Positions 1 through 64,000 of a stretch of DNA of 64,000 nt are shown here, one piece after another. Origin of the DNA: Candidatus Marinacidobacterales bacterium (GTDB lineage: Bacteria; Acidobacteriota; Vicinamibacteria; Marinacidobacterales; SMYC01); assembly GCA_965224085.1 (NCBI GenBank), contig CBDCYI010000011.1, positions 1,504,001 to 1,568,000 on the forward strand. Direction: 5' to 3'. The position numbers were made by a program, and so were the translations under genes. Under the pieces are notes generated by a model. The model made no database searches. It saw only the letters and a list, made by a program, of their open reading frames with translations, and was not told the origin of the DNA. Position 1 is the first letter of the stretch. Each line of letters opens with the position of its first letter.

Positions 1-63
1 ATGGTCCTGGGCGAAGCTTCCCGTGCTCACGACGAGCGCAAGTGAAACGATCAAAAGCCGCAT
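1..63 (-). CDS. 5' fragment of a secreted protein (runs off the window)
   Basis: ATG at 63 with AAGGAG RBS at 69-74; translates MRLLIVSLALVVSTGSFAQDH, a signal-peptide-like start. Confidence 0.6.
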   Translation of the reverse strand, partial: MRLLIVSLALVVSTGSFAQDH

Positions 64-268
64 AGTGACTCCTTTATCATTCCTATCGTGAGCGCCATAT
101 TAGCGACCGCGTCCCGTCCGCGCAAGCCGAGCCGATGTCCTCGCTAAAAAACACCGATTGCCCTCCTCATGGGACACTGATCGGCGTAAGTCCTTTCGTT
201 ATACCAACCGCCGTGCGGCACGCGGTTTGCTCCATGGCAAGCGTAAGGACCCCTCGAAAGGAGGCGAC

Positions 269-1348
269 ATGCGGACGCTTCTATTACTTGATGCTCCCTC
301 GCTCTTCGCTCGCGTTGCTAGGTTTACTTCGTTGTTCAGCTCGCTAGTGCTCGGCCTAGCGTTCCAATTCCCCTCGACGGCTGCTTTCGCGGGAGGGGTC
401 ATCAAGCTCAATGGCTATGCCGAGTGGCGCTACGAAGAGTTCCTCATCGTCGCGGGACAGCGGGTCAAAGCCGGGAAGAGCACGCGCTTCACTGGTAAAG
501 GCGCCGCCCGCGGCCTCGACGCCATCCCGCTCGGTTACGAGGTCAAAATCCACGGCACTCGCACTCCCGATGGAACGATCCTCGCTCGCAAAGTGGAAGC
601 CAAGCCCAACGGCTCCGCTCTGTTCGAAGGACAGCTTCGGTCCGCCTTCGACGAGACTGAGGAGCGCTGGCGCCGCGACGGACGCGCCTTCGAGCAAGGT
701 CAGAACCTGGGGAAGCTCCTTCGTTCCGGGCGTGACGTCGAGCGTGTCCACACAATCATCGACCGGCTGGTGCCTCCCTACCGTCGAACGTCCGAGTTTC
801 GAGCCTACGTCATCGAGAACAGCGCGTGGAACGCGATGGCAGCACCCAACGGTTCCGTCTTCGTTTTCACCGGGCTTTTGGACGGGATGGACGACGACGA
901 GCTCGCCATCATCCTCGGCCACGAGCTGGTCCACACGACCTATGAGCACTCTCGGCGCCAGTTCAAACGGAGCCTGTGGACGAAACTAGGGCTCGCCTCC
1001 GTGCTCGCCGTCACCGAAGGTGCATCGAGCCGCGCAGCCAACGAGTGCGAGCGACCGGGCGGAAGGAGCGACGTCGGCCCGAGCCTCTTGAGCACAGGGG
1101 CTGCGCTCGGCGCACTCGCTTTCACGAACCGATATAGCCGCCAGCACGAAGACCAGGCAGACCGCGTCGGGCTTCGCTACGCCTACGAGGCGGGCTACGA
1201 CGTGAGCAAGGCGCCCGAGCTTTGGCGAAAATTTGGGCGCAAACACGGCGGACAGCCGGAAGCGCTAAACTTCTTGTTGAGTAGTCACTCAACGGCGTCG
1301 GCGCGGGCACGCAAATTGAGGATAGAGCTCGATCGAAATTACCGCTAG
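269..1348 (+). CDS. M48-family Zn metalloprotease with N-terminal DUF5666-like domain
   Basis: NAMAAPNGSVFVFTGLL, ILGHELVH (HExxH), YSRQHEDQADRVG and SHS motifs; AAGGAGG RBS before ATG 269. Confidence 0.85.
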   Translation: MRTLLLLDAPSLFARVARFTSLFSSLVLGLAFQFPSTAAFAGGVIKLNGYAEWRYEEFLIVAGQRVKAGKSTRFTGKGAARGLDAIPLGYEVKIHGTRTPDGTILARKVEAKPNGSALFEGQLRSAFDETEERWRRDGRAFEQGQNLGKLLRSGRDVERVHTIIDRLVPPYRRTSEFRAYVIENSAWNAMAAPNGSVFVFTGLLDGMDDDELAIILGHELVHTTYEHSRRQFKRSLWTKLGLASVLAVTEGASSRAANECERPGGRSDVGPSLLSTGAALGALAFTNRYSRQHEDQADRVGLRYAYEAGYDVSKAPELWRKFGRKHGGQPEALNFLLSSHSTASARARKLRIELDRNYR

Positions 1349-1501
1349 TTCCTGTGAGCGCGGCGCCAAGCACGCAGGGAAGAAAAAAAGAGTGAGCGCG
1401 CACTGAGCACCATCGACCAAACATTTCCCACAACCGAACACGAGGGCGCGGTCGGGACGCCACCCCTTCGCGACTGGCGCGGATATTTCGCAAGGGATAT
1501 C

Positions 1502-1518
1502 CTGGCACAAGGCTTGCG
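1502..1518 (+). promoter_or_regulatory. sigma54-type -24/-12 promoter
   Basis: CTGGCAC-AAGGC-TTGCG matches TGGCAC-N5-TTGC; about 150 bp upstream of the beta-barrel gene. Confidence 0.6.
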
Positions 1519-1665
1519 AGGAAGCGACAGGGCGCATCCTTGCAACAAAGGATTCAGAGGACCGGCCTCTCCATTCCTGATCTCGCGGACCTTGAGAGGA
1601 GGATGCGCCTACTCTCCCGCCGACATGTCCAAATTGTTAGAATCTCGCCTTCAGGAGGTTATTGC

Positions 1666-2307
1666 ATGCAACTTCGCCCGGACGCATTCAGCACCGTGGT
1701 AGTCCTTTACGCGCTCGCGGCCACCCAATCCGTCGAAGCTCAGAGCCACAAGTTCAAGCTCGGAGGCGGCGCCGGCTTCGCCAGCCTTCAAGATCCAGAG
1801 CTGGACCTCGGACGGACCTTCGTCGTCGGCGGTTTTTTCGGATTGCGATTCAACGACAACTTCAGCCTCGAAACGGGTTTCAACTTGGCGCGCTCGAACC
1901 GCGTCTACGCCGAGGATGGGGTTCCTGTCGACGACGTCCCGGCCTTGCCGGCGTTTCGTTTCCAGACGAACCGCTACCAGATAGACACAACGTTTGTTTA
2001 CAACATCGGGAGGCGACAGCCGTTCCATCCCTACATTGTTGCTGGCGGCGGCTTGGTTCGCCGAGACAAAAAGCAAACCGATCTCGTGTTCGAGACGGAC
2101 GACAACGGCCAGGATATGCTCGTCTCGTCGGACGTCGTTCTCGACACGTCGGAATACGAGGCGGCCGCGCATGTCGGCATCGGCGTCGAGATCTACTTCC
2201 TCTTCAACGTTGCGGCCCGCGCCGAGTATCGTTGGTACATTCCGCAGAACTTCGACCAATCCACACGCCAGTTTTTCTTCGGTGCGACCTACTTTTTCGG
2301 AAAGTGA
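1666..2307 (+). CDS. outer-membrane beta-barrel (OmpA-like membrane domain) protein
   Basis: AGGAGG RBS, signal peptide, alternating beta strands (FFGLRF, PYIVAGGG, ARAEYRW), aromatic C-terminal strand. Confidence 0.75.
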   Translation: MQLRPDAFSTVVVLYALAATQSVEAQSHKFKLGGGAGFASLQDPELDLGRTFVVGGFFGLRFNDNFSLETGFNLARSNRVYAEDGVPVDDVPALPAFRFQTNRYQIDTTFVYNIGRRQPFHPYIVAGGGLVRRDKKQTDLVFETDDNGQDMLVSSDVVLDTSEYEAAAHVGIGVEIYFLFNVAARAEYRWYIPQNFDQSTRQFFFGATYFFGK

Positions 2308-3377
2308 GGCGTCGGTTTCAACTTGCCCGATAGGAAACGGGCGATGCGGAGCCCATCCATCCAGTTGAAGGGAAATTTCGCCGTTGTGTAATGCCCACAC
2401 GGCAGCTCGTAAACCTCCCGCTCGATGTCCAGCTTCTCGACATCCCGCAAAAGCTGCTTCGAAAGATCTGGCGGGAACGACAGGTCGTAGCGGGCGTAGA
2501 TTAAAAGGGACGGCCGGTTCCGCTCGCGCAGTTGTTCGTAAAAACTGAACGGGCTCAGAGGCAGCCACAGGCGGCGAATCTCTTCGAGGCCAACCCCCCG
2601 TTCGAGCCCCTCTCGCACTTGCCGTGTCGAGATGCCGCGCCACACGACGTCGGCGAAGTAAGGCGAGATGTGATTGAATACGGCGGCTTCGAGCCGCGGC
2701 TCATGGGCATAGACCGCGAAAGCGATGGCTGAGCCCAGGCTGGTGCCGATGATGCCGAGCGGACCGTAGCCTTCGCGCTCGAGCCACGACGCGGCATTGC
2801 GGGCATCGAGGACCGCCTGACGGAAAGACTGAAGCGTGCGCCCGACATTCGGGCTGAGCATGAAGTCCGCGCGTGCGAGCCCTCCCGGACGACGCGCTTC
2901 GTGATAAGGCAGGGCGAGCTTGAGCGCCGTTAGCCCAAATCGGTTCAGGAGCTTGCACAACCCATCCTGAGCGCCTTCTTTCGCGTTCCAGTGAGGTAGG
3001 ACGACCACGGCCGGCCCGCCTCCGCGGTTTTCTTTCTTCGCGCTCGCCGGATAGAAACGGGCGTACACACGATCGTTTTCCAGGACACCGGTCGTCGCCG
3101 ACGACATGAAGGTGAGCACGCCGTCCAACAGTTGGATATCGCTCACGTCACCCGGCTCGAAGTAGTCCGCGCTCCTAAAAAGCGCGGTCTGCGTATGGTC
3201 GTGAAGCACGTGGCGCGCTGCTGCATCACCACTTGAGCCATTTAAAAAGCCAGGGTTCGTCCAATCGGCGAAGCTCGGGAGATATTCGGTGCCCCACTCG
3301 AAGGGCAGAACACGACGCTCACCGTCATCGCTATAGGCGAGTTTGCGCTCCCAGGCGTGAAAGAAACTTCGGATCAA
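2289..3377 (-). CDS. alpha/beta hydrolase (RcgR/ABHD18-like)
   Basis: GTSLG nucleophile elbow, VVLPHWNA, LPYH, PCGHYT His motif. Confidence 0.8.
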   Translation of the reverse strand: MIRSFFHAWERKLAYSDDGERRVLPFEWGTEYLPSFADWTNPGFLNGSSGDAAARHVLHDHTQTALFRSADYFEPGDVSDIQLLDGVLTFMSSATTGVLENDRVYARFYPASAKKENRGGGPAVVVLPHWNAKEGAQDGLCKLLNRFGLTALKLALPYHEARRPGGLARADFMLSPNVGRTLQSFRQAVLDARNAASWLEREGYGPLGIIGTSLGSAIAFAVYAHEPRLEAAVFNHISPYFADVVWRGISTRQVREGLERGVGLEEIRRLWLPLSPFSFYEQLRERNRPSLLIYARYDLSFPPDLSKQLLRDVEKLDIEREVYELPCGHYTTAKFPFNWMDGLRIARFLSGKLKPTPHFPKK

Positions 3378-3458
3378 TTTAGGGTTCGGCCAACGGTGAT
3401 CGCTGTGGCGTTTACACGCCCGACTCGCTGAAATCGCGCAGCATCTTCTGCACGTGCG

Positions 3459-4139
3459 TCAAGGGCGGGCAAATTCTTTTGCGAGTGCGTCTTGAATGAT
3501 GACGTTCTTGCCGGCGATCTCGATATAGCCTTGCTTGTTGAGATCACTTATCATTCGCGATACGGTCTCACGCGTCGCGCCAATCATGTTCGCGATCTCC
3601 TGATGCGTCGGGCGACGAAACACGACGCGGCCATCTGACTGCCGGCTTCCGTCTTCGCTCGCCATCTCGAGAAGGATACGCGCGACGCGACCATACACGT
3701 CGTGGAGCGCGAGATTGCCGATTTGTTGGTTGGCTTTGCGCAGACGCGACGAGAGCACGGAAAGAAGGTTGACGAGCACGCGCGGCCGTTTCTCGACAAT
3801 CGAGAGAAAATCCCTCTGATGGAGGACGAGGATCTCGGTTTCCGAGAGTGCGATGGCGGTGGCCGAGCGCGGCTCGTCGTCGAGAAGGCTCATCTCACCG
3901 AAGAAATCGTGCTCCGAGAGCATGGACAGGATGATCTCCCGGCCGTCATCTGAGAGGATCGTGACCTTGACACGGCCCGAGAGGATCATGAAGAGCGCTT
4001 CCCCGAGATCGTTCTCGAAAAACACCACCGCATCCTTCGGATATTTCCGGCGTGACGCGACGTTGATGAGGCTGGCCAAGTCTGCTTCTTCCAGACCTGA
4101 GAACAGCGGCACCTGACGGAAGATCTCAGTGGTTACCAT
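3459..4139 (-). CDS. Crp/Fnr family transcriptional regulator
   Basis: cNMP-binding FFGEMSLL...PRSATA and HTH THQEIANMIGATRETVSR. Confidence 0.95.
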   Translation of the reverse strand: MVTTEIFRQVPLFSGLEEADLASLINVASRRKYPKDAVVFFENDLGEALFMILSGRVKVTILSDDGREIILSMLSEHDFFGEMSLLDDEPRSATAIALSETEILVLHQRDFLSIVEKRPRVLVNLLSVLSSRLRKANQQIGNLALHDVYGRVARILLEMASEDGSRQSDGRVVFRRPTHQEIANMIGATRETVSRMISDLNKQGYIEIAGKNVIIQDALAKEFARP

Positions 4140-4225
4140 TTTCGGTCACCTTTCCGTTCGGTCTCTTGTATAATATTCTCCCAGTTCTTTTTGTTCTTCT
4201 TACTCCTATTGTACGCGAGTCCGGC

Positions 4226-5581
4226 TCAAGGAGCCATGTGCGCTGCGAGCACTTCGACCGCCGACACAGCCTCGGATCCGCTCACTAGATTCTGCGGACC
4301 GAAGTCCCCGCCCGCCCGAGCCATCAATAGGCCCAGCGACACCGACAGGGCGGCCGACTCATAGTGAATATTCTCCGATGACAGGTCGGGAAAATTTTGG
4401 TCGAAGCGCGACGATTCCCTCGCGAGGTCGTAAGCCGTTGGCGCAAGAATCTCGAGCGCGGCGGCAAGGCCATCGGCGAGGTCGGCGCGGCGGACGAAAG
4501 CTTGCGGTTGGAACATGTGATTCGGAAACACCTCTAGGATGCCCGTCCCCACTACATGACGGATGAACGTTTGAGCCCAGCTATCGCCGATATCCGTCGC
4601 GATCACGGGCGTCGTCTCCGGCACACCGTCATAGGCGTCTCGCAGCTCGAGATATAAGAGGGCGGCCAGCTGCTGCCGGGTCAACCGATCCGCTTCACTA
4701 ATTCCTTCATATTCCGGTGGTAAGTTCTGCTCTTGGAACTCCGCTTCGATGGCATCGAAGCGCGCCAAAACGTCCGCATCACGCGGAGAGAGCCGCGCCG
4801 CCACTCGATAGGCCTCTAGCGCTCCAGTAAGATTGGATCTTGCGTAACGGGCTTCGCCCAGGATCCGAAATGCGTCGCCGTTTTGGGGTTCGAGCTCCGT
4901 GGCGCGCTCGGCGTGCGCCACGGCCTGCGCGTGCAAGCCGGCGGCACGGGCGGACTCCGCGGCTTCGATGTAGAGCCCACCGACCTCAGGGGCGACTTCG
5001 AGCGCGCGCGCATAGGCGGAAGCGGCCTCCTCGTTGCGGCCTCGTTCCATCAACTCCCGTGCCGTACCGAGCCGAGCCTCGGCTACGTTTATCTGCAAGG
5101 TGGAAGCGTAGCGTTCGATGAGCGGATGATCGGGAGAGGCTTCTTGAACACGCAGCAGCCGCGCATAAGCCTGCTCCTCGTTTCCCGCCGCGAGCGCCGT
5201 GAGGAAGTAGCCGCTCTCTGCCGGCCCAAATCCTGAATGCTCCGCCAGCGCGGTGCGGAAATATCGCTCCGACGCAGGCCAGCGACCGAGGCGCAGCTCG
5301 AGAAATCCGAGCGCCGTGGTGACCTCTGGGCTGCGGCCATATTTTCGACCCAGCCGCGAAAGGTTGGACTCCGCGGACTCAAGGTCTCCTTGCTGAAGCG
5401 CACTCCAGCCATCTTCGAAGCGCCGCCGTTCGCCGTCCGAAAGGCTTTCCGGAGGCGCCAGCGTCATTTGCTGGACGACGTTCCAAGAAGGGACAGTGGC
5501 AGGAGTGAAAACCCGCGTCGGGGCGCAGCCGACCATCACGACAACAACAACGAACGCAGATGCCTCAAGGCCTCTACTCAC
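4226..5581 (-). CDS. TPR-repeat lipoprotein with C-terminal SLH-like domains
   Basis: Lipobox MVGC, several TPR repeats, SLH-like DIGDSWAQTFI...FQPQAFVRRADLA; start uncertain (GTG 5581 chosen). Confidence 0.75.
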   Translation of the reverse strand: MSRGLEASAFVVVVVMVGCAPTRVFTPATVPSWNVVQQMTLAPPESLSDGERRRFEDGWSALQQGDLESAESNLSRLGRKYGRSPEVTTALGFLELRLGRWPASERYFRTALAEHSGFGPAESGYFLTALAAGNEEQAYARLLRVQEASPDHPLIERYASTLQINVAEARLGTARELMERGRNEEAASAYARALEVAPEVGGLYIEAAESARAAGLHAQAVAHAERATELEPQNGDAFRILGEARYARSNLTGALEAYRVAARLSPRDADVLARFDAIEAEFQEQNLPPEYEGISEADRLTRQQLAALLYLELRDAYDGVPETTPVIATDIGDSWAQTFIRHVVGTGILEVFPNHMFQPQAFVRRADLADGLAAALEILAPTAYDLARESSRFDQNFPDLSSENIHYESAALSVSLGLLMARAGGDFGPQNLVSGSEAVSAVEVLAAHMAP

Positions 5582-5688
5582 AAAATTCGTGCGCCCTTTC
5601 GGTGCGCCCCGTCCCGCATATCCGGGCACAATCCTTGCAAGTTGAACTCCATACTACCTTTGCGCCGAACCTAAGTCAAGAAATGAAA

Positions 5689-6318
5689 TCATTTTCCATC
5701 ACTTTCACCAAGGGCCACAACAGCGGCAAATCCGACCCGCCCCTCTCGAACGAGCTTCGGCGTCGATCCCGTAATGTCGACGATGGTCGAAGCATGCCCG
5801 CCACTCGTGGCACCGCCGTCGAGGATCACATCGATAAGCTCGCCAAGCCCAGCCTCGACTTCCTCGGCCGTCATCGCAGGCGGACTCCCACTGACGTTCG
5901 CGCTTGTCGATGTCACAGGCCCCGCCGCCGATGCGAGCGCCCTCGCTACCGCGAGACTACTGATGCGAAGCGCGACCGTCCCGTCCTCGGACGCCGCCGC
6001 GACTCCGGGCAACGCTTGCACCACGAGAGTCAACGGCCCCGGCCAGAACTTCTCGACGAGACGCTGCATGAGAGCGGACGGCGCCACTGTGACGTCGGCG
6101 AGCTGCGATGTGTTCGCGAGGATGAGCGGCAGCGCACGCGAACGAGGGCGTCCCTTGATCTCGAACACACGGCGACACCCTTCGAGGTCGAAGGCAGACA
6201 CAGCCAACCCGTAGAATGTCTCGGTTGGATAGGCGATCACACCACCTCTGCTGAGCGACGCCACGGCACGACGAATCACGTCTGGCTCGGGACGGTCGCG
6301 CGCGATCTTCAACCGCAC
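5689..6318 (-). CDS. tsaC: L-threonylcarbamoyladenylate synthase (Sua5/YrdC)
   Basis: IAYPTETFYGL, IKGR, FWPGPLTLV, TSANVSG, STIVD motifs. Confidence 0.93.
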   Translation of the reverse strand: MRLKIARDRPEPDVIRRAVASLSRGGVIAYPTETFYGLAVSAFDLEGCRRVFEIKGRPRSRALPLILANTSQLADVTVAPSALMQRLVEKFWPGPLTLVVQALPGVAAASEDGTVALRISSLAVARALASAAGPVTSTSANVSGSPPAMTAEEVEAGLGELIDVILDGGATSGGHASTIVDITGSTPKLVREGRVGFAAVVALGESDGK

Positions 6319-6381
6319 CGACGGGCTCCCATGTAAGTGCCCATGTTATACTGCCTTCAACTCCGTTCGACTTCATCTTTT

Positions 6382-7860
6382 ATGATCATTCGCCCAGGGC
6401 GGTTTCTGTCGATCGCGATCGTGTTGATGTGGCTCGGGCTCATCGGCCTCCATATCTGGCGAGGCCACGCGCGCTCCGAAGCCTCGACCCTCATCGACCT
6501 GTCCGCGTCGAGCGGGCCCGCCGAGGCCGAACTGACACAGCGCGGAGTCTTCTATCGCGGCGAGCGGATCGGCTATATCCGCGAACGTCTCACACCCCTC
6601 GAAAACGGCTATCGCGCCGAGCAGAGCGGAGAGTTCACGCTAAAGCTTGTTGGACGGGAGCGTCCAATGAAGATGGAAGGTTCGGCTACGACCGGTTCTT
6701 GAGGAGAGCTGCGGACGTTCAAGTTCCAGCTCACAACATCGTCGCGCCGCTCCCCGTTTCAGACGACCGTACACGGGAGAGTCGACGGCAACCAGCTCGA
6801 GCTCACCATCCGTTCGAGCCGGTCGGAGAGGACAGAAACGAGAACGCTCGATGACCCCATATTGCTTCCATTGAACTTGTACTACTCGCTCGCGTCGAAC
6901 GGTTGGACGAGCGGGGAAACCTATCGCGTCCGTCTTTTCGATCCGATGACGCTCACCGAAGGCGAAGCGACGATCGAGGTCAAAGACCCTGAGATCGTGC
7001 GCTGGGGCGGGCACGAAGAAGAAGCGTTTCGCCTGCAAACAACGTTCGCCGGGCTGACGACAACCGCTTGGGTCAACGATACGGGTGAAGTGCTTCAGGA
7101 AGAGACGCCGCTCGGCTGGACGCTCCAGAAAGAAGCGCCTGGGAGCAGCCTTCAAGCACGAGAGGCAGGCGCAGCACCCGACATCTTGTTCGCTTCGGCC
7201 GTCCCCGCGATTGGTTTTGCAGGAGAGGCCGCCGAGCTAGACGCGGTCGTCTTGAAGCTGAACAGGTTCCCGGACGACTTTGATGAAACGGAGGGCGGAC
7301 GGCAAAGCGTCAACGAAGGCAACCTCCACATCGAGCGCGAGAGAGCACCCTTTACCGGGCGCGACGTCTTGTCCGAGGATGAGCTCAGACGCGCGCTCCG
7401 CGCCGATGCCTTCATCCAATCCGACGATCCCGAGATCCGCAAACAAGCGGAAGCGCTGACCGGAGGGCTCGACGACATCGACAAAGCGCGGGCGCTGACT
7501 GATTGGGTCTTCGACAACCTCGCGAAATCACCGACGCTCTCGATCCCGAGCGCCCGAGAAGTGCTCGACAACCGTGTGGGAGATTGCAACGAGCACGCGG
7601 TCCTGTTCGCGGCGCTCGCCCGAGCCGTCGATCTCCCGACGCGGGTCGCCACCGGGCTCGCCTATACTGGAGGTCAGTTCTACTACCATGCGTGGCCTGA
7701 AGTGTGGGTCGGCAGGTGGCTCGCCCTCGACCCGACATTTGGGCAGTTCCCGGCCGACCCCATGCACGTGCGTCTTCTCACGGGAGGACTCGAGACGCAG
7801 TACGAGATCCTCAAGATTCTAGGTCGGGGCGCGACCATAGAAGTCTTGGAGACCCGATGA
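6382..7860 (+). CDS. membrane-anchored transglutaminase-like protein interrupted by one in-frame TGA (6700-6702)
   Basis: ORFs 6337-6702 and 6862-7860 share a frame with only the TGA between them; catalytic GDCNEHA, YHAWPEV, LDPT motifs. Confidence 0.8.
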
Positions 7861-8606
7861 TCCGACTCGAAGAGCTCCACAAGAGCTACGGCCCATATGA
7901 GGCGGTGAAAAACCTCTCCCTCCACGTTCCCGCCGGTGAGCTCTTCGGTTTTCTAGGACCGAACGGCGCGGGCAAAACGACGACCATCAAGATGATCGCG
8001 GGCCTCTTGCAGCCCACATCGGGCCGTGTTTATCTCGGAGGCCACGATCTCGAACGCGAGCCCGTCGACGCCAAAGCGGTCCTCGGCTTCATTCCAGATC
8101 GACCATTCCTCTACGAGAAGCTCTCGGCCAACGAGTTTTTGCGCTTCATTGCAGGCATCTACGGATTCGACGGCAACGGCCTCGAAGGCCGCATCGACGA
8201 GCTCTTGGAGCTCGTCGAGCTGTCCCACGTCCGTGCCGAGCTCATCGAGAGCTTCTCACATGGGATGAAACAGCGCCTCGTCATGGCGGCCGCGTTCGTC
8301 CACCAGCCGAAAGTGCTCGTGGTAGACGAGCCGATGGTCGGTCTCGACCCCAAGGGCGCGAGGCTCATCAAGCAAGTCTTCCGCGACTACTGCGACAAAG
8401 GCCACACCGTTTTTGTCTCGACGCATACGCTCGACGTCGCCCAGGAGCTCTGCGATCGCATCGGGATCATCATGAAAGGCGAGCTCGTCGCCTGCGGCAC
8501 GATGGATGAGCTCAAGAGGAACGCCGCGATCGAACGCCACGACCTGGAGGAGATCTTCCTGAAATTGACCTCCGGCGAAGGCTTTCGCGAATCTGAGGAG
8601 AGCTGA
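7857..8606 (+). CDS. ABC transporter ATP-binding protein
   Basis: GPNGAGKTT, FSHGMKQR, VVDEP; ATGA overlap with the upstream gene. Confidence 0.95.
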   Translation: MIRLEELHKSYGPYEAVKNLSLHVPAGELFGFLGPNGAGKTTTIKMIAGLLQPTSGRVYLGGHDLEREPVDAKAVLGFIPDRPFLYEKLSANEFLRFIAGIYGFDGNGLEGRIDELLELVELSHVRAELIESFSHGMKQRLVMAAAFVHQPKVLVVDEPMVGLDPKGARLIKQVFRDYCDKGHTVFVSTHTLDVAQELCDRIGIIMKGELVACGTMDELKRNAAIERHDLEEIFLKLTSGEGFRESEES

Positions 8607-8609
8607 GCG

Positions 8610-10319
8610 GTGAGATTCGAGTTCACCCCTGGCCAGGTCGCCGCGCTGCTTGTTCCCTCATGGCAGTCCTTACGCAACCGGAGACAGAAAGCCGGAAAGA
8701 GCGCGGTACTTCGCGGTTTCTTGTTCGCCTCTGTGGGGCTGGTCTTCGGCCTGTTCTTTTTCGGCGGCTTTTACCGGATGCTCCTCTATATCGGTCAATT
8801 CGCGGAGTTCACGGCGCCACTCACTCATCAAGTGCTGGGCACGACCTCGACCTTCATCTTGACGGTGCTCTTCGCGAGCACCGTCGTCACCGCGCTTTCA
8901 ACGCAATACTTGTCGGAAGATCTTTCTCTGCTCGTGAGCAGCCCTGTCTCTCTGCCCGCGCTCTACGGCTCGAGGCTCGTCTTGACCGCCATCCAGTCCT
9001 CTTGGATGGTCGTGCTCTTCAGCATTCCGATCTACGCAGCCTTCGCTTTGACGTCGCCGGCGCCTTGGGTGTTTCTCGGTGCGGCAGCGCTCGCGCTCGC
9101 GCCCCTCGTCGTGATTGCCGCCACCGTCGGCAGCATGGTGACATCGGTGCTCATGGCCGTCTTCCCCGCCCGGCGAGTTCGCGAAATGCTCCTTTTGCTC
9201 GCCGCGTTGTTCGTCGTGTTGCTCGTGTTTCTCATTCGCGTACAGCAGCCGGAGAAGCTCTTGAACCCGCGCTCCATTTACGACATCAGCGAGTTCTTCG
9301 CCGCATTCCAGACCCCGAGCTCGTCGCTACTTCCGAGCTCGTGGGCGACGAGCTTGCTCATCGCCGGACGCCGCGCCGAGCCCCTTCCCGCGATGCCGTT
9401 GGCGCTTTTATGGAGCACGGCCGCTGCGACGACCGTCCTTGGTTGTTGGCTCGCCCGCGCTGTCTACCATCTAGGCTATTCGAAAGCGCAAGAGTCGCGG
9501 CCGGCGAAGTTCTCGTCACTACCGGTCGTGGACCGAATCCTGGAAGCTGTCACGCTTCCGTTCGAAGTGCGCTTTCGCTCGCTCCTGTTGAAAGATATGC
9601 GGACGTTCGCGAGAGACGCGACCCAGTGGTCCCAGCTCCTGCTGCTTTTAGCGCTCGTCGTCGTTTATCTCTATAACTTCAGCGTGCTACCGTCGAACTT
9701 TACCTTCGCCACGTTCTTTCTCCAGAATCTCTTTTCGTTCTTGAATCTCGGCCTCGCGGGATTCGTCCTCGCAGCGGTGGCGGTCCGTTTCGTGTTCACG
9801 TCGATATCTGCGGAAGGGCTCGCGTTCTGGATCGTTCGCTCGTCACCGCTAACGCTAGATCGGTTCTTGTGGAGCAAGTTCTGGACAGCGATTCCACCGC
9901 TCCTCGTGCTGTCTCAAATTCTGACCCTCGCCTCCAACCATTTTCTCGGCGCCACGACGTTCATGACCGTGCTTTCAGCCATTACGATGTTGTGCGTCAC
10001 CTTCGGCATCGTGGGCCTCGGCGTCGGGATGGGAGCGATATTCCCGAGATTCAAGTTCGAGAACGTCACCCAGATCGCGGGAAGTGCTGGAGGGCTCCTC
10101 TATATGATCGCCGCAACATCCTTCGTCGCCGTCATTTTGTTTCTCGAAGCCGTGCCCGTCTATCTCTATCTGAGCGCGGAGTATCGCGGGTTACCGCTAG
10201 AGACGCGCGCGTGGCTCATCATCGCGGGCGCGCTCTCGTGCGTGCTCGTCGTGAACGCCCTCGCGGTATGGCTTCCCATGCGCATGGGCGCAAGACGTCT
10301 CGCAGCTATTGAACTCTGA
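8610..10319 (+). CDS. putative ABC exporter permease
   Basis: Polytopic membrane protein with a duplicated pattern (DLSLLVSSPV / FWIVRSSPL), next to the ATPase. Confidence 0.85.
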   Translation: MRFEFTPGQVAALLVPSWQSLRNRRQKAGKSAVLRGFLFASVGLVFGLFFFGGFYRMLLYIGQFAEFTAPLTHQVLGTTSTFILTVLFASTVVTALSTQYLSEDLSLLVSSPVSLPALYGSRLVLTAIQSSWMVVLFSIPIYAAFALTSPAPWVFLGAAALALAPLVVIAATVGSMVTSVLMAVFPARRVREMLLLLAALFVVLLVFLIRVQQPEKLLNPRSIYDISEFFAAFQTPSSSLLPSSWATSLLIAGRRAEPLPAMPLALLWSTAAATTVLGCWLARAVYHLGYSKAQESRPAKFSSLPVVDRILEAVTLPFEVRFRSLLLKDMRTFARDATQWSQLLLLLALVVVYLYNFSVLPSNFTFATFFLQNLFSFLNLGLAGFVLAAVAVRFVFTSISAEGLAFWIVRSSPLTLDRFLWSKFWTAIPPLLVLSQILTLASNHFLGATTFMTVLSAITMLCVTFGIVGLGVGMGAIFPRFKFENVTQIAGSAGGLLYMIAATSFVAVILFLEAVPVYLYLSAEYRGLPLETRAWLIIAGALSCVLVVNALAVWLPMRMGARRLAAIEL

Positions 10320-10395
10320 AGTCCTTCACGACGGACGGAACGGACACACTCCATACATTGGTCCTCGCCCAGGTATCGACTAGGTCGAACGCTCC

Positions 10396-10668
10396 TTATC
10401 GATACCCGTGGTGCTTCCGCTCCACATAGCACTTCACGTACCGCCCTTCCCGGGTTCGGTGGACGTGCCAGTAGCGTTCGTGATTATTGTGCGGCCGATA
10501 GTCGTGGCGTCCTCCGCGGTACCGGCATTCCACGAGGTGGTCGCAAGCTAGACGATGGTAATGATGATAGCCGGGCGGTGGCAGCGGAGACTCGTAATAA
10601 ACGGGGTGATGGTGTCCGCAAGCCGCCGCCATGGAAACAAACAGAACCGAACGAAGGGCGTTTGGCAT
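10396..10668 (-). CDS. small His/Tyr-rich lipoprotein (90 aa)
   Basis: GAGGAG RBS 6 nt before ATG; lipobox AAAC at residue 17. Confidence 0.6.
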   Translation of the reverse strand: MPNALRSVLFVSMAAACGHHHPVYYESPLPPPGYHHYHRLACDHLVECRYRGGRHDYRPHNNHERYWHVHRTREGRYVKCYVERKHHGYR

Positions 10669-10773
10669 AACAATCTCCTCGGCGGCGGCCGTGCATGAGT
10701 AGACAGCAAGAATCGTACCGATTGAAGGACCCTTCAAGCTCCATCGGCTGTCCCCCTGCGGAGACACCTTTGT

Positions 10774-11670
10774 TCACTTGCTGGAATCTTTTGCGCGAGG
10801 ATGATGGCTGTCGTAAATGCGCCGCAGCCGTTCCCGGCTCACATGCGTGTAGATCTGAGTCGTCCCGATATTCGAGTGGCCGAGCATGAGCTGCAAGCTG
10901 CGCAGATCGGCTCCACGCTCGAGCAGGTGGGTCGCGAAAGAATGCCGCACAACGTGTGGAGACAAAGCGCCTCGAATCCCGGCGGTGCGGCCGCACGCTT
11001 TCAGGATCTGAAAAAAACGTTGGCGCGTCATCGTTTTTCCCAGGCGGCTTAAGAACATCGCATCTTCTGCATCTGGCGCCCTCCGCAAGAGAGCCGGACG
11101 TCCCTCACGGAGGTAGCGCTCGATCCACTGTTTCGCGGACCGCCCGTAGGGCACGATACGCTCTTTGCGCCCCTTTCCTTGGCACACGAGATAGCCGATG
11201 TCGAAATTTAAATCGGCAATCCTCAAAGCGATGAGCTCCGAAACTCTGAGGCCGGTGGCGTAAAGCAGCTCGAGCATCGCGCGGTCCCGCAACCCTTCCG
11301 GGATGGCAGTATCGGACGCTTCGAGAAGGCCGTCCACTTCGTCCAAATTCAAGTAGCGCGGCAAGCTCTTCGGAAGTCGGGCCGAGTCGATCTGCTCTGC
11401 CGGATCGGTTCGGATCGTTCCTTCGGCAGCGGCAAACCGATAGAGACCTCTCACCGCCGAGCTCACCCGCCCGATCGAGCGCAGGGAAAGCCCCTGACGA
11501 TGCAAGTCCCGAAGAAAATCCCGTAGATCCGGAGCCGTCAGCGACGCGAGCGTTTTGCGGTGGCTCTTCGCATAGAGTTCGAGCTTTGCGATGTCCCGTC
11601 GATAAGCCACAATCGTGTTCGGCGACAGTCCTCTCTCGACCTCCAAGTAATGAAGGAACGCATTCTTCAA
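10774..11670 (-). CDS. xerD: site-specific tyrosine recombinase XerD
   Basis: LLYATGLRVSEL, GKGRKERIVP, SPHVVRHSFATHLLERGADLR, LGHSNIGTTQIYTHV, HHPRA. Confidence 0.92.
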   Translation of the reverse strand: MKNAFLHYLEVERGLSPNTIVAYRRDIAKLELYAKSHRKTLASLTAPDLRDFLRDLHRQGLSLRSIGRVSSAVRGLYRFAAAEGTIRTDPAEQIDSARLPKSLPRYLNLDEVDGLLEASDTAIPEGLRDRAMLELLYATGLRVSELIALRIADLNFDIGYLVCQGKGRKERIVPYGRSAKQWIERYLREGRPALLRRAPDAEDAMFLSRLGKTMTRQRFFQILKACGRTAGIRGALSPHVVRHSFATHLLERGADLRSLQLMLGHSNIGTTQIYTHVSRERLRRIYDSHHPRAKDSSK

Positions 11671-12461
11671 AACCGAACCGTCACGCCGAAATACTGACCG
11701 CGCAGCCGAAAGATTGCCCGGGATTCGGGCTCCACGTTCTTGAAGCGGTTGTACGAATTCCGATAGCCGTAGGAGAATCCAAGACTAGGGACCGCGTTGT
11801 AGGTTACCGAGAAGTCGACATCAGTCATGACACCGGTCGCCTCACGTTTCATCCCGAGCGCCTCCGCGCTCACCGCGAGGGCGGGCGTCAAATAGAGCCG
11901 CGACGCAATACCAAAAATCGGCAAGTCCATCGTGAGCAGCACCGGAGTCATTTCGGAGCCTGAAGAGCTGAAATCGGTCTTCGCCCGAAAACGCACCCAC
12001 TCTCCCGCAACAGCGAGAAATCCGTATTGTCCGCTCAAGAGATCGAACTCGACGCCTCCGCGTCTTTGTTCGAGCTCGAGAGAGTTCGTCAAGGTCGCGC
12101 CAGTCGGAAACGTGGTCCCTGAGATCGTCAAAGCCTCCGTAACGATCGTGTCTGCGTCGTAGCGAACGCGGAACCAATTTGCGCGGATCTTGATTCTCTT
12201 CGTCAAACGAACTCCGAAGTGATAGTCGAAGGTTTGCTTTTTCGGAAGGCCGAGAGCGAGCACCGGGTCGAAGTCGCTGCCGATACTTTCTGGATTCGAA
12301 AGACGCATCTCCGAGACGAGGTCGGAGCGCCATCGACGCAGCTCGAAATCGACCGTACTCTGCTCGCCATAATTGGACGACGGCCGTTGCGTCTGCGCCG
12401 TCGCAACGGTCTGCGCCATCGAGAATAGAACGAGGAGCACACACGTCTTTACAAATCCCAT
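11667..12461 (-). CDS. probable outer-membrane beta-barrel protein
   Basis: GGAGG RBS, signal peptide, C-terminal GQYFGVTVRF barrel signal. Confidence 0.7.
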   Translation of the reverse strand: MGFVKTCVLLVLFSMAQTVATAQTQRPSSNYGEQSTVDFELRRWRSDLVSEMRLSNPESIGSDFDPVLALGLPKKQTFDYHFGVRLTKRIKIRANWFRVRYDADTIVTEALTISGTTFPTGATLTNSLELEQRRGGVEFDLLSGQYGFLAVAGEWVRFRAKTDFSSSGSEMTPVLLTMDLPIFGIASRLYLTPALAVSAEALGMKREATGVMTDVDFSVTYNAVPSLGFSYGYRNSYNRFKNVEPESRAIFRLRGQYFGVTVRF

Positions 12462-12475
12462 TTCACCTCCGAAGG

Positions 12476-14167
12476 TTATTGTTTCAATGCCGCGAGTGCT
12501 TGATCCAACTCTCGGACTCGAAGAAGTTTGCACCCGAAAAAAAACACCGTGAGGCCAACGAGGATGGAGCTGCCAACTTGCAGTAGTCGCGTCCACACTA
12601 CGTCGTGCCCGAGAGAGCCGTCGAGGCTTAGAAAGGTGAAAAACGCGAACGCTCCCATGACCGCGGAGACTACCACCGTTTTACCGAAGGTCACGAGCGC
12701 ACTCTTGCCACCGAGACGCTCGAGCCCGCTTCGCTTTCGAAACAGGAGCCATAGGAAAACGAGCGAGATCGTCATCGTCGTCGACGTCGCGAGCGCCAGG
12801 CCTCGATGATCGAGCCCGAGCCGAATGACAAAGAGCCAATTGAGAGCCGCGTTCGTCAATATGCTCGCGAGGCTGACGACGAGCGGCGCGCGGACGTCCT
12901 GAAGCGCATAGAAGCCGTCCGTCACGATCTTGACGGCAGCGAAGCTCAAGAGGCCGAAGGCGTAGAAACGTAGAGCGCCAGCAACCTGCACCGTATCGTA
13001 CGGGGAAAAACGACCCTGCTCGAAGATCAGGCGTACGATGGGAGGCGCCAGCACGAGAAGACCGACCGTGGCGGGCACGGTGAAAAGGATCACGAGTCGC
13101 GTCGCGAAAGAGAACGTGTCGCGAAAACCGTCCGTGTCCTTTTTGGCCGCCGCGCGACTGAGGGCCGGGAGCGTCGCCACCGAGACCGCGACGCCAACGA
13201 GGCCTAGCGGTAAGTGCAAAATGCGAAACGCCTGGATGATCCACGTCATCCACCCTTCGCCCCGCGACGCGAAGATCGAGTTCACCAACTGATTGACTTG
13301 AACGGTCGAAGCGATCAGCGCTCCGGGCCCGAATAGACCCAACACCCTCCCGAGCAAAGGGTCACGAAAGTCGAAATTGGGACGATAGCGGTACCCGAGT
13401 CGAAACAAGGATGGAAGCTGCCACAAAAGATGCAAGATACCGCCCACGAGCACGCCTATCGCCACCCCGATGGCCGGATGCTGGCCGTATTGAGGGGCTA
13501 TGTAATAGCCGGTCACGCCGACGACGATCGACCCGACATTGAAAAACGCCGAAGCCAGCGCCGGAACAAGAAACCGCCCGCGCGCGTTGAGAACAGCCAT
13601 GACGAGGGCGGCGAGGGTGACGAAGAAAATGAACGGGAACATGATCTGCGTGAGCCGCACCGTGAGCTCCCGCTTCGTTGCGAAGCCGTAGCTTTCGTCC
13701 GGAACGAGCGGTGTGTCGAAGCCCGCGCCGGGAAAGATCCACGCCACGATGACCTCGGCATAAAGAATGCCGGCCAAGGTCAGCGCAGCCATCACAAGGA
13801 TCATCGCGTTCAACACCACGCTCACCAGACGAAGCGCGGCCTCTTTTCCTTCTTTCTCTTGGATCTCCGAGAACGTCGAGACGAACGCTTTGCTCAAAGC
13901 GCCTTCGCCGAACATGTCGCGAAACAAGTTCGGCAGTCGAAATGCCGCGTAAAACGCGTCTAACACGACGCGCGCCGAGAACAAGTAGGCAAGCACTTGC
14001 TCGCGGACAAGGCCGAGCACCCGCGAGACCATGACGCCGAAACTGACGATGCCCGCGGCACGAGTCAGGCGTTTGGGATCGAAAGCGTCGTCGTGCGCCG
14101 TTTGCTGACCATCGGAGTGGCGCTGGCCTCCGCAAGGCAAGCTCTCCGGCTCGGAGGGGGAAGCCAT
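12476..14167 (-). CDS. murJ: lipid II flippase MurJ (MviN)
   Basis: SRVLGLVRE, AFRLPNLFRDMFGEGALSKAFV, LPLGLVGVAVS motifs. Confidence 0.95.
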   Translation of the reverse strand: MASPSEPESLPCGGQRHSDGQQTAHDDAFDPKRLTRAAGIVSFGVMVSRVLGLVREQVLAYLFSARVVLDAFYAAFRLPNLFRDMFGEGALSKAFVSTFSEIQEKEGKEAALRLVSVVLNAMILVMAALTLAGILYAEVIVAWIFPGAGFDTPLVPDESYGFATKRELTVRLTQIMFPFIFFVTLAALVMAVLNARGRFLVPALASAFFNVGSIVVGVTGYYIAPQYGQHPAIGVAIGVLVGGILHLLWQLPSLFRLGYRYRPNFDFRDPLLGRVLGLFGPGALIASTVQVNQLVNSIFASRGEGWMTWIIQAFRILHLPLGLVGVAVSVATLPALSRAAAKKDTDGFRDTFSFATRLVILFTVPATVGLLVLAPPIVRLIFEQGRFSPYDTVQVAGALRFYAFGLLSFAAVKIVTDGFYALQDVRAPLVVSLASILTNAALNWLFVIRLGLDHRGLALATSTTMTISLVFLWLLFRKRSGLERLGGKSALVTFGKTVVVSAVMGAFAFFTFLSLDGSLGHDVVWTRLLQVGSSILVGLTVFFFGCKLLRVRELDQALAALKQ

Positions 14168-14294
14168 GCGACCATCATATTACATTTCATGTTATGTTAT
14201 GTTATTATTTTCTCATCCGCTTCTACGTCATGCCAATGGAGCAAACGCGGTGCCGCCAACCAAAACTCCGAAAAATTCGACGGGTCCACTCCCG

Positions 14295-14813
14295 TTGCAC
14301 GAAAGCGCTCCGCTCGCTGTATTGCTGTTCGTCTTCTGGGTGATCCTCTCCGGCAAGATAGACTTCTTTCACTTAGCAGCGGGTGCTCTGAGCTCGGCGG
14401 CGATTGCAGTGGCTACGTGTAAGCTCTACGCGCTTTCTCCGCCGGTAGGCCCGGCAGGGCGCCATCCCTTTTGGACTCTTCCCTGGACTCGCCTCGTGAC
14501 TTATGTTCCCTGGCTTGCAACGCAGATCGTCGTCTCGAGCTTTCAGGTGGCGCAGATCGTGCTGAGCCCGAAAATGAAGATCCGTCCGATCATCGTAAGA
14601 TTCGACCATCCTTTGCCCCACAATATCGCTCGGGCAACGCTCGCAAACTCCATCACGCTAACCCCCGGGACCGTGACCATCGACGTGCGCGGCAACGAGT
14701 ATGTTGTTCACGCGCTCACCGATGACGCCGCGGAGCCTCTTTTGAGCGCGGAACCGTCACCTTCAAACATGAAAGCGCGTGTCCGCCGGCTGTTCCGCAC
14801 TAACGAGAACTAG
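14295..14813 (+). CDS. mnhE: Mrp/Mnh antiporter subunit E
   Basis: LANSITLTPGTVTI, YVVHAL; start uncertain. Confidence 0.9.
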   Translation: MHESAPLAVLLFVFWVILSGKIDFFHLAAGALSSAAIAVATCKLYALSPPVGPAGRHPFWTLPWTRLVTYVPWLATQIVVSSFQVAQIVLSPKMKIRPIIVRFDHPLPHNIARATLANSITLTPGTVTIDVRGNEYVVHALTDDAAEPLLSAEPSPSNMKARVRRLFRTNEN

Positions 14814-14833
14814 ACCCAACGCCTCCGCTGACG

Positions 14834-15103
14834 ATGACCACTTTCATCATGGCACTCACGATCGGCATTGCTCTCACGATGCTGGTGTCGCTCTATCGGC
14901 TCCTTCACGGCCCGACGCTATGGGATCGTTTGAGCGGTTTAGGGCTCGTCGGAACCAAGACGATCGTGCTCGTGCTCCTGATGGGCCGCCTCATCGGCCG
15001 CGAGGACATCTTCGTCGACATCACGCTGTCCTACACACTCATCAGCTTCATTGGGGCTTTGGCACTGGCCAAGTATTTCGAAGGCAAAGAGACCGGCCCA
15101 TGA
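14834..15103 (+). CDS. mnhF: Mrp/Mnh antiporter subunit F
   Basis: RLLHGPTLWDR, 3 TM segments, 89 aa. Confidence 0.9.
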   Translation: MTTFIMALTIGIALTMLVSLYRLLHGPTLWDRLSGLGLVGTKTIVLVLLMGRLIGREDIFVDITLSYTLISFIGALALAKYFEGKETGP

Positions 15104-15405
15104 CCGCTTTCGCGTGCGCTTTGCTCAGCTTGGGCTTCTTCTTCATCTTCGCGGGTGCGCTCGGCATCCTACGACTTCCAGATTTTTTCACCCGACTCCA
15201 TGCCATGGGCAAGTCCGACACCCTCGGGGTCGCTCTCATGGTGCTAGGGACGGCCGTCCTCGAAGGCGCCACCCTCAACGGCTTGAAGATCGTGTTGATC
15301 ATTTTTTTCGTCGGTCTCGCGAACCCTACCGCTACACACGCCCTCGGCCGAGCTGCCTATCGAAGTGGCCTCGTCCCTTGGGAATCTCCACGTGACACTG
15401 ACTAA
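15100..15405 (+). CDS. mnhG: Mrp/Mnh antiporter subunit G
   Basis: GILRLPDFFTRLHAMGKSDTLG, NPTATHALGRAA. Confidence 0.92.
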   Translation: MTAFACALLSLGFFFIFAGALGILRLPDFFTRLHAMGKSDTLGVALMVLGTAVLEGATLNGLKIVLIIFFVGLANPTATHALGRAAYRSGLVPWESPRDTD

Positions 15406-15427
15406 TGCCTAGCCCATCCGGCCGACG

Positions 15428-15670
15428 ATGATCGCACCGCTCGTGACTTTGTTTCTCGTAATGATGGTTCTGTGCGCCATCGCCGTGCTCCAAGTTTCGG
15501 ATCTCCTGGGTGCCGTGGTCATTTTTGGCGGGTTCAGTTTCTTCTCCGCCATTTTCTTCACGCTTCTTGGCGCGCTCGACGTGGCTTTCACGGAAGCAGC
15601 GATTGGCGCGGCCATAACAACGGTCTTTTTCGTCTCAGCCATCTACCGAACGAATCGAAGAGTGAGCTAG
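15428..15670 (+). CDS. MnhB-related small subunit (DUF4040-like)
   Basis: ALDVAFTEAAIGA motif within the mrp operon. Confidence 0.85.
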   Translation: MIAPLVTLFLVMMVLCAIAVLQVSDLLGAVVIFGGFSFFSAIFFTLLGALDVAFTEAAIGAAITTVFFVSAIYRTNRRVS

Positions 15671-15674
15671 CAGA

Positions 15675-16418
15675 GTGCAACATCTATTTCAGCGTTTTGG
15701 ATGGCTCCCCTTGGTCGCCGCCGGGGCCCTCTTGTTCTACGCCGCGCGGGATCTGCCTCGCATGGCAGATCCAACATCACCCGCCTCGACTCACGTTTCG
15801 CCGCGCTACATCGAGAGCGCCGTCGCGGAGACCGGCGCCCCGAATATGGTCACCGCCGTCCTCGCGGACTATCGCGCTTACGACACGCTTGGTGAGACCG
15901 TGGTCATCCTCACCGCGGGCCTCGCCTGCCTCCTGGTGCTCGGGTCGTTCGACCTCGGTCGCTCCGATCGCACCCAAAAGGATGCGATGGCCTATCAGTT
16001 CGGGAGCGACGTGCTCGACGCGACGAGTCGACTTCTCATCCCCTTCATCATCCTCTTCGCGGTCTACGTCGTCGTTCACGGACATACGAGCCCCGGAGGG
16101 GGCTTTCAAGGGGGTGCCATCTGCGCCGCCGCCATCATTCTCGTGCGGCTCGTGCGGGGACGGGCGCCCGGCCTGAAGCTTCTCCCGACCTCCACCGTGG
16201 GAATCGCTTCCATCGGCGTGATCATCTACACGGGCACAGGACTCGTCAGCTTGTTCTTCGAGAAAAATTTTCTCGACTATTCCGGCCTACCTCTTCCTTT
16301 TCATGGCGCACACTTGCGCGAGATGGGCTCGCTTTCCGTGGAGACGGGCGTCTTCATCGCGGTCACCGCAGTGATGGTATTGATTTTCGACGTTCTAACG
16401 ATGGGCGCAGAGGACTAA
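15675..16418 (+). CDS. mnhB: Mrp/Mnh antiporter subunit B
   Basis: NMVTAVLADYRAYDTLGE and HGHTSPGGGFQGG motifs. Confidence 0.9.
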   Translation: MQHLFQRFGWLPLVAAGALLFYAARDLPRMADPTSPASTHVSPRYIESAVAETGAPNMVTAVLADYRAYDTLGETVVILTAGLACLLVLGSFDLGRSDRTQKDAMAYQFGSDVLDATSRLLIPFIILFAVYVVVHGHTSPGGGFQGGAICAAAIILVRLVRGRAPGLKLLPTSTVGIASIGVIIYTGTGLVSLFFEKNFLDYSGLPLPFHGAHLREMGSLSVETGVFIAVTAVMVLIFDVLTMGAED

Positions 16419-16429
16419 AGGATTAGCGC

Positions 16430-16798
16430 GTGGAAGCCGATACTCTTAGTTCCGTGAACTATTGGCTTGCAGCTTCATTGTTCCTCATCGGCACATACGG
16501 CATCCTTGCGCGACCACATCTCGTTCGGAAGCTCATGGCGATGAACATCCTTCAAGTCGCCGTCATCGTTTTTTTCATCATTCTGGGATTCAAGAGCGAG
16601 GCAACGCCGCCGATCGCGCGCCACGGGGACGAGACTCCGATCGCGCGCGACTACATCAATCCGCTGCCTCACACGCTCATGCTGACCGCCATCGTCGTCA
16701 GCGTCAGCACGACGGGCGTGGCTCTCGCGCTGCTCATCCGGATCCACCGTCGCTACGGAACTTTGGATGAGACCGAGCTAATCGAGAAGCTGAAGTAG
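16430..16798 (+). CDS. mnhC: Mrp/Mnh antiporter subunit C
   Basis: NPLPHTLMLTAIVV motif. Confidence 0.92.
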   Translation: MEADTLSSVNYWLAASLFLIGTYGILARPHLVRKLMAMNILQVAVIVFFIILGFKSEATPPIARHGDETPIARDYINPLPHTLMLTAIVVSVSTTGVALALLIRIHRRYGTLDETELIEKLK

Positions 16799-16803
16799 CA
16801 ATA

Positions 16804-18261
16804 GTGGATCACGGACCGATCCTGATCGTTGTCGTACCTCTTACGAGCGCGCTTATCATCCCATTCCTCGCTATGGGTGGCGGGCAACTCGCGCGCGGCG
16901 GATTGCTCTTCGCGACTGCGGGCTCTCTGCTTTGCTCGCTCGTCTCGCTCCGCGCGAGTCTCGGTGGCGAGGCAATTAGCTATCACGTCGGCGGCTGGCC
17001 TCCACCATGGGGTATCGAGGTCATCATCGATCCGCTGAGTGGAGTCATGGCGACTCTCGTGAGCTTCCTTGCCCTGCTCGCCACGTTTTACAGCGGACCT
17101 TATCTCAGCAGCTGGACAGCGCGCCGCACCGGAACCTTCTGCAGCGTCTTTGCTCTTCTCGTGACGGGTCTTCAAGGGATCGTCGTGACCGGCGACCTGT
17201 TCAACCTCTACGTCTTCCTCGAGATCTCGTCCATCTCCGCCTACGCGCTCCTCTCGACGGGCGGCAGCAAAGCGATCGTCGCCGTCTTCCGCTATCTGTT
17301 GATTGGAACGGTCGCGGCGAGCTTCTATTTGATCGGCGTAGGCTATCTCTACGCCATGACGGGTACGCTGAACATGGCCGACATGGCGGCTCGTTTGCCC
17401 GAGACGTCAGGCTCCCCCATCATCGTCGTCGCCGTTTCGTTCATCGTGATAGGGCTCGCCATCAAAGCCGCTCTTTTCCCGCTTCACGGATGGCTGCCCG
17501 ACACCTACACGTACGCACCCGGCCCGGTGATTGGGTTCGTCGCCGCCGTCATGACGAAAGTGAGCGCCTACGCGCTCTACCGCATTTTGTTCTATGTCTT
17601 CGTCGCGGATACGGGCCCGCGAGAGCCCCTGTTTCTTCTTGGCTGGGCCTCTGTCATCGCTGTGGTCGCGGGCTCGTTGATGGCACTCGCTCAAAAAGAC
17701 GTTCAGCGCATGCTCGCCTATTCGAGCATCGGCCAGATGGGATACATCATGCTCGGGATCGCGATCGGAACACCGCTCGCGCTGACGGGCGCCCTTCTAC
17801 ATGTCGTCAACCATGCCGTCATGAAGGGCTGTCTCTTCATGGCCGTGAACGGAGTCCAATGGCGTGTCGGTGTCTTTCGCGTGCTCGATTTCGCGGGCAT
17901 GGGTCGTAAGCTTCCGTTGACGATGGCGGCCTTCACGGTCGCCGCTCTCTCCATGATCGGGCTTCCCCCGACCGCCGGATTCTTCAGCAAGTACTACCTC
18001 GCGCTCGCCGCGCTCGAGTCGGGCTACACGCCGTTTCTCGCGGCGCTCGTCTTGTCGAGTCTCCTGGGGGCCATCTATTTCTTCCGCGTGCTCGAGAAAG
18101 CCTATCTCAGCCCCCAGAACGACGAAAGGCCGCGCGACACGAGCGAGCTTCCCTTCCCGATGCTCGCGCCCATCCTGACGCTGGCGGTTCTTGTGCTTCT
18201 CCTCGGTATCTTCAATCAAACTTTCGTGACCGAGCTCATCCGCCCAGGGCTTCCCTCGTGA
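16804..18261 (+). CDS. mrpD: Mrp antiporter subunit D family protein 1
   Basis: GDLFNLYVFLEI, KAALFPLHGWLP, MLAYSS motifs. Confidence 0.9.
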   Translation: MDHGPILIVVVPLTSALIIPFLAMGGGQLARGGLLFATAGSLLCSLVSLRASLGGEAISYHVGGWPPPWGIEVIIDPLSGVMATLVSFLALLATFYSGPYLSSWTARRTGTFCSVFALLVTGLQGIVVTGDLFNLYVFLEISSISAYALLSTGGSKAIVAVFRYLLIGTVAASFYLIGVGYLYAMTGTLNMADMAARLPETSGSPIIVVAVSFIVIGLAIKAALFPLHGWLPDTYTYAPGPVIGFVAAVMTKVSAYALYRILFYVFVADTGPREPLFLLGWASVIAVVAGSLMALAQKDVQRMLAYSSIGQMGYIMLGIAIGTPLALTGALLHVVNHAVMKGCLFMAVNGVQWRVGVFRVLDFAGMGRKLPLTMAAFTVAALSMIGLPPTAGFFSKYYLALAALESGYTPFLAALVLSSLLGAIYFFRVLEKAYLSPQNDERPRDTSELPFPMLAPILTLAVLVLLLGIFNQTFVTELIRPGLPS

Positions 18262-19772
18262 ACGACCCATTGATCTCGGGCGGCCCGCTAGCAGCAGTCC
18301 TCGTATCCCTTGTCGCCGCGGTCGCGATCTTCGTGCTTCGCAACCACCCGAACCTTAGGGAAGCCTGTACGCTCGCGGCAGCCGTCATCAAGTTTGCGAT
18401 CGTCTTCTCGATGCTCCCGATGGTGCTCCATGGCGTCATCCTCGAGAGCCGGCCGCTCGAGCTCGTACCCGGCTGGGAGCTCCATCTCCGCGCCGACGCG
18501 TTCGGAATGGTTTTCGCGTTGCTTGCATCGTCTCTATGGGTGATCACCTCCGTCTACTCGATCGGCTATATGCGAAGCGGCGGCTATACCCACCAGACTG
18601 GCTACTACGCGAGCTTTGCGGTCTGCTTGTCGAGCGCTATTGGGATCGCGTTTGCGGCCAACCTAGCGACGTTCTTTGTTTTCTACGAAATCCTCACCAT
18701 AGCGACCTACCCGCTCGTGATTCATCGCCGCAACGAGGAAGCGGTCGCCGGAGGGCGCAAATATCTCGCCTACACGCTCATTGCAGGACAGGCGCTGCTC
18801 GTGGCGGTCGTTTGGACCGCGAGCCTGGCGCCCGGTGCAACTTTCCAGCCGGGAGGCTTTCTCTCGGGAAGTGCGTCACCTGGAACACTCCGGGCGCTCT
18901 TCGTGCTGTTCATCATCGGGATTGGCGCCAAAGCCGCTATCATGCCGCTTCACGGATGGCTCCCCGCCGCGATGGTGGCGCCGACGCCGGTGAGCGCGCT
19001 TCTTCATGCCGTTGCTGTCGTCAAAGCAGGTGCGTTCGGATGTGTACGTATCGTGGCGTTCGTGTTCGGCGTCGACCTCACAAGCGGGCTCGGGCTCGCG
19101 AACATCCTAGCGTTCGCCGCGGGGGCAACGATTCTCATCGCTTCGATGCGCGCGCTCGGAGAGGATCATTTAAAGAGGCGCCTCGCTTATTCGACCGTGA
19201 GCCAGCTCTCTTACATCGTACTCGGCGCGGCACTGGGCTCACTTCACGCCCTCGTTGGGGCGATATTTCACATCGCGGCGCATGGGTTCATGAAGATCAC
19301 GTTGTTTTTCTGCGCCGGCTCGATCTACACGAAGACCCACAAAGAGTACATCGACGACCTTCGTGGGCTAGGGCGTGAGATGCCGGTAACTTTCGGCGCG
19401 TTCACGCTTGGCGCCCTCGGCCTCGCAGGGATGCCCATATTTGCGGGCTTTCTCAGCAAATGGAACCTCGGCTTGGGAGCGCTCAAAGCCGATCACACGG
19501 TTTATGTCGGCGTTCTAGTCTTGAGTGGTCTCTTGAACTTCGCTTATTTCTTTCCGATCGTCTATACGGGTTTCTTCGGAAAAAGTGACGCACCCTTTCG
19601 CTTCGAGGAGGCCTCCGTTCTTCTTTGGCTTCCTTTAGCCGTGACCGGTGTGGCCTCGATCGTGCTCGGCGTCTTTCCAGATCTAGGGCTTCACTTCTAT
19701 CAACTCGCCTGGCAGGCGGCCGAGAGCCTCGTGGCGCCCGCGCGGATCATGCTGGCGGGAGCCGGCGGATGA
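18258..19772 (+). CDS. Mrp antiporter subunit D family protein 2
   Basis: FFVFYEIL, KAAIMPLHGWLP, LHAVAVVKAG, RLAYST motifs. Confidence 0.88.
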   Translation: MNDPLISGGPLAAVLVSLVAAVAIFVLRNHPNLREACTLAAAVIKFAIVFSMLPMVLHGVILESRPLELVPGWELHLRADAFGMVFALLASSLWVITSVYSIGYMRSGGYTHQTGYYASFAVCLSSAIGIAFAANLATFFVFYEILTIATYPLVIHRRNEEAVAGGRKYLAYTLIAGQALLVAVVWTASLAPGATFQPGGFLSGSASPGTLRALFVLFIIGIGAKAAIMPLHGWLPAAMVAPTPVSALLHAVAVVKAGAFGCVRIVAFVFGVDLTSGLGLANILAFAAGATILIASMRALGEDHLKRRLAYSTVSQLSYIVLGAALGSLHALVGAIFHIAAHGFMKITLFFCAGSIYTKTHKEYIDDLRGLGREMPVTFGAFTLGALGLAGMPIFAGFLSKWNLGLGALKADHTVYVGVLVLSGLLNFAYFFPIVYTGFFGKSDAPFRFEEASVLLWLPLAVTGVASIVLGVFPDLGLHFYQLAWQAAESLVAPARIMLAGAGG

Positions 19773-19984
19773 AACGCATCTATATCGCAACTGCGATTTT
19801 CGTCGTTTCGACAGCGGCTCTCGAGCTTGCTTTCCGTCACCTCGCCCATGCTTCATTTCTCTGGCACAGGCTTCCCGCTTTCGATTTCGTCTACGGATTT
19901 CTCGGCTGCGGCCTCATCGTTTTTGGCTCGAAATGGGTCGGGCATAAGTTCGTGCAGCACGACGAGCACTATTACGAACGATGA
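19769..19984 (+). CDS. small 2-TM protein of the mrp operon
   Basis: ATGA-coupled to both neighbours; two hydrophobic segments, ends DEHYYER. Confidence 0.75.
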   Translation: MKRIYIATAIFVVSTAALELAFRHLAHASFLWHRLPAFDFVYGFLGCGLIVFGSKWVGHKFVQHDEHYYER

Positions 19985-21695
19985 TACATCCCGGCTTCGT
20001 CCTCTTTCTGACCGCGGTCATCGTGCCACTCGTTCGCGGGACCGCACGGCGAGTCGTGCTCGCGGCCGGCACCGTGGCCGCGCTCATCAGCTGGCAGTCG
20101 CTTGATTTTACATCCGGCTGGCACTTCACCGTCGCCGGCTATTCGCTCACGCTCCTCCACGTCGATCCGCTGAGCCTCGTCTTCTCGCTGATCTTCACGC
20201 TCGTGACCTTCGTGGGCATCTTGTATGCGCTCCATAACAACCGTGCCGGCGAGCATGTCGCAACACTCGTCTATGCAGGCTCCTCGCTGGGCGTTGTCCT
20301 GGCGGGAGATTGGGCGACCCTGTTCGTGTTCTGGGAGCTCATGGCGGTCTCGTCGCTCTTCTTGATTTGGCAGAGGGAGACGGAGCGCTCGGCGCGCGCG
20401 GGCTATCGTTACTTGCTCGTTCATATCTTCGGCGGCTCGCTTTTGTTTGCGGGTATCCTCGTGCATCTCGCCCGGGGCGGAGGGTTCGCCGTCTCGGCCT
20501 TGACGACATCTGAAGCCGACCCCCTCGCCTTCTGGCTAATCCTTCTCGGAGTCGCCATCAACGCCGCCATCCCGCCGCTTCATGCGTGGTTGACCGATGC
20601 TTACCCCGAAGCTTCTGTGACCGGTAGTGTCTTCTTGAGCGCATTCACCACCAAAACTGCGGTGTACGTGCTTTTGAGGCTCTTTCCAGGCGCGGACGTT
20701 CTCGTTTGGGCAGGTGTCACGATGGCGCTCTATGCGTGGTCTACGCCGTTCTCGAGAACGACATTCGCCGCCTTCTCGCCTATCACATCGTGAGCCAAGT
20801 CGGATATATGGTGGCGGGCGTCGGGATGGGCACGTCGCTCGCGCTCGATGGGGCGACCGCGCATGCCTTCAGCCACATCCTCTATAAATCGCTCTTGTTC
20901 ATGGGGATGGGGGCTGTTATCTACGCGACCGGGCTGCGCAAGCTGACCGAGCTCGGCGGCATCGCTAACCGAATGAAGCTCGTCGTAGTCCTCTACGCCG
21001 TCGGAGCTTGTTCGATCTCCGGATTCCCCCTCTTCAACGGCTTCATCAGCAAGTCCATGATCATCTCCGCCGCGGCGGAGGAGCATTTGCCCATTGTCGA
21101 GCTGTTATTGACTTTGGCGAGCATCGGTACCTTCTTGTCCACCGGACTCAAGCTTCCCTACTTCACGTTCTTCGGCCCTAAAAAAGATCTCGAGCTTCGG
21201 CCCCTCCCCTGGAACATGCTCTTGGCGATGGGCGTCGGCGCCATTCTCTGCACACTCTACGGCGTCGTCCCCAGTCTGCTCTACGGCCTACTGCCCTTCG
21301 GAGCGGAATACCATCCGTATACGCTGGATCACGTGGTGTCGGCGTATCAGCTTCTGGCCGGAACCGCCATCGCATTTTGGCTCCTTCTCGGAAAACTCGG
21401 AGGCGAAGCGACCGTCAGCGTCGACACGGACTGGTTTTATCGAAGACCTTTCAGAGCGCTCGTCGAACAGCTCGTCGCCGGGATCCGTTCAGCAGGACAA
21501 TCTGTGTCGGCGGCCGGTCGCGCCTTGGTGGCCCGCGCCTGGGCATTCAGTCAAGCCCCGACCGGAGCGCGCAGCTTTCCTGACAACCCACAAGCAGAGG
21601 ATTACGACCCGTACCGTTTTCGCTTCCCGATCGGCATGACGGTCTTCTGGGTCGTCGTCTATTTTACGTTCGTCGCTATCGCCGCCTTGCTGTAG
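19981..21695 (+). pseudogene. Na+/H+ antiporter subunit D family protein 3, frameshifted near 20734
   Basis: ORFs 19981-20793 and 20706-21695 join as MALY(G)VVYAVLENDIRRLLAYH if one G is restored; may be a sequencing error. Confidence 0.85.
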
Positions 21696-21897
21696 GGGTC
21701 GCCGAGCCTTTGCGCGCTTTCGACACTCGTACACTTTTCGCGAGGCGTCGTCCATGCGGCCAACGGCGATTTTGGAGGAAGCCGCCGCATCCATCACACA
21801 CAAGGCCTTGAGCCTCAGCCCCACGCATGACCACCAGGACGGCGAGGAGCCCAGCTGGACGTGCCTGCGCCTCGAGCTCGAATCCAGCTAGCGAGCG

Positions 21898-22278
21898 TCA
21901 GGAGGTCTTGCTGACGTTGGTCAGGCGCACCGGCTCAGACGAATAGTTCTCGATTTCGAGCTGCTTCGTTTCCATATCGAGCGTGATTTTGACGCCGATC
22001 GCCATAACGCCCTGACCCTTGTTCTCTTCGTCGAGGTCGAGGACGATGATGCTCAAGTCGTAGTCGTAGGTCCGAGGGCGATTCACGGCCTCCCAATCGG
22101 GAATGGGCCGGTCGAGAGCGAGGACAATACGCCGTTTGCCGTCCATGCGGAAGTCGCGAGCGTACTTGATGCGCTGGCTCGGGAACGACCCCTGTCGCGC
22201 GACGGGGCCTCGCGTCCCTGTCATACGCATGAAACCACACTCCTACTGGTCCCGGAGTGCTTTGATCAGGCCGTCCTC
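21898..22278 (-). pseudogene. 3' part of a hypothetical protein, 5'-truncated, with an in-frame TAG at 22243-22245
   Basis: Frame extends upstream as EDGLIKALRDQ*ECGFMRM and runs into the truncated hydrolase gene. Confidence 0.55.
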
Positions 22279-23747
22279 ACGCCGGGAAGCGAAGGCCCAA
22301 AGTACGGGAAGTCAGATCCAGCCGCAGGGCTTACCTTGAAGCCGAGATTGAGAAACGGATACCAATTGTCGGTGACGAGGCGCCCGCCCTGCAAGACTTC
22401 GACGAAGTCGACCAGGTTGAATGGAACGTCCAGCACGAGGCCGCGCCGGCCGTTGAACGACCGGCCGTAATGCGCGTAGCCGGAGACGCCGCCCTGGCGG
22501 TGCGAGTCTTCGAACACCTCGTGATACGAGAAATAACGATCCGCCGGCAAGTGGATGGGCCGTTCCAGGTTGTGGTGAATCGTGTGGCCGCGTTGTGTCG
22601 TCCGCGGATCCTCCTGGCCCGACGCGATCATGTGGCCGTCGTGAAGGAAGCGCCCTGCCTTTCCCCAGGCTGGCTGCCGGAAATGCGTCGTCACGATGTT
22701 GCCCATCTCGAGGAGGTTGCCGACATGCACGTCCTCGGCCGCGACGAACCCCCACATTGCGGCATCCTCGGTTTCGTCGCGCATGAGATGAAGGTGATCG
22801 TCACCCGAGTACCAGCCGCGGCTCGGCTGATCAATGTAGCGCTCGAGGCTGACCGCCGCATTGGTGGTCTCTCCGGCCTTTACGTCGATCGTCCCCTCGT
22901 ACACCCGATATTCCGGCCCTTTCGAGGCGACGAGCTGATAGGCCCCGGCCGGGACGACGGCTTCGTAACGGCCGTCGACGTAGAACACCTGCCGATTCGT
23001 GCTCGGCCAGACGAGTCGCGGCGCCGTCCACAAAAGCCGGGTGTCGTCCGCGTAGCGATGAAGAAGCAGGGAACGCTCCGATGGCAGCGGCGTGCGTCCG
23101 GTGCCGTCGTACAGGCCGAGACGCGCCGGCACCACGCGGGCGGTCTGCGCGTCCCGAACCTCCAGTCGTAGGGTCCCGACGGGCGCAGCCGCCGGCGTGC
23201 GTCCACTGCGAACGATCGTCAAGTCGCACAGAGCGATGCCGCCGCGCGCCGCAACCGCCAGGTCGGTTCCCTGGATCCCCTGGCCGGCGAAGCGCGCCCG
23301 GTCGAGCCGGACCGTAACTTTGCGCAACTCGGCGCCGGACTCCGGAGTCACCGGTTCCGACATACCGTAGCCGTTCCCAGCGTTCTGGTCCCAGCCCACG
23401 GTGAACGGCTGCGTCAGCTCGGGCGCGTACATCAGCGTCACATCGACAGGCTCATCGACGTCGAACGCATAGCGGTCGTCGATGTCGAACGCGAAAAGAT
23501 CGCCGAACAAACAGGACCTTCCACCGATAGTCTTCATCGACGTCGGGACTTTGCTGCCACGCACGCCGAGCTCCGACCGATTGACGTCGAGGACTCGCGT
23601 AATGCGATCTTTCGGCCACGTCAGAGCTACCACACGACGTGCCTCCGTACCGTGCGCTCCCAACGCGTGGACGCCGCTGGTCAAAAACAGGCTCGAGACC
23701 GCCAGAAAAGCTCCCGGGACGGCACCTCGCGACTTTCTCGTCCGCAT
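22266..23747 (-). pseudogene. CehA/McbA-family (PHP-like) metallohydrolase, C-terminally truncated
   Basis: GWYSGDDHLH, GQEDP, YAH, AGSDFP motifs; stops right after LPGV while the upstream paralogue continues about 200 aa beyond the equivalent point. Confidence 0.75.
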
Positions 23748-23798
23748 TCTTCTCTCCCCTGAATATGTTCTAGGCATGCCAGTACTCGAACCCGCTGC

Positions 23799-26363
23799 CT
23801 AGCGACCCCCATTCGAGGCGGAAGAAGCTTCGGCAAGAAATCCCGAGTAGATGGCGCGCGCTTCGTCGAACTGGGCGAACACGTGTTGTTTCTCTTTTTC
23901 CGAGCGCCAGCCAGGCCACTCCTCTGCCATCTGCCGCAACTTGTCGATCCAGCGGATCGAGTACTCCGCAGAGGCGCGACTGCGGACAGGTTGTCCACCC
24001 ACGTCGACCCACACAGGATTCGTGAAGCCCTGCGCATAAACGGCATCGAGCGGAAAACGCTCGCCGGGATCACCTTCCGCCCGTAGATGGAACCAGCCGC
24101 TCTCTTGAACGGGGTAGGATTTTTCGAGATCGAAGTCGTTTCGCTCTCCGGACAAAGTGAACTCGTCAATCACTTCGCCGTTATGGACGAGAATAACTTT
24201 CTGAAGCGGCGTGATGCTCTTCACATGGGCCGTCACATCGACGGAGCCTCCTCCGGTTCCGAGCTCGACCGTTTCCCCGGGCATGCGACCGTTCACCGTC
24301 AGCTCCACGAGCGGACCCGACGACACGAACGCGCGTCCCTCTCTCAACCCCTGGAACCACGCGTCCATGTCGAGCCCTCGGCCCCCGGTAAATACATAGG
24401 TTCTCACCGACCCGACGAGCTTGCTCCGTTGCAGATTGCTGATGGAGTCTTCACCGCCGGTCGCCGTTACCCTAACGCCGTTGTTGAGCGTCGCATACCA
24501 AGGATGAAAGCCCGCACGCCCCGCCTGAGCCCATTCCACTCCATCGGTGGTACCGAGCGCGGCATCGACTATGTAGCCTTTGGCGCCGCCTAGACTCCCC
24601 TCGAGCGGATCGCTCTCTCCACCGAAGGCATGGACGTAGCCGACCGTGGCCCCCTGCGCTCTCGCCTTTCTGAACATGTCGGTGTTGCTCGGGTAGAGAC
24701 TCTCGATCGCGGTGCCTTCATAGCCCGTGGTGAAGGGCGAGATCAGGTGGTCTCTCATCCCGAACAGGAACACGTGTCCGTAGAACGGGGGACGGTATTC
24801 CTGCCCGACGACGAGGAGCCGCTCAGGCGTCGACAGGGGATGGGGGCCGCCGCCCGGGACAAAGTGGTGATAGTCGAGAATGCGATTGTCTTTGTTGGCG
24901 ACTTGCTCGTTGACGACGTCCTGATCTTCGGCGGCCGACATCATCATCAGGTTCTCGAGCGTGTTGTGAAGGTTGCCGCCGTAGTTCATGTGAACGTGAG
25001 TGGAACCGCTATACCACCCCTTGGCAGCCATGTCCGTCATCGGCTCGAGCTCGACCGTGAGTTGAACCACTTCGTTTGCGTGAATCTCGACGTCGAGCTT
25101 TTTCGGCCAGTGCTCGAATCCTTTGACGACGTTCAACGCGACGCCTCCCGCCGGCACTTCGACGCGGAACTCACCGGTGTGGTGAAAGACGTCGTCTCCG
25201 ACGCCGCTCGCGCGCGCGTAAGCGTCGGCGGGCGCATAGAACTTGCCGTCCGACGCCGTCAAATGGACGCGCGAGCCCGTAGGCTCGGAAACACCTGCAA
25301 TCACGGTCCGCACCGAGAGCACGCCCATCGGGCGTTTCCACCGCCGGTCGATGAAACGGACCGTTCGCTGGGCCCCGCCGTAGGTCTCGAGGAGCGCGAG
25401 CTGCGGCAGACCGCTCTCGTTCGAGATATAGGCGATCCACTTGCCGTCGGGCGAGAACCGGGGGTGGAACGCGTCGTGGCCGAAAAACGTCATCTTGTAC
25501 GGTTCACCGCCAGCCGTCGGCTGCACGTAGAGGTTCGTGAACTGATCGGACGAGCCTCCGGTTGACGCATAGATGAAGCGCTTGCCATCCATCGACACGT
25601 CGGGCCGCGTTCGATAGAGCGTCTGTTCCGACAATACGGTTTGGCCCTCTTCGATCCCGCTCGTGGCCGCCGGCACGCGCACAACGTTTCCCGACCCCAG
25701 AGGAACGTTCCGGTTAGAGACGATCAGGAGCTCGCGACCGTCCGGAAGCCAGGACGGCGTGATAGCCATGTCCCATTCTCCGAAATACAGTCGATTGTTC
25801 CCATAGTTGTTGTCCCTCGAGACGGCGATCTCTTCGCCGCTCCATTGCCCGTTTTGGATGGCTCGAACATAGATGTTGAAATAGCCGTTCGGTTTCGTCG
25901 AGACATAGGCAATGCGGCTCCCGTCGGGAGAGAAGACAGGATCCACGTAGATGTGCTCATCATCGGTGAGTGCATGGCTCTCCCCGGTGTCGATGTTGAC
26001 GATCTCGAGCTGGATCGTTTGTCTATCGTCAGCGGTGTAAACGATCCATTTGCCGTCGGGAGAAACGTCCGGCAACGAGTGGTACTTTTTGTTATAAGTG
26101 AGCTCCCACGCCCGGCCGCTTTCGGGGTCGACTCTCCAGATGGAGCCGCTCATCGCGACCGCGATCCACTCGCCGTCGGGCGACCAGTCGGGCGACCACG
26201 GCGTCGAGCTCGGCGCCGGCGGGAAGTAGAAATTGTACATATAGTTTCCACCGTGCTTCGACCCCGGATAGGGCCGCTCCCGTTGAGCGGCACTCGTCCC
26301 CGAGACGAAAGCCAATAGTGCCATTGCCGAGACCGTCCGCAGGGCAAAAGAGTATTTCCTCAT
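23799..26363 (-). CDS. CehA/McbA-family metallohydrolase with N-terminal TolB/PD40 beta-propeller
   Basis: Signal peptide, repeated (W/F)SPDG motifs, GWYSGSTHVH, GQEYR, GYVH, GGEDS. Confidence 0.85.
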   Translation of the reverse strand: MRKYSFALRTVSAMALLAFVSGTSAAQRERPYPGSKHGGNYMYNFYFPPAPSSTPWSPDWSPDGEWIAVAMSGSIWRVDPESGRAWELTYNKKYHSLPDVSPDGKWIVYTADDRQTIQLEIVNIDTGESHALTDDEHIYVDPVFSPDGSRIAYVSTKPNGYFNIYVRAIQNGQWSGEEIAVSRDNNYGNNRLYFGEWDMAITPSWLPDGRELLIVSNRNVPLGSGNVVRVPAATSGIEEGQTVLSEQTLYRTRPDVSMDGKRFIYASTGGSSDQFTNLYVQPTAGGEPYKMTFFGHDAFHPRFSPDGKWIAYISNESGLPQLALLETYGGAQRTVRFIDRRWKRPMGVLSVRTVIAGVSEPTGSRVHLTASDGKFYAPADAYARASGVGDDVFHHTGEFRVEVPAGGVALNVVKGFEHWPKKLDVEIHANEVVQLTVELEPMTDMAAKGWYSGSTHVHMNYGGNLHNTLENLMMMSAAEDQDVVNEQVANKDNRILDYHHFVPGGGPHPLSTPERLLVVGQEYRPPFYGHVFLFGMRDHLISPFTTGYEGTAIESLYPSNTDMFRKARAQGATVGYVHAFGGESDPLEGSLGGAKGYIVDAALGTTDGVEWAQAGRAGFHPWYATLNNGVRVTATGGEDSISNLQRSKLVGSVRTYVFTGGRGLDMDAWFQGLREGRAFVSSGPLVELTVNGRMPGETVELGTGGGSVDVTAHVKSITPLQKVILVHNGEVIDEFTLSGERNDFDLEKSYPVQESGWFHLRAEGDPGERFPLDAVYAQGFTNPVWVDVGGQPVRSRASAEYSIRWIDKLRQMAEEWPGWRSEKEKQHVFAQFDEARAIYSGFLAEASSASNGGR

Positions 26364-26453
26364 GGGAAGTCTCCTTTGAGTCTTGTCCAAACCATCTGTT
26401 CACACAACAGCCGATTCTAATCGCGATCGAGTCCCAAGCTCAATGCCAATTAG

Positions 26454-26655
26454 GACCCCGTAACCGGCTATGAGAGCCCGAACAGGGCCGGGCGCATCGA
26501 TCCGCGGTTCACGAGAATCAGATACATTTCGAGCCGTGGCAAGATGGACTACGCCGCCCTGCAAACCGGCGCCAGGCGTCGCTTCAGGGACAACTTTCAG
26601 GTGGGCGTCACGTGGACCTTGACGTTGCTCAAGAATGACCAGTCGCGATCATGGG
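26454..26655 (+). pseudogene. isolated internal fragment of an Oar-like TonB-dependent receptor
   Basis: DPVTGY...GRIDPRFTRIRYISSRGKMDYAALQTGARRRFRDNFQVGVTWTL resembles barrel strands of that family; no proper start or end. Confidence 0.55.
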
Positions 26656-26706
26656 CGGTCGGCGCCGTTCGCTTTCCGCGTAGAGTTCTAGGCAACCCGC
26701 TCGTTT

Positions 26707-26737
26707 TGGGAGCCGCCCTTTTGCCGGGCGGCTCCCA
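26707..26737. terminator. perfect 12-bp stem-loop (possible relic terminator)
   Basis: TGGGAGCCGCCC-N7-GGGCGGCTCCCA; no clear U-tract. Confidence 0.4.
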
Positions 26738-26899
26738 TCCCATCCCTCTTCTCCGAGTGGCGAACGCGAGTTGGATGCAATTTGACGATCTTCGGAGACG
26801 CTCCGTATAGTATTTATAGACTTCACACACCAACTGAATAACGCCCAATCGCGTCGCCTTTTCGCCAAGGCGCTGCCTCAGGTCGAAACGGAGGTTTCC

Positions 26900-27166
26900 A
26901 TGACCGCTATCGGTGGCATTCTCACGCTCGTTGCCAGCCTCGGAATGCTGGTTTTCGGTATCCAGATCCTCATCAAGGCTTTCCAACAGAGCATCTGGTG
27001 GGGCCTCGGCTACTTGTTCGTCCCGTTCGTCGGGCTCTTCTACATCATCATGTTCTGGGATAACGCCAAGAAGCCCTTCCTCTACTCGCTGGCCTGCGCT
27101 CCCGTTCTAGTGATCGGCATGGTCTTGGCGGGAGCTTTTAGCGGCGATTTGTCAGCCGGGATGTAG
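26900..27166 (+). CDS. small membrane protein
   Basis: GGAGG RBS; 88 aa, about 3 TM segments, AFQQSIWWGLG. Confidence 0.8.
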   Translation: MTAIGGILTLVASLGMLVFGIQILIKAFQQSIWWGLGYLFVPFVGLFYIIMFWDNAKKPFLYSLACAPVLVIGMVLAGAFSGDLSAGM

Positions 27167-27670
27167 CTCAAGCAGCTTAACCGCCCTCACTGTCGAAGCG
27201 AACGGCGGCGGCGAACGAGCCGACCGCCCGGCGCGGTGGTGGTGGGGCGGTCGAGCTCAGGGAAGCAGATCTCGGGGCTTGATTTTCTACATCGCGCCAC
27301 GCGAGAGGCCGGTTCGCATCCTCTCGCACGTGACAATGTAGGAGCGGTAGCTCCCATCCTGTCCTTCGTCATGATTAATGGGCACGGGAACTCGGCGATG
27401 ACGAGGCGCAAGCGAGACGGTGCCGGCATCACGTCGACTGCGGTCGTGACGAATCGAAAGCGCACCCGGTCACGGTTTCGGGGCAGCTACTCTCTCGACC
27501 GGAAACCGTGCTACACAGCTTCCCGTCACTCTTAGCGGTGATGTCGGACGCGCGAATCTTGACGCGGGACAGCTCGATTGGCAGGCACGCGTGTCCCCGG
27601 GCCGATTCGGAAGTATGATGAACGGCGCGCCAGACCCGGGATCACAGCATGGGTTCTGGGGAGAGGGTAC

Positions 27671-28321
27671 ATGAAACGGTCGGCTTCACTTTTCGTAGCG
27701 TTGTTGTGGGTTGTAGCGGATGCCGCCGGCGAGGACGCGAATCGCTTCACGATGGCATTGACGGGAGATACCGAGATTACTCGCAAGCTGTCGGTATTTT
27801 CGGAGTTCGAGTTCCTGAAGATGGTCGGCATTTTGAGGAACGCCGACGTCGCGTTCACCAATCTGGAGCTCCTCCTACATGACTACGAAGGGTGGGCGGC
27901 AGCGGAAGCGGATGGTCCCTATCAGCGGGTCGATCCATCGCTCGTCGACGAGCTCGTGTGGTTGGGCATCGACATGGTGTCACACGCGAACAACCATGCC
28001 AAGGACTACGGCGTGACCGGAATGCGCGTGACGACGAAACATGTCCTGGCCGCCGGGCCCATGAACGCCGAGGCAGTGATTGCCGTTCCGGAATGGAGGA
28101 GCGGCGCGTTCCACGAGCTCCGCCTCTACCCCATCTCTCTCGGGCACGGGGAGCCGCGGACCGTCCGCGGGCGACCGATGCTCGCCGAGCCCACTCTGGC
28201 GAAGAAGATTCTCGATGACGTCGTCCGTTTCTCCGCGCCCTTTGGGACGCGTATAGAGATTCGGAACAACGTCGGGATCATTAGCGCGGGTGCCGCGGCC
28301 AGCGAAGGAGACGAGCCATGA
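27671..28321 (+). pseudogene. CapA/PGA_cap family metallophosphoesterase-like protein with a large in-frame internal deletion
   Basis: LTGD, FTNLE, ANNHAKDYG then jumps (about 28057) directly to C-terminal LRLYPISLG...RGRP; central metal-ligand motifs absent; only 216 aa. Confidence 0.7.
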
Positions 28322-30120
28322 TCCGACGACGCTTCTTAGTACTCACGACGTTGTGTCTCTCTGTAGCCGCTCCGGCACTCGCTCAGTACTACCGAGAGCA
28401 GAAAGAGGTCGTCGCTCGGAACGGAGTCGTTGCCTCGTGCGACGATCGTGCGACAGAAGAAGGTTTGCGTGTCTTGCAGGAGGGAGGCAACGCTATCGAT
28501 GCTGCCGTGACCATCGCTTTCCTCATGGCGGTGTACGAGCCCTACAATAGCAGGATCGGAGGACACGGCGGGCACATGGCCCTTTATCACGCGGAGACGG
28601 GCCAGTATCTGGCGATCGATGCTAGTGCTCGGGCGCCGGCCAAAGCCACCGCCAACATGTTCGAAGTCATCGAAGATCCACCGGGGCATCCGGGAGATCT
28701 TTGGCGTGTGAAGGTCAAGGACGACGCCAACCACACGGGCTATCGGGCGATGTTCGCTCCTTCCACCGTGGCCGGCTACTGGCATCTCGTTCAAAACTAC
28801 GCAACGCTATCGTGGCAGGAAGTACTCGCTCCGGCGATCCGTGTGGCGGAGGAGGGATTCATTGCCGACGAGTTGTACGTCCGCGCGGTGCGGGGAAGCG
28901 CGGCAACGCTCGAAAGGTTCCCCGGCTCACGCGACATGTACCTTCCCGGCGGCGAGCCGCCCGAAGTGGGCGACCGGGTCGTCTTCAAGGATCTGGCCGC
29001 GACTTTGCGCCGGCTTTCCGAAGGCGGGCTCGACCTTTTTTATCGAGGAGAGATCGCCGATCGGATCGTCGCTTACATCCAGGAGAACGGTGGCATTCTG
29101 ACCAAGGAAGATTTCACCAGCTACGAAGTCGAGGTCACTCCCCTTGTGGATACACAGTATCGGGGCCATACGATTCTCACTTATCCACAGCGATCGAACG
29201 GAGCCACGATCGCCGAGACGTTGAACATCCGCGCGTCGTTCGATCTTTATGGGATGGGCTTCAACACGACAGAGTCAATTCACGTCTTCATCGAGGCGCT
29301 CAAGCTCGCCTTTATCGACCGTTACGAGTACTCGGGCGACCGGGACCAGGTTCCCATACCGTATGACGGGATGATGTCCTGGGCGTACGGTCGGAAGCGT
29401 GCCAACGCTATCGACATGGCGAAGGCTTCGCTCTTCGAGTCCGGCGATCCGTGGAAATTCGAGGGGAGCGGCTACAAACTCTATCGAGAAACCGAGGGAT
29501 TCCACCGTGCTGGCCAAACGGCGGCGTCGCCTTCCGATGCGTTCCGCGGGAGCGGCGAGGAGGACACGACGTTTCTCTGTGCGGCGGATCGTCACGGAAA
29601 CCTGTTGCTCGTAACGTCCAGCCTGCTGCGAGGATTCGGGTCGAAGGTCACGGTACCGGGTCTCGGCATCACTCTTAACAGCTCGATGTATAGCCTCAGC
29701 CCGAAGCCAGGCCATCCGCAATCGATGGCTCCCTTCAAACGAACTTTGCGCAACAGTGGTCCGGTGATCGTGGTGAAGGAGGGCAGACCTTACATGATTC
29801 TCAGTGCGCCGGGAGGCCGGCGCATCATCACTGCGATCCTACGCACGCTTACGAACGTCATCGACTACCGGATGGGAATCCAGGCTGCCATCGATGCGCC
29901 GCGCGTCCATCACGAAGCCAATCTCTACGAGGTGTTCATGGAAGAGCGCATTCCCGAGGATGTCCGTCAGGAGCTCACGAGTATGGGGCACGAGATCGTC
30001 GTGCGCCCACCCTATTCCGGCGGCTTCGCTCTCATGCAGGCTATTCTCGTGGACCCGGTGACAGGCCTCAAGTTTGCCGGCTCGGATCCCCGGACCCACG
30101 GGGGCGCCCGGGGGTATTGA
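28318..30120 (+). CDS. ggt: gamma-glutamyltransferase
   Basis: GGNAIDAAV, cleavage-site DTT, PGGRRII, IDAPRVH, GSDPR. Confidence 0.92.
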   Translation: MIRRRFLVLTTLCLSVAAPALAQYYREQKEVVARNGVVASCDDRATEEGLRVLQEGGNAIDAAVTIAFLMAVYEPYNSRIGGHGGHMALYHAETGQYLAIDASARAPAKATANMFEVIEDPPGHPGDLWRVKVKDDANHTGYRAMFAPSTVAGYWHLVQNYATLSWQEVLAPAIRVAEEGFIADELYVRAVRGSAATLERFPGSRDMYLPGGEPPEVGDRVVFKDLAATLRRLSEGGLDLFYRGEIADRIVAYIQENGGILTKEDFTSYEVEVTPLVDTQYRGHTILTYPQRSNGATIAETLNIRASFDLYGMGFNTTESIHVFIEALKLAFIDRYEYSGDRDQVPIPYDGMMSWAYGRKRANAIDMAKASLFESGDPWKFEGSGYKLYRETEGFHRAGQTAASPSDAFRGSGEEDTTFLCAADRHGNLLLVTSSLLRGFGSKVTVPGLGITLNSSMYSLSPKPGHPQSMAPFKRTLRNSGPVIVVKEGRPYMILSAPGGRRIITAILRTLTNVIDYRMGIQAAIDAPRVHHEANLYEVFMEERIPEDVRQELTSMGHEIVVRPPYSGGFALMQAILVDPVTGLKFAGSDPRTHGGARGY

Positions 30121-30261
30121 CCACGGGATAGACGCGATATTGATGAGGGACACCCTTTGCTTCAACGCGGAGTGAGACGACCTGGGGATGCTTCGCTCCA
30201 ATAGGCTCGGCTCGTTACGGTCGCGCCAGCTCCTCAATACGATGAAGCTTTCCCGCCCGCA

Positions 30262-30498
30262 TGACATGGCTGCGGATGGGATGCGAATATCCTTGAGGGC
30301 GCCCACGCCCGTGTTGAAAGCGTACATCTGCGGCGCGTCATCCCCCATCCACTCCCGTTCAATGAAGGCCCTCGTCTCCGACAGTTTCTTCCGTGTCTCG
30401 GGTGCGAGTAAAACTTCCATAAACGAGCCATCGTGAGGCCGCGACACGCGAGCCACATCGCGGATCGATACGCTTCGACCATCCAAACTCAAGCTCAT
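30262..30498 (-). pseudogene. N-terminal fragment of a histidine/aromatic amino acid ammonia-lyase
   Basis: GGAGG RBS; LSLDGRSVSIRDVARV...MYAFNTGVGAL (YGxxTGxG loop); similarity ends after about 78 aa, no ASG/MIO motif. Confidence 0.7.
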
Positions 30499-30687
30499 GA
30501 ACTCCTCCGAATCCTTGTTGATGAAGGGATAGCGAGCGCACGCGCTCTACCCTTCTGGAGCTCAAGGCCCTGGGCGTGCGTATTGCCTCGACGATTTCGG
30601 GACCGTGTATTCTCTCGCCTACAATACCGCAAGCTTTAGCCGTGTCAGCGGCGACAACCCAAGAAAAGGCATGAGGTTGGCTGATGG

Positions 30688-31344
30688 CTACCGGCTATCC
30701 GGGCGTTCGCCGCGAGAGCGCGACGACGGAGCTCTGCACTTGTGGCCCGACGCAATCGCCGGGACTTCCTTTCTCCACCAGGGGTTACCGAAGTTGACGA
30801 ACGGACTGCCGTCGACGGAGATCTTGGCGCGCACTTTGAAGTTGAGCGGCGAGAAGAGAATCGTGGTCATCCGGATTTGAAGCGTCTTGCCTTTGTGCTC
30901 GAAAGGCGCGCTCTCGTAATAGATCGTGTAATAACCGCCGAGGTCGCCTCCAATGTGACCTGCTTTCAACATCGAAAACCCACGGCTATCGACTTCGTGG
31001 CGCGCCATGAACTTGTTGTCGGGGTTGTAGATCGTCGTCGACTTCGCGGTGAACGTGCCATTCGGCCCCGTCCCTTCGATTTCGCTTTCGAAAAAGCGGC
31101 CATCGAGTCCCGGCTTGAAGACCTCCGTTCCTGTGATGACGCCTCCCGGGCCGAACGGGCTCTCTGGCACGATCCACTCGAAATGCCACGCCCCGGTGAA
31201 ATACGCCTCGAAGTCGAAGACAGGAAGCGCGTCGTCTTTAGTGGTCGGCCTTCCGAGGTCGGGCATCTGCCCCCTGGGCAGGTCCTTTTTCGGCTGCTGG
31301 GAGGAAACGCTCAGCAGTAGGACGAGCGCGAGGACTCCCTTCAT
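30688..31344 (-). CDS. secreted hypothetical protein (DUF1579-like beta fold)
   Basis: Signal peptide; coupled to the upstream gene; coding-like composition. Confidence 0.65.
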   Translation of the reverse strand: MKGVLALVLLLSVSSQQPKKDLPRGQMPDLGRPTTKDDALPVFDFEAYFTGAWHFEWIVPESPFGPGGVITGTEVFKPGLDGRFFESEIEGTGPNGTFTAKSTTIYNPDNKFMARHEVDSRGFSMLKAGHIGGDLGGYYTIYYESAPFEHKGKTLQIRMTTILFSPLNFKVRAKISVDGSPFVNFGNPWWRKEVPAIASGHKCRAPSSRSRGERPDSR

Positions 31345-31347
31345 CGA

Positions 31348-32727
31348 CTACTCCGAGTCCGTGTCGGTCTTCGTCAGATCTTGACTATCGATCGTGATCC
31401 GGATCTGCGGGCTGAACATCTCGTCCCAGCTTTGCTCCGCCCAATAGACCGGAAGATGAGGTCCCGGGTTATAGGGGTTATAGAGCGAGTTGTCGTAATG
31501 CGCCGTCGCCGTGAGCTTGCTTCCCGCCGGAATGCGCAGCGCCTCGGTGAGCTCGTAGTAGAGCTGCCACTCGAAGCTATAAGCCGGCACGTTCAAGATC
31601 ATTTCGTCGCGGCCGTCGGGGTAGGTCACGACGTACTTCATGTCCTTCCCGCGCAGATGCATGTGCGGCGACATGCCGTAGAGCGTGATGTCTTCCGGAA
31701 TCGGCTGCACCTGAACGATCTTCCAGTTATCCACATAAGGCGGGATGTTCGGAATGCGACCGCGCCGCCACTGCCCGTCTATGAGCTCCGGCGGAATCTC
31801 TTTGCCCTCGACGATATAGGTCTCCATTCGCGCCGAGCTGCGATTCAAGATCTCGTGCGTCACCGGCTTCGAGTTGAACCAGACGCCGAGCTCGGTCCGA
31901 TCGGTCATCGGCCGGCCGTTCGATTGGTAGTGCATGTTCCAGCGGATGTACTTTCCGGCGGGCACGCGTTTGCCCGTACCCGGGCGATGGCGCTCGAGTC
32001 CGCGGCCGGGAACGTAGGAGATGAGCTTGGACGTGCCGGCGAGCGAGAAGACGCTCTGCTCGACGCGCGGAGCCGTCTCTGCCGTCGATTCCTTCGAACC
32101 GTCCGGCAAAACGAGCCGTCCGTCCACGATCTGGGCGCCTTCCGGGATATCAACGATGTAGGCCCCCGCGTGATGAAGAATGCCCTGGCTGCTCGGCCGG
32201 AACTCCAGTATCTCAACGAACCGATCCTCCTCGAACGGGACCTTCGAGTAGAAGTTGACGACGTCGAGCTCGCCCTCCGCCGGTATCTGGAACTCGATGG
32301 GTAGCTCGAAGACGTAATCCGGTTCGCCGTGCGTCCACCTCGGATCGGAAGCGAATGCCGGAAGCTCCGGCGTGTTCGCATCGTTTCCCTTGGGCGCTCC
32401 GGCCTCGACCCAGGCGACGATCGTGTCGATGTCCTCCTGAGAGAGGCTCGGATTCGTGGCGAACTCCAAGCTCGAGGCGGGATCGGCGCGCCACGGCGGC
32501 ATGTCGCGCGAGACGACCGACCGCTCGATGGCCGCCGCCCATGGACGCACTTCGCCGTAGCTCACCAGCGACATGGGGGCGATCTGCCCCGGCCGGTGAC
32601 AAGTGACGCAATTGTCATAGAGAATCGGCGCCACGTTCTTGCTGAACGTGGGTGCGGTCTCGGCGCCGATGAGGGAGGCCGTCGCGAAGAAAACGACCAG
32701 AAAAAAGAGCGAGAGCCGGCTGACCAT
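31348..32727 (-). CDS. secreted c-type heme / type-2 copper monooxygenase-like protein
   Basis: NCVTCH (CxxCH), ILHHAG, MHY, PHMHLRGK, WDEM; AAGGAG RBS. Confidence 0.8.
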   Translation of the reverse strand: MVSRLSLFFLVVFFATASLIGAETAPTFSKNVAPILYDNCVTCHRPGQIAPMSLVSYGEVRPWAAAIERSVVSRDMPPWRADPASSLEFATNPSLSQEDIDTIVAWVEAGAPKGNDANTPELPAFASDPRWTHGEPDYVFELPIEFQIPAEGELDVVNFYSKVPFEEDRFVEILEFRPSSQGILHHAGAYIVDIPEGAQIVDGRLVLPDGSKESTAETAPRVEQSVFSLAGTSKLISYVPGRGLERHRPGTGKRVPAGKYIRWNMHYQSNGRPMTDRTELGVWFNSKPVTHEILNRSSARMETYIVEGKEIPPELIDGQWRRGRIPNIPPYVDNWKIVQVQPIPEDITLYGMSPHMHLRGKDMKYVVTYPDGRDEMILNVPAYSFEWQLYYELTEALRIPAGSKLTATAHYDNSLYNPYNPGPHLPVYWAEQSWDEMFSPQIRITIDSQDLTKTDTDSE

Positions 32728-32781
32728 AGCGAGTCTCCTTTACCTGGATTCGGTTACGCTAACCCCCAACGTGGAGCTTCG

Positions 32782-33141
32782 TCAAGTGCCTGCGCACTCG
32801 GCCGCCATGTGGCGAACCGACGTGATATTCACCCGGCTGTCCGGGCGTGCCTCGATGAGGAGCCCCTTGACTTGTACTTTGTGCCCCTCGTGTTTAGGCA
32901 GGTCGAACGCTTCCACACCGATGAGGTGGAATCGGTTTTCCCCTAGTTTCTCGATGGCGTCTGCAGCCGCCTCTTCTTCCGGAGTCAGAGGGGAGATTTC
33001 CGTCGCCACCGGCTCTGGGGCATGCGTCAGGATCCACGTGCCCCCCTCCCGGCTCAAGCAGCCTATGGTGTGGACGGCGCCTACGGGCTCGTAGTGGCTA
33101 GTTGCAGCGAGAGCACAAAACACGGCGAGCATACGGACCAT
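32782..33141 (-). CDS. small secreted hypothetical protein
   Basis: GGAGG RBS; TIGCL...HEGHKVQVKG...C pattern. Confidence 0.65.
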   Translation of the reverse strand: MVRMLAVFCALAATSHYEPVGAVHTIGCLSREGGTWILTHAPEPVATEISPLTPEEEAAADAIEKLGENRFHLIGVEAFDLPKHEGHKVQVKGLLIEARPDSRVNITSVRHMAAECAGT

Positions 33142-33229
33142 GGGATCCTCCCTTCGTCGCGTGGCAGAGTAGCACAGCGTGCACCGTCGTGGGATAGTGC
33201 TGCTTGCGTATCGCGGAGCTCGCGGTCCG

Positions 33230-34516
33230 CTAGTCGACGACCAGGGTCGTCGACCACGCGATGGGAACATCGCCCAAAGCATATTCTTGGTGATCGTTGG
33301 TATTGAGTGAGACGCGAAGCTCATGCTCACCGCGAGGCAGCCACGGGATGTGTCCCCACGAGCCATACCAGCGAGCGATCTTGACACCGTCGATCTCGAG
33401 ATGCACGTGCCCCTCTCCCATCACGTGCGAAGCTCCTGTCCGCTCGGGGGTAAATCGAAACTTTTGGATGTGAAGTTCCGCGTTCCAACCCGATTCCGAA
33501 TCGGGTAGGAGCGCGACATCGATCGCGGGGTGGTTCTCTTCCGAGGAAACGTCCAGCTTCAAGTGACCGTGGGGCATCGACCCTTCGGAGCTTTCGTAGA
33601 GCTCCCGCGCCACGACCGTATAAGGGAAGATGAGGATGCCGAGGAGCAGCGCGAAGTTGATCGCTCCAAAAGCGACGCGTAGAGGCAGTCGACGATTAAA
33701 CGCGATCGGTGGTCGGTACACCTCTCCCGTGCCTCGTATGACGAAGACGATGAGCGCGCCGTGCAACAGCGTATGTCCGATCACTTCCGTTTTCCCGAGA
33801 ACGAGCGTCGTGAGCAAAAAGACGATCGTGATGGTCAGCGCGAGCGGTCGTCCCAAGACGCCGAGGATCAACAGATAGCCCAACGAAAATTCTACAAAGG
33901 CCGTCCCGAGGAGAAAGAACTCTAAGGGAACCCCAAAGCCAGCTGCGGATGCTCGTCGAGCAGCACGAGGCCCCACTGCGGGAAGATGATCTTTTCAAGC
34001 GCCACCCAGCAGAGCGAAAAGCCGATGGAAGCGTACAGCACGGGAAGGCCGGCCGCTCTAGAACGTTCACGAGCCATACTCACCGCAAGAAAAACGCCGA
34101 TACCGGGATAGTGCATGTAGTCGAGCATGTGGAAGAGACCGAAGCGCTGGATGGCGTAGAGATAGAGAACGATCATCCCCACCCCAGCGCTCGGAGTCGT
34201 TTTCTGAAATAGAAGGAGCGACGCGAGCGCGAACTGTAGCCAGCCGACCCAGGCCGAGCCGATTGGGAACTCGGGAACGAGCATCGCATCGCCCATCGTG
34301 CTGCATTCGGGTATCGAGCAACACGAGAGCCCCGATGGTGACCATACTCAGCAAAGTGAGTGCAAAGAAGGTCGGTGTCAACGCTTCATCAAGAGACAAG
34401 GGCATCGCATCGAACCTCGTCTCGACGAACCACTTCACGTGTCCAAGCGCTCGCTCCGCCGTTACAGCAAGCACGGCAGGTAGGACAAGGCAAAGCCACA
34501 ATCCGCGTCTGGTCAT
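33230..34516 (-). pseudogene. polytopic membrane protein with C-terminal His-rich metal-binding-like domain, broken into three frames
   Basis: ORFs 34067-34516, 33922-34296 and 33230-33976 carry consecutive parts (HVKWF; WVALEK; EVIGH; GEGHVHLEIDG...NDH); breaks near 34297 and 33925. Confidence 0.7.
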
Positions 34517-34705
34517 CGTGGCGAATTATAAAGCGGCGCGTTCTTAATCGAGAAGCGAAGATTTACTTTTCGGTTTCCGCGCTCCCGAGTTCTACCCAAG
34601 GCGCTTCGCCGACCGTGGGTGCACTCACGATCTACGGCACGGCTCCCCGAGATCGTTGAACATATTCCGCCTTCACAACGTATCATGTCGATCGAGGGGC
34701 AAGCT

Positions 34706-35680
34706 ATGCTCGGTCTTCTTCAAGATATCCGGTTCGGGCTCCGGCAACTCGTTCACAGGCCCGGGTGGGCGCTGGTTATCATCTTCGTTCTCGCGATTGG
34801 GATCGGGGCCAATACCTCGATGTTCTCCGGGTTCGACGCGTGGGTGCTGCGCCCACTGGACTTCGAAGACCCCGAGCGCCTCGTCGCTCTTCACGAGAGT
34901 CAGCCCAAGCTCGACCGGCACCGCGGCAGCCTGTCGCCACGAAATCTGGGCGACTGGGCGGACGCCCAACAGTCCTTCGTATCGATCGAGCCGTTTCGCC
35001 GGCACCGATACAACTTGAGCGACGACGACGAGGTCCGGCTCGAGGGCGCGCGCATCTCGGCCAGTCTGTTTCCCCTTCTGGGGAAGCACCCGATCCTGGG
35101 ACGCACGTTCACCCGGAGTGAAGACGGGCCGGGCCAGCCGGGCGCAGTGGCTCTGATCGCGCATCGGATCTGGCGCGAGCGCTACGGCGCCGACCCGAAC
35201 GTCATCGGCCGCGTCGTACGGCTCGATGGCCGTCTCCACGAGGTTGTGGGCGTGATGGAGCCGGGCTTCGAGTTTCCCGAATGGGCGGAAGTCTGGACAC
35301 CGTTCGGCCTCGATGTTCACAGCGACGAGCGTGGCTACCGTTTTGTGAGCGCCTTCGCCCGCCTCAAAGACGGTGTGAGCCTTGAGGCCGCGCGCTCCGA
35401 TTTGCAAGCCATCGCGGCGCGTCTGGAAGACAAATATCCGGAAGAGAACGCCGGATACAGCGCGAACGTTTTGTCACTCCGCGAAGAGTTCGTTCCTCCG
35501 GTGATCCGGATCGCGATCACCGCCTCTCTCGCCTCGAGTCTCTTCGTCCTCCTTATCATATGCGCCAACGTGGCGAGCCTCATGCTCGCAAGGGCCTCGG
35601 CTCGCGGGCGCGAAAGCGCCCTCAGGACCGCGCTCGGAGCCAGCCGGTGGCATCTGATCCGGCACAACCTCGTCGAGGGG
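34706..35680 (+). pseudogene. ADOP/MacB-type ABC permease, N-terminal part
   Basis: QDIRFGLRQL, LAIGIGANT, LIICANVASLMLARA, RTALGASR; similarity stops at NLVEG. Confidence 0.85.
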
Positions 35681-37688
35681 ACAAGAGTCCTTCAATGCTC
35701 TGGCGGCGGACCGCCTGGCGGTAGCCGCTCGTGAATAGCGGCAAGGACAAGTCGACCCCGAGCGCCCAATTGGTGTCGTTGGGAGGCGTGAAGTCGAAAT
35801 CGGGGAAGATCTCTCCGAGGGATTGAAAGGCGCCGAGGCCGCCGGCGCCGCCGCGGAACTGCTGCTCGACATTGGCACGGAAGACGATATCGGGGAGGTA
35901 GAAAGCGCGATCGGCCCCGGCCACGCTTCGCTGCTCTGCGCGGATCGCCGCATCGATCGCCATGAGCGCGGGCGACTGCGCGAGTGCTATCGCGGACATT
36001 GCGTCGCGCGTGTCTCGGAAATATTGCCGACTCGAGATGTAAGGATAAAACTGCGCGCGCACATACATGAAGGTGGGATCGTCGACGCCGACTTCTTCGG
36101 GCGCGAACGGCTCTTCGAGCGGCCGATGCAAAAAGCGGTTGAGCGCGATCTCGGCGACGTTGCGGTTGGCCGACGCGCGGATGACACCGGCTTGATCCGC
36201 CGCGAGCTGCGCTTCCCAGCGATAGACCTCGGCGCGGCCGGAAGCGCCAATCGCTTCTCGGACTTTCGAAAGCTCGAGGTTCGACCGGGTCAGCCCGAGA
36301 TTGTCTCTCTGGATTCGTTCGCTCGTGAGCGCGCGCATGACATCGAGATAGGTCGTCGTGGCCCGCTGCACGATGTCGAGCCGAAGACCGTCGCGGTCGT
36401 GCTCTAGAGCTTGTTGGACGTCTTCTTGGATCGTCTTGTTCGCCCAGGCCGGGTCCGAGTAGATGAGCTGCGTCAACGTCAAACCCGGCGCGAGAAGATA
36501 CTGAGCTTGCCCGCTGGCGACGGCGCGGTCCGCGTCGATGGCTTGACCGGCGACACCGAGGCTGAGCTGGGGCAAGAGATTCGATTTCGCGATAGGGATG
36601 TTCTGAGCACCCGCGGCAACTTCACGGTCGGCCGCCGTCAAGTCACGGTTCAACGCCTCGGCCTCCTCCGCGACTTGCGAAACACTCAGCCGGCGGCCTC
36701 GTTCCTCGCGCTCCTCTTGAATGAGCTCGGCCACGGTCTCGAGCGCGAAGCTAGGAAAAACGTTGATTCTGCGGGCCGTCGCCATGTTGATGACGAGCTC
36801 TTCCCGCATGACGAAGTCCACGCCGAACGTCGCCGGGTCTTCGCCGAGAAGCGCGCGCTGCACGTTCAAAGCGACGCGGCGTGCGCGGCGCTCGAACACG
36901 TCCTCGGTGAGGCTCATCAAAAGACCGCGCTCGACTTCACTCCGGCCGAGGCGAGAAAAACTCGGGAGGCGCCTTTCGACGAGACCTTCCGCAAGCTTCT
37001 CGAGCTCGCCATCGATAAGCTGCAACAAAGCGTTGACATAGACGGCCTCGGCATCTTCGGGGATGCGGGACAGGGCTTCGTCCGCGCGCCAGCGAATCTC
37101 GATGAGGGTCAGCTCGACATCGATCTCAGAGACCACTTCTTCGAGCCGTCGTCTGACGCCGGGAATTTCGTTGAGCGCGGGTCCGTGAAGAAGCACGAGC
37201 CTCTCGAAGGGCCTCAGGTTCTGAAAGACTTGAAGCTCCCGCCGGAGCGTGATGGACGAGGACAAGTAATTCAGGTTCCGAACGCCGCTGCCGCGCCCCT
37301 CGCGCGGCGTCCCTTGGATCTCGGCATCGATGATGACGGGTGCTATGAGAGGCTTCGGAATGTCGCGAAGCCGCACGGCGCGATCGGAAGCGATGATCCC
37401 CATCGCGAGCACGACGTCGACCTCCGGATCGCCGAGGAGGCGCCCGAGGGACGTCTCGACGGTGTCGACGCTCCAATCCCCCACGATGCGTATCTCGTCC
37501 GGGAAGCGTAGGTCGAACTCGCCTCGCATGAGCTCGATGAGCTCGCGCTGAAAGATACGCTCGATCTCGGCGTTTCTTTCCCACGGCCCGTCAATAACGA
37601 CCCCGATGCGGATGACCGGGGCTTGCGCAGCCGATACCGGCGACGCCGCAAAGGCGACCCAGGCTAAAAAGTAAAGAAGGCGCTTCAT
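35678..37688 (-). pseudogene. TolC-family protein with N-terminal substrate-binding-like domain, 3'-truncated
   Basis: Signal peptide, LVINMATARRIN, TolC repeats (LLPQLSL, YLPDIVF, WALGVDLSLPLF); ends inside the second repeat. Confidence 0.8.
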
Positions 37689-38000
37689 CGGCTCTCCGCA
37701 GATTCGCGCTCAATGCGTCGGAAAATAGACGACTCCGGATTCTCCCGCTCGATACCGGCGATCGGGTAGCGGGAGTCGCCCCTCCGGAGATAGACGGTAG
37801 CGGTTCGGCTCAAGTGAGGGCGCTCATCGTTGAGTGTTTCGATGTCGGCGCGGAGAAACTCACCCCGACTCTGCCGCTGCTCGCGTGGCTTCATACGGAG
37901 CTCGAGGGCCTCCCCTTTCTCGCATCTTAGCTGTTGCCGAATCTCTTGGCGATTCGTCGGCGGGGGCCTCCCCTGGCTCTCTTCTTGCACCGAGGCGGGA
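37685..38000 (-). pseudogene. 3' fragment of a hypothetical gene coupled to tolC
   Basis: TVYLRRGDSRYPIAGIERE C-terminus; ATGA overlap with tolC; no start. Confidence 0.45.
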
Positions 38001-38003
38001 TCC

Positions 38004-38274
38004 GGGATCCGCCTGGCGCTGGGCGGCCAAACCCGAGACATCTTGGGGGATGGTCCTACGTCGCGGACTGACGCTCGCTCTGGCCGGAGCCGGTATAGGG
38101 CTAATCGGATCCGTCGCCCTGACCCGTCTGCTGCAGGGGATGCTCTTCGACGTCGATCCCTTTGATCCTCTCACGTTCGCAGCGCTTTCGGTGTTGGTCA
38201 TCGGCGTGGCCGTTCTAGCGGCGTTCCTGCCAGCGACACGGGTGGATCCGATGCGGGCGTTACGGATGGAGTAA
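38004..38274 (+). pseudogene. ADOP/MacB-type ABC permease, C-terminal fragment
   Basis: GIRLALGG...(frameshift in a G-run)...LFDVDPFDPLTF...LPATRVDPMRALRME. Confidence 0.85.
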
Positions 38275-38362
38275 GCGCGAACCCAAGTGTTCCAGAGTTC
38301 GAGCTTGTGAAGCGCGTCCGTCATCACGCCGGGCGGCCGTAACTCGTGATAGCCGACGGAGA

Positions 38363-39796
38363 TCATGGGCGCCCGTACTGGAAGAGGTTGCGCTCTTTGA
38401 TCAGCGCGGCGACTCTATCCGGAACGAGGCGTTCCCACCCGGCCTCGTTTGCCTGAATCATCGCGAACACATCCTTCGGGAAGACCGAAGTGCGCTCACT
38501 TTCGACAACATCGAGGCCTTCGATAAAATGGTTTTCTACGAGGTAGGCGTATAAATGGTGCAAGTTTGGCTCGACGTGCATGTTTTCTGCCGTCACAAGC
38601 TCACCGGAGACCGGATCCATGATGGGATAGACGTAGAGCCGCAAATCGTTCTTGAACAAGCGACCGAATGCTTCGAGGATACCTCCCTCCAGGTCGGTGT
38701 AGAACCCCTCCTTGAAAAGCTCTTGAAGTGTCGGAAGGCCCATCACCTCGCCGATCTTTCGCTTCGTATGCTGGAACAGGTAGGAGGCTAAACGAAAGTC
38801 GCGAAAAGCATTCGTAATGAGCACGTTCAGCCCGAGTGTCGCTAACGTGTCCACACGATCGAGGAAATCTTCGTGACTGATTTCCTCACCCACGCTCAAG
38901 CCGTGGAGCGTCATCTCCGCCATGATTACGAGGTCATCTTCGTCGACGTCGTGCTCCGCGAGAAATCGAGTCCGCGCGCTTTGCATGAGCTCCATCATCG
39001 TATTCGTGACCGGACGGAAGCTGCCGCGGACGATGAGGAGCGGTCTTCGATAAATGAGCTCTCCGGCGTCGACGACTTCACCGTCGGAGCGAAACATCGT
39101 CGCTGCCGTCACGCCCCGTGCGACGAGCTCCAGAGCCAGAAGGCGGTGGTCCACGCCGTCGAACGCGGGACCCGTGCAACGCATCAGATTCACTTCGATA
39201 CGTTCCATCGACAGGCCATCGAGGAGCGAGTCGATCAGCGCCTCACGGTCGGCCGAACGATGGAACCCTCCGTGGATCAAGTTCACACCGAGGATACCGA
39301 TCGCCTCCTGCTGCTGGACGTTTTCGGCATCCAACATGCGCACGTGAATAATGATGTCCGACGGCGCGGCGCCCGGCGCGTGCTGAAATCGGAGACCCAT
39401 CCAGCCATGCGTCTCGTCGCTGCGCCGCATGTAGCTCCGCGCGGCCACGGTGTTCGCGAACACGAAGAACTGCGCAGCCGAGCCGCGTTGCTCGGCCAGG
39501 CGCTCCTCGAGTAGACCGTACTCATAGCCAAGCATCGTCAGCACGCGCTCCCGGCTGACGTAGCGTGTCGAGGCGCCATAGATGGCGTCGCTCACCGCCA
39601 TGTCGTAGGCAGACATGGACTTCGCGATCGTTCCCGCAGCACCCCCCACGCGAAAAAACCAGCGCGCTACCTCCTGTCCTGCGCCGATCTCGGCGATCGT
39701 GCCGTATCTGTTCGGTTCCATGTTCAGGCTGAACGCCTTCTGATGGGTATCCAGCTTGTCTTTTCTTGTGGGTCGTCCAGATGCTCCAGGCTCCAT
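38363..39796 (-). CDS. conserved protein with C-terminal nucleotidyltransferase-like domain
   Basis: YGTIAEIGAGQEVARWFFRVGGAAGTIAKSMSAYDM, RGSFRPVT, LEGGILE; function uncertain. Confidence 0.7.
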   Translation of the reverse strand: MEPGASGRPTRKDKLDTHQKAFSLNMEPNRYGTIAEIGAGQEVARWFFRVGGAAGTIAKSMSAYDMAVSDAIYGASTRYVSRERVLTMLGYEYGLLEERLAEQRGSAAQFFVFANTVAARSYMRRSDETHGWMGLRFQHAPGAAPSDIIIHVRMLDAENVQQQEAIGILGVNLIHGGFHRSADREALIDSLLDGLSMERIEVNLMRCTGPAFDGVDHRLLALELVARGVTAATMFRSDGEVVDAGELIYRRPLLIVRGSFRPVTNTMMELMQSARTRFLAEHDVDEDDLVIMAEMTLHGLSVGEEISHEDFLDRVDTLATLGLNVLITNAFRDFRLASYLFQHTKRKIGEVMGLPTLQELFKEGFYTDLEGGILEAFGRLFKNDLRLYVYPIMDPVSGELVTAENMHVEPNLHHLYAYLVENHFIEGLDVVESERTSVFPKDVFAMIQANEAGWERLVPDRVAALIKERNLFQYGRP

Positions 39797-39943
39797 GACG
39801 CGAAACTTATCATGCCAGGCGGCATCTGCTGGAACGCCGGGCGCTGGCTGGTGGCCCGAAATAGAGCTCAGCAGGCTAACCGTCGTGGACGCTCCGATTG
39901 CCGCGTTGTAGCCCTTGCGTAGAGACGACCGGAGCAAGGCACT

Positions 39944-41653
39944 TCACGGCTCTGGATACACGTTCTTCCAGTCCTCCTTCATGTCAACCACCGTCCAGCC
40001 GCGGTCCGACGCCTCATCCAGTCCCTTGTCCAGTTGTCCGACGGGGGACGTGCGATCGTAGGCCCACTCACGCTCCGCGTCTGTGTGGTGGACGTAGAGC
40101 ACGAGCCTGGCACCGTGGCCGGCCGCGGTCCACTGCAGCATCTGCAGGTCGCCGTCGGAGTTGCCGAAGGCGGCGATCGGCCGGCGCCCGATGTGTGAGT
40201 TGATGCCGACCGGCTTTCCTTCCTTGTCGTCGACGAAGTTCAGCTCCGGCAGCCTCACGAGAACCGGCCGGCCGTCGCGAATCTCGAATTTCGTCTTGAT
40301 GCTCGACCCCACCACCTGCTCGGGAGGAATCCCGTAGACGCGCTCGGTCCAAGGTCGCATGAACTCGATACCGCCACCGGAGACGATGTACGTTTTGAAG
40401 CCGTTGGCGCGAAGGTAGTCGAGCAACTCGAGCATCGGCTGAAAGATCATCTCGGAGAAGAGCCGTCTCGTTGTCGGATGCCTCGCTGTCGAGATCCAGT
40501 CCGTGACGATTGTCTTGAACTCTTCAGTCGTCATCCCGGCATGGGTGGTCATGACGAGCTCGGCTAGCCCATGCCTGCCGAGCTCCGCCAGAGCCTCCAT
40601 GTCTCCTTCGAGCACCGTCCTGTAGGGCTGTTCCGTCTTCCACTCCGGTGGCCCGCGGGGACTTTCGCCGCTCACAGCTGCTTTTTCAGGCTCAGCGGGC
40701 TCTAGAGCTCCATCCTCGGAGCTCGCCACCGCGTCGGCATCGCCCTTCGTTTTCCTGGTCAATTTTTCTAGAGCTTCGACGAGCTCGGCACCAGACCCAA
40801 AGCGCTTGTCGCGTTCTTTCTCGAGCGCGTGGTGGAGAATCGGCTTGAGCTCCATCGGCAGCCCGAGGCTCTGCCAGTTCAGGGGGAAAACGGGCTCGTC
40901 GTTGATGATGCTCAACAAGATGCCTGTGAGGCTCGGACTGCGGAACGGTTTTTCGCCGGCGACGAGCTCGAAGAGAATGCAACCGAGGGAAAACAGGTCG
41001 GATCGAGCGTCCACATCCTCGCCTTTGGCCTGCTCCGGCGACATATAGTCGGGAGCCCCGAGAACGCCGCCGGCCATCGTCAAGTTCGTCGAGAGCTCCG
41101 ATTTTGCAATCCCGAAATCGGCGACCCATACATTCAAGGAGGAGGACACCAAGATGTTCGACGGTTTGACGTCACGATGTACGACGTTGCGCTCGTGCGC
41201 ATAATCCAGAGCGCTCCCGAGCTGCGTCATGATCTGGATAGCGGTTGAAAGCGGAACCCGACCTTCCGATTCACTGAGCGACTCGAGTGTGCGTCCTTCG
41301 ATGAACTCCATGATGATGAAGCCGCGATCTGGAGTGGCGACAATATCGTGGATGGTGACGATGTTGGGGTGCTGGAGCCGAGCGACGATGCGCGCCTCTC
41401 GCACGAATCGCTCGCGGACCTCGTCCGGGGTCCGGTCTGCACCGGGCGTGTCGAGCCGAACGCATTTGATCGCGACCGGGCGTTCGAGAATCGTATCGAG
41501 CGCTTTGTAGACGGCGCCAATGGTGCCCGTCGAAAGACGCTCCACGATGTGATAGCGACCTCCAGGAATCTGGTCCTTGGCGTCCACACCATTCACGTCC
41601 GATGACGACGCCTGGCCTTTCGGCGCATGGGGGGTATCTGATGGATCGGCCAT
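39944..41653 (-). CDS. Ser/Thr protein kinase fused in frame to an N-terminally truncated HAD hydrolase
   Basis: VAIK, HRDVKPSN, DFG, YMSPEQ; after about 40650 PEWKTEQP, IVSGG, GNSDGD but no DxD motif I. Confidence 0.8.
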   Translation of the reverse strand: MADPSDTPHAPKGQASSSDVNGVDAKDQIPGGRYHIVERLSTGTIGAVYKALDTILERPVAIKCVRLDTPGADRTPDEVRERFVREARIVARLQHPNIVTIHDIVATPDRGFIIMEFIEGRTLESLSESEGRVPLSTAIQIMTQLGSALDYAHERNVVHRDVKPSNILVSSSLNVWVADFGIAKSELSTNLTMAGGVLGAPDYMSPEQAKGEDVDARSDLFSLGCILFELVAGEKPFRSPSLTGILLSIINDEPVFPLNWQSLGLPMELKPILHHALEKERDKRFGSGAELVEALEKLTRKTKGDADAVASSEDGALEPAEPEKAAVSGESPRGPPEWKTEQPYRTVLEGDMEALAELGRHGLAELVMTTHAGMTTEEFKTIVTDWISTARHPTTRRLFSEMIFQPMLELLDYLRANGFKTYIVSGGGIEFMRPWTERVYGIPPEQVVGSSIKTKFEIRDGRPVLVRLPELNFVDDKEGKPVGINSHIGRRPIAAFGNSDGDLQMLQWTAAGHGARLVLYVHHTDAEREWAYDRTSPVGQLDKGLDEASDRGWTVVDMKEDWKNVYPEP

Positions 41654-41666
41654 GCCCAATGCACAG

Positions 41667-41682
41667 GCAAGAACTGTGCCGA
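41667..41682 (-). promoter_or_regulatory. sigma54-type -24/-12 promoter
   Basis: Minus strand TCGGCAC-AGTTC-TTGC just upstream of ATG 41653. Confidence 0.5.
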
Positions 41683-41831
41683 ACTGCACAGCAAAGCTCA
41701 TCGACAGAGGGCTTTTGGATTCAGCTGGTTGCGCGAGCTAGAGCAAAGAAAGCGCGCAAAATCGATGGGAAAAACGTCTTACAGGATGGTGAAATCCCTA
41801 CGTCCGGTGTTGACTGGCAACCGACTTACCA

Positions 41832-41875
41832 ACAGGATGCATCGACGTACCAGACGGGATGCATCGACGCACCAA
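41832..41875. repeat. 22-bp tandem direct repeat with palindromic core GATGCATC
   Basis: ACAGGATGCATCGACGTACCAG / ACGGGATGCATCGACGCACCAA. Confidence 0.8.
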
Positions 41876-41910
41876 AATGTGAAGTTGTTCTCGCGCGCGC
41901 CCTTATTTGG

Positions 41911-42966
41911 CTAGTTTTCGAGCTCCGAGTCGATAATGCTCTGGAAGGCCTCGAAGGGCTGAGCACCCGACAAAAATCGGCCGTTGATGAAGAATGCCGG
42001 CGTTGCGTCCACACCAAGAGCACCACCCTGCTCATAGTCGGCCAGAACGGTCTCGCGAAACTCTCCAGAGTCGAAGCACTGGTTGAACGCCTGTTCGTCG
42101 AGCCCGAGTTCGGACGCAAATTGCTTCAGGTTGTCCTTTCCGAGTGCTCGTTGATTCTCGAAAATCTTGTCGTGGTACTCCCAGAACTGCCCTTGTGCGT
42201 GCGCGCAAAGAGCAGCTTCCGCGGCGGGCTGCGCCTGCGGATGATTGGGAAGGGGGAAATCACGATAGACGAGACGAACCTTGTCGCCGTACGTGCTTTC
42301 AATCTGCTTAAGGGCCGGACCGACCCGCGCGCAGTACGGTCATTGAAAGTCGGAATATTCGACGATCGTCACCTCCGCGTCCACCGAGCCCCTGATGCGT
42401 TCGTTCGATGCCACCGTGACGGGCACGCGAGGCGGCGACAACGTGACACGCACGCTCGCCTCATCGCGAAGCGTATCGATGTAGCTCTCTCGGACGATGC
42501 CCTCATTCCGATTCTCCATGAATTCACGAATCTGCGGGCCGACCTGCGCGAGCGTCTGACCCCGGAGGCGTGACTCGTTCTGCTCGTAAAAGGCCTCGAT
42601 GTCCTCGTCGGTCACCGGAGTCACCTGCGACGTGATTTCCTGCTCGACGAGCTCATCCACTGTGATACTGCGCGCTTCGGCTTCACGGGCCAAGAGCGCG
42701 TCCGCAAGGAGTTCTCCGAGCGCGGCACGACGGGCATCGTATAGGTCCTGGAAAATCTTGAGGTTCGTTGCCAGGACCTTTTGATCCAGCTCGAACATCG
42801 TGATCTCGCGATCGCCGATCTGAGCGACTATGCTGTCGACGCTCCCACCCGAGGCTTTAACGACTTCGGCGTGGGTCTGCGACTGCGACGCCGTGCCGCA
42901 GGCGACGGATAGAAGCAAAGCGCCGGCCAGGACCATTGTACTCAGACGGCAGAGTTTGACTCGCAT
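41911..42966 (-). CDS. DsbA-family thiol:disulfide oxidoreductase lipoprotein, selenoprotein (UxxC)
   Basis: EYSDFQ-TGA-PYCARV; frame stays open 142 more codons with YRDFPL, AAEAA, FWEYHD, TPAFFING to TAG at 41911. Confidence 0.9.
42312..42326 (-). promoter_or_regulatory. bacterial SECIS-like hairpin
   Basis: GGGUC-GGUCC-GGCCC starting 13 nt after the UGA; loop begins with G. Confidence 0.65.
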
Positions 42967-43016
42967 AAACGGGACTCTCCTTTTGATCCACCCAGGTTAG
43001 CACAATGTAAACGTCG

Positions 43017-43051
43017 CCGCCCAGCCGCCCCCGCCCAGCCGCCCCCGCCCA
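43017..43051. repeat. 14-bp tandem repeat (2.5 copies), G-rich on the minus strand
   Basis: (CCGCCCAGCCGCCC)x2 + CCGCCCA in a divergent promoter region. Confidence 0.8.
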
Positions 43052-43079
43052 CAAACTTGCTACAATCACACTAAGCGTT

Positions 43080-43492
43080 ATGTCGAGTGCAAGAATTATC
43101 GTCGCGCTCATCCTCGCGGCGTTGCCGGTCGCGGCTAGCCCGGCTGTCTTCGGAGAAAAACCCAAGCTCGTGCTCAAAGCGCCGAGGCTCCAGATGCTCA
43201 AACCCGGGCTGGCAGCGCAAGGGTTCGGCAAACGCGTCGACGTCCGAGCTCGTCTCGAAGGTGATCCTGACGATCCCGAGACCTACTATTGTCTTGACGA
43301 GATTTGGGATTGGGGTGACGGCACGGAGTCCGTGAGCGAGCCCGATTGCGACCCCTTTGAAGAGGGCACGGACCTCAAAATGAACTTCATGGATACCCAT
43401 TATTTCGGCCCGGCCGGTGGGTCATCACTCTGGCGCTCATGGAGGACGACGATGTCGTCCTCGAGGGACGTCTCGAGATCCGCATCTTTTAG
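43080..43492 (+). pseudogene. secreted PKD-like hypothetical protein, frameshifted near 43411
   Basis: WDWGDGT motif; restoring one G gives HYFGPGRWVITLALMEDDDVVLEGRLEIRIF*. Confidence 0.6.
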
Positions 43493-43558
43493 CTCCAGGT
43501 GCTGCTGGTGACAAGCACGTCGGTACGGCGTTCGCTTCAGGCCTGGCCGAGCCGGTTT

Positions 43559-43586
43559 TAAACCTTTCCCGGAAAAGCCTCGTCAT
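43559..43586 (+). promoter_or_regulatory. ECF-type promoter (probably autoregulatory)
   Basis: AAC-N17-CGTC upstream of the ECF sigma gene. Confidence 0.55.
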
Positions 43587-43643
43587 ATCCGAATCAAGAG
43601 CGTGGCGGATGGGCCGCCATGTGGATGGCCGTCGGGAGGCTAA

Positions 43644-44257
43644 TTGAGTAATCTGAGCTCGGTGGCCAGCTTCGACAAGAGCAAACCGGCCCCGTTGGCG
43701 CGGCTGGACGCCCAGGAGAGGCGCGCCGAAGACGAGCGCCTCGTGGCGCGACTGCGGGCGGGAGATGGCGAGGCCTCGAGGCGCTCTATCGGCGTCACAG
43801 CTCGGGTGTCTTTGGCCTGGCGCTCAGAATGCTTCAAAACCGCGCCGATGCCGAGGATCTGCTGCAGGAGATCTTTTTGCAGGCCTACGACAAAATCGAC
43901 AAGTTCGAAGGCCGCTCCGCCTTCGGCACTTGGCTCTATCGACTCGGCGTCAATCGCTGCCTCGACCATCTCCGGAGCCGTAGCGCCAAAGAACAGTCTC
44001 GAACGGAGCCCTTGGGCCCGACACTCCCCGGCCGAGCCGGAAGCGGCACCCGGAAGCTAGAGCTCGAACGCGCGATCGGGGAGCTTCCTCCCTCGAGCCG
44101 CGCCGCTTTCCTGCTCCACGACGTCGAGGGCTATGAACACAAAGAAGTGGGCGAGATCCTCGGAATCGCTGTGGGAACGTCGAAGTCCCTCGTCCATCGC
44201 GCGCGTATGAAACTACGGACACGTTTGTATCCAAGCGCCGCGGGAGAAACATCATGA
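43644..44257 (+). pseudogene. ECF RNA polymerase sigma factor, frameshifted near 43775
   Basis: GDGEA|LEALYRRH...DAEDLLQEIF...FGTWLYRL...GTSKSLVHRAR; one C missing, may be a sequencing error. Confidence 0.85.
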
Positions 44258-45210
44258 CAGAAGATGCATTCACCGAGCAGCTGAGCGATTACATCGACAG
44301 AGAGCACGGGCTGGGAGAGCGGGAAGCTCTCGAAAGTCATCTCGAGCAGTGCACGGATTGTCGGACTGTGCTCGGGCAGCTACGTGCCGTACGCCGAGAC
44401 GCGAAGACGCTCACGCGCCATGCCCCCGCCGAGCAGGTGTGGGTCGCCATTGCAGAATCTATCCGTACCGGCGAGCGCACCCGGTCGCGAAGGTCTTATT
44501 TTCACACCGGGCTCGCCGCGGCCGCCGCCGTCGTTGTCGGCGTGAGCCTCTTGGTCGCGCTTCGTCCGTCGAACGAGATTCGGATGGCCGACTTAGCGAA
44601 CGACGATCCGGCTGCGCTCGCGAACTTGGTGACGGACGAGCTCCGAGCCGCGGAGATTCATTATGAAAACGCGATCAAGGGGCTCGAACAAATCATCGAG
44701 CACAACGAAGGCACGCTCCCGAACGAGCTGAACGGAACGATGAACGAGAGTCTCGACGTCATCGAGCAGGCCATCACGGAGAGCCGTGAAGCCATGGCGA
44801 CGGAGCCGGGGAGCTCGGCCGCCCAAGAAAGCCTTCTCGAAGCTTTCCGGCGTAAAGTCGATCTTCTTCAGAATACCATTCTGCTCATCAACGAAGTTCG
44901 CAAGGGCGAGGGTCAAAACGCCCTCGACTTGATAGACGAAATCTGTGGATCGGACGACCCATCGGATGAAACGAGTGCCAGACAAGAAAGACATGCCAGA
45001 CAAGAAAGACATGAAAAAGATACGATTCACAACCACGTTACTGATTGGCGCCGTTCTGACGGCAGGCATGAGCGTCGCGCAGGACCGCGAAGAGCGGATC
45101 TCGCAGACGTTCGATATCGGCCCCAATGGAGAGTTTTCTCTTTCCAACATCTCCGGAGACATCCGTGTTTCTGGAACTTCCGGGAATCAAGTGACGATCG
45201 AGGCGGTTAA
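44254..45210 (+). CDS. zf-HC2 anti-sigma factor (3' end probably read through)
   Basis: LSDYID...HLEQCTDC, TM helix, helical periplasmic part; last about 65 codons overlap the next gene. Confidence 0.8.
   Translation: MTEDAFTEQLSDYIDREHGLGEREALESHLEQCTDCRTVLGQLRAVRRDAKTLTRHAPAEQVWVAIAESIRTGERTRSRRSYFHTGLAAAAAVVVGVSLLVALRPSNEIRMADLANDDPAALANLVTDELRAAEIHYENAIKGLEQIIEHNEGTLPNELNGTMNESLDVIEQAITESREAMATEPGSSAAQESLLEAFRRKVDLLQNTILLINEVRKGEGQNALDLIDEICGSDDPSDETSARQERHARQERHEKDTIHNHVTDWRRSDGRHERRAGPRRADLADVRYRPQWRVFSFQHLRRHPCFWNFRESSDDRGG
44976..45013. repeat. 18-bp tandem duplication
   Basis: TGCCAGACAAGAAAGACA x2 at the anti-sigma/DUF4097 junction. Confidence 0.85.
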
Positions 45211-45658
45211 ACGTCTTCATGGGCGCGGCGATCGTGATCTTCTCAACAGCGTCGAGGTAGACATTTCCCACCAAGGCGATCGCATACGTGTCGAGACGCG
45301 TTACCCGCGCAATGAACGGCGCGGTGACGACGACCACCGGCATGGCCATGGCGGTGTCTCCGTCGACTATCGCGTCACCTTGCCCGTTGGGACAGAAGTC
45401 GAGATAGGCTCAGTCTCGGGCGATGTGATGCTCGAGGGAGTCGATGGCGAGACGAGCGTGACCTCCGTGAGCGGTGAGGTCGAAGTGAGCGACGTCGCGA
45501 ACCTCGTGCAAGCGAAGTCGGTCTCCGGAGAAGTGGACGTTCGTAACGCTCGTTCCGACGACGATGTCGATATCGCGAGCGTCAGCGGAGACGTCACGAT
45601 CAACTCTATCGAGGCCGAAGAGCTCTCGATCTCGAGTGTCAGCGGTGACGTCCGCATC
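45011..45658 (+). pseudogene. DUF4097 beta-strand-repeat protein, 3'-truncated
   Basis: Signal peptide, SVDYRVTLP, repeated SVSGDV; collides with the phoA 3' end. Confidence 0.8.
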
Positions 45659-47153
45659 CACCTGGGCCACGTCCGAACGTGAGCACGGGCTCCATCGTGT
45701 GTCCTCCGGTCGCCCAAACGACGAATGTGTGCGGAGAAAGGCGACGGCCAAGAAGACAGGCCGGGTTGCTGTCTTGGTCACCATAGAAGTGACGGAAATC
45801 CTCGAATGTGTGCGGAGAAAGGCGACGGCCAAGAAGACAGGCCGGGTTGCTGTCTTGGTCACCATAGAAGTGACGGAAATCCTCGATCCAAGCGTTTCCG
45901 TCGGCGTCGCGGACGAGAGCTTCTTTCGCTTCCTGGATCGTCATCTCGAATCCGGTGTGGGTTCGTACCGCCTCGACGAGGCTCTCGGGAGAGCCCTTCG
46001 CCTTGTCGAGAATGTAGTTGTAGGATGCGGATTGACGGCCGAGCGCCACCAGTTGCTCCCAAGCGGGATATCGATGGTGGGGCGCATAGCCGAGACCGCT
46101 CGGAAGCTCCCATCCCGAAGGGCGGCCGCCGAAGTCGCCATAGCTGAACGAGAACCCACCGGTGCCGTGATCCGCCGTCACCATGACGAGCGTGTCCGGA
46201 TGCCGCGCCTGGAAATCGAGCACGGCCCCGAGCGCTTCATCGAAGTCGATAATCTCGTGGAGCATCGTCCCGGCGTCGTTGTCGTGCCCGCCATAGTCGA
46301 TGCGACCTCCTTCCACCATCAGAAAAAAGCCACCCTCCGCGCGTGAAAGCACGTCGAGCGCGGCCGACGCCATTTCCTTCAAGCTCGGCACCGACTCGAG
46401 CCCCATCGCTCGCGTATCCACCACGTAGGGCAGATGCGACGCGGCAAAAAGGCCGAGCAGCTTATCCGCTTTTGGCGACGCTTCCGCGAGCCCCATGCGA
46501 TCCGAGACGACGACATAACCCTTCGTCTTCGCTTCGGCGATGCGGTTCACGTCGTCCTGTCGATTCGAGCCACCGTCTACTTCTTCGACGATACCCGGCA
46601 GAAAATCCGAAACGGGCCGACCCGAGGGCACGAGCGCCCGAGCACCTCCTCCCAATAACACGTCGACGTCGTACCCGGTCAGCACGTCGTCCAGAATCGC
46701 GGGTTCGGGGTTGTAGCGCGACACTTGGTGTGCCGCGAAGGCCGCGGGGGTCGCGTGGGAGAGACGCATGTTAGAGACGAGCCCCGTCGCAAGACTACGT
46801 TTCTTGGACGCCTCCAGAATCGTCTCGACGACGTAGCCATCGGAGCTCAAGCTTAACGTCTCGTTTCGGGCCTTCCGCCCCGTGGCCAGCTGCGAAGCCG
46901 CGGCGGCTGAATCGGTGACCGTGCTGCGATAAGGGGTTGGCATCGAATAGCCGGTGTTGCCGTCATTCATCACAACCTCGAGGTACAGTTTTCGGCCCTC
47001 CACCATGTTGGCGTATTGGAGGCCGAACGCGGTTTGAGCCGCACCGAGTCCGTCGCCGATGAGCAGGACCACGTTCTTTGCGCGAGGGGCCTCTCGCGCG
47101 CCCATCGGGACACTCGAGAGCAATATCGTCAGAACGAGCAAGAGCGAGCGCAT
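45659..47153 (-). pseudogene. phoA: alkaline phosphatase with a 27-aa duplication and clipped C-terminus
   Basis: LIGDG, TDSAAA, HATPA, VEGGRID..GH, TADH, GGHT motifs; native end missing after GRGPG. Confidence 0.85.
45722..45886. repeat. 81-bp exact tandem duplication inside phoA
   Basis: EDFRHFYGDQDSNPACLLGRRLSPHTF encoded twice. Confidence 0.95.
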
Positions 47154-47233
47154 GATCGGTAAAAGCTCCTTCCCAAAAAGGGCCAGGTGACATCCATGGC
47201 GCGAGACATTCTATACAAGGCGCTGTTGAGCCA

Positions 47234-47914
47234 ATGCGACGTTTCGATATTTTCGAGCCCCTTCCCGGAATCTGGTGCGTCCAGCATCGCCCGAGCAAGA
47301 GCACCGCCTACATTATCAAAACGTTCCCTGGCGCCGTTCTCATCGATACCGGGCCCGACGCATCCGCCGCCTCAGTGATGATGGAGCTTCAGGGCGCCCG
47401 CGTCGGGCTATCCTCCGTCCGGCTCTTAGCACTCACCCACTGGCATTTCGACCAATCCGCAGGGGCGGCCGCGCTAAACAAGCGCTCGGGAACACGCGTG
47501 CGCTACGCGGAGGCGGAGGCTCTTTTTCTGACCGGTCAGCGCGAGGCGAGGTTCTGGGCACGCCAAAGGCACCCGAAGGTCTCGCCGATCACAGCCGACG
47601 GCTTCGTTATAGACGGTGAGACGCTCGAAGGCGGCCTCGAAGCCATCGCCACTCCCGGACATACCGACGGACACGTTGCCTACTACTTGGAGACACGAGG
47701 CATTCTCTTCGCGGGCGACGCCTTCACCGTGACGCACAAGGGCGAAGTAGAGGTCGACGACGAAGCGCGCGCGTCCGCGGCCCGCTGCCTCGAGCGACCT
47801 ATCGAAGTTCTCTTGCCCCCCTATGGCCGCCCCGTCACTAACCGTCGTGCCATCAACGCTCTGCGAGAACGACTGAGAAAGTTAAGTTCGGGCCCTACGC
47901 ATCGAACGCGTTGA
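47234..47914 (+). CDS. MBL-fold metallo-hydrolase
   Basis: LIDTG, THWHFDQ, TPGHTDGH, LFAGD. Confidence 0.85.
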   Translation: MRRFDIFEPLPGIWCVQHRPSKSTAYIIKTFPGAVLIDTGPDASAASVMMELQGARVGLSSVRLLALTHWHFDQSAGAAALNKRSGTRVRYAEAEALFLTGQREARFWARQRHPKVSPITADGFVIDGETLEGGLEAIATPGHTDGHVAYYLETRGILFAGDAFTVTHKGEVEVDDEARASAARCLERPIEVLLPPYGRPVTNRRAINALRERLRKLSSGPTHRTR

Positions 47915-48932
47915 TTCTGTCGATGAACTGTCGCAGGCGGCCGAAATCGTGCCGGTTGAAATCGAGCTCGAGGCGTGCGAGCCCGTGGAGATGAGTCCCG
48001 AGCTCTTGGCGAAGAGGCTGACTTCGCGTGATCTCGCCTGAACGGAGCACATCCTGAAAGCCGTCATTCAGGGTCGTGATCTCGTCGTCCGTGAGGTCGC
48101 GCTCGAGCCGAAACACGAGCTTGTCGCCGACATAGCGGGACGAGTGGTAGACGCGATAAAAGAGCATGACCTCGTCGACCGCTTCCTTTGGGTTTTTCAC
48201 GATACGAAAAAGAGACAGGTCTTGCTGAGAGATGAGACCGTGACCCAGCATACGCTGCTCGATGAACCGGCCCAGGTCTCTGAAATAGCCGGTCTCCGGG
48301 CTTTCGACCATCACGACCGGCAAAGGCGTCTGCTTGCCGGTCTGGAGCAGAGTCAGGACCTCGAAGCACTCGTCGAGGGTCCCGAACCCACCCGGAAACA
48401 GGACGACGGCACGGGATTCTTTTAACAAAAAGAGCTTCCGGGTGAAGAAGTAGCGGAAGCTCATGAGCTTCTTTTGGTCGCCGCGAATGGTCTCGTTCGC
48501 AGACTGTTCGAACGGGAGCTTGATATTGACACCGATGCTCAAACTTCGCCCGGCGCCTTCGTGAGCGGCGCCCATGATGCCGCTTCCCGCGCCGGTGACG
48601 ACCATCCAGCCCGCCTCGGCCATGAGTCTGCCGAACTCGACCGCCCGCTCGTGATCGCCGTGCTCCGGCAGTGTGCGCGCCGACCCGAATACCGTCACTT
48701 TGCGGGCCCGGCGAAACGGCGTGAACATTTTGAAGGCCCGGCGCATCTCCTTGAGCGCCGCGTTCGCAATCTTCAGGTCAACGTACTTCGCGCAGTCGAT
48801 GCCGAGCCGAAGAGCGGTCGTTGCCATTTCATAAACGGAACGCCGTTCCGCATCCGTGCAGCATTGGTTGACGAGTGCCCTGAGCTTGCCGTCGAGCTCA
48901 GGGTCCCCCGTGGAGTATCGTGATTCGCGCAT
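47895..48932 (-). CDS. LOG-family protein (TIGR00730-like)
   Basis: TVFGSAR, TGAGSGIM, YFFTRK, PGGFGTLDE. Confidence 0.9.
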   Translation of the reverse strand: MRESRYSTGDPELDGKLRALVNQCCTDAERRSVYEMATTALRLGIDCAKYVDLKIANAALKEMRRAFKMFTPFRRARKVTVFGSARTLPEHGDHERAVEFGRLMAEAGWMVVTGAGSGIMGAAHEGAGRSLSIGVNIKLPFEQSANETIRGDQKKLMSFRYFFTRKLFLLKESRAVVLFPGGFGTLDECFEVLTLLQTGKQTPLPVVMVESPETGYFRDLGRFIEQRMLGHGLISQQDLSLFRIVKNPKEAVDEVMLFYRVYHSSRYVGDKLVFRLERDLTDDEITTLNDGFQDVLRSGEITRSQPLRQELGTHLHGLARLELDFNRHDFGRLRQFIDRINAFDA

Positions 48933-49038
48933 TGGTCCGCTTTCTACTTTCGACGATCTGCTGGAACGTTCTATACCTAACTTAGCAAATCGCGGTGGTC
49001 TCGGTCCTGTATCATGTCCATAGGGAAAGATCGTCAAC

Positions 49039-49866
49039 GTGGCAGAGAAGTGGGCGAGGAGTAAAAAGGACGTCGGCATAAGTGGTTCTTCCGTTCGTGC
49101 CTCGCTCCGCGGCGCGTATCTGACCATTGCGGGCACTCTCGCGAGAGAGCCCAAAGGAGACTTTCTCCACTGCCTCTATCTGCACGGCGTTTACGACGAT
49201 CAAGTCGAGAACTTCAGGTCCGTGCTCGACGCGCTACTCGATATCGGCCGCTTCATCGGGACTAGCGAAGTCTTCGACATCCTCGAAGATCGCGCCAAGC
49301 TGAACGGTCGCCTATTCCACTTGTCTTTCGACGATGGATTCGACAACAACTATCGCAACGCTTTCCCGTCATTGTCGGAACGCGGCATTCATGCCGCGTT
49401 CTTCGTTCCCTCGACTCTCGTCGGCGCATCCAACGCTTTCGTCTTGGAACATTGGTGGGCGCCCGAGCAATCGCCGACCCGCTTCATGACGTGGAGTCAA
49501 GTTCGGGAGCTCTCGGATTGCGGTCACGAGATCGGAAGCCACACGCGCACGCATAAAAGACTGCGCTCCGAAGAACAACGTCCAGACCAGCTCCGCGATC
49601 AGATACGCGGATCGAAGCAGGAAATCGAAGACCAACTCGGCTCCGCGTGTCGATACATCGCATGGCCGTTCGGAACCGCGCGGGATATCGACGACGCGGC
49701 GCATAGAGAGATCATAGCGGCGGGCTATGACGGCAGCTTCAGCGCCGTTCGCGGATCGGCGTCACCGGAAACGTCCCGCTACTCGGTCCCGAGGCACCAT
49801 TTTGAGGCCGATTGGAGCTGGCCGCACGTGCGTTATTTCGCGCTCGGAAATGGCGCCACAAGCTGA
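49039..49866 (+). CDS. polysaccharide deacetylase (NodB/CE4)
   Basis: LSFDDG, GSHTRTH, AWPFG. Confidence 0.9.
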   Translation: MAEKWARSKKDVGISGSSVRASLRGAYLTIAGTLAREPKGDFLHCLYLHGVYDDQVENFRSVLDALLDIGRFIGTSEVFDILEDRAKLNGRLFHLSFDDGFDNNYRNAFPSLSERGIHAAFFVPSTLVGASNAFVLEHWWAPEQSPTRFMTWSQVRELSDCGHEIGSHTRTHKRLRSEEQRPDQLRDQIRGSKQEIEDQLGSACRYIAWPFGTARDIDDAAHREIIAAGYDGSFSAVRGSASPETSRYSVPRHHFEADWSWPHVRYFALGNGATS

Positions 49867-50633
49867 TGCGCATCGTCATCATCACCGCATTGCGCCACGG
49901 CACGGCCAGTCGTTGCCTTCCTTCGCTCGCAGCGCATCGCGAGATCGATGTCGCGCTGGTTATTCGTACCGAGCGGCAATACCGCACGCGGGGACGAAAG
50001 CTGCGGCGCGACGTCAAGAAGATCCTGCGCATCGGCCCCATCGGCGCTCTCATGGGACGCCACTTGCGTTCGTGGTACGAGGGTCCGAAAACGGAGGATC
50101 TCGAGGCTTTGGCGCGCCGTGAAGGCGTGCGTTACGAGCAAACGCCACTTGCGAACGGAGATGAAACGGTCGAGCTCATGCGATCGGCCGACGCCGATCT
50201 CGGGCTATCCCTCGGAAACGGGTATTTGTTCCCAAAGGTCTTTCGCGTCCCGAAGCTCGGCACGGTCAACGTCCACGGGGAGGTTCTACCGGAATTTCGC
50301 GGAGGCTCGAGCGTCATCTGGCCGATCTACGAAGGCGTCCGGGAAACAGGGCTTACCGTCCATCGCATGGACGAGAGGATCGACACAGGCGAGATTCTCC
50401 ATCGGGAGCGCTTCCCCATCGCTTTCAAGGACAGTCTGCGCGAAACGGTGGAGCACAACGCGGCCGAGATCTCGCGACGTATTCCGGGAGCGCTCGTCCA
50501 CGTGATCACGCACTTCGACGAGCTCGTCGCGAAACAAGTACCCCAAGGCATCGGACGCAACTATACTACCCCCACATTCCGCCAATATCGCCGCATGGTA
50601 CGCCAACACGACCGACTTTCCTCTGGCCTCTAA
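49866..50633 (+). CDS. formyltransferase family protein
   Basis: NVHGEVLPEFRG, GLTVHRMDERIDTGEI. Confidence 0.88.
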   Translation: MRIVIITALRHGTASRCLPSLAAHREIDVALVIRTERQYRTRGRKLRRDVKKILRIGPIGALMGRHLRSWYEGPKTEDLEALARREGVRYEQTPLANGDETVELMRSADADLGLSLGNGYLFPKVFRVPKLGTVNVHGEVLPEFRGGSSVIWPIYEGVRETGLTVHRMDERIDTGEILHRERFPIAFKDSLRETVEHNAAEISRRIPGALVHVITHFDELVAKQVPQGIGRNYTTPTFRQYRRMVRQHDRLSSGL

Positions 50634-50810
50634 CTAGTTCCTGTCCAGAAACACCATAACTTGTGGTGTACGAGAGGCCTATCGAAGATGTGGGTATTAT
50701 ACGTTTTCAGTCGGCACCTCGTAGGCTCGGAAGCGAATGAAAATCTTGGACGAAACGAGAGGCGAATCGTCAGCAATCCATGGCTATAAACGCAGTAAGA
50801 GCAATCATTA

Positions 50811-52292
50811 TTATCGTAATAGGTGCCTTGCCATTACCAACAGGTTGCAGGTGATGATGGAACTCCATACGTAGGATTTGAAAGAAGGCAATGAGCGCCA
50901 TGTGCATCGGTCGAGACCAAAGACTCGTTTCAAGAACGAAATGACGCCTTCGATTCCGCAGCGAAATCGCCGTAGGCGTTGATAGACCCAGGAACTCTTG
51001 ACCATATCGGTCACCGCGAAGTGAGCCTTGGTAAAGGCAACATCTTCAACTCCCTTGCCTTTGATGGCTTCCAAGTTTGCCTTTGAAGAAAACGCGCCAT
51101 CGTAGGCAACCTGGCGCGGGGCCCGTTCGTAGAGTTCGACTTGACGGTCGATCATGGTTTCCGCGAGAGTTGAATCGGACGGATTCCCATCCAAGATCAC
51201 GCAATCCAAAATCATCGAGGACGAGCCACCAGTCAAACACACCTTGTGACCGTAGAGAGTCTCGCGCCGGTCTTTGCGAATAATGTCGGTGTGTTCTTCG
51301 AAGATCGAAACGACCTTTTCCTCCGCAGGCACACGCTCTTCATCAATCACTCTACGCCGAGTTTGGTTGATGACTTTTTCGGTGAGGACGAGAAAGTGCT
51401 TAAAATCCGCGGCGATCTTCTCCGCACTCGCTCGCTTCACCGGCTCGGTCAAGCCGGACTCGTCCAACTGGTCTGCAACGCGTTGAGCGGAGCGATAGGT
51501 TTCTTCCGACACCTTCAGTAGATCTCGATAGACGCGACGCCTTTGTTCCTTATCCTTCGCGTTTAGAACTCCCAGTCGACGTCTCTTCGCTCGACGCGTT
51601 CGATTGCCGAAGACCACTACTGTACCCAGCAGTTCGCGAGTTCGGCACATGAGGCGAGTGAGAACTCGGACGCAGTCATAAAGAAGCTCGGAGTCCGTAG
51701 GAGAATGAATATTCGACTCCACTACCGTGCAGTCCACTCGTACTTTTCTTCCTTTTTCGATCGCGGTCTTCTCGGCAACACTCACCAACTCTCGGTTGAT
51801 TTTCTCCAGCGTTTCGAACTTCACGGCTTTGATGTTTGCTGCTAGGGTCGACTTCGACGGGCTCGGCTCTATGATGCCGAGCTGGCAAAACGTCCGATAG
51901 CTTCGAGAGTCTGCCATCGATTTTCTCCAGCGTTTCGAACTTCACGGCTTTGATGTTTGCTGCTAGGGTCGTGACGGGCTCGGCTCTATGATGCCGAGCT
52001 GGCAAAACGTCCGATAGCTTCGAGAGTCTGCCAAGTGAAACGCCAGCTCCCGATAGGTGAACTGATTCAGCTGCTTGACCAACAACGCCCGGAGAACCTG
52101 CTCCGCGCTCATTCCCCCACGACCAACATCGCTCCCTGCCGATGGGGTGACCGACCTCAGGTCTTGCAGTACCAGCTCATTGAGCTTAGGATGGGCATCG
52201 AGCAGCGATGATATCGTTTCGAGCTCGCGTGCGTGCTCCAGCTCCAGCCAGGGCTCGCGAAGGCTTGGTTGTGGGTTGATCGTTTTTCGCAT
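50811..52292 (-). pseudogene. DDE transposase disrupted by an internal duplication
   Basis: GMSAEQVLR, RVDCTVVESNIH, YDG, RCGIEGVISFLKR; split into ORFs 51963-52292 and 50811-51917. Confidence 0.9.
51798..52033. repeat. about 119-bp tandem duplication inside the transposase
   Basis: 51798-51916 repeated at 51919-52033, second copy 4 bp shorter. Confidence 0.92.
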
Positions 52293-52499
52293 TTAGGGCT
52301 GGTCTCCTTTGGAGTTAAGTCGTTTAGAATCTGCGTTTTTGTCGACTCGATACTAAACGACACTCCCTCAGAAGGCTAGCCCTAAATTTGCGATTACCCC
52401 TTTTTTCTCAACCTCTTACACCTGTCAGGACGGGTACTAACTAACCAGCCAGAATCGTGGATTCCGTTCATGTTCTAGAGATCTATCTGAAGCGCCGCT

Positions 52500-53861
52500 T
52501 CAAAACCAGATAAAGCGCGCGAGGAACAAAGCGGCGATCAAATGCGCCGCCCAGTGGAGCTCGCGAGCGCGCCCGCTCATCAGATAGAGCACGGATGTCG
52601 AGATGAATCCGAAGGCGATCCCCTCCGTGATGCTCGTCGTGAGGGGCATCATGATTACCGTCAAAAAGGCCGGAATGGCTTGGTGAGGCTCGCTCCACGC
52701 GATGTCGCCGACGGAGGCCATCATGAAGACGCCGACGAGAATCAATGCAGGTGCAAGCGTGGGGTACAGAGTGACACCGTCCCCCGCATCGACGCCTCCA
52801 CCCACCACGCGCAGCAAGGGATAGAGGAACACCGAAATCGTAAGAAGAAATGCCGTCGCCACCGAAGCGAGCCCAGTGCGGCCGCCGGCGTGAACGCCCG
52901 CGGCGCTTTCGACGTAGCTCGTCACGGTGGAAGTCCCGGCGAGACCGCCGACGACCGAGCCTGCCGCGTCCGCAAGAAAAGCTTCACGAGCTCGAGGAAG
53001 CTGGCCGGCTACGCTCAGCCGGGCGCGCTCGCTCACACCAATGAGCGTGCCCACGGTGTCGAACAGATCGACGAAAAAGATTACGAAGACGACCGCGAAA
53101 ACATCCTGTTGCTGGAAGAGGCCCTTGAAGTCCGCTGCGAAGAGTCCAGCCGTGAGCGAATCCGGAAGCCCCAAAACCCCTTGAAAATCGGCGAGCCCGG
53201 TGATCATGGCCACGATCGTCGACGCCAAGACACTGATGACGATCGCCGCATTGATGCGAAGCACCGTCAAAATAGAAGTCACGGTGACACCGAAAAGGGT
53301 GAGGAGCGCCGCTGGACTTCCGAGATCGCCGAGGCCGATATGGATGACGGGCGCCGCGGTTACGATCCCGCCCCATCTCAGGCCAACGATCGCTATCAAG
53401 AGACCAATCCCCACCGCCATGCTCTTTTTTAAGTGGTCCGGAATGCTCTCGATGAGTCGCGCACGAAGTTTCCAGAAGGAAGCAAGCACAAACAGACCGC
53501 CGGCGAAGACGACTGCCGCGAGGGCCTGTTCCCACCCGTAGCCGTACCCGCCTGCTGCCACGGGCCCGCATATCGTGAAGGCAAAAAAGAAGTTCTGCCC
53601 CATCCCTGGTGCGAGAGCCACGGGATAGTTGGCGTGGACGGCCATCCAGAGAGTCGCAAAAGCCGAAGCAAAGCAAGTCGCGGCGAGTACGGCCCCTTGA
53701 TCCATGCCCGTGAGGCTCAAGATGGCCGGGTTGACGAGCAGGATGTAGCTCATGGCCATGTACGTGGTAAGGCCGGCCAAAAGCTCGGTGCGCACCGAGC
53801 TTCCGCGCTCCTGAATCTCGAAGGTCCTTTGCAGCCAAGGGATTAGGGTTGTTTCCGTCAT
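52500..53861 (-). CDS. NCS2/AzgA-family purine permease
   Basis: APGMGQNFFF, DLFDTVGT, TSYVESAAG, GGRTGL. Confidence 0.92.
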   Translation of the reverse strand: MTETTLIPWLQRTFEIQERGSSVRTELLAGLTTYMAMSYILLVNPAILSLTGMDQGAVLAATCFASAFATLWMAVHANYPVALAPGMGQNFFFAFTICGPVAAGGYGYGWEQALAAVVFAGGLFVLASFWKLRARLIESIPDHLKKSMAVGIGLLIAIVGLRWGGIVTAAPVIHIGLGDLGSPAALLTLFGVTVTSILTVLRINAAIVISVLASTIVAMITGLADFQGVLGLPDSLTAGLFAADFKGLFQQQDVFAVVFVIFFVDLFDTVGTLIGVSERARLSVAGQLPRAREAFLADAAGSVVGGLAGTSTVTSYVESAAGVHAGGRTGLASVATAFLLTISVFLYPLLRVVGGGVDAGDGVTLYPTLAPALILVGVFMMASVGDIAWSEPHQAIPAFLTVIMMPLTTSITEGIAFGFISTSVLYLMSGRARELHWAAHLIAALFLARFIWF

Positions 53862-53916
53862 TGTGCTAAAATGTTTGCTTCGGCAACGGGGCGACATACC
53901 CTGAGGAGGAACGGCA

Positions 53917-54186
53917 TTGGCTCAAAGTCTTTCGGCGATCAAGCGAGTGCGGCAAAACGAGAAAAGCCGCGTCCGCAACCGCTCTCACCGTACCCGTCTA
54001 CGCACACAAATCAAGAAACTGCGGGAAGCCATCGAGGCCAAGCAGGCAGACGAGGCAAAGAAGTTACTGCCCGGCACGATGTCTCTCGTGGATGTCATGA
54101 TCAAAAAAGGCGTCATTCACGAAAACGCAGGCAACCGCTACAAATCCCGTCTCACCCGCCAGTTCTCAGCCCTCGCTCGGAGCTGA
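53917..54186 (+). CDS. rpsT: 30S ribosomal protein S20
   Basis: SAIKRVRQ...RN, KGVIHEN...KSRL; GAGGAG RBS, TTG start. Confidence 0.95.
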   Translation: MAQSLSAIKRVRQNEKSRVRNRSHRTRLRTQIKKLREAIEAKQADEAKKLLPGTMSLVDVMIKKGVIHENAGNRYKSRLTRQFSALARS

Positions 54187-55195
54187 CCCTCCGCCCGCCT
54201 CCCGCGCAAAGCGAGATCGCAAGACTCTCCAGAAAGAGCCGCGCCGGAAGGCCACTCGACTTGAGCACCCGATCCGCGTCAGCGAGCGATCGCAACGCTC
54301 TTTCGAGCATCGTGCGGTCGAAGCGCCGCGCCGCCTCCGCGATTCCTTTTGCGGCGAAAGGTGGCACTCCGAGAACTTTCGCGAGGCTGTCCCCACGACG
54401 TGGCGAGCTTTGAAACTCCTTGGCCATCCGGAGCTGCCCCACTAGACGGTCCACGAGCGCCAAGATCCTGAGCGGCGGCTCCCCTTCTTCGAGCAACCGA
54501 CCCAGCTGCCGAAGCGCGTTTTTGGAATCCCCCGCCGCCAGTGCGTCAAGAAAGCGAAAGATGCTTTGCGCTTTGCCGCGCCCGAGCACGGTCGCGATCG
54601 TCTCCAGATCGAGCTTTTCCTCTCCGGCATAGAGCGAGAGCTTTTCGAGCTCGTTCAAAAGGTGTCTCAAATCTCCACCGGACTCGGAGACGAGGTAGCT
54701 CACGGCGTCGTGTCCTAGGCGAAGCTTGCGCTCTCTCGCCTGCTCGCTCACCCAGTCTAAAAGTTCTGCGGTCTTCGGCGTGGCGCAGGCGATGATCGAC
54801 GCTTTCTGTTCGACCTCTTTCCACGCCTTACGTCGTTTATCCGGGGATTTCGAAAGCTCGAGCAGCAGAATCGTCTGGGGGGACGGGTCGTCGAGATAAG
54901 CGCGCAGCTCTTCCGATTTCTCGAGGAGCTTCTGCGCGCGCTTGACGATCACAAGCCGCTGGCCGCCGAGCATGGGCAGCAAGTTAGCCGACATCACCAC
55001 ATGGGCACCGTCGGTCGCCTCACCGTCGAAACGGTCGAGGTTGAATGGCGTCTCCGCCTCCCCGAGAACGTGACGCTTTATCTCGGCAACAGCAAGCTCG
55101 CGAAGGAGGTCTTGCTCGCCCACGACGACGTAGACGGGCAGAAGCTTCCCTTGATCGAGGTGCTCGGCTAGCCGGTAGTATGAGAGCTTCATCAT
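54152..55195 (-). CDS. holA: DNA polymerase III subunit delta
   Basis: PVYVVVGE, RLVIVK, NELEKL, KSS; leuS-lptE-holA synteny. Confidence 0.93.
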   Translation of the reverse strand: MMKLSYYRLAEHLDQGKLLPVYVVVGEQDLLRELAVAEIKRHVLGEAETPFNLDRFDGEATDGAHVVMSANLLPMLGGQRLVIVKRAQKLLEKSEELRAYLDDPSPQTILLLELSKSPDKRRKAWKEVEQKASIIACATPKTAELLDWVSEQARERKLRLGHDAVSYLVSESGGDLRHLLNELEKLSLYAGEEKLDLETIATVLGRGKAQSIFRFLDALAAGDSKNALRQLGRLLEEGEPPLRILALVDRLVGQLRMAKEFQSSPRRGDSLAKVLGVPPFAAKGIAEAARRFDRTMLERALRSLADADRVLKSSGLPARLFLESLAISLCAGGGRRVSSERGLRTGG

Positions 55196-55199
55196 CTCT

Positions 55200-55341
55200 T
55201 GCTCAGTGCGCGCTCTCTCTTTCCCTCGCCCAGAGCGCGCTTGTCGCCTCGCTCTTCGCTCGGCTTACTGCTGTCGGCCCATTCGGGCCGGGCTCGCTCC
55301 GCTCGCAGCAGTGTGAAGATGACTTTTCAGCATCCTGCTAG
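55200..55341. repeat. REP/MITE-like intergenic element
   Basis: Repeated CTCGCT..CGCTCG motifs, small hairpins and an IS-end-like TTTTCAGCATCCTGCTAG. Confidence 0.4.
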
Positions 55342-55348
55342 ACTGCGC

Positions 55349-55885
55349 TCAGAACGCCTCGAGAATGCTGCTCACGAGCGATTTCGCGAACTCCTCGGAC
55401 AGGCGCTGCATCGTCAAGCCTTCTTGGTCGAAGAAGTCTTCTTCGTCCTCTCCGATTTCATAGTCATCCCGAAACTGGAAGCCGCTGCTCTGCCAGATAA
55501 CATTGTCGGCAACGAGATCCTTGAACTCGACTTGGGCGCGGATGACGACCGTATAAGTCGCCGCCTGGCTCGAAGAAATATCCTCGTTTCCGCCTTCGAG
55601 CACCGAGGGCGCCGAGTTGAAGGACACGATGATACCGTTCATCACTGCATCCGCTCCGGCGACCTCCGGTTGGATTTTGTAGCGTCCACGAGCGTTGAAC
55701 TCTTCGACGACCTTCAACGTGACGATCTCTTCGATGGAGATTTGATCGCTCCGGTTCTCGAATGTGGGGATCGCCACCAAGGCGATATAGTCGGGAAGGA
55801 AATTCCCCTTTCCCGCCAGGCTATAGCCGCAACCGCTCATCGTGATCAAAAGAGCGTTCAATATCGCCATCCGAAACGCTCTCAT
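55349..55885 (-). CDS. lptE: LPS assembly lipoprotein LptE family
   Basis: Lipobox SGCGY, IPTFENRS; between leuS and holA. Confidence 0.85.
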   Translation of the reverse strand: MRAFRMAILNALLITMSGCGYSLAGKGNFLPDYIALVAIPTFENRSDQISIEEIVTLKVVEEFNARGRYKIQPEVAGADAVMNGIIVSFNSAPSVLEGGNEDISSSQAATYTVVIRAQVEFKDLVADNVIWQSSGFQFRDDYEIGEDEEDFFDQEGLTMQRLSEEFAKSLVSSILEAF

Positions 55886-55889
55886 ATCA

Positions 55890-58409
55890 TCACTCCTGTG
55901 TTAACTCGGCGGCACGAGGCACGACGACAACGTTAACGAGACGATTCGGCACGATGACCACTCGTTTGACTTCCATCCCGTTCACAAGCCCTTGGATCTT
56001 TTCGTCCTCGAGAGCGAGCCGCCTGACCTCGTCTTCTTCATGATTGGCGGAAAGCGTCAGCCGGCTGCGCACTTTGCCGTTGACTTGGACGACGAGCGTG
56101 ATGGTCTCCTCGGCGGCGACGTCTCGATCATAGACCGGCCAGGTCGCCGACATGAGGCCTTTTCGGTTTCCGAGGATCTGCCATATCTCTTCCGCCACAT
56201 GGGGCGCAAAGGGGTTCAAGAGAAGAATCACGGTCTCTGTCGCTTCGCGGATCACTTTCCAGCTGTCCGAGCGATGGGGGTGCGGCTCGATCGACTTGTA
56301 GAGCTGGTTCACGAGCTCCATGATCGCCGCAATGGCGGTATTCAAGTGAAGCCGCTCTTCGATGTCGCGCGTCACCCGCATGATGGTCTGGTGCGTTTTG
56401 CGGCGAAGAGCCATCTCGCGCTCGTTCCACTCTTCGTTTCCTTCTATCGGCGACGCCGAGCTCAGCGCGTCTTTCTCGTTCTCGACGAAACGCCACACCC
56501 TTTGGAGAAATCGTGAGGGTCCCTCCAGGCGCTGATCGGTCCAGTTGACTTCTTTTTCCGGAGGCGCCTCGAAGAGCATATAGAGCCTCACCGCGTCGGC
56601 CCCGTATTTGTCGATGAACGTGTTCGGGTCGACGACGTTGCCTTTGTTCTTCGACATCTTCGCGCCGTCTTTGATAACCATGCCTTGTGAGAGTTGGGTC
56701 ACGACCGGCTCGTCGATCTCGACCAGGTCGAGGTCGCGCATCATCTTCGTCCAGAAACGGCAATAAATTAGGTGCAGGATCGCGTGCTCGATGCCTCCGA
56801 TATAGAGATCGATGGGAAACCAATAGGCCACGGCTTCGGGGTGGAACGGCATGTCTTCGTTCTTCGGATCGACATAGCGATAAAAGTACCACGACGAGTC
56901 CACGAAAGTATCCATCGTGTCAGTCTCACGCCGCGCTACACCGCCACATTCGGGACAGCTCGTGTTCACGAAATCTTCGTTCTCGGCGAGGGCCGATCCC
57001 CCCTTGCCCGTGATCTTGACGTCGCGCGGGAGCACAATCGGGAGATCGGCTTCCGGAACCGGCACCACGCCGCAATGACTGCAATAGATCATTGGAATCG
57101 GAGTCCCCCAGTAGCGTTGGCGGGAGATACCCCAATCACGAATTTTGTACCTGATGGCCGCTTTGCCGAAGCCGGTTTTTTCCGCATGCGTCGTCATCGC
57201 CGTGATGGCTTCTTCGGAAGGCAGTCCGGTGAACTCGCCCGAGTCCACGACGGTTCCGTAATCTGAGAAGGCCGTCTCGAAAGCGTCGGTGTCGACCTCG
57301 TCACCTGCACGGGGCTCACGTGGCGCCGATTGGATTACGGGACGGATCATCAGCCCGTACTTCTTCGCAAAAGCGAAATCGCGTTCATCATGTGCTGGCA
57401 CCGCCATGACCGCACCGGTGCCGTAGTCCATTAGCACGTAATCCGCGACCCAGATTGGGACTGCCTCGCCGTTGAACGGATTGACGGCGTCGTGCCCGGT
57501 GGCCACGCCAGTCTTCTCTCGGTCTTCGGCCAAGCGGGTTTCTTTATCCTCGGACTTGGCTTTCTCGACGTAACTCGAGACTTCTGGATTCGTGGCGGCG
57601 AATCGCCCCGCTAGAGGATGCTCGGGTGCCAGCACGACGAAGGTCGCGCCATAGATGGTGTCCACGCGTGTCGTAAAGACCCGGATAGGCTCCGAGCCAT
57701 CCGGAGGCGCGAAGTTGATCTCGGCCCCTTCGGAGCGACCGATCCAGTTTTTCTGGAGTGCGAGCACCTTGCCCGGCCAGCGATCCATGGACTCCATCGC
57801 GGTCAGAAGCTCGTCGGCGTAGACGGTGATCTTCAAGAACCACTGCTCGAGCTCTTTTTGTACGACTTCAGCGTCGCAGCGCCAGCATCGCCCATCGATG
57901 ACCTGCTCGTTCGCGAGAACGGTCTTATCGACTGGACACCAGTTCACCGACGCCATCTTCCGATAGGCCAAGCCCTTCTTCCACATCTGGATGAAGAACC
58001 ACTGATTGAAGCGGTAGTACTGAGGATCACAGGTTGCAAACTCACGCGACCAAGCGTATGAAAAACCCATCCGCTTCAGCTGGGTCGTCATGAGCTCGAT
58101 ATTTCTGAGCGTCCACTCCTCGGGATGTTTCTCGTTTTTGAGAGCCGCGTTCTCCGCGGGGAGCCCGAGCGCGTCCCAACCGATGGGGTGCAGCACATTG
58201 AACCCGCGCATCCGCTTGAACCGCGCGACCGCATCTCCAATCGAATAGTTGCGCACATGCCCCATGTGGATGTTCCCCGAAGGATAGGGGAGCATCTCCA
58301 AAACATAATACTTGGGGCGCTTCGGGTCCTCGCTAACCTCGAAAACCTTACTATCGAGCCACTTTGTCTGCCATTTCCGCTCGATACCCTCGAAATCGTA
58401 AGTCGTCAT
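55890..58409 (-). CDS. leuS: leucine--tRNA ligase
   Basis: PYPSG..HMGH, SRQRYWG, KMSKN, VQVNGK. Confidence 0.98.
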   Translation of the reverse strand: MTTYDFEGIERKWQTKWLDSKVFEVSEDPKRPKYYVLEMLPYPSGNIHMGHVRNYSIGDAVARFKRMRGFNVLHPIGWDALGLPAENAALKNEKHPEEWTLRNIELMTTQLKRMGFSYAWSREFATCDPQYYRFNQWFFIQMWKKGLAYRKMASVNWCPVDKTVLANEQVIDGRCWRCDAEVVQKELEQWFLKITVYADELLTAMESMDRWPGKVLALQKNWIGRSEGAEINFAPPDGSEPIRVFTTRVDTIYGATFVVLAPEHPLAGRFAATNPEVSSYVEKAKSEDKETRLAEDREKTGVATGHDAVNPFNGEAVPIWVADYVLMDYGTGAVMAVPAHDERDFAFAKKYGLMIRPVIQSAPREPRAGDEVDTDAFETAFSDYGTVVDSGEFTGLPSEEAITAMTTHAEKTGFGKAAIRYKIRDWGISRQRYWGTPIPMIYCSHCGVVPVPEADLPIVLPRDVKITGKGGSALAENEDFVNTSCPECGGVARRETDTMDTFVDSSWYFYRYVDPKNEDMPFHPEAVAYWFPIDLYIGGIEHAILHLIYCRFWTKMMRDLDLVEIDEPVVTQLSQGMVIKDGAKMSKNKGNVVDPNTFIDKYGADAVRLYMLFEAPPEKEVNWTDQRLEGPSRFLQRVWRFVENEKDALSSASPIEGNEEWNEREMALRRKTHQTIMRVTRDIEERLHLNTAIAAIMELVNQLYKSIEPHPHRSDSWKVIREATETVILLLNPFAPHVAEEIWQILGNRKGLMSATWPVYDRDVAAEETITLVVQVNGKVRSRLTLSANHEEDEVRRLALEDEKIQGLVNGMEVKRVVIVPNRLVNVVVVPRAAELTQE

Positions 58410-58519
58410 CCTCTCCTCAAGAGCGATCTCAAACCCTGAATGTACAAACGACGCTCATGTTAGCACAGCGTCAACCTGCCTCTCTAAGCCGCGCCAAAAG
58501 CGTGGCGCAATCAGGCGAG

Positions 58520-58549
58520 CCTGCCCGCCGAAGCGCTGGCGATGGCAGG
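58520..58549. repeat. degenerate REP-like palindrome
   Basis: CCTGCCCGCCGAAGC...GCGATGGCAGG imperfect hairpin. Confidence 0.3.
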
Positions 58550-59113
58550 TGTCCTCCCTGAAGGACTCATTCCGCCGTGAAACGTCTCAGTTGGGAGACA
58601 TCCGAGAACGCCCGCTCGACGCATCCCAACCTTATCTCCCAATAATGCTTACCCTTATACGCACCCAAAAGATTGGCATCCGTCCTGCTAGAACAAGTCG
58701 TAGATCGAGGCTCGGGCCCAGACTTCATCGCTGGCGCATTCTTACCGGGGTCCGGGTCCTCGGTGAAGTCATCAAAGCGGACGGAGGTACTCGTGGGTTC
58801 TAGGACGATCGGCGAACAGCGTCCATCTCTAGCACCATCGAGTGAAAACCAAAGTCTCCTCCGAGCTGAGAACGAGCTTTCAGTGAAGGTCGCGCTCGGA
58901 GTTTCCGACACACTTGCCTGCATCACGCCGAGAACGATTCTCTGGCAAGATTCGGCAGGCGTGAGGAAACGCCGGCCCGACGAGGATGGGGCGATAGAAT
59001 CATCGATGGCATCGGAGTCGGGCTTTCTAGCTTTGGCTTAGGCGGCGGCGAGTGTAGCCAAGGTGTTGGAACGCTTGCCCGATGGCACCGAGAGATCTCT
59101 GGCCCACGAAGGG

Positions 59114-59149
59114 AAGGGCGGTGGCCTTCGGGCCATCGCCTTTCTACTT
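59114..59149. terminator. intrinsic terminator, possibly bidirectional
   Basis: AAGGGCGGTGGCC-TTCG-GGCCATCGCCTTT followed by a pyrimidine run; C(UUCG)G loop on the plus strand. Confidence 0.7.
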
Positions 59150-59154
59150 CGTCA

Positions 59155-60306
59155 TCACGCTCCCTCCAAGCTCTCGATCGCATCGCGGATCACTTGAGCC
59201 TGCTGGTCGTCCATTGGAAGCTCTAGCGTTTGCTTGAGTACCGCGACCGCTTCATCCGGCCGCTCGAGCCGCTCGAGAAGCGCTGCAAGGTTCAAGAAAG
59301 CAGGAAGAGAGCTGGGGCTATTGCGGATGGCCGCCCGATAGGCGCTCTCGGCACCCGCATCGTCCTCGAGAGCTTCCGAGACCACCGCGAGCGAGAACGA
59401 CGCGCCTTCGAAATCCGGGTCGCGCTCGAGAAGCTCCAGGAGAGCCCCGCGCGCTCCGCTGTGATCCTCCGAGCTATGAAGAGCAATCGCGAGGTTGAAG
59501 GCCGCACCGTCATGCGGCTCGTCCCGTTCGACGAGCGGACGCAGAAGCGTAATCGCCTCGACAACGCGCCGTTCGGCCAACCTCACGGCCCCCAAATTGA
59601 ATGCGGCGTCCTCGTCCGACGGCCGCTGTTCGTAGGCCTGCTCGAACGCCGTAGCGGCCTCTGCTAGGTCGCCGAGACGGTACGAAAGGCCACCGAGTGC
59701 TAGCAGAATCTCGAAATTGTCGTGCGTGCCATGCGACGCGTGGCGCAAGTTCTCCCGCGCGAGCTCCGCCTCGCCGATTTTCTCGAGCCACTCCGCAAGC
59801 GCCAGGTTGGCTGCCAGGTGATCGCGATCGATCTCGAGAACGGTCCCGAAATGCTTCGCGGCCGCTTCCTCGTCACCCTCCTCCTTGACGATCAAGCCCA
59901 TCACATAGTGCGCATCCACGAGCGCTTCGTCGCGCTCGAGCGCATTTTCGATACGCAGGCGGGCGGTCTCGAAGTTCCCCATCCGGAGGTAGGCGACGGC
60001 GGCCTGAACGAGCACTGTTGGCTCCTTGACGCGCGTCTCTCGCCGCAAACCCATCATACCGAGAGTCGATTCGAGCTCGCGCGCCGCTTCCTTCGGGCGC
60101 TCGACTTTGAGGTAAGCAAGCGCAAGGTGATAGCGATAGTCGGGAACGTCGCGGTCGAGCGCGGCGGCCTGGGAAAGAAGCTCGACCGCCTGGTCGTAAT
60201 CGCCGGCGTTGTAACGTTCGACGCCCTCCGCGTAGAGCTCACCCGCACGATCTTCTTGTACGCCGCTCAGCGCGAGAGCGAACAAGAGGAAGAGGCTCAA
60301 GGACAT
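59155..60306 (-). CDS. secreted TPR-repeat protein
   Basis: Signal peptide and many TPR repeats. Confidence 0.85.
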   Translation of the reverse strand: MSLSLFLLFALALSGVQEDRAGELYAEGVERYNAGDYDQAVELLSQAAALDRDVPDYRYHLALAYLKVERPKEAARELESTLGMMGLRRETRVKEPTVLVQAAVAYLRMGNFETARLRIENALERDEALVDAHYVMGLIVKEEGDEEAAAKHFGTVLEIDRDHLAANLALAEWLEKIGEAELARENLRHASHGTHDNFEILLALGGLSYRLGDLAEAATAFEQAYEQRPSDEDAAFNLGAVRLAERRVVEAITLLRPLVERDEPHDGAAFNLAIALHSSEDHSGARGALLELLERDPDFEGASFSLAVVSEALEDDAGAESAYRAAIRNSPSSLPAFLNLAALLERLERPDEAVAVLKQTLELPMDDQQAQVIRDAIESLEGA

Positions 60307-60330
60307 GTTTTCAATATAGCGTGAACCAGC

Positions 60331-60353
60331 ATTCAGGATTCAGGTTCCAGGAT
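60331..60353. repeat. heptamer tandem repeat
   Basis: ATTCAGG ATTCAGG TTCCAGG AT. Confidence 0.6.
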
Positions 60354-60366
60354 GACATCGCGCCGT

Positions 60367-61455
60367 TCACGGTCTCCTTTGGGGTTTATGGGGTTTGATG
60401 GGGTCTAATTTGGTTAGGACTTTGCGAACCATTGACGAAGCAGGTAGGTTGAGAAGTTGTTTGGGGGTTACCCACCTTTTCTTGCGGCACCCTGTTCGGG
60501 GACGGTTCGCGAGCTTGGCGGCATAGGCACGGAGGTCGATGCGGCGGTTCATGATGCTGTGCTTCACTTTGGCGAGCTCTTGACCCGGTGTCAGGTCCAG
60601 TCCATATTTTTCCTGAGCCTCACGGGCGAGGGCGGCGCGCGGGTCTTCTCCGTCGCGGCATTCCGCTTCCGGGAGCTCCCACATGTTTTTCATGAGCTCC
60701 ACGCCCTCTCGTCGATAGACCAGTAACTTTCCTTTCTCCTCGATAACGGCGGCGGCGAGCGTCACGCGGACGCTTTTTGGGAGGGGCGGAAGCTCGGGTA
60801 GCGTTTGCTCGAGTCCCAGACGCTTTGCGGCGCACGCGTCGCGCAATGGACAGGTGAGACAGCGTGGATTTCTCGGCGTGCAAACAAGAGCGCCGAGCTC
60901 CATCAGAGCTTGATTGAATTCCGAGATCGAGTGCTCGGGTAGGATCTCCGTCGCGAGCTCCCACAAGTTCCGCTTGCTCTCCCCTTTTCTCGGATTCCCT
61001 CGCACTTCGAACACACGCGACAAAACGCGCGCCGCGTTCCCGTCCAGAATCGGCGCCCGCACACCGAAAGCGATAGAAACGATGGCGCCCGCCGTATAGC
61101 GACCCACACCTGGCAGCCGCAGCCAGCCGGCCACGTCTTCCGGAAAGCGACCGTCGAGCTCGAAGGCGATCGTCTTCGCGGCGGCGTGGAACGCGCGCGC
61201 TCTTCGGTAATAGCCCAGTCCCGACCACAGGGCGAGAACTTCCTGCTCGGTTGCGTTCGCGACCGCGTCGACGTCGGGCAAATGCTCGATGAAACGTTCA
61301 AAATAGGGGATCACCGTTTGTACCTGGGTCTGCTGGAGCATCGACTCCGAGAGCCAAACCCGGTACGGATCCAGATGGTCACGCCACGGAAGCCTCCGCT
61401 GGTGGCGTCCATACCAGCGCAAGAGTCCCAAAAAACGCGCCCGAACCGCTTTCAC
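60367..61455 (-). CDS. mutY: A/G-specific adenine glycosylase
   Basis: LPWR, SESMLQQT, WSGLGYYRRA, LPGVGRYTA, C-x6-C-x2-C-x5-C, NUDIX-like C-terminus. Confidence 0.96.
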   Translation of the reverse strand: MKAVRARFLGLLRWYGRHQRRLPWRDHLDPYRVWLSESMLQQTQVQTVIPYFERFIEHLPDVDAVANATEQEVLALWSGLGYYRRARAFHAAAKTIAFELDGRFPEDVAGWLRLPGVGRYTAGAIVSIAFGVRAPILDGNAARVLSRVFEVRGNPRKGESKRNLWELATEILPEHSISEFNQALMELGALVCTPRNPRCLTCPLRDACAAKRLGLEQTLPELPPLPKSVRVTLAAAVIEEKGKLLVYRREGVELMKNMWELPEAECRDGEDPRAALAREAQEKYGLDLTPGQELAKVKHSIMNRRIDLRAYAAKLANRPRTGCRKKRWVTPKQLLNLPASSMVRKVLTKLDPIKPHKPQRRP

Positions 61456-61521
61456 GGGCGCATGGTATCAGGATCAGCGTTTGCATTCGGTTCCGGGCCG
61501 GAGCTATTCTGGGGCACGATC

Positions 61522-62451
61522 ATGAGTCAGATGCAGCTGGGCGAGCGCTATGTGGACCTTGGAGTCAAGGCCATCGACCAGGATGATCTCAAAAAGGCGC
61601 TCCGCCACCTGAATCGCGCGCTATCCCTGAACCCTCAATCCTACCTCGCGTACTACAACCGGGGCGTCGTCTACGATCTGCTGGGGCGCCTGGAAGACGC
61701 TTTAGCCGACTATGAGCGGGCTCTGGGGGTCCAACCGAACCATCTAGCATCGCTCCATAATCGGGCAGTGATCCTTCGCGAATTGGGCCAGCCCGACGCC
61801 GCCATCAAGGGCTTCGACGAGGTCCTGCGCTTCGAGCCGGACGGCAGCGACGTGCTCTACAATCGCGGGGCCGCCCTCGCGGATTTGAAGCGCTGGCCGG
61901 AGGCCGTGCGCGATTTCGACCGCGCCATCGCCGCGGCTCCCGACAAGATCGATGCCCGTATCGCCAAAGGCAATGCCTGTCTGGAGCTTAGCAAGATTGA
62001 TGAAGCGATCGCCGTCGGCGACGACTTGATCGCGATGGAATCGGGCTCGGTCGAAGGGCACGTGCTCAAAGGTCTCGCGCGTTTCGACGCGGGGGAACAA
62101 GAGCTTGCGATCGGCGAGTTCACCGAAGCGCTCGAGACGACGCCCGATGACCACGGCGCTCTTCTTCAACGCGGCATCGTCTTTCTCCACCTCGGCCGCA
62201 ACGAAAAAGCTATCGAGGACCTCAAACACGCGCTGAAGAATCATCCGGATTGCGACGAAGCTTTCTACCACCTCGCGATTGCTTACGCGCAGCTCGGCCA
62301 GCCGGATGCCGCGATTGATGCCCTGCAAACGGCCATCGATATCGACCCGCCGCGGCGCGCCGAAGCTCAAAAAGCTGCGGAGTTCGAGCCGCTACGGGCG
62401 GAGCCCCGGTTCAAAGCGGTGGTCGCGGGCAAGCGTGGGCGACGCAGTTGA
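61522..62451 (+). CDS. TPR-repeat protein
   Basis: About 8 regular TPR repeats (AYYNRG...). Confidence 0.88.
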   Translation: MSQMQLGERYVDLGVKAIDQDDLKKALRHLNRALSLNPQSYLAYYNRGVVYDLLGRLEDALADYERALGVQPNHLASLHNRAVILRELGQPDAAIKGFDEVLRFEPDGSDVLYNRGAALADLKRWPEAVRDFDRAIAAAPDKIDARIAKGNACLELSKIDEAIAVGDDLIAMESGSVEGHVLKGLARFDAGEQELAIGEFTEALETTPDDHGALLQRGIVFLHLGRNEKAIEDLKHALKNHPDCDEAFYHLAIAYAQLGQPDAAIDALQTAIDIDPPRRAEAQKAAEFEPLRAEPRFKAVVAGKRGRRS

Positions 62452-62468
62452 GCTCACAACGGACCGAA

Positions 62469-63476
62469 CTACCCCGCTAGTAGTTGTTTGGCTAGGCGCT
62501 GGTAGTATTTTATGGCGTTTTGAGCTTCCTTCTTGCCTATTTTCTCGGCGTTGGTGTGGGCGTCGTGGATCGAGCCTGGGCCTAGCAGAAGTGGTTTTCC
62601 TAGGTTGGTTAGGGCGGGGATGTCGGTTCCGAATGACACGGGGGCGAGCTCGAAGCCCTCAACGGTTTTGCACGTTACGGCGTCGGAGCTTGCGATCACC
62701 TTGTAGGTTAGCTTGGGGTGTTTCGTCAGGATCTTGTCTAGTTTTTCCTTGACGTCGTTCACGTTGCCTACGACTCGGATGAATACTTCGGATTCGGCCT
62801 CGGGGGCGAATACGTTGGCGGCCAGGCCGCCTTTGATCGTACCGATGTTGGTCGTGGCTGCGCCCATCAGGTCGCTCTTGCCCCAGTCTTCGGCGCGTAT
62901 GTCGGTAAGCGCGTCGAGCAAATAGGCGATGGCGGATTCTCCCAGCTGCGGGTAGGCGGAGTGGGCGGCTTTGCCACTCGCCGTAAGAAGGAACTTGAAG
63001 CCACCCTTATGGCCGCTCGCCATACGGTTCTCGGTGGGCTCGCCGACCACGACGTGCTCGCTCGTCCAATCGCCCTCGTTGGCGGCCAAGGCGCCGGCGC
63101 TATCGACTTCTTCGCCGACGACGAAAAGCATTCCAATCTCCCGGTGGCCCTCGTCGCGGAGAGCCACCGTGGCGAGCACCATGCAAGCAAGGATCCCCTT
63201 GGCGTCGCAGGAACCACGGCCATAGATGTACTCGTCGTCCTCGGAGCTCTCGTAGAACGGGGGTACGGTATCGATGTGCGTGTTGAAGATGAGCCGCGGG
63301 ACCGCGCCATCGTTGACCGCATAGACGTTGAAGCGGTCCGCACCGACCTCATGTAGACGCACCGAGAAGCTGCGACTCGTTAGATCCTTTTCCAGAAAAC
63401 GTGCGACGTCGCCTTCATCGCCCGAGACAGACGGTATGTCGACGAGACGCCTGATATATGCATTGAGCTCGCTCAT
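62469..63476 (-). CDS. M20-family metallo-hydrolase (ArgE/DapE-like)
   Basis: NTHIDTV, GRGSCDAKG, GEE, GEPT, GPG..AH. Confidence 0.92.
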   Translation of the reverse strand: MSELNAYIRRLVDIPSVSGDEGDVARFLEKDLTSRSFSVRLHEVGADRFNVYAVNDGAVPRLIFNTHIDTVPPFYESSEDDEYIYGRGSCDAKGILACMVLATVALRDEGHREIGMLFVVGEEVDSAGALAANEGDWTSEHVVVGEPTENRMASGHKGGFKFLLTASGKAAHSAYPQLGESAIAYLLDALTDIRAEDWGKSDLMGAATTNIGTIKGGLAANVFAPEAESEVFIRVVGNVNDVKEKLDKILTKHPKLTYKVIASSDAVTCKTVEGFELAPVSFGTDIPALTNLGKPLLLGPGSIHDAHTNAEKIGKKEAQNAIKYYQRLAKQLLAG

Positions 63477-63998
63477 TTTCGCTTCTTTTTGGCCTTTGAT
63501 GCGAGCATGATGCTCCGTCCCTCCGGATCGGTAGTTGTGACGACGCGGTCACCCCACGGCATTTCCACGGGCGGCCCGGCAAATGCCGCGCCTTTCGCGA
63601 TGAGCTGAGCATAGGCGTAGTCGACATCCTTGACCTCGAAATACAAAGTCGGCTCGCGAGGCTGCGGTGGCTCACCCAGCATATCTGGATGCGGGGGCAT
63701 GAAACCCATCGTGGAGTGGGGTGACGTCCTCACGAGAAGATAGTTCAAGCCTTCTTCATCACTCGTCTCCGTCGAAAGCTCCAGAATCCCGTCGTAAAAC
63801 TTCCGGAGCTGGTCGACTTTATAGGTCATGAAATCGATATGCTGCGACGCGATCGCAAGTCCACTGGCTCGCGGTCGTTTCGTTGTTTTCTTGGCCGTTG
63901 TTTTTTGCAGCTTTTTTCAGCGCCGGCTTGGCTTTTTTCTTCGTCTTCTTGGCCACGGTCTTTTTGGCGGCCGTCTTCTTTTGGGCCTTTTTAACCAT
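63473..63998 (-). CDS. VOC/glyoxalase-family protein with Lys/Ala-rich N-terminal tail (frameshift in an A-run near 63903)
   Basis: FYDGIL, LYFEVKDVD, MPWG, DPEG; upstream MVKKAQKKTAAKK... joins the VOC frame with a 1-nt correction. Confidence 0.75.
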
Positions 63999-64000
63999 GG

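Follow-up and report, generated by a model that had tools for sequence, protein, structure and literature searches.

A predicted selenolipoprotein joining a SurA_N-like domain to a DsbA-type thioredoxin domain with a UxxC centre in the Acidobacteriota

Selenoproteins with a UxxC motif that are DsbA-like (COG2761) or DsbG-like (COG1651) were described in 2004-2006, according to the available text of those reports (PMC1088965, PMC1794560), and the combination of COG1651 with UXXC was assigned to the DsbG-like kind in the accessible part of the Sargasso paper (PMC1088965). Both kinds have entries in the available text of a 2026 review of selenoproteomes, namely, 'DsbA-like form 1' (PF01323) and 'DsbG-like', which is equated with NF041057 (PMC13188914). 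NCBIfam gives the model NF041057 the name 'Rcas_1661 family thioredoxin-like (seleno)lipoprotein'. The premise of the preliminary description of the present locus, that UxxC DsbA-like selenoproteins exist, is thus well founded, DsbA-like and DsbG-like forms as well as a '(seleno)lipoprotein' family being already catalogued. The words 'lipoprotein', 'SurA' and 'Acidobacteri' are absent from the available text of the 2026 review (PMC13188914). A described fusion of SurA_N and DsbA domains was not found in a narrow literature search, although one may still have been published, and the supplementary tables of selenoproteome studies might already list such a subfamily.

The window analysed here is a stretch of 64,000 nucleotides from the genome of a Candidatus Marinacidobacterales bacterium of the Acidobacteriota. 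On its minus strand, an open reading frame called with translation table 11 (42966..42340) encodes 208 amino acids and ends at an in-frame TGA (codon 209, 42342-42340), which occupies the first position of a thioredoxin motif, in the context IVEYSDFQ-U-PYC-ARVGP. When this TGA is read as selenocysteine (Sec, U), the frame remains open for 351 codons, from the ATG at 42966-42964 to a TAG at 41913-41911, and the 142 further codons beyond the TGA include the sequence TPAFFING near the C-terminus. Direct reading of the DNA and the read-through translation therefore bear out the preliminary description, which had placed the end of the frame at 42340, the TGA on the first Cys codon of the thioredoxin motif, and a continuation of 142 codons with TPAFFING behind it. 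A Shine-Dalgarno-like AAGGAG with a putative function in initiation is located 10 nt 5' of the ATG (42977..42982, minus strand), while a scan for promoters and terminators gave no signal beyond expectation. It is very probable, judging from the comparisons described below, that the locus (41911..42966, minus strand) is a single gene for an exported selenoprotein of 351 amino acids, with the UGA codon 209 (42340..42342) encoding the predicted Sec that opens a U-P-Y-C redox motif.

The read-through protein was used to search 60 related genomes and the genome of the window itself. Of the 19 genomes in the family to which the window belongs, 17 contain a full-length orthologue (52-89% identity) that matches the gene in length and has a single in-frame TGA; no such orthologue was found in G009 and G011, for which completeness is estimated at 83% and 75%, respectively. 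After extraction and alignment, the TGA fell on the same codon in all 17 orthologues, each of which has a complete DsbA domain 3' of it. The motif reads U-P-[FY]-C in 16 of them, the copy in G007 being U-P-D-G. Outside this family but within its order and class, the 13 best full-length homologues hold TGC or TGT in the column occupied by TGA (13/13, or 12/12 without L046, which comes from the unpublished genome G027). The second conserved position of the motif, the putative resolving Cys212 (TGC, 42331..42333, minus strand), is Cys in 16/17 Sec orthologues and 13/13 Cys homologues.

The search was extended to a second set of 200 genomes sampled evenly from the phylum, and 69 of 201 genomes contained matches at E <= 1e-40. 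Full-length forms with one TGA occur there in four more genomes from three other families (G231, G155, G225 and G214), and seven more genomes (G162, G096, G220, G188, G112, G198 and the unpublished G209) contain one-TGA forms in which only the DsbA domain is matched. The position of the TGA in the motif was identical in all nine of these 11 forms that were fetched, so that the TGA stands at the same codon in 26 aligned forms (17 orthologues and nine from other families), with intact frames on both sides. The comparison of this column that had been proposed earlier thus separates TGA in the family (17/17) from TGC or TGT in the outgroup (13/13), and the TGA is retained in close as well as in distant relatives. 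The best named public relative (L054, 59% identity) is also a TGA form. The next-best public relatives are mostly titled Acidobacteriota or Vicinamibacteria, and some titles of metagenome-assembled genomes (MAGs) look unreliable.

The same comparisons bear on the possibility that the locus is a pseudogene, that it results from an error in sequencing, or that a true stop separates two genes, as default annotation would have it. Such a reading is at odds with the recurrence of the TGA at one codon in 26 genomes with undamaged frames around it. Contigs from two DNA runs of two other, independent studies span 42340-42342 with no difference listed, and the TGC or TGT reads at this site that had been named as a refutation are absent from them. 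There is also no in-frame ATG, GTG or TTG within 50 codons past the TGA from which a second gene could start, and a Pfam domain spans the codon. A pseudogene, an error or a gene pair has, accordingly, a negligible probability and is already contradicted by the present data.

The tree of 39 DsbA domains was considered as a source of evidence for a single origin of Sec, and this was rejected: the branch that sets the Cys rows apart has a support of only 50/42, and the rows had been chosen by the very feature under test (Sec or Cys).

The part of the protein around and beyond the UGA is a DsbA-type thioredoxin domain with a helical insertion (residues 188-346; 41929..42405, minus strand), as indicated by Pfam, an AlphaFold (AF2) model and structural neighbours. 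Thioredoxin_4 (PF13462) matches residues 188-346 with an E-value of 5e-35 (121.6 bits against a cut-off of 23.2) and DSBA (PF01323) with an E-value of 1.1e-24 (87.7 bits against 25.6); both matches span the TGA, and both profiles match 30 of 30 aligned homologues. The AF2 model has a mean pLDDT of 86.4, with residues 1-42 disordered. Its neighbours include BdbD (3eu3; Z 23.3, rmsd 1.8, 174 residues aligned), TsdA (7unn; Z 22.2, 33% identity) and DsbA of C. diphtheriae (4pwp; Foldseek E 2.1e-11, 34% identity). The invariant columns of the alignment include U/C209, C254, C297, T322 and P323, the last two forming the predicted cis-Pro loop (42003-41998, minus strand). In the model, the assignment to the DsbA structural class is clear, with a thioredoxin fold, a helical insertion, a motif at the CxxC position and the predicted cis-Pro loop.

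The N-terminus is predicted to be a lipoprotein signal peptide (residues 1-23; 42898..42966, minus strand) that ends in the lipobox L-S-V-A-C, with Cys23 encoded at 42900-42898, as the preliminary description had proposed (SVAC). Lipoboxes were called with a regular expression for the pattern of PROSITE PS51257, and this was matched by 16/17 Sec orthologues, including the protein of the window, and 11/13 Cys homologues.

Residues 43-182 (42421..42840, minus strand) form a putative SurA_N-like helical domain with a beta-hairpin and long helices. The profiles used for the SurA N-terminal domain were PF13624 / PF13623. In the protein of the window SurA_N_3 aligns to residues 39-114 at E 0.0054 and 17 bits, under the cut-off of 27.2, while among the aligned homologues it matches 28/30 (E <= 0.01, best 4e-9) and SurA_N_2 matches 24/30. 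Modelled alone by AF2, residues 43-182 reach a pLDDT of 93.6, and the best structural neighbours are PPIase/SurA-like chaperones, including the PEB4 type, at Z 6.9-7.4. A VIA search with this region returned no neighbour with Z >= 8, and no Foldseek match reached E <= 0.001, PrsA and SurA appearing at E 0.1-0.2, which is not significant. The matches of the middle domain to SurA, PrsA and PEB4-type structures are therefore suggestive. The earlier proposal of a SurA-like region is supported by the recognition of the profiles in most homologues; the structural support is weak and the score of the protein itself is below the Pfam cut-off.

Public gene calls for close relatives (NCBI, ENA, JGI, Logan) are 205-208 aa long and unnamed, as had been anticipated for standard annotation, since gene callers halt at UGA and report the 208-aa N-terminal part alone. 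Consequently, the catalytic domain of what appears to be a widespread envelope enzyme is missing from protein databases, because the pipelines overlook a recurrent selenoprotein. In two RNA-library runs labelled as sponge metagenome, contigs of 235 nt and 231 nt correspond to 41916-42150 and 42625-42855 with 100% identity; each half of the gene is represented by one of them, and neither bridges the TGA. Carry-over of DNA into these libraries is possible.

The truncated form could, in principle, be the main product, a 208-aa SurA_N-like lipoprotein ending at a TGA that mainly terminates, with read-through being minor or conditional on selenium. The insertion of Sec in bacteria competes with release factor 2, the N-terminal domain is predicted to fold confidently alone, and the public gene calls have the length of this product, though they merely reflect the callers' rules. 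However, the 142 codons past the TGA are conserved as a full DsbA domain in 17/17 orthologues, and the Cys homologues encode the full-length protein constitutively. Moreover, the first beta-strand of the DsbA domain precedes the TGA, so that a product of 208 aa would end inside the fold. Predominant termination is thus very unlikely, and the 351-aa selenoprotein remains the preferred reading.

Immediately downstream of the UGA lies a putative SECIS upper stem-loop (42312..42326, minus strand). The hairpin GGGUCG/GUC/CGGCCC starts 13 nt past the A of the UGA, i.e. at position 17 when the U of UGA is counted as 1, with G17-G22 pairing with C26-C31 around the loop G23 U24 C25. The helix comprises 6-9 bp, with a core at positions 17-31 and a loop of 3 nt (5 nt if G22-C26 is open); it is lengthened in most species by A16-U32 and G15-C33, so that its start varies between 15 and 17 by species. 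A direct count on the alignments places G23 and U24 in the hairpin loop. A G-initiated hairpin at this distance, at a position like that in fdhF, had been noticed in the preliminary description, and the comparison of genomes upholds it: the structure recurs in the same register in every one of the 26 aligned TGA forms, and it covaries.

Each of the six core pairs is a standard one in all 26 forms. At 18:30, 23 forms have G-C and three (G007, G225 and G188) have A-U, and the pair is broken in none; the change to A-U is a compensatory double change, synonymous on both sides (Arg AGG to AGA, Thr ACC to ACU). At 20:28, U-A occurs in 21 forms and U-G in five. U24, which is the third base of the Gly codon GGU and hence a synonymous site, is kept in 25/26. 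Among the 17 orthologues, conservation at synonymous sites is maximal right past the TGA (0.83 for codons 0..+11, the mean for the gene being 0.65), the codons there including Val GTC in 17/17, Gly GGT in 16/17 and Pro CCG in 17/17. The 13 Cys homologues lack the hairpin and, mostly, the same peptide, and their minimum free energies range from -1.2 to -10.4 kcal/mol against -11.4 to -18.3 kcal/mol for the TGA forms. The peptide R-V-G-P-T is conserved and is also present in some Cys proteins, and two Archangium Cys homologues with R-V-G-P-T can form a hairpin from other codons. Since this peptide constrains most columns of the hairpin, the nucleotide conservation is partly a protein-level effect.

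The folding energy is unexceptional, the 76 nt from the UGA having -21.8 kcal/mol with z = +0.28 relative to shuffled sequences, and support for the hairpin rests on comparison from genome to genome rather than on folding energy. An Rfam scan of 41800-43100 at E <= 10 gave no relevant family and just two chance matches, on the opposite strand, and Rfam may hold no suitable bacterial SECIS model. The search for a bacterial SECIS that had been suggested therefore succeeded as far as the conserved hairpin is concerned and yielded nothing in Rfam. A lower stem (positions 4-12 with 36-56), proposed from the minimum free energy fold and RNAalifold, was rejected, as it is broken in several species and poorly conserved.

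In the SECIS of E. coli, as described in the available text of PMC8659212, the upper stem-loop occupies positions 15-31 at a distance of 11 nt from the UGA; U17 is bulged, and SelB contacts G23 and U24 of the apical loop. The hairpin of the window resembles this fdhF element in lying within the coding region, in its upper stem-loop at about 15-31 and in its apical G23/U24 (PMC8659212, available text). It differs in that the bulged U17, a requirement of the E. coli model, is replaced by a paired G at position 17 in 26/26 forms, and in having a continuous stem of 6-9 bp and a poorly conserved lower stem.

The capacity to decode UGA as Sec was sought in the genome of the window (6.87 Mb, 12 contigs, rated 95% complete). 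It contains a tRNA-Sec gene (74 bits) with the anticodon UCA, the discriminator G73 and an encoded CCA, together with selA, selB and selD (550, 365 and 280 bits, respectively). All four exceed their curated cut-offs, so that the full selA/selB/selC/selD set that the preliminary description had asked for is present, which supports its suggestion that the organism decodes Sec. TGA is a usual stop codon in this genome and ends 7/9 neighbouring ORFs.

Alternatively, the UGA may be read as Cys, Ser, Trp or Gly by a suppressor or a tRNA-Sec-like tRNA. There is precedent for such decoding in selC* tRNA-Cys and allo-tRNAs, the latter having been reported from Acidobacteria in the available text of PMC5389517. 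However, among the 58 tRNAs that ARAGORN detected genome-wide, the tRNA-Sec is the sole one with a UCA, CUA or UUA anticodon, and it scores 74 bits and carries G73 rather than the U73 of tRNA-Cys. The seven next-best matches to the tRNA-Sec model whose loci were retrieved are conventional tRNA-Ser or tRNA-Leu genes. The presence of selA and selD and the use of TGA as a stop by most of the neighbouring ORFs also count against a different amino acid, the insertion of which is extremely unlikely. An irregular tRNA could escape ARAGORN. Selenocysteine thus remains the residue predicted at position 209.

Other candidate selenoproteins were sought in the same genome by a scan that combined TGA, a hairpin and GC3, yielding 844 candidates; it required at least 30 codons on either side of the TGA and is not a census. 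A first BLAST filter of these candidates was discarded, since it returned mostly noise from non-coding frames, whereas a stricter filter reduced the 844 to 13, of which three were judged credible. These three TGAs lie inside Pfam domains, namely, AhpC/Redoxin (W-U-A-G-C), DUF3179 and an ArsM-like methyltransferase (G-U-I-A-G), and all three families are found in the selenoprotein table in the available text of the 2026 review (PMC13188914). It is likely, therefore, that the genome encodes three additional selenoproteins.

The following scheme can be proposed for the function of the protein. SelB with Sec-tRNA-Sec would bind the hairpin during a pause of the ribosome at the UGA, resulting in the insertion of Sec at codon 209. 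The preprotein would then be exported and lipidated at Cys23, leaving a membrane-bound enzyme that faces the periplasm. Its helical domain could, like the N-domains of SurA and PrsA, hold unfolded client proteins, while the UxxC centre would alternate between selenylsulfide and selenolate/thiol, making or shuffling disulfides in exported proteins. The genome of the window encodes a VKOR-DsbA fusion (437-aa frame; G000:C11:796920-798167), and DsbB was not found in it; the centre would thus probably be re-oxidised by the VKOR-DsbA protein. We infer both the insertion of Sec and the combined function of a membrane-anchored oxidoreductase and chaperone from the sequence; the enzyme could act as an oxidase, an isomerase or a reductase.

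The protein may also belong to a wider group. Tentatively, and with less than even confidence, the motif U-P-[FY]-C-x-R-V-G-P-T together with an almost invariant SECIS (GGGUCGGUCCGACCC) could mark a large, separately uncatalogued group of selenoproteins that catalyse disulfide chemistry in the envelope, with at least three architectures. These may be the SurA_N-DsbA lipoprotein, a DsbA anchored by a transmembrane segment and a tandem DsbA with two Sec residues, and the group may be spread across the phylum of the window and MAGs labelled Myxococcales and Phycisphaeraceae, being systematically truncated in public sets. If so, oxidative folding in the envelope would be partly dependent on selenium in a major environmental phylum, and the SurA_N fusion would represent a chaperone-coupled selenoenzyme. 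For the protein of the window, the known DsbA/DsbG-like selenoproteins would gain a chaperone-fused and lipid-anchored form, and the use of selenium would extend to the folding of envelope proteins in a phylum that is not named in the available text of the 2026 review (PMC13188914). The near-invariant SECIS also offers a compact and testable candidate for a SelB-binding element from a non-model phylum. Its recurrence across the phylum and its routine truncation make the predicted protein useful for selenoproteome catalogues and annotation, although its existence would not surprise a specialist.

In its predicted fold, its motif at the CxxC position and its Thr-cisPro loop, the protein resembles BdbD of B. 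subtilis, DsbA/TsdA of C. diphtheriae, alpha-DsbA of Wolbachia and ScsC, and it shares with these extracytoplasmic DsbA enzymes of the Cys type a further pair of conserved Cys residues within the helical insert. However, BdbD, DsbA/TsdA, alpha-DsbA and ScsC use Cys and not Sec, and lack the SurA_N-like domain; the N-terminal helix of ScsC is a trimerising element and is different from this domain. The joining of an N-terminal helical domain of the chaperone type to a catalytic folding domain recalls the SurA, PrsA and PEB4 foldases, of which PrsA is a lipoprotein too. Unlike in these foldases, the catalytic module here is DsbA and not a parvulin PPIase, and the resemblance in structure is weak, with Z about 7.

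Among the described selenoproteins, DsbA-like form 1 from the Sargasso Sea, Anaeromyxobacter, Desulfovibrio and Desulfotomaculum has, like the present protein, a UxxC motif and a match to PF01323 above the cut-off, as well as a SECIS with a G in the apical loop, as far as the available text of the two reports describes it (PMC1088965, PMC1794560). Form 1 is defined in the accessible part of the first report by COG2761 and is FrnE-like, whereas here the best score is to Thioredoxin_4 and the domain is BdbD-like, the two being compared by description (PMC1088965). The DsbG-like family NF041057 is similar in being a lipoprotein with a thioredoxin domain of the DsbA/DsbG type and a predicted Sec first in UxxC. 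Residues 190-347 align to positions 82-246 of this profile (E 2.2e-37), and the score of 128.9 bits (121 in the genome search), which comes from the thioredoxin domain only, lies below the curated cut-off of 190, so that the protein, though related, falls outside NF041057 as this model delimits it. The N-terminal part of the profile is unmatched, and a SurA_N-like domain of about 140 aa is present here instead. The predicted DsbA/DsbG-like UxxC selenolipoprotein with an added SurA_N-like domain is thus an addition to a kind of selenoprotein that has been known for about 20 years.

The UGA-containing active site and its SECIS are found in other protein architectures besides the lipobox–SurA_N-like–DsbA arrangement encoded in the window. 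In five relatives (G162, G096, G220, G188 and G112; loci L146-L150), frames of ~260-290 aa code for an N-terminal transmembrane helix, a coiled segment and then a DsbA domain, which carries the motif U-P-[FY]-C followed by a SECIS as in the window's selenoprotein gene. These domains group as one well-supported clade (100/99) in the tree of DsbA domains, and the proteins represent a second architecture beside that of the window's selenoprotein. Another frame, of ~530 aa (L112:2551-4161), is present in a MAG titled Myxococcales, Baikal-deep, and comprises a transmembrane segment, a Cys-rich stretch and two DsbA domains in tandem. Because both domains contain a TGA, as the U of U-P-F-C, and the SECIS core of the window's gene recurs after each, the product of this frame is, judged from the sequence, a probable double selenoprotein.

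Two kinds of homologue depart from this pattern. The orthologue in G007, a MAG that is 84% complete, has the motif U-P-D-G, without the resolving Cys (L040:1450-2505); the loop of its SECIS reads GGGCC instead of GGUCC, and the helix is preserved by the replacement of a G-C pair with A-U. This copy may be divergent or decaying, or its sequence may reflect an assembly error. The Archangium homologues L124 and L126 are Cys forms (TGC) that have the peptide C-P-F-C-S-R-V-G-P-T-L in common. A 6-bp hairpin is still possible at the SECIS position of both, with different synonymous codons. This hairpin may be a fossil SECIS, or it may arise simply because the codons for R-V-G-P-T are near-palindromic.

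In the window, the stop codon of the selenoprotein gene is separated by 209 nt from the next gene, which lies downstream on the same (-) strand and encodes a fusion of a Ser/Thr protein kinase with a HAD-like hydrolase domain (39944-41701). This gap contains an exact 13-nt direct repeat, GGATGCATCGACG, in two copies 22 nt apart (41835-41847 and 41857-41869). Upstream, the divergent promoter region contains two tandem copies of the 14-nt repeat CCCAGCCGCCCCCG (43020-43047), and the divergent (+) strand genes code for an ECF-type sigma factor (43829-44257) and a zf-HC2 anti-sigma factor (44254-45210), which overlap by ATGA.

Three further candidate selenoproteins are encoded by G000, the window's own genome. 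The first (L139, C5:455836-457266, minus strand, TGA at C5:457075) has the in-frame TGA inside an AhpC-TSA/Redoxin domain (residues 27-141), in the motif W-U-A-G-C, with a hairpin with the loop CGGGU 3' of it; the domain is followed by a C-terminal extension of ~410 aa with weak TPR matches. In the ArsM-like methyltransferase candidate (L141, C4:113542-114402, plus strand, TGA at C4:114232) the motif is W-T-G-U-I-A-G-A, versus W-S-G-C-I-S-G-A in a Cys paralogue, and positions 13-31 downstream of the TGA form an 8-bp hairpin whose loop is GGA. The third (L140, C4:1511051-1512256, minus strand) has its TGA (C4:1511747) inside a DUF3179 domain (E 8.6e-54), at a column occupied by Cys in two paralogues; DUF3179 appears among the selenoprotein families in the 2026 selenoproteome review (PMC13188914).

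DsbB was not found in the G000 genome. A single 437-aa frame (C11:796920-798167; L134/L136) combines a VKOR domain with a Thioredoxin_4-like DsbA domain, and this fusion protein is a likely re-oxidation partner for DsbA-type proteins. The selD product of G000 (C5, around 1545162-1546073; L018:1399-3627, minus strand) is also a fusion, with an N-terminal Pyr_redox_2 (pyridine-nucleotide-disulfide oxidoreductase) domain, a total length of 742 aa and zero in-frame stops. Fusions of the Pyr_redox_2-SelD type have already been described.
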